This document shows, one piece after another, positions 1-24,018 of a DNA stretch of 24,018 nt (position 1 is the stretch's first letter; every line of letters begins with the position of its first letter). The translations under genes were made by a program, and so were the position numbers. The notes below the pieces were generated by a model. It was not told the DNA's origin and did no database searches. It was given only the letters and a program-made list of their open reading frames with translations. Origin of the DNA: Candidatus Thorarchaeota archaeon. GTDB lineage: Archaea > Asgardarchaeota > Thorarchaeia > Thorarchaeales > Thorarchaeaceae. The DNA lies in the NCBI GenBank assembly GCA_003345545.1, contig PRDH01000034.1, positions 1 through 24,018 of the forward strand, given 5' to 3'.

Positions 1-22
1 CGATTACCATGTCTAGTATCCA

Positions 23-160
23 CTAGAATGGGCACGGATCTTCGCACGGTGGCTGAACAACGGTTGAGATACCGCGCACGACACCAATTGATAGTAACTC
101 CAATGCGGCACGATTCTTGGTCATGTTCTCATAGAGAGTTCGTATCCGGTCTGTGCTGAT
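23..160 (-). CDS. Putative small peptide, not in ORF track: (I/M)STDRIRTLYENMTKNRAALELLSIGVVRGISTVVQPPCEDPCPF; alternative ATG start at 124 gives 33 aa
   Basis: Manual translation. GGAGGTGA SD (+ strand tcacctcc, 167-174) lies 6 nt before an ATC codon; in-frame ATG at 124; TAG stop at 23-25. A further ATG at 8-10 may start a downstream gene outside the window. Confidence 0.45.
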   Translation of the reverse strand: MSTDRIRTLYENMTKNRAALELLSIGVVRGISTVVQPPCEDPCPF

Positions 161-557
161 CGCTTTTCACCTCCGTTCATTGCTGGGCATAGTCTGGTAT
201 GGTGGACACACTGACTTTGCTCTAGCCGATGCGACGTGATTGACCTTATGTTTCGTAGTTAGTCGCCTGCCTCTGACTAGATAGGCAAGATGGTCTGATC
301 TGTATCGGTCAGTATCACCTAACCTATGAGCTCAGTCTGCAGTGTGAATCCAAGCACATACAACCGAATCCGACATAATAAGCACGTGGTGTGCGGAGGA
401 ATTTACTAGAATGGCTTCTAGACGCCTTTGGAGGGCACATGTTTTTCGAGGTTATTGAACGTCTTATGCAGGTATTACAGCAGTATCACAAAGCGGTCTT
501 GCAACACGTTCAAATCTTAACAAGTGGCCATATTACCTAGGTATTCGGTGGACCATC

Positions 558-1631
558 ATGCGTACAATGAGTCCTAGTGAGCTTCGATTGATCAGTAGGT
601 TAGCAATCGATTCATCACTACGACAGGCTGGGCTAGCAAGAGACTTGCATGTGACCCGTTCTGCAGTGAATCAAATCTGGCAAAATCTAGAACGTGAGAA
701 TGGGCTCAAGATAAGAGGAAACCTTGATTATGGCAAAGTCGGTCTTCAGATGGTCTTCGGTTGGGCTATTGCCAGTGAAGAATCCAATATCCTTGAGAAG
801 TTTCACCGGTGGCTGAAGTCTAGCAAGTTGGTCACTTTAGCACTACAATCGCTGATTTCTTCGACATTCAACTCTCTTGTCTATTTCGAAGCCTTGTTAC
901 CTCTAGACAGTCAGTATGGCTGGTTCCAGAATCAAATCGACCGATTCAGAAAAAAACCATACTCTCTGACATTATACACCTGTGACTGCTCGAAAATATC
1001 CTATCATCTGAATCTGGGGTTGTTCGATGGAACCAACTGGAACTTCCCTGAGAGCTTCCGACTTGAGGCATCGATTGGCGCAGCGAGAGGATATGTGGAT
1101 ATCCTCCCTGTAGTCGGAACCGTTGAACAGAGTTCTCCCAGCGCTCCCATCATCGACGGCCTCATTGTTGCAGCAGCAATTGAAAGTGACTACAACACGG
1201 ATGCTCCAAGCTTGGCATCTGCCTATAGTGGACTAGGACTGAAACCGTCTTCGGACCGTACACTACGGAGAAGAATCGCTCGGGCAAGGAAGAAACTTGC
1301 AGCACCATATGTTGAGATTAGCAATATCGGTCTCGATCAACATATCATGGTTTCTTTTCGTGACGATGTCCTGAAAGAGTCTGTATTCTCTCGCGTTCTC
1401 CACGCTCAAGCTAGCACCTTTCCGAAGGCACGAGTTCTATCGGGTCCTGGTCTTACACTTCTCGACTTAGAAGTACCGAGCAACATCAACTGGCTTCCCC
1501 TCTCACAAGTGATGTCAGGTCTTGCTGGGAATTCCTCGGAGATATGTACATTTATAGCCAACCAACGCGAGAAATCAAATCGACTTGAGAGTGTGGTGTC
1601 CTATCTGGCATCTCGCGCTTCCTCTGGATGA
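558..1631 (+). CDS. Winged-HTH protein with apparent duplicated Lrp/AsnC-like architecture (putative regulator)
   Basis: N-terminal HTH (LRQAGLARDLHVTRSAVNQIWQNLE) and a second HTH-like segment (SSDRTLRRRIARARK), each followed by an alpha/beta region. Confidence 0.65.
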   Translation: MRTMSPSELRLISRLAIDSSLRQAGLARDLHVTRSAVNQIWQNLERENGLKIRGNLDYGKVGLQMVFGWAIASEESNILEKFHRWLKSSKLVTLALQSLISSTFNSLVYFEALLPLDSQYGWFQNQIDRFRKKPYSLTLYTCDCSKISYHLNLGLFDGTNWNFPESFRLEASIGAARGYVDILPVVGTVEQSSPSAPIIDGLIVAAAIESDYNTDAPSLASAYSGLGLKPSSDRTLRRRIARARKKLAAPYVEISNIGLDQHIMVSFRDDVLKESVFSRVLHAQASTFPKARVLSGPGLTLLDLEVPSNINWLPLSQVMSGLAGNSSEICTFIANQREKSNRLESVVSYLASRASSG

Positions 1632-1643
1632 AATCATCCGGCG

Positions 1644-3110
1644 TTGAAAACATTGAATAAAACTCGTTCGGGAACGGAAGAGGCAAATCGCGATTCCAGT
1701 TCATATCAGATTTTCATAGAAACGCCATATGATGATTTGATACCACACGTTGATGATCCATCGGTGCAATTCTATCTGGATGTAATGAGAATATACCTTG
1801 GCCTCTGTGCAGGCTCGATTACCATGGAAGCCGCCCTGAAGGCTGTCGATGTATTGAAGGAGAATCCAGAGTACACTGTTTCTCCAACTAATCCAACACT
1901 GGTCCCGATAAACGAGCGGTACAAGAAGAAGATGCTTGAGAATCTCAAGACTCTCAGCAAATTCAACCTATTCACCGCGAGTGCAATAAGGTCTGCGTAC
2001 AACTTCGTGTTCTTGGTTGAGGATGCTCCGGTTAGCGAAAATGATTTGACGGTGCTCTCTGCGATATGCAAGAATCCAGTGATCTCCCTCGTAGATGTTT
2101 CCAATCTGCTCAACTTGGCTCCCCGGACTGTTGCACGTTCTCTGGAGCGACTTCGAGAGAGAAACAATCTTCGAGTGTCTTTTCTGATTGATTACACAGC
2201 ATTTAACCTTCAATCAGTGATAATCTTTTTCACCCTTCAGAAGGGCGTCGAATGGGAACAACTCGAGCAAGACCTATCTCGGTATCCATTTACAAAGAGT
2301 ATTCTTAGGACTGCCATGACTGATGTGGGATACGCGACATTCCTTATTCCCAACTTCGAAGAAAACATGCCGTTGTTCAATAAATCAATCCGAGGGATTG
2401 GAAAATCTGTCTTCGATTACTCTAGCATACATATCCAGACTCAATCGGGGGCAAAATCAGATATCACACTGTATAGTAATGATTCATGGGATTTGCCGGG
2501 GGATTTAGAGAACCTACTGAAGAGAGATCAACCAGTCAGTCCGGAGGACTATCCTCCCCTTCTTTATTCCACTGGTGCAAAGCTCGGTTTTACTAAAGAA
2601 GACTTCATAGTAGCTGCACAGATGCAGTTGGACGCCAGAGCGCCTCCAAGCAAACTCAGTGAAAGACTACGGCTGCGAGGGATAGACATCGACCCGAAAA
2701 AAGTGTCTACCATCACGCGAAAACTCCATAGTCATGGGCTTACTCTTCCTTACTTGATATTCAGTCTTCCAAGACTCTCTTCTAACTTCTGTTTTGAAAT
2801 CGTTTGCACTGATGACTGGAAATCCCATGTCTTGGCGACAATCAAGAAGTTCCCATGGGTGATGTATTATCTGTCCTCAAGAGGAATCATTGTATGGACC
2901 ATGACTCCCGGACAGCATCAGGTAGAGTACTATCAACTCTTTCGTGCATTGGAACAGAAACCAGGTGTGGATTCAGTTCAACCAATCATGACGATCTCTC
3001 CTCGTGGATCCAAATCAATGCTGGACCTGACAAGAGGATTGGCCTATATCGATGGAAGATGGTCAGTTGACTCAAAATCAATCGATATTGCTAACTATAT
3101 GGACTTCTAG
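1644..3110 (+). CDS. Winged-HTH protein, duplicated Lrp/AsnC-like, with an N-terminal helical extension; start codon uncertain
   Basis: HTH at ISLVDVSNLLNLAPRTVARSLERLRE and a second at PPSKLSERLRLRGIDIDPKKVSTITRKL; starts 12 bp after the previous gene. Confidence 0.65.
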   Translation: MKTLNKTRSGTEEANRDSSSYQIFIETPYDDLIPHVDDPSVQFYLDVMRIYLGLCAGSITMEAALKAVDVLKENPEYTVSPTNPTLVPINERYKKKMLENLKTLSKFNLFTASAIRSAYNFVFLVEDAPVSENDLTVLSAICKNPVISLVDVSNLLNLAPRTVARSLERLRERNNLRVSFLIDYTAFNLQSVIIFFTLQKGVEWEQLEQDLSRYPFTKSILRTAMTDVGYATFLIPNFEENMPLFNKSIRGIGKSVFDYSSIHIQTQSGAKSDITLYSNDSWDLPGDLENLLKRDQPVSPEDYPPLLYSTGAKLGFTKEDFIVAAQMQLDARAPPSKLSERLRLRGIDIDPKKVSTITRKLHSHGLTLPYLIFSLPRLSSNFCFEIVCTDDWKSHVLATIKKFPWVMYYLSSRGIIVWTMTPGQHQVEYYQLFRALEQKPGVDSVQPIMTISPRGSKSMLDLTRGLAYIDGRWSVDSKSIDIANYMDF

Positions 3111-4035
3111 GAGCCCAATCCGGTTTCTTGCATGTGTTCTTGGCCTGGACTAGTTGGTTGACGCCTTCGTGATTAGATCCTTGAGGCGGCCCGAAGACGA
3201 TCATTGTCACTCCTAGCTTTTCGAACTGCAGCAGGCGGTTACAGACTCCTTCTAAGTTCTCGCAGACACAGAACCTATCAATGATGCTTTGGTCAAGCAG
3301 TTGAATCACGTTCTCATCGACTTTGCCTCTCTCTCGAAAGAGTGAGAGCGCAGGGAGGAGGGCCTCGTAAAGATTGAACTGTTTCATCATAGCTGGACTC
3401 AGCCCAAGCGCAACAACTGCTGCAGAGCCTCGTACTCCTAGACGTTCATGACAGGAAACAGAATCTCCAACTAATGTGGGTGGGAACACCCCGACCCCAA
3501 ATCCGGCAGGAACTCTTCCAAGTGCAGTAATGGCCCATTGAATCATTTCAGGGTCCGAGTAATTCAGAAGCACTCCATCTGAAGCCCTTGAAATCTCTAT
3601 CATCTTGAATCCCTGTGCGCCGAAGAACACACGACAATCCTTGAAGTCAGCTAGTCCCTCGCGCACCGCGCTTAGCGACTCTGCCATCTCTTTCACAAGC
3701 GCAGTCCCCTTTCCATATTGAACACCAATGTTTGCTAGACGAGTCTTATCTCCGGGCCCAAGCAAGAGATCGAATCGATTGCCATGTGCTCTTATTAGAC
3801 TAGACATGAACCTGACTATCTGCGTCGGCGGATAGATGAGTGGGCTCAGGAGGCCCACACCAATTCTGCACTTCACAGTCTTTTGAGCGACAACTGAAGC
3901 CAAGACTGGTGACAACTTTGTTGCAGGATAGTCGGTGATCCAGACAGAATCCAAGCCTCCGGTATCCGCGACCATTGCCTTCTCAACAATCTCGGAAACC
4001 GGCTCTCTGAGATTGATGGCTATTCCCCACTCCAT
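3091..4035 (-). CDS. LLM-class flavin/F420-dependent oxidoreductase (Mer-like)
   Basis: GLDSVWITD, RIGVG, GAQG.KM...DGVLLN and G....VFGPP motifs typical of the luciferase-like family. Confidence 0.8.
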   Translation of the reverse strand: MEWGIAINLREPVSEIVEKAMVADTGGLDSVWITDYPATKLSPVLASVVAQKTVKCRIGVGLLSPLIYPPTQIVRFMSSLIRAHGNRFDLLLGPGDKTRLANIGVQYGKGTALVKEMAESLSAVREGLADFKDCRVFFGAQGFKMIEISRASDGVLLNYSDPEMIQWAITALGRVPAGFGVGVFPPTLVGDSVSCHERLGVRGSAAVVALGLSPAMMKQFNLYEALLPALSLFRERGKVDENVIQLLDQSIIDRFCVCENLEGVCNRLLQFEKLGVTMIVFGPPQGSNHEGVNQLVQAKNTCKKPDWAPRSPYS

Positions 4036-5027
4036 CAGGAGCCTCTCCTCTGATGTATCTCATGGAAGATCTCGGTCATCGCTCCCCTCCAATCCCCACT
4101 GAATGGAGGCCCAAGAACTACTTCTGTCACCCCCAGTTTCTGTATCTCCTCGAATCTGTCAATCATATGCTCCTTTGTTCCAGAAACTGCAAAGGTGTCG
4201 ATGAAGTCTTGATTAATCAGATCCGCCCCGACCTTCGGTCCCGATGCTGCAACGACTTCGCGTATTCTGTCCGCTCGGTTTCTGTCAATGTCCAAAAGGT
4301 CCAGCACTTGCTTAGGAGTATCTGCAACAACCAAGGCGACGACTTGCTTTGCGAGTCTGTCACTACCTCCCTTGAACGTTGGAATTGTTGGTAGCCACAC
4401 TACTCTCTCAATCTCTCTCAGAGTCTTCTCTCTCTCATGTGCAACCTTGTCTATCGTATCCATTGCATATCGTAGATACTCCATAGGTCCTGAGAGAATG
4501 ACTCCATCTGCCATCTCTCCTGCAAGCCTAAGCATCTGGGGACCGCGAACTCCAAAGAAGATTGGAATGTCAATTGGTTGACTGATTCGCAGGCTGAACT
4601 CTGTGAGATTGAAGAGCTCGGACTTCATGGTCACAGAATCGGCATTGAAGAGCTGTCTAAGAGCTAGAGTCACATCGCGCAACGCGCTCACGGGTCTGTC
4701 TACCTTCAGTCCTGCCCTCTGCAGGGCCTGAATACCCCCAAGACCCAATCCAAGAACGAATCTTCCATTGCCGACCTCCTGCAGTGTATAGGCCATCCTG
4801 GCTACTGTTGAAACATTATGTACAGCAAGTGGTGTGATGCCGGTACCGACTCTGGCCCGGGTTGTGCCCTCTAGCAGCAATGATGAGAGAATAGAGGGTT
4901 CTTGTCCCACACCTATGTCCTCGCCAATCCAAATTCCTTCTACTCCTAATGAGTCCGCATTCTGGCCTATCCATTTTGTAGCACTCGTATTCATACTTGT
5001 CGTAATGCCGATGCTTGCTCTGTACAT
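4035..5027 (-). CDS. LLM-class flavin/F420-dependent oxidoreductase (Mer-like)
   Basis: GIWIGED, RVGTGIT, GRFVLGLGLG, GVRGPQMLRLAGEMADGVIL, GVTEVVLGPP; its stop overlaps the next start by 1 nt. Confidence 0.85.
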   Translation of the reverse strand: MYRASIGITTSMNTSATKWIGQNADSLGVEGIWIGEDIGVGQEPSILSSLLLEGTTRARVGTGITPLAVHNVSTVARMAYTLQEVGNGRFVLGLGLGGIQALQRAGLKVDRPVSALRDVTLALRQLFNADSVTMKSELFNLTEFSLRISQPIDIPIFFGVRGPQMLRLAGEMADGVILSGPMEYLRYAMDTIDKVAHEREKTLREIERVVWLPTIPTFKGGSDRLAKQVVALVVADTPKQVLDLLDIDRNRADRIREVVAASGPKVGADLINQDFIDTFAVSGTKEHMIDRFEEIQKLGVTEVVLGPPFSGDWRGAMTEIFHEIHQRRGS

Positions 5028-5148
5028 GTCTGGCAGCCTGTCTGGTTGTGTTCCTTGTCCAAGTAGCAGTGCCGCTCTTTGAAGTATTCGCCTATCGCTT
5101 GAGAGGCGTATGTATTTCTATATATGCATCATCGGAGTGCTGATTACA

Positions 5149-5703
5149 GTGATTCGCATTATTTGGGGGATAACTGGCTCGGGTGATAGAATAGACGAGA
5201 TTCTGGAAACCATGATTCATCTGAAAGAGATGGATGGGCTGAAGATCTCAGTGGTCGTTTCAAAAGCTGGAGAGCAAGTACTGCGATGGTATAATCTCTT
5301 AGAGCGATTGAGAGCATCCTTTGACAGAGTGCAAATAGAAACCAATGCCAATGTGCCATTCATCGCTGGTCCTCTGCAGATTGGCAAGTATGACCTATTG
5401 ATTGTGGCACCACTTACTGGGAATTCGACAGCAAAGATTGTTTATGGTATTGCTGACACACTAATCACTAATGCGGTTGCTCAGGCACTCAAGGGACATA
5501 CTCCTGTGTATGTCTATCCGGTTGATCAGTTTGAAGAGCCCATTGAAACAGAGAGTCCAGATGGGATAAAGTTCACTGTCCATCCTCGTACCATTGACTT
5601 GGAGAATGTCAATCGGCTGCGCAACATGGAGTCCGTCACAGTGCTGACGAAACCCTCTGAGATTGTTGACATTGTAAGGAGAAATGTGCATGAGGAGTCA
5701 TGA
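5149..5703 (+). CDS. afpA: Archaeoflavoprotein AfpA-like / HFCD-family flavoprotein
   Basis: IIWGITGSG, VSKAGEQV, GPLQIGKYDLLIVAPLTGNSTAKIVYGIADTLITNAVAQA and PVD. GTG at 5149 after GGAGTG is a likelier start than ATG 5110. Confidence 0.75.
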   Translation: MIRIIWGITGSGDRIDEILETMIHLKEMDGLKISVVVSKAGEQVLRWYNLLERLRASFDRVQIETNANVPFIAGPLQIGKYDLLIVAPLTGNSTAKIVYGIADTLITNAVAQALKGHTPVYVYPVDQFEEPIETESPDGIKFTVHPRTIDLENVNRLRNMESVTVLTKPSEIVDIVRRNVHEES

Positions 5704-6381
5704 ATGAATCTCCTTCCCACCGAATCAACGAAGAGCATGATACAGGAGTCCATCATCAGGTGGTTCGATGCAAATGGCAGAGACCTTCCTTGGAGGACTA
5801 CTTCAGATCCCTATGAAGTACTGATTGCAGAAATGCTTCTGAGACGCACGACTGCGACTGCAGTGGCGCGGATCTATTCCGCGTTCATAAGGCGATTCGA
5901 GCGACCAGAGCGACTTGCACGGGCAAGAGTCCGAACGATCGCATCTATGGTCGGCACACTAGGACTCCAGAATCTTAGAGCTCGGCATCTGCAACAGACC
6001 GCAGCCCACATAGTGAAGGAATTCAAAGGGTCCATCCCTGACACAATGGAAGGACTGGTCAATCTACCCGGTGTCGGAGTATATGTCGCCTCTGCGGTCT
6101 TGAACTTTGCATTTTGTAGACCTTCGCCGCTTGTCGACGGTAACACTATTCACCTGCTGTCACGGCTGTTCGAGTTGGAATTTGCTGGTCCTGCTGATCG
6201 AAACGCTTGGGATTTCATAGCGTCCTTTGAACTCGGAGGACAAAACAAGGCCTTCTACTGGGGTATTATTGATCTCGTCGCTATGGTCTGCTTGAGGCGA
6301 GTTCCTCGGTGTGAGATATGCCCTCTTCATGAACCGTGTATATGGAGGCACAAGAACAAACCTGCATTCAAGACTGGTTGA
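5704..6381 (+). CDS. HhH-GPD DNA glycosylase, Mig/TDG (T:G mismatch)-like, MutY family, with [4Fe-4S] motif
   Basis: RDLPWR...DPYEVLIAEMLLRRT, LPGVGVYVA, VDGN, and C-x6-C-x2-C-x5-C. LRRT rather than MutY LQQT, and the short length, point to Mig. Confidence 0.8.
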   Translation: MNLLPTESTKSMIQESIIRWFDANGRDLPWRTTSDPYEVLIAEMLLRRTTATAVARIYSAFIRRFERPERLARARVRTIASMVGTLGLQNLRARHLQQTAAHIVKEFKGSIPDTMEGLVNLPGVGVYVASAVLNFAFCRPSPLVDGNTIHLLSRLFELEFAGPADRNAWDFIASFELGGQNKAFYWGIIDLVAMVCLRRVPRCEICPLHEPCIWRHKNKPAFKTG

Positions 6382-6414
6382 TAGTCCGAACATGCTTCAA
6401 TGGATTCTCCAATC

Positions 6415-6792
6415 CTAGTCTAAATCGGGTATTGGAATCTCTATTGTGATTTTCCCACCGCATGGACAGTTGGCTGAGATTGGATACTTATCATGTGTGT
6501 CAATCTCTAGGGTTGCGCCCTGTAGGGCAGCCTGGTCAATCATTGTCTGCATATTATGGACCATGTATCTTGCAAACCCTGTCACAAGCTCTGGTATAGA
6601 CATATCATCAATCCAGTAAATGAATCTCGAGCAACTAGGGCAATGACTTAGAATTACTCGTGTGCCGTCACCACAGCTTCTGCACTGTAAGTCTGAATGG
6701 TGAAATTCCGGGGCATTTGGACACGGTAGTATGATTTGATTCTTTGCGCCACAACGGTAGCAATAGTATTCAAAGTTGACATCTTCAGTCAT
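6415..6792 (-). CDS. Cys-rich multi-zinc-ribbon hypothetical protein
   Basis: CYRC, CRSC, CPSC and CPC motifs. Confidence 0.7.
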   Translation of the reverse strand: MTEDVNFEYYCYRCGAKNQIILPCPNAPEFHHSDLQCRSCGDGTRVILSHCPSCSRFIYWIDDMSIPELVTGFARYMVHNMQTMIDQAALQGATLEIDTHDKYPISANCPCGGKITIEIPIPDLD

Positions 6793-6921
6793 GAGGGTCG
6801 ACCCCGCTGGAAGTTCCTACGCAATAAACCTCTTTGTTGCACTTGTGTCGGTTTCCTTTGTTTTCTAAAGATGACGACCTAATAAGGGGCTTGTAGGACT
6901 ACACTAGCGAAGTGTCCACAG

Positions 6922-7116
6922 ATGTTGATTGAACAGCCTGCTATCAAACTGCTGTCTCTCCTACTCGTTTTTCTCAGTGAGAACTATTCGGCTAGCAAGA
7001 ACCGATGCGATTTCTGTGGCACTGCTCCACCGAGCTTCAGCAAGTCTTTTCTCATAAGTAACAAATGGGTCTGTGTCAACTGCATTGTCCGTAGAATCCA
7101 AACAGAGCCGTGTTAG
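6922..7116 (+). CDS. Small putative C4 zinc-finger protein
   Basis: CDFC-x18-CVNC; fills an intergenic gap. Confidence 0.45.
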   Translation: MLIEQPAIKLLSLLLVFLSENYSASKNRCDFCGTAPPSFSKSFLISNKWVCVNCIVRRIQTEPC

Positions 7117-7174
7117 TGACCAACAATCAAAACCGAAAAGTGAAAAGAGAGTTCGGATTGTTCAGAAGTACTAG

Positions 7175-7957
7175 GTGAATCCTTTGAAGAAGAGAGTTCA
7201 ACCGCATCTGAGAGTAGGAGAAGGTGATGTAGAGAAGGCAGTCATCATCACCGGCAATCCTGATCGTGTACCCATAATTGCATCGAAGATGAAGGATGCC
7301 GAAGAGCGTGCCCGACACAGGGGTCTGGTGACATATCATGCCTATACACCAAAAGGAAATCCTGTCACGATTTCCGGTACGGGAATGGGCGTTGCATCGA
7401 CTCACATCTGCATTGAAGAGCTAGCAAAACTGGGTGCAAAGGTGATAATTCGGCTTGGAAGTTGTGGAGGAATCGATCCATTGGTCATAACTGGCAATGT
7501 GGTTGTTCCGACAGGTTGTGTTCGAGATGAACGAGCGAGTCTGAACTATGCGCCGATAGAATACCCTGCAGTTGCCTCGCCTGTCTGGTTCAATGCTCTC
7601 TATGAAGAGATCTCCAGGACCCTTCCCCCAGAACGTGTACACGCTGGTATATGCCTGACAACGGACATCTATTATACGAATCCAGACTACGACAGATTAG
7701 ATTTGTGGACCCGAGCGAGGGTCAAATGTGTGGAGATGGAGAGTTCGCTCGTTTTCACGTTTGCACAGACCCGGGGGTTAGATGCAGCTTCGATTCTTTC
7801 CTGTGATGGCAATCTCCATGGTGCTCAAAAAGGCGAGCAGAAGGATGAATCTGAGAAGACCGGAGAACAAGACCCGCTCATCATCGAAGCGATTGAAAAG
7901 ACAGTGCAGGCAACCATCGCATCCATTGATAGAGTCTTCAAGAAACAGCATGTGTGA
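7175..7957 (+). CDS. Nucleoside (uridine-type) phosphorylase
   Basis: GNPDRV, TGMGVAS...EEL, IRLGSCG, VRDE, VEMES. Confidence 0.9.
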   Translation: MNPLKKRVQPHLRVGEGDVEKAVIITGNPDRVPIIASKMKDAEERARHRGLVTYHAYTPKGNPVTISGTGMGVASTHICIEELAKLGAKVIIRLGSCGGIDPLVITGNVVVPTGCVRDERASLNYAPIEYPAVASPVWFNALYEEISRTLPPERVHAGICLTTDIYYTNPDYDRLDLWTRARVKCVEMESSLVFTFAQTRGLDAASILSCDGNLHGAQKGEQKDESEKTGEQDPLIIEAIEKTVQATIASIDRVFKKQHV

Positions 7958-8011
7958 CAGAACAACACATTGTTAACAGGGTGATGACGCGTACCTTTTT
8001 GGTGGCTATCA

Positions 8012-8659
8012 ATGACACCTGAAGGCACAGAGCCTCATCGAATGGCAAACTCAAGATCCTATTTGATCATGAGAGCTGAGACAGAAGAAGCTCTGAAGCT
8101 CACTGATGCGTGGTGGGAAGAGAAGAGGGCCCCAGGCTACGTAAGGATTCAGCCACTGGACCTTAAGGAAATTGAGGACTTTGTAGACCTCTACAACAGA
8201 TGCTTTCTCGCTTCTCCAGATCCCTTCTGCCCTCTCACATCAGAAGAGGCACGAAGACTCGATTCAGAGGGGATCTTTGTGGCCAGATTCGCAGGGAAGC
8301 TCTCCGGATTCATTGCATGTTTTGTTGAGAAACAGACAGAGCCTATCTATGGTGAGATAACCGGCATAGGGGTCACTCCAAACCGAAGAAGAAAAGGCAT
8401 AGCTACTGCGCTCATCAAGAGAGCGACGCAATACTTCCTTGACGCTGGTGTTGATGATGTATACTGTGAAGTCTATGGGGAGAACATTCCCTCCCAGATG
8501 CTCATCATGGCCTATGGATTCAAGGAGGTAGGGCGAAGAGAGATGCCCCTGTCCGTTCCAGTTGGGCCCGAGGCTGTCGGAGAACTACCAAGCGGCAAGA
8601 TAATGCGTCGTCTAGGTCTGAGGCCAAGGGCTGGATATGAAACTTGTCGGGATATCTAG
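8012..8659 (+). CDS. GNAT N-acetyltransferase
   Basis: IGVTPNRRRKGIATAL acetyl-CoA motif A; N.PS......GF motif B. Confidence 0.85.
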   Translation: MTPEGTEPHRMANSRSYLIMRAETEEALKLTDAWWEEKRAPGYVRIQPLDLKEIEDFVDLYNRCFLASPDPFCPLTSEEARRLDSEGIFVARFAGKLSGFIACFVEKQTEPIYGEITGIGVTPNRRRKGIATALIKRATQYFLDAGVDDVYCEVYGENIPSQMLIMAYGFKEVGRREMPLSVPVGPEAVGELPSGKIMRRLGLRPRAGYETCRDI

Positions 8660-9809
8660 CAGCAGAGTGGACAGCTTATTAGCCAGATGCGCCCACTCCA
8701 TGAGTGTCATGAATGAACCTGCGGCTGAGGACTCTCACTTTCTTATCTCCCCAGGAAAAATCACCCTCAGGCATCTCGAAAAAGTGAGTAATCCCCAATC
8801 TATCCATGGTATCTACCCCTACAGAGGGAAGATGTCTCCCATCGATGCTGCCCAGATCATCTCTCAATTCGCTCCTCATTCGCGATTGCTGGATCCATTC
8901 TGTGGTACAGGAACAATAGTCTATGAAGCGCAACAATATGGACTGCTTGGTACTGGAGTTGATAACAACCCTCTCGCTTGCATGATTGCTCGTGGAAAGA
9001 CTGAGCCTCTGGACAAGGAAGCAGTTCTCATTCATCTTGAAAATGCAATTGCAGATGCTCAAGCTCTCACAGATTTCCCCAGAATGCCCGCAGGCCCTGC
9101 CAGGTACTTTCACTCAACAACAGCTGATCAGATAATGAGGATACTATCCGTGTCAAGAGATTTCTCCCCGTTCCTTCTGGCATGTTTCTATGGAGCGATA
9201 TGCCTTGCAGCAAGAGCATGCAATGGATGGCTGTGGACTTCAACATCTATCGGGAAGATAAACTCGCCTCTGAGATGTATCGATTTCTACTCGGCACTTC
9301 AGCGTAAGGTACGAAAGCATGTTGATTTTGTGCGGGGTGCGCCGCCAGCCAAAATTCACATCCATGATGCGCGCCTCATACATGAAATCATTCCCTCACA
9401 TTCTATTGATATTGTATACACCAGTCCTCCTTACTTTGATGCACTGGACTATACAGGTTACTACACGAAACTGGTACTAGAGATACTGGATGTTGATAGA
9501 GCTCGAATTCGTGGTGGATTGATACAGAGATTCGCTACCTATAGAAAAGACATGCGTGACGCATTGCTTGCCATCGACACAGTGGTCCATGACAAGTCGA
9601 TAATCATCTTCGTTGTTGGAAATAGGATGGTTCACAAGAAGCTCGTACGCGGCGCTGACTTTTTTTCGGATATTGCCCCTTGGGCTAATCCATATGTCAT
9701 AGAGCGCGAGTACACGAATACTGCAAGCGAGCTCTGGGACAGCATAAACGCCACCCGGCGAAAGGAACAGGTGATTGTATGGAACCTGGCCACTGGAGGA
9801 CGCAAGTAG
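8637..9809 (+). CDS. Amino (likely N4-cytosine) DNA methyltransferase, alpha-type motif order; true start may be 8700 or 8709
   Basis: HGIYPYRGKM, LDPFCGTGT (motif I) N-terminal, TSPPY (motif IV) C-terminal. Confidence 0.85.
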   Translation: MKLVGISSSRVDSLLARCAHSMSVMNEPAAEDSHFLISPGKITLRHLEKVSNPQSIHGIYPYRGKMSPIDAAQIISQFAPHSRLLDPFCGTGTIVYEAQQYGLLGTGVDNNPLACMIARGKTEPLDKEAVLIHLENAIADAQALTDFPRMPAGPARYFHSTTADQIMRILSVSRDFSPFLLACFYGAICLAARACNGWLWTSTSIGKINSPLRCIDFYSALQRKVRKHVDFVRGAPPAKIHIHDARLIHEIIPSHSIDIVYTSPPYFDALDYTGYYTKLVLEILDVDRARIRGGLIQRFATYRKDMRDALLAIDTVVHDKSIIIFVVGNRMVHKKLVRGADFFSDIAPWANPYVIEREYTNTASELWDSINATRRKEQVIVWNLATGGRK

Positions 9810-9810
9810 A

Positions 9811-10635
9811 ATGACGACCCATCTTGTCGTGATTGGAGATAGTCGCTGTATGAAGGAAGTCCCGGATGAGTCTGTTCATCTTGTCGTTACATCCCCACCA
9901 TATTGGCGACTGAAAGACTATGGCAGTGAGGATGCCATTGGCCAGTCCTCTTCGACCTATGACGAATACATCGAATCACTCTGTGAAGTATTCAAGGAAT
10001 GTGTAAGGACGCTGGTACCTGACGGAAAACTCATTGTGAATATCATGCCAATCCTACTTCCAAGAGCCAGCTCGAAGTTCAATCGCAGGGTCACTAAGAC
10101 CGTACTTCCGGACCTTGAGGAGTTCATGAGTTCTCTCGGCAACATGTACTTTCACTCGTTGTATATCTGGGACAAACGAAAGGCCGTACGATTCAGTTCT
10201 TGGGGGTCGTATCCATACCCTGGCAATCTACTTGCGACGTATCCATACGAATGGATTATTGTGTTTTCCAAGAGCGGCAAGCGGCCTCCAGTAGGCAAAG
10301 CTAGGAAAGAGGAGTCCGCAATCACACATGATGAATTCACAAGGTGGGTACAGAACTCTATTTGGGACTTCCAACCTGTTTCAGCCAAACAGGAACGACA
10401 TCCTGCACCATTTCCCGAGGAACTTCCACGCAGATGTATCCGGCTCTACTCGTTTGTGGGTGATACTGTCCTCGATCCATTCGCTGGCAGTGGAACGACT
10501 CTTCGAGTTGCTCGGGAGTTAGGTCGAAACTCCATAGGCTATGAGCTCAATCCGGCCTATGAAGAACTGATACGCGAGAAATTGGGCGTCTGTGACAAGG
10601 AGCCTGCAGATACCTTCAAGGTCATAAGAAGTTGA
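9811..10635 (+). CDS. Amino (likely N4-cytosine) DNA methyltransferase, beta-type motif order
   Basis: VVTSPPY N-terminal; HPAPFP and VLDPFAGSGTT C-terminal; ATG 9811 follows GGAGGA. Confidence 0.9.
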   Translation: MTTHLVVIGDSRCMKEVPDESVHLVVTSPPYWRLKDYGSEDAIGQSSSTYDEYIESLCEVFKECVRTLVPDGKLIVNIMPILLPRASSKFNRRVTKTVLPDLEEFMSSLGNMYFHSLYIWDKRKAVRFSSWGSYPYPGNLLATYPYEWIIVFSKSGKRPPVGKARKEESAITHDEFTRWVQNSIWDFQPVSAKQERHPAPFPEELPRRCIRLYSFVGDTVLDPFAGSGTTLRVARELGRNSIGYELNPAYEELIREKLGVCDKEPADTFKVIRS

Positions 10636-10730
10636 AGCTAAGACTAATTAGCGTTCATAATTCATTAGTCACAATCGTGTGACGCTGAGCCTGTGCCTGC
10701 ATATGTAGGAGTTGGCTCTAAGGGAGGCAT

Positions 10731-11960
10731 TTGAGAGAGTTGCCCTACGATGTAGTAGTTGTCGGAGCCGGACCTGCTGGGTCTATCGCTGCCTATGAGT
10801 GCGCAAAGCAAGGCCTCTCTACTCTGTTACTGGAAAAAAGCCCTCTTCCGAGGGAAAAGCCATGTGGCGGTGCTGTGATGTACCACGGGATTCGTGTTAT
10901 TGGAGGACACCTGCCCCGTAGGCTCGTAGAACAGAGGATTTTCGGTCTGAGATTTAGTCTACCTAACGGTGCAAAAGCAGAATTTGTCTCTGATAAGATG
11001 ATAGGAATCACGGTCTTCCGAAACAGGTTCGACGAGTATCTTACAAAGAGAGCGGTTGATGCTGGTTCCGAACTCATGGAAGACACACCTGTGATACATG
11101 CTGCTACTTCAGATGGAACCGCAATAGTGCGAGTGAAGGACGGTAGTGAATTTCATTCTCGATTTCTGATTGGTGCCGATGGTGTAAACTCCGTAGTTAG
11201 TCGGTCCCTAGGACTGCGCCCAGAACGAAAGGATCTAACAAAGGTGGGTCTTGGAATGGAGTCCGATTTCTACGTGGGGGAGGACGGAGTGGACAGGGCC
11301 ACCAACGGCAATCCCTCTGTTCTTGAGATAATTCCTGCTCGAAACCGTATCAGTTATGGCTGGATCTTTCCCAAACGCGAACACTTGGCCATTGGGGTTG
11401 CCGGGTCTGGAGTACACATGCGTGCCCTTCGGTCGGTCTTTGATCAGTTTCATAGGGATGTGGAGGAGAGACTGCACATGCATCTCCCCTTAGAGAAGAG
11501 GCGAACATGCTTCCTTGGCGGAGATGGGCTAGGTAGTCGAAATGTTACTGATCGCGCTATTCTTGTTGGTGATGCCGCAGGATTTGTGGACCCGATGATG
11601 GGGGAGGGTATTGCTTATGCAATGAAATCCGGCGTTTTCGCCGCTGCAGTGATTGACAGCGCAATTGAAGAGGGCAAGTATGATGCAGCCAGTCTCTCAG
11701 AGTATCAGATCCTGTGCAAGAAAGAGTTCTCTGCAAATTTCCGGATGGCTGCATGGGCGGGATCCAGAGGAACTGCCTTTGCCGAGCGAATCCTCCCTCA
11801 TGTCAGCGGTTACAAACTTGCTTCGGATGTTATGTCGATGGTTGCTCGAGGGGAGATAGGATATGCTGATATCCCCTATCTTATCCTGAAGAGCCTGCCA
11901 AGGCAGCTACCTGGAGTACTCATGCAAGTGGTCAAGTCCAAAATGTCCGTATCGTACTGA
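10731..11960 (+). CDS. Geranylgeranyl reductase family FAD-dependent oxidoreductase
   Basis: VVGAGPAG, KPCGGA, GADG, YGWIFPK, LVGDAAGFVDPMMGEGI. Confidence 0.9.
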   Translation: MRELPYDVVVVGAGPAGSIAAYECAKQGLSTLLLEKSPLPREKPCGGAVMYHGIRVIGGHLPRRLVEQRIFGLRFSLPNGAKAEFVSDKMIGITVFRNRFDEYLTKRAVDAGSELMEDTPVIHAATSDGTAIVRVKDGSEFHSRFLIGADGVNSVVSRSLGLRPERKDLTKVGLGMESDFYVGEDGVDRATNGNPSVLEIIPARNRISYGWIFPKREHLAIGVAGSGVHMRALRSVFDQFHRDVEERLHMHLPLEKRRTCFLGGDGLGSRNVTDRAILVGDAAGFVDPMMGEGIAYAMKSGVFAAAVIDSAIEEGKYDAASLSEYQILCKKEFSANFRMAAWAGSRGTAFAERILPHVSGYKLASDVMSMVARGEIGYADIPYLILKSLPRQLPGVLMQVVKSKMSVSY

Positions 11961-11997
11961 AAACCTTCTTAGGTAGTTTCGACTGTCTGCAATCTCG

Positions 11998-12999
11998 ATG
12001 AGAGTTCTAGGGTCAGTTGCAGTCTTCATCATCCTGCTATCAACGCTAACGGCTCAAACAAATGCACAGATCATGCATATTCCCGCATTTGATGGAGATA
12101 ATGCGTATGACTGTATTTTGAATCAATGCTCCTTCGGCCCCAGACCTCCAGGGTCTGAGAACTTGACTCTTTGCAGACTCTATATCTCCGAGAATCTCGA
12201 ATCTTTCGGTTGGAACGTCACACTCCAGAACTTCACATATAGAGAAACCATATGTACGAATATCATTGCGACGTGGAATTCCTCAATCAATGCCTCCATC
12301 GTTCTTGGAGCGCACTATGACACTCGTCCAGAGGCTTCGCAGGAGCCTGACCTACTAAACCGAACCAAGCCAATTCTCGGTGCAAATGATGGTGGGAGTG
12401 GAACAGCCATTCTCATGGAACTGGCTCGTGTGCTTCCTGAGTCTGTTCGTTCAGAAATCGAAATCGTCCTCTTTGATGCTGAAGATTCAGGAGGAATCAA
12501 TGGCTGGGAGTGGATACGGGGCTCCACATATTATGTGGCTGAGCTCAATAGCACCAGGAGAGAATCGATTAGTGCAATGGTGCTTGTAGACATGGTGGGT
12601 GATAATGACCTGAATCTTCCGCGGGAGGGCAGCTCAACCTCATCACTGCAGAACGCGATATGGTCTATTGCAGGCCAGATGGCGCATGGGGATATCTTTG
12701 TCGACTCGGTCGGTGGCAGCATCATTGACGATCATAGACCGTTCCTAGATGCAGGTATTCCTGCTGTGGACCTAATCCAGTATCCTTTCCCAGAGTATTG
12801 GCACACACTCCAGGACACTCCTGACAAATGTAGTGCTGAGAGTCTCGAGATTGTTGGCAGTGTTCTAGAGGTGTTCATTGTTGAACATGTTGCCGGCAAT
12901 GGTACATATCCACCAGATGTGCCGTACTTGGTCTATGCAGCAATAATTATTGTACCTGGTTTCATCATCCTAGTTGTCTATCTTTACAGAAAGCAGTAA
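11998..12999 (+). CDS. Secreted, membrane-anchored M28-family peptidase / glutaminyl-peptide cyclotransferase-like protein
   Basis: Signal peptide; GAHYD, GANDGGSG, FDAED, DMVG, DDH.PF, WHT..D; C-terminal TM plus RKQ; many N-x-S/T sequons. Confidence 0.85.
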   Translation: MRVLGSVAVFIILLSTLTAQTNAQIMHIPAFDGDNAYDCILNQCSFGPRPPGSENLTLCRLYISENLESFGWNVTLQNFTYRETICTNIIATWNSSINASIVLGAHYDTRPEASQEPDLLNRTKPILGANDGGSGTAILMELARVLPESVRSEIEIVLFDAEDSGGINGWEWIRGSTYYVAELNSTRRESISAMVLVDMVGDNDLNLPREGSSTSSLQNAIWSIAGQMAHGDIFVDSVGGSIIDDHRPFLDAGIPAVDLIQYPFPEYWHTLQDTPDKCSAESLEIVGSVLEVFIVEHVAGNGTYPPDVPYLVYAAIIIVPGFIILVVYLYRKQ

Positions 13000-13010
13000 G
13001 GTCATGTTAC

Positions 13011-13021
13011 AAGCTTTTAAA
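13011..13021 (+). promoter_or_regulatory. Putative TATA box upstream of the WD40 gene
   Basis: AAGCTTTTAAA, the same pattern as the two candidate rRNA promoters. Confidence 0.4.
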
Positions 13022-13069
13022 CATCCGCTACCAATATCTCATGAAATGGCTCTCTTCCGGTGATCCAGA

Positions 13070-13951
13070 TTGGAAAAGACAGTGCTATTCCGGCAAGACA
13101 ATGGTCAGCTATCTACACTCACCTGCCTGTCCATTGATTCCAAGGGCCGATATCTTGTGTGTGGAACTGCTGACTCTCGCCTATTTGTCGTTGATGTCAG
13201 GTCTGGAAAAATCAAGTGCACAATAACTGGCCATGAAGGAGCGATAACTGCAACGGCCTTTGCCGGTGACAAGAACAGGGTATTGTCTTGCAGCTGGGAC
13301 AATACCACTCGCTTGTGGGACACCAAGAACAGCGAAGACTCCATCATATTGAAACACGGCTCCGAGGTCAAAGCGCTTGCTGTTGCTCTGGGCCAAGGAA
13401 AGGGAGCGGCAGGATCCCGTGACGGTGAGGTCAAGGTGTTCTCGTTGAACACTCTGAAATCAATGAGAAATCTTCAAGCCCATGGCACCGACATCACTGG
13501 TCTGGCATTTATCAACGAAGGTTCCAAGCTTGTTACCTCTTCTCTGGATGGTGAATGCAAGATATGGGATCTCAGTTCTTACGAAGTTGAATCGAAACTG
13601 AATAAGGTTCGAGAAAGCATTCGTGCAATCACAGCGAATGTTGATAGTTCAAAGCTTGTCTTAGGCCTACGAAGCGGGAAGATACTGTCAGTAGATCTCG
13701 AGAATCCTAAGAAGACTGTGGAGTTGGTTGGCCATTCGGACATTGTTGGTGCGCTCTCTATTGATTCCACAGGTGAGCGACTAGCTTCAGGTAGTTGGGA
13801 CCGTACATTACGTATTTGGTCTCTCAACACTCTCAAGGAGATATCAACCGGGTCGCTACTATCCGGAATTACAGCGGTCGAGTGGGCTCCCAACGATGAA
13901 GTTGTATTCTCCACAGATTTCGCAGGCACCGTCACGTCATGGAGTATCTGA
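13070..13951 (+). CDS. WD40 repeat beta-propeller protein
   Basis: GH...SCSWDNTTRLWD, AH...SSLDGECKIWD and GH...SGSWDRTLRIW repeats. Confidence 0.92.
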   Translation: MEKTVLFRQDNGQLSTLTCLSIDSKGRYLVCGTADSRLFVVDVRSGKIKCTITGHEGAITATAFAGDKNRVLSCSWDNTTRLWDTKNSEDSIILKHGSEVKALAVALGQGKGAAGSRDGEVKVFSLNTLKSMRNLQAHGTDITGLAFINEGSKLVTSSLDGECKIWDLSSYEVESKLNKVRESIRAITANVDSSKLVLGLRSGKILSVDLENPKKTVELVGHSDIVGALSIDSTGERLASGSWDRTLRIWSLNTLKEISTGSLLSGITAVEWAPNDEVVFSTDFAGTVTSWSI

Positions 13952-13959
13952 TCTTCACT

Positions 13960-14568
13960 CTATGCTCCTGCGTCGTCCTCAGGAAGGGTCGCTCTGATAT
14001 CAATGTCCACAAAGCCCTCGTTGTGCCAAGTAAGCCGAATGCGTTCGTATCTCTTGTTGTGAGGCATAATGCCAGATGTGTTGAGTCTTATTGGCTCTCC
14101 TCTGAGAATAACATCAATCTTAGGTGAGAGTCTGTTTCTGCTTCGCTTATCAAAGGGTATGGGAAGCTCAGTTCTATCTGGTAGTCTGAGCGTTACAGCC
14201 TTGTCTCCCACTGTTATGATGGGCTGTGAGAGAATCAGTCTTCCAGGTTTGAAGAACGGCATCTTATCTCTCATACTGACAACAGCCATTGCAAGCTTGG
14301 TATGTCGCGCCACTTCTGCTCGTGCAGATGTCACAACATTGTCCAGATATACTGGTCTCTCGTCGAATTCTCTCAAGAATTCATCCTCAATCCTGCTCCG
14401 CGTTCTTGCCTGTCCTCTAAGATGGTTCTTCAGAATGTTTTTGATGACCCAGTTCGTCGCTGTCGCATACCTCTTGAATTCCTCTTGAAGAAGGAGTTGT
14501 TTCTCTCTTGTGAGTGTGACACTAAGAAGTCTTAGAATTTCGGCTCTTTTCACATCCATGAAGACCAC
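13960..14568 (-). CDS. Hypothetical protein resembling the N-terminal (REC/WED) half of TnpB/Cas12f, with no RuvC domain
   Basis: T.EKQLLL.E....Y..ATN helix pattern, 'MPFFK' linker, beta-rich segment ending FVDIDIRATLP, then a stop where RuvC-I would begin. Pattern recognition only. Confidence 0.5.
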   Translation of the reverse strand: MVFMDVKRAEILRLLSVTLTREKQLLLQEEFKRYATATNWVIKNILKNHLRGQARTRSRIEDEFLREFDERPVYLDNVVTSARAEVARHTKLAMAVVSMRDKMPFFKPGRLILSQPIITVGDKAVTLRLPDRTELPIPFDKRSRNRLSPKIDVILRGEPIRLNTSGIMPHNKRYERIRLTWHNEGFVDIDIRATLPEDDAGA

Positions 14569-14621
14569 ATGTAGCCAACTACCATTTCGGTTCTAATCAA
14601 ATTAACCATTGACCAGCATGA

Positions 14622-15653
14622 CTAATGGCGGTGAGCAAGAAACTGGACCTCATTGATGATACGGCCAATCTCAGTAGGCTGTATGTCGTATGCTCCATGT
14701 TCAACGAGAATCTGATTGAAGAACTCCGGTTCCGAATCCCTAAGGGTTGCCATGAACCCAGTTTCCTCGGAACTCTCTCTTCCTTTTATGATGACCATCA
14801 CTTTTCCAAGCGCGCAGATTGCCTCTCGCATCTCAAGTGCAGCAAGTTCATAATCTCCTCCGTAGGTCAGACTGAGCGATCCATGATACTGCCTCTGAGC
14901 CTGTGCAAGGAGTTTCGTACCTCGGGCAATGACTCCACTGTCTTCGAGTTCTTCAAGAGGCTTCTCTACTCTGTCCAGCCATTTTCTTAGCTCTTCAAGA
15001 ATCACTAGGAGTCTGGGCTCGTCTAATCCTCTAAGTTTGTAAGTTCGCAGGAAGAGCTGATAGATTAAGGGATCAAGCATTCGTACTTCAGTCAGCACCT
15101 CAGCAGGTCTAAGCACTGTGAAGATGTTATTGGACATCACAATTGCACGTCCGAGCTGAAAGAGCCCTTCGCGCAGATCATAGATTGCACTGACGTAGTC
15201 ACTCTCATCGGTATACCTTTTTGATCGTGAGAGTTCCTCAAGGGCTGCCTTCTTCATCCCGTCGATGGTACTACTCGGCCATGTGTATTCCATGGCTCGC
15301 TTCTGCCACTTTCTGATCATTCCATCGGGGTCGTACTGAACTTGTGAGGTCCGAAGCCTGTTTACGACCTCTGATATCTTGAAGACGTCACTGATTGTGC
15401 CATCAAGAACCCCTTCGACATCTCGGATTGTCATGAATACAGTATCAATAAGTACCTCTTTGTGCGTGGACAAGAGCCGTACTGGTGCCTCCTCAGCATT
15501 CCATATGATACAGATGTCAAGGTCCGATTCTGCAGTTGCAGTTCCCTTGGCATAGGAACCGTATACGAAGACACCTCGCACAGTCTTTTGGTTCTTCCAT
15601 TCCTTCACTGTATCTTCGAGTGCTGTCTTGAAGCGTTTGCGGACATCTATCAT
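14622..15653 (-). CDS. Nucleotidyltransferase (MNT/Pol-beta-like) fused to two HEPN-like helical domains
   Basis: GS-x10-DLD motif (GSYAKGTATAESDLD); two repeats of the 'xDYxxAxxxxREx' helix pattern. Confidence 0.75.
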   Translation of the reverse strand: MIDVRKRFKTALEDTVKEWKNQKTVRGVFVYGSYAKGTATAESDLDICIIWNAEEAPVRLLSTHKEVLIDTVFMTIRDVEGVLDGTISDVFKISEVVNRLRTSQVQYDPDGMIRKWQKRAMEYTWPSSTIDGMKKAALEELSRSKRYTDESDYVSAIYDLREGLFQLGRAIVMSNNIFTVLRPAEVLTEVRMLDPLIYQLFLRTYKLRGLDEPRLLVILEELRKWLDRVEKPLEELEDSGVIARGTKLLAQAQRQYHGSLSLTYGGDYELAALEMREAICALGKVMVIIKGRESSEETGFMATLRDSEPEFFNQILVEHGAYDIQPTEIGRIINEVQFLAHRH

Positions 15654-15789
15654 ATTTGTATGGCCCTTCCAGTTCTCGGCAGTTCACTTGCCTAGCGTTC
15701 CTAGAGAGGATTTACTCAATAAAAGTATCTAATATGTTGCCCGACAGTGATTAATAGTCGGAATCCAACGCACACCAAGAGGTTGCGCA

Positions 15790-16497
15790 ATGCCCCGAGC
15801 TGATGGAAGAGCAAATGATGCACTCCGCCCCCTTGAGATCAAGCGAAACTACTTGAAACACCCCGAGGGCTCCGTGTTGATTACAACAGGAGAAACGAAG
15901 GTAATCTGTACAGCTACCTTAGAATTGGGTGTTCCTGGTTGGCTGAACGGTTGTGATCAAGGCTGGGTCACTGCGGAGTATGGAATGCTTCCGCGCTCTA
16001 CGACTGAGCGAATGAATCGGTACAAGGTGAGCGGAAGAACACAAGAAATACAGAGGCTCATAGGACGGTCTTTGCGAGCAGCAGTTGACATGAAGGGCCT
16101 AGGTGAGAACACGCTAAAAATTGACTGTGATGTCATCCAAGCAGATGGCGGCACGAGAACTGCATCGATTACTGGCGCATTCGTTGCTCTCTGTGATGCG
16201 CTTGACCACATGGTGAACTTAGGTCTAATCACAAAACCACCGATCCTAGGGAATGTCGCAGCTGTCAGTGTAGGAATAGTGAAGAACGAAACGTTACTCG
16301 ATCTCTGTTATGCCGAAGACTCACAGGCCGACGTAGACATGAACATTGTAATGCGCGGCGACGAGTTTGTTGAAGTTCAAGGGACCGGGGAGGGTACAAC
16401 CTTCAAGCGAGAAGCGCTGGACGAGATGCTAGGTCTGGCCTCAAGAGGCATATCTGAACTAATCGACATGCAAATCAAGGCCTTGTCAACCCCATAA
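15790..16497 (+). CDS. rph: Ribonuclease PH (bacterial-type)
   Basis: [71 protein letters not shown]. Confidence 0.93.
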
Positions 16498-16554
16498 CCC
16501 GGTAAGTGCTCTCAAAGTCACACAATCGGCAGACCTCGCTTGTGCAGATGGCGT

Positions 16555-16564
16555 AAGCTTTATA
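16555..16564 (+). promoter_or_regulatory. Candidate 23S rRNA promoter P1 (TATA box)
   Basis: AAGCTTTATA; the pattern recurs at 16687. Confidence 0.55.
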
Positions 16565-16686
16565 CGGAAATTTCGCCTTCTTATCTTGCTTCTGTCGAGC
16601 AAAGATGGTATTGTCCGGCGGCTATGAAAGGGTTGCCGGAAACTGATTCAGGTAGACTGGCAACAGAACTGCCCTCGACGCATAGC

Positions 16687-16696
16687 AAGCTTTAAA
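16687..16696 (+). promoter_or_regulatory. Candidate 23S rRNA promoter P2 (TATA box)
   Basis: AAGCTTTAAA upstream of the structured leader. Confidence 0.55.
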
Positions 16697-16893
16697 TCGC
16701 CGGCCAAAGAGGCTGGCGGAGCGCTCACTGAAATATCAGTGTAGAGCTAAAGTTAGGTCCGGAGTTCAGCTGGTGTTAATCACTGAATGAAGGCACATCG
16801 GGACCCGGCTGTAAATTTGGTGCCATTCCTGATGGAGGACCGTCAATGCACTAGCTCTGGTGCCGTGCACCGATAGAGCTGATGCAATGATTG

Positions 16894-17060
16894 CAGAGGA
16901 TGGAAGTACACTGACCGAATACGTAGGATATACCTAACGTAAGTACGAAGTTATTACAAAACTACGAAGTTATTACAAAACTCCTTGGCATGATTGGTCA
17001 ATAATCAATCATGTTCACAATATTGTGGACAACAGGTAATACTGTGTCAACACATGACTA
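16894..17060 (+). other. 5' arm of the pre-23S processing stem, including the BHB half-site
   Basis: 16894-16909 pairs with 20188-20203; 16972-16985 with 20175-20187. GACAAC-AGGT-AAT-ACTGTGTCAACACA (17028-17054) pairs with TGTGTTCATACAGT-ACCT-AGA-GTTGTC (20146-20172), giving a 3-nt bulge/4-bp helix/3-nt bulge. Confidence 0.85.
16944..16981 (+). repeat. Perfect 19-bp tandem duplication TACGAAGTTATTACAAAAC x2
   Basis: Copies at 16944-16962 and 16963-16981. Confidence 0.95.
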
Positions 17061-20140
<3,080 letters not shown>

Positions 20141-20210
20141 GAAAGTGTGTTCATACAGTACCTAGAGTTGTCTCAGGAGTTCGTAATGTGCTTCCATCCT
20201 CTGATGTCTA

Positions 20211-20216
20211 TTTTTT
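20211..20216 (+). terminator. Putative oligo-T terminator of the 23S transcript
   Basis: TTTTTT shortly after the last trailer pairing block; copy 3 also ends in a T-run. Confidence 0.45.
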
Positions 20217-20256
20217 GCAATTGCGCTGAAAATGAAACGATTTCTGAATGGTCTGT

Positions 20257-20592
20257 TTACCTATCAACCAGATTTTCAAGAAGCGTTTTGAGCGGGGGAA
20301 TATCTTCAGTAACAGTCTGCCAGACAATATCTAGATCTACGTCAAAGTAGCCATGGATCAATCTATTACGCATTCCAATCATTTCCTTCCAAGGAATATC
20401 AGGATGTTTATTCATTATGTTTTCAGACATACCTACTGCTGCTTCTCCAATAATCTCCAGTAGTCTCACAAGAGCATGTTTGAGTTTTCTGTCGTTATCT
20501 AGATCTGACCGAACTTTGTTGTGAGTGAACTCTATTACCTCAAGTACTGCATCTAACATATGTTGTATTCTTACTTTATCATCCTTCAACAT
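20257..20592 (-). CDS. hepT: HEPN (DUF86, HepT-like) RNase toxin
   Basis: LEIIGEAA, IPW..I.GMRNRLIHGY (R-x4-H-x-Y); likely start ATG 20592, overlapping the MNT stop. Confidence 0.9.
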   Translation of the reverse strand: MLKDDKVRIQHMLDAVLEVIEFTHNKVRSDLDNDRKLKHALVRLLEIIGEAAVGMSENIMNKHPDIPWKEMIGMRNRLIHGYFDVDLDIVWQTVTEDIPPLKTLLENLVDR

Positions 20593-20881
20593 ATTGAACC
20601 ACTGCCTTGCTAATGACATCTTCCCGAAAATACCTGCTTAAATCATTGGGAGTTCTCAGATCAACATTTCTTCCAAGCATTTTGCTAAGTTCATCTTGCA
20701 TACTCATCAATCTAAAGAAGCCTGGTTTTGCGTCATCGTCGAATTCTACAAGAATATCAACATCACTTTCTGAGTTGAAATCCTTGCGCAATACAGAACC
20801 AAATACTGAGAGTTTTTTAATTCCATTGCGCTTACAGAATTCCCTAATCATATTTTTTGGGATTTCAATAGCAAGAGTCAT
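20579..20881 (-). CDS. mntA: Minimal nucleotidyltransferase (MntA-like) antitoxin
   Basis: FGS-x10-DVD (GSVLRKDFNSESDVD), GRNVDL; ATG 20881 preceded by GAGGT. Confidence 0.9.
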   Translation of the reverse strand: MTLAIEIPKNMIREFCKRNGIKKLSVFGSVLRKDFNSESDVDILVEFDDDAKPGFFRLMSMQDELSKMLGRNVDLRTPNDLSRYFREDVISKAVVQYVEG

Positions 20882-20945
20882 TTTACCAACCTCTACTATT
20901 ATGGACACTCTTCCTTCAATCTCACATTATATTCTCATGCTCTTA

Positions 20946-20959
20946 AAATACTAGTATTT
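20946..20959. promoter_or_regulatory. Perfect 14-bp palindrome AAATACTAGTATTT upstream of mntA (possible operator or recombinase-binding site)
   Basis: Exact palindrome 65 bp upstream of the likely mntA start and 17 bp before repeat copy 2. Confidence 0.5.
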
Positions 20960-20976
20960 CGGTCAAGTGACATATT

Positions 20977-21078
20977 TGTACTAATGTCCGAGGCGTGCAG
21001 ACTGAAAGTGTGTTCATGCAGTACCTAGGGTTGTCAAGAAGAGTTCATTGTAGTAGCGAAGTAGTATCTCCATCCTCT
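20977..21078 (+). repeat. Direct repeat copy 2 (diverged 23S 3' end plus trailer)
   Basis: 57/59 identical over 20977-21035, then divergent but retaining GAGTTC (21041-21046) and TCCATCCTCT (21069-21078). Confidence 0.9.
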
Positions 21079-21234
21079 AGTCTTACCTATCATTTTCATC
21101 CATTCCACAATTTCAAACCCAGTGGAAGTTTTACTTGGCTTTTAGGCATAGGTTCTACGAAAGGGGTGGCTTTGCGGGGTCAGAAAAAGGAAACAATAAG
21201 TAAATATGAATCTAAGTAAAGTGGTGTATCCATT

Positions 21235-21930
21235 ATGAGAGGGGAATCACATCTGATAGCTTCATTCATGATTAGTCTGCCCACTATCTGGGCTCTGTAT
21301 AGTATGGCACCAGACATAATGATTGACGTGATAGGTTATGTCATTGGAGGCGTATTACTGGGTTGCTTACTGCCCGATGTAGATGCTTCAGATGCCAAGG
21401 TGATGCATGGATACTGGAGGCCAATTGGTCTTTTTGGAAAATACTTATTCTATAAACCAATGACGTGGATTTTGAAAACTCGTTCTGATGCATATCGGGA
21501 GCAACACCGCGGATATCTACACTCATTTATTGGTTGTTTTCTCGCAACGATTTTCTTTACGATCCCGATAGCTATCATATTTCTACATTCAACATATGTA
21601 CTGCTTCTTCCCTTAGAAACGACTATTTGGGTTTGGATTGTATGGATTGGATTACCCTTTGGTTTTCTAATGCATTTGGTTGAAGATAGCTTCACAAAGT
21701 CAGGAGTACGATGGATGTTTCCTAACGGCAAAACCTATTCAAGTCAGACGAGCACTGGAAAAAAGAGCGAGTACACTCTTCTCTCAGCATTCATCGTCAC
21801 ATATGGCATTCTCACAGTTATTGTATACATGGCGCCTCCCTCGTTTATTGTTCTATTTGGGGCTATTCTTGGATCCTTGGTTTTGTTGGGTGCGCTTTAT
21901 GCGGCTAATCCGATAATTAGTAGACTTTGA
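21235..21930 (+). CDS. Membrane-bound metal-dependent hydrolase (YdjM/DUF457-like)
   Basis: N-terminal H, LPDVD, HRGYLHS and HLVED motifs with multiple TM segments. Confidence 0.88.
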   Translation: MRGESHLIASFMISLPTIWALYSMAPDIMIDVIGYVIGGVLLGCLLPDVDASDAKVMHGYWRPIGLFGKYLFYKPMTWILKTRSDAYREQHRGYLHSFIGCFLATIFFTIPIAIIFLHSTYVLLLPLETTIWVWIVWIGLPFGFLMHLVEDSFTKSGVRWMFPNGKTYSSQTSTGKKSEYTLLSAFIVTYGILTVIVYMAPPSFIVLFGAILGSLVLLGALYAANPIISRL

Positions 21931-21954
21931 AAGTAGACTGGTGCCAAGCAAAAA

Positions 21955-21997
21955 TGACCGGAAATAGAACTGTAGAAAGTGCTACTTTTCCGGGTCA
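21955..21997. repeat. Imperfect inverted repeat just before repeat copy 3
   Basis: TGACCGGAAATAGAAC-loop-GTGCTACTTTTCCGGGTCA. Confidence 0.7.
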
Positions 21998-22003
21998 GTG
22001 AGG

Positions 22004-22136
22004 GTACCAAGCTCCGGCGAGGTATTCAGCTCACCTGTACTAATGTCCGAGGCGTGCAGACTGAAAGTGTGTTCATACAGTACCTAGAGTTGTTTCAGGA
22101 GTTCGTAATGTGCTTCCATCCTCTGATGTCTGTTTT
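22004..22136 (+). repeat. Direct repeat copy 3 (23S 3' end plus full trailer)
   Basis: Offset 1922 from copy 1; differences at 22005, 22024, 22094 and 22132. Confidence 0.95.
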
Positions 22137-22154
22137 CTAATTATCCAACTCTGA

Positions 22155-22367
22155 TTCAGTTTCTACTCATTATCCTTTACTCGCTACTATTATGTCTGTG
22201 CCAACGATACACTAGGTTTGGAAACGCAATCAGGAGTCTATGATAGCCTTCTCATATGAATTACCTGTGCAATCCCTTGTCCGCCGACAATAGTTGTCTT
22301 CTTCCCAGCAGTTGTCGGGTTTTTGATGGTTGTTCTGTTCATAAGATTTCGAAGAAGGTACAAATGA
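22155..22367 (+). pseudogene. C-terminal remnant of a membrane-anchored surface protein
   Basis: One frame reads ...RYYYVCANDTLGLETQSGVYDSLLI*ITCAIPCPPTIVVFFPAVVGFLMVVLFIRFRRRYK*: internal TGA at 22257, TM helix plus basic tail, no obvious start. Confidence 0.5.
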
Positions 22368-22517
22368 GTCAGATGCTTCTTCTGTCGAGTATGAACTAGA
22401 GATTGAAATCGTATGTATGTCGATTTAGCACCTATGGCCAACGTTATCAACAGGCGCTATCTCACTCACCCCCTTGTCCCCCAGGGTTGCGTTTCTTGAC
22501 TAACGGGTGTATATCCA

Positions 22518-23210
22518 ATGAGCAACGGGCTTCTCACAGTCTTCTCAGAGATTGCGAATCAGTATGAGCTAGTGAATCACGTTCTTACGTTTGGCTTGGA
22601 TATTCCTTGGCGGAAGAAAGCCTCGCAGATTGCTGCTGCTGACGGTGGCACATTGTGGTTGGAGGTCTGTAGCGGAACTGGAGAAATGGCAGTCAATCTC
22701 CAGAGGCTCGCCGGTCCCGAAGCAAGAATAGTTCTTACTGATTTTTCTTTTCCCATGATTTCAAGGGCCAGAAGCAAGTCAGAACTTCGGAAGGCGTCTG
22801 TTTCTCTTGCTGACTCCTCCGGACTTCCTTTTTCCGAAAACACATTTGATCTTGTAGTAATCTCATTTGCCACAAGAAACATCACTGGAAATCGTGTGCG
22901 GTTGATGAAGTTTCTGAGAGAATTCTATCGTGTTCTGAAGCCAGGGGGTCGGTTCATCAATCTTGAAACTAGTCAGCCCAAATCAACTCCAATCCGCTTG
23001 GCATCCCACCTATACACGACAAAAGTTGTCAAGACGCTTGGGCGGCTTATCTCGGGATCGAGGACCGGATATGCCTATCTCTCATATTCGGTCACCAGAT
23101 TCTTTGATGCAGATGAGCTGTCCAAGATTCTTCATGAGGTCGGATTCTCGAAAGTCGACTACAAAACGATGACCTTTGGCGTCGTAGCCGTTCACAAAGC
23201 AGTGAAGTAG
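22518..23210 (+). CDS. UbiE/MenG-family SAM-dependent methyltransferase
   Basis: F..IA..YE..NHVLTFGLD..WR, LEVCSGTG, DFS..M, LPF....FD, ISFATRN, RVLKPGG. Confidence 0.9.
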   Translation: MSNGLLTVFSEIANQYELVNHVLTFGLDIPWRKKASQIAAADGGTLWLEVCSGTGEMAVNLQRLAGPEARIVLTDFSFPMISRARSKSELRKASVSLADSSGLPFSENTFDLVVISFATRNITGNRVRLMKFLREFYRVLKPGGRFINLETSQPKSTPIRLASHLYTTKVVKTLGRLISGSRTGYAYLSYSVTRFFDADELSKILHEVGFSKVDYKTMTFGVVAVHKAVK

Positions 23211-23346
23211 CTTCACATGTCTTCCTGAGAGAACATGCAGATGACCAAGAACAGAAGTAGTTGATTCGGGAGTTTTACGCAAAGACAAATCAACGAGAAC
23301 AGCACAGTGTACTGGCAGGTCTTTCCGACTCCGAGGTGAAAGAGGC

Positions 23347-23961
23347 GTGGATGAGGAGCTACTTTCTCGAATACTGTTTCTTGCAATCTATACTGCTTTT
23401 GGTGCGATTCGTCTTGCATACCGAATACCAGCTGCAAGGAGAGAGGGTGGGGAAAAGCATGAACTCCCACGAGCTGCGGCTCTGACACTAACCTTTGGCA
23501 TCCTCGCATACTTTGGGTGCATCATTCTCTATCTGCTCTATCTGCCATGGATTCTCTGGTTCCAGATCTCATTCCTCTCATGGATACGATGGCTTGCAGT
23601 GCCTATCGCAATCCTATGTGTGCCAGCACTGTATTGGACCCATCACATTCTCGGTAAGCAGTATTCTGCTAATCTAGAGATACAGTCAGATCATAAGGTC
23701 GTTACCAACGGACCATATAGTAGGGTTCGTCACCCGATGTACGCAATCTTCATCGTATTCTCTATCGCAATGGCACTACTAACATTGAATCTTCTCATCA
23801 TATTCTTCTCAATTCTCATATCCATCTCGTTCCCCTCTCTCGCCAAACAAGAAGAGCTGATGTTGATTGACACATTTGGTGACGACTATCGTGCATACAT
23901 GAGGAGAACTGGTAGGTTCCTGCCAAAACTCAGGCACATTTCGGAAGAATCTATGAAATGA
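23347..23961 (+). CDS. Isoprenylcysteine carboxyl methyltransferase (ICMT/STE14)-family membrane protein
   Basis: H.VVT.GPY..VRHPMY, EE..L...FG..Y..Y..RT.RFLP; SD GAGGTGA upstream. Confidence 0.88.
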   Translation: MDEELLSRILFLAIYTAFGAIRLAYRIPAARREGGEKHELPRAAALTLTFGILAYFGCIILYLLYLPWILWFQISFLSWIRWLAVPIAILCVPALYWTHHILGKQYSANLEIQSDHKVVTNGPYSRVRHPMYAIFIVFSIAMALLTLNLLIIFFSILISISFPSLAKQEELMLIDTFGDDYRAYMRRTGRFLPKLRHISEESMK

Positions 23962-24018
23962 ATGACCTTGGACCGGTAATGGAAAATGTGCCAGATTGGT
24001 TATGATCTGGATGCGATA

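Follow-up and report, generated by a model that had tools for sequence, protein, structure and literature searches.

The window analysed here, 24,018 nt in length, is an entire contig of a Thorarchaeota (Asgard) metagenome-assembled genome (MAG), labelled G000 below, of 2.69 Mb in 82 contigs (92.9% complete, 5.4% contamination). It carries the sole 23S rRNA gene that a search of this genome returned, with no 16S gene near it in the window. Downstream of the 23S gene lie, in order, the tail of the working gene (copy 1), a HepT/MntA toxin-antitoxin pair, a second tail (copy 2), a YdjM-family gene, a third tail (copy 3) and a flank of methyltransferase genes, and these features are collected in Table 1. 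The flank limits the variable region in G000, G001 and G017, and is 84-87% identical to that of G001 and 76.5% identical to that of G017. An Rfam search of 20900-22300 at E<=1 gave no match, partial tails being too short to score as rRNA.

Table 1. Features of the window around the 3' end of the 23S rRNA gene
Feature	Position	Strand	Basis or content
5' leader, distal arm of pre-23S processing stem	16893-16909	+	pairs with trailer 20188-20203; two compensatory pairs
BHB 5' leader arm	17028-17047	+	outer GACAAC, central AGGU, bulge AAU, inner ACUGUGU
23S rRNA gene (archaeal LSU)	17067-20140	+	Rfam RF02540, 2481 bits
3'-terminal helix of 23S	20066-20120	+	Rfam consensus structure; contains pair 20083-20102 and, closed by 20090-20095, a UUCG-type loop
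Copy 1, tail of the working gene	20084-20214	+	repeat comparison; Rfam places the 23S end at 20140
Current trailer (copy 1)	20141-20215	+	BHB 3' arm 20153-20172 (bulge 20164-20166), variable spacer 20173-20187, distal arm 20188-20203, then T-run
Cassette 1, toxin-antitoxin pair	20257-20908	-	HepT-like HEPN RNase and MntA-type nucleotidyltransferase
HepT-like HEPN RNase	20257-20619	-	Pfam PF01934, E=1.3e-29
MntA-type nucleotidyltransferase	20579-20908	-	Pfam PF01909, E=1.4e-16
Copy 2, chimeric tail, probable relic	20977-21096	+	repeat to copy 1 at 20977-21035 (59 nt, 97%), then its own trailer
Horizontally acquired block	20979-22005	+	co-linear with species G014 (native 23S end, its trailer, then YdjM)
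Cassette 2, YdjM-family membrane protein	21235-21930	+	Pfam PF04307, E=7e-16
Copy 3, probable relic tail from 23S position 20083/20084	22005-22137	+	core repeat 22006-22136 (131 nt, 98%)
Conserved right flank, UbiE-type and ICMT-family methyltransferases	22518-23961	+	Pfam

Two RNA structures run through the tails. In the 3'-terminal helix of the 23S rRNA the Rfam consensus pairs 20083 with 20102 within the terminal hairpin GCACC/GGUGU, and across 22 native ends the helix comprises 18 pairs, with 100% of cells paired and compensatory change at 10 of the pairs. None of 500 shuffles gave covariation equally high and slid controls were 31-58% paired, so that the covariation check proposed in an earlier note on this DNA, made from the letters alone, came out strongly on native ends. 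Pair 20090-20095, which closes a UUCG/UCCG tetraloop and is unmarked in the Rfam consensus line, covaries among C-G, G-C, A-U and U-A in native ends.

The second structure is a canonical bulge-helix-bulge (BHB) motif formed by leader and trailer in a consensus fold of 12 native pairs, which is backed by a single-sequence fold and by a leader alignment of 20 genomes. Its outer helix joins 17028-17033 with 20167-20172, the trailer bulge is AGA at 20164-20166, the central helix of 4 bp joins 17034-17037 with 20160-20163, the leader bulge occupies 17038-17040, the inner helix joins 17041-17047 with 20153-20159, and further out a distal helix joins 16894-16909 with 20188-20203. Two 3-nt bulges on opposite strands with a 4-bp helix between them, and a long stem that pairs the rRNA-flanking leader with the trailer (five inter-arm pairs with compensatory change in the 12 native pairs), are the marks of the archaeal pre-23S processing stem. 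Archaeal pre-rRNA stems with a BHB are cut by EndA and ligated by RtcB, and circular 23S transcripts are found in Asgard archaea (PMC12918454). The native leader and trailer share with that system a 3-4-3 BHB with covariation; this accounts for the conservation of the tails and leaves the duplication of their DNA unexplained. Between the stem arms, at 16945-16982 of the 23S leader, a 19-nt unit (acgaagttattacaaaact) is tandemly doubled and is present in single copy in relatives.

Copy 3 differs from copy 1 by C20083>T22005, G20102>A22024, C20172>T22094, A20210>G22132 and T20215>C22137, and copy 2 by A20155>G21018 and A20166>G21029; copies 1 and 3 have an exact repeat of 69 nt in common. In our copy alignment all of these base differences lie where the earlier note had put them, and the consensus fold agrees with the effects it had assigned: A>G at 21018 gives U-G in the stem, A>G at 21029 falls inside the BHB bulge and C>T at 22094 gives G-U in the BHB outer helix. 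Two changes give wobble pairs, one affects a bulge, and there is one "compensatory" pair. Positions and structural effects stand, but taken alone they are weak evidence, since about half of all transitions in helices yield wobble pairs regardless and "structure-preserving" by itself is within chance.

The comparison with relatives drew on a sample of 23 native 23S ends and 29 extra tails from genomes of the family. All seven differences of copies 2 and 3 are transitions to states found in native ends of 13 same-genus species. The share of possible transitions represented in natives is 34% over the span of copy 3 and 20% over that of copy 2, and a rough estimate of the chance of seven natural states in seven is ~5e-4. 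At pair 20083/20102 the 23 native ends have C-G in 17 and U-A in 6, with no mismatches. This bears out the claim that the variants are alleles occurring naturally in working 23S ends and trailers, and not the outcome of random decay, as every variant of copies 2 and 3 matches a natural allele when aligned to native ends of relatives. That they might come from other rrn copies with these tails in the same genome was the note's own objection; the own-genome search of the 2.69 Mb returned no tail copies beyond the three described here.

The origin of copy 2 can be traced further. From 20979 to 22005 the window is 94.5% identical over 1028 nt to species G014, where the matching stretch consists of the native 23S end, the trailer and then the YdjM gene directly downstream. 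The non-coding part at 21019-21234 has 3 mismatches only, and the 78 nt at 21019-21096 are identical to the native trailer of G014. Vertically inherited sequence sets the scale for this: G000 and G014 share 66-67% identity in the upstream flank and 91% in the 23S gene, and between G000 and its closest relative, G001, identity is 92% upstream, 97% across the 23S gene and 84-87% downstream. Because the block stands at 94.5% against flanks at ~66% and a 23S gene at 91%, the distal trailer of copy 2 and the YdjM block were acquired horizontally from a G014-like source. A genus search found YdjM in 4 of 28 genomes and did not find it in the closest relatives G001, G007 and G017.

At its proximal end (20977-21018) copy 2 belongs to the resident type and not to that of G014, and as the distal trailer is of the G014 type, copy 2 is, on its sequence, a chimera of a resident-type left part, a shared BHB block and a G014-type trailer at 21019-21096. 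The junction falls within the invariant block corresponding to 20155-20165 of copy 1. In G022, one tail has a proximal part of a third type, followed by this same G014-type trailer. The distal part of copy 2 had been taken for a diverged copy in which two blocks were kept; it proves instead to be a distinct natural trailer type, given the 78 nt identical to G014. The supposed unit of import, cargo followed by its own tail, likewise has to be turned around, the actual unit being a trailer followed by its downstream gene, the order native to the donor, as seen in G014.

Import along with the cargo holds for the copy 2 trailer and YdjM but finds no support for copy 3. Copy 3 is 98% identical to copy 1, the fast-evolving trailer spacer and distal arm included, and is best read as a displaced same-lineage allele with a natural A22024, not evidently foreign. 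Its C-G to U-A swap (22005/22024) was found as described in both changes and pairing, but T22005 lies where repeat meets cargo, and cargo flank explains it equally well. The cargo stays homologous to G014 through ...AGGGT, as far as 22005, and G014 likewise has T there, so the U of this U-A pair may belong to the cargo flank, or to a 2-nt microhomology, rather than to the tail. The right-hand joint, the one such joint available, reads ...AGGGT/ACC at 22005, with 0-2 nt (GT) shared. A parallel tail with the identical boundary in G002 has C opposite A.

For the HepT/MntA cassette a family search of 85 genomes at the DNA level returned distant relatives only, at 63-75% identity, and no close relative, so its donor presumably lies outside the sampled genomes. 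At the right end of cassette 2 (21975-22005; G014 L051:4905-4950) a hairpin with a GGGTCAGTGAGGGT motif can be matched by eye to the proximal trailer and BHB block (26 matches, three gaps). We rejected this hairpin as a decayed tail, its local alignment to the G014 tail being matched by 120 of 500 shuffles, and the right end of cassette 1 showed no tail-like remnant when aligned to the tail. An isolated 14-nt match to the BHB block, CAGTACCTAGAGTT, at G014 L051:6767-6780, lies 2.8 kb behind the native tail, past the YdjM and HEPN-like genes, and may be the last remnant of a tail.

Arrays of this kind are not peculiar to the window. A tail match was found in 61 of 86 family genomes, 19 of which carry two or more, with a maximum of nine. 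Cassettes are ~1 kb each and each is followed by a tail, as for example in G105 with four tails in 3.6 kb; such arrays look more regular than expected of random illegitimate events. HepT/MntA-like modules with 63-68% nucleotide identity to cassette 1 lie between 23S tails in two other genera (G105:C233:29-3616 and G065:C1:245970-255148), and toxin-antitoxin cassettes recur in 23S-tail arrays. Cargo in relatives further includes YdjM, leucine-rich-repeat proteins, glycosyltransferases, an ABC transporter ATPase, nitroreductase, methyltransferases, a TnpB-like protein and proteins of unknown kind. Our literature search found no description of rRNA-tail arrays in archaea. All genomes compared are MAGs, and chimeric assembly is a known risk at rRNA loci; an assembly product may account for the order of cassettes, but not for the cargo-tail joints or the ~10-nt chimeric junction.

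The array of G001 offers several further observations. Its working end has the covarying pairs GU..AC, and its distal-most extra tail has the CA..UG of the G000 type with 17 of 17 positions paired, which fits a displaced former end. A HEPN_RiboL-PSP-like gene in this array (L034:8249-9264) has 94.4% identity with the gene next after YdjM in G014 (L051:5168-6183) and is inverted with respect to the 23S gene. On contig C17 of G001 (L034:328-1980, minus strand) a 550-aa TnpB-like protein with a Cas12f1-like TNB domain (E=7.6e-12) is encoded, and the gene ends ~127 nt before a long tail copy that begins at 23S position 19972; the guide RNA of this TnpB-like protein, if it reads into the flank, would match the 23S end.

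Breakpoints were located at several points of the 23S end and trailer. Copy 2 and the G022 tail break within 20155-20165. In G001, tail 3 breaks at ~20141, beyond which 71 nt are 100% identical to the trailer of the window. Inside the 23S gene, at ~19912, identity between G000 and G001 falls from ~99% to 63.5%; the stretch 19912-20025 is 63.5% identical to the sister species G001 and 91% to the distant G014, and G001 and G017 have in common an insertion in this stretch. This anomaly could reflect recombination inside the 23S gene or a chimera in a MAG. The left boundaries of the extra tails are spread from 19972 to 20146.

We therefore consider, with a confidence somewhat above even, that the extra tails once were working 23S ends and trailers and stayed as relics when DNA of related Thorarchaeota recombined into the locus. 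The 23S 3' end with its processing-stem trailer, being the best-conserved sequence of the region, would serve as the homology anchor. Incoming DNA would bring a 23S end, a trailer and the donor's downstream genes, with the left crossover inside the 23S gene or the tail. On the right, the exchange would be completed either by illegitimate joining within the resident tail or by another crossover, this one in a partial tail that the donor had already. The incoming trailer would then become the working one and the old tail, truncated on its left, would be shifted downstream, so that repeated rounds would yield an array. In the window, a G014-like trailer with YdjM would have entered in a first step, leaving the older resident tail as copy 3, and the present trailer with HepT/MntA in a second, leaving copy 2 with its resident-type left and G014-type right; this stepwise history requires a donor whose tail was already mosaic. 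Natural-allele content, the foreign copy 2/YdjM block, mosaic tails and the lack of a detected integrase are the observations from which we infer the order of events and the recombination pathway. The interpretation of the earlier note thus survives in its natural working-trailer alleles and its foreign copy 2 and YdjM, and is unsupported, or has to be changed, in its import unit and the origin of copy 3.

Site-specific integration is the most serious alternative, though in our judgement a doubtful one. An unrecognised recombinase would have its attachment site in the trailer's BHB arm (around CAGTACCTAG, 20156-20165), and the tails would be duplications of that site. Every extra tail found keeps 20146-20215, two independent chimeras join within a 10-nt invariant block, the cassettes are small and regular, and the architecture resembles tandem accretion at stable-RNA genes. 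As to a fixed crossover core, the breakpoints are divided: two chimeras break in 20155-20165, but other mosaics break at ~20141 and ~19912. The junction zone of copy 2 is moreover the sole invariant stretch between two variable zones, so that the breakpoint is poorly resolved there, and selection for leader-trailer pairing could itself place surviving crossovers in 20155-20165. The import also continues the donor's native downstream DNA, unlike an element with ends of its own.

Recombinase searches point the same way. A Pfam profile search found no tyrosine or SSV-type integrase (PF00589, PF16795) in G000 (93% complete), G001, G002 or G028, and for serine recombinases (PF00239) one sub-threshold match of 19.5 bits in G000. 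Among ~40 cargo proteins from the arrays of six relatives there was no site-specific recombinase, integrase or resolvase. In these four genomes no PF00589 protein was detected, even of the XerA type, whereas PF00589 came up in 14 of 14 control genomes; G029 and G030, of the same family, do have PF00589. An unrecognised recombinase is compatible with the absence of Pfam integrases, and we also entertain, tentatively and at low probability, a dedicated Asgard gene-capture system. It would use the 23S tail as its recombination site through an unrecognised enzyme or an RNA-guided or BHB-linked process instead of general homologous recombination, and would swap the working rRNA end between species with each capture. 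Because no integrase was found, and since neither the breakpoints nor the left boundaries are constant, our best reading is recombination that is homologous or homology-facilitated and has its anchor in the conserved 23S end; it ranks above a fixed-site integrase. An RNA-mediated route through BHB splicing and reverse transcription was rejected, no reverse transcriptase having been seen in the cargo and the breakpoints not being restricted to the BHB cut site.

It is unlikely that the extra tails are kept by selection where they stand, as alternative 3' BHB partners of the single leader or as processing or termination signals for read-through of the cassettes. Copies 1, 2 and 3 all form a BHB with the leader in mini-construct folds (-63.0, -48.0 and -60.1 kcal/mol), and across the family the extra tails equal native tails in mean conservation, with a profile that parallels native ends and no distinct conserved core of their own. 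This equal conservation fits recent events, and is explicable by youth, but it equally fits maintenance by another function or enzyme. Several extras of relatives have degenerate left parts or broken pairs (7 of 11, 12 of 17 and 13 of 17 paired), which runs against structural selection at their present sites, and we read the spare tails as probable relics of various ages, in decay.

Misassembly or misbinning, in which the conserved tails of co-occurring Thorarchaeota populations were wrongly joined, we regard as very unlikely. The contamination estimate, the 69-nt exact stretch between copies 1 and 3 and the reputation of rRNA regions as trouble spots would allow it. Yet the joints of cargo and partial tails are unique sequence, beyond an assembler's invention, and the copy 2 junction lies in a block of 10-11 nt, shorter than an assembly k-mer. 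Both flanks of the contig match the closest relative G001 (92% and 84-87%), and many assemblies made independently in different studies show the same architecture. Local tandem duplication of the 23S tail with random mutation and later insertion of cargo would suit the 98% identity of copies 1 and 3, but it is extremely improbable and its random decay is rejected, since all variants are natural alleles and the copy 2 trailer with 1 kb beyond it matches the native locus of another species, G014, at 94.5-100%.

Several known systems resemble the locus in part. Integrative elements and their integrase-less derivatives, the cis-mobilizable elements, accrete in tandem at the 3' ends of tRNA and tmRNA genes. 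As in such accretion, each inserted unit is bordered by direct repeats of a stable-RNA gene's 3' end, the incomer supplies the working end while older ends are pushed distally, and the cargo is accessory and includes toxin-antitoxin genes. Here, in contrast, the target is the 23S end with its trailer, no tyrosine or serine integrase was detected in cargo or genome, left boundaries and breakpoints vary, and the import continues native downstream sequence of the donor. Chromosomal integrons and integrase-less attC clusters, archaeal ones included, were reportedly described by Ghaly et al. in 2022. Integrons and our arrays alike line up small cassettes in one orientation, separated by repeats and often bearing toxin-antitoxin modules; our arrays are without IntI (G000 has no PF00589) and without the imperfect palindromes of attC hairpins, the repeat being an rRNA gene tail of 23S end and trailer.

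Of the published analogues, the nearest are plasticity zones adjacent to rrn and flexible islands that homologous recombination drives. Homology-facilitated illegitimate recombination is known in bacteria (de Vries and Wackernagel 2002, as cited in PMC10770853), as are replacement flexible genomic islands that are swapped by homologous recombination in conserved flanks (PMC4033161). With these the locus shares a one-sided conserved anchor, foreign DNA contiguous with that anchor in donor order (20979-22005, G014) and mosaic outcomes; it differs in having as its anchor the end of an Asgard rRNA gene, and in that relic tails are left in order and become portable homology arms. The respective papers describe a hypervariable O-chain cluster between 23S and 5S in Pelagibacterales (PMC11898729) and Chlamydia's rrn-nqrF plasticity zone (PMC10715202). 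These share with the present locus a fast-changing accessory region directly behind an rRNA gene, and the portions of text consulted mention no rRNA-tail copies that partition the island, unlike here.

What is new here is allele-level evidence of exchange between species at 23S tails in Thorarchaeota, together with a concrete, testable mechanism for integrase-less 23S-tail cassette arrays in Asgard archaea. Our data suggest that the end of the 23S rRNA gene acts as a hotspot of gene exchange in Thorarchaeota, and that an essential rRNA gene end and its processing trailer are exchanged between species together with adjoining accessory genes. Mosaicism of the 23S 3' ends in these lineages has consequences for phylogeny and for quality control of MAGs. 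The spare tails would then form a readable stack of past events.
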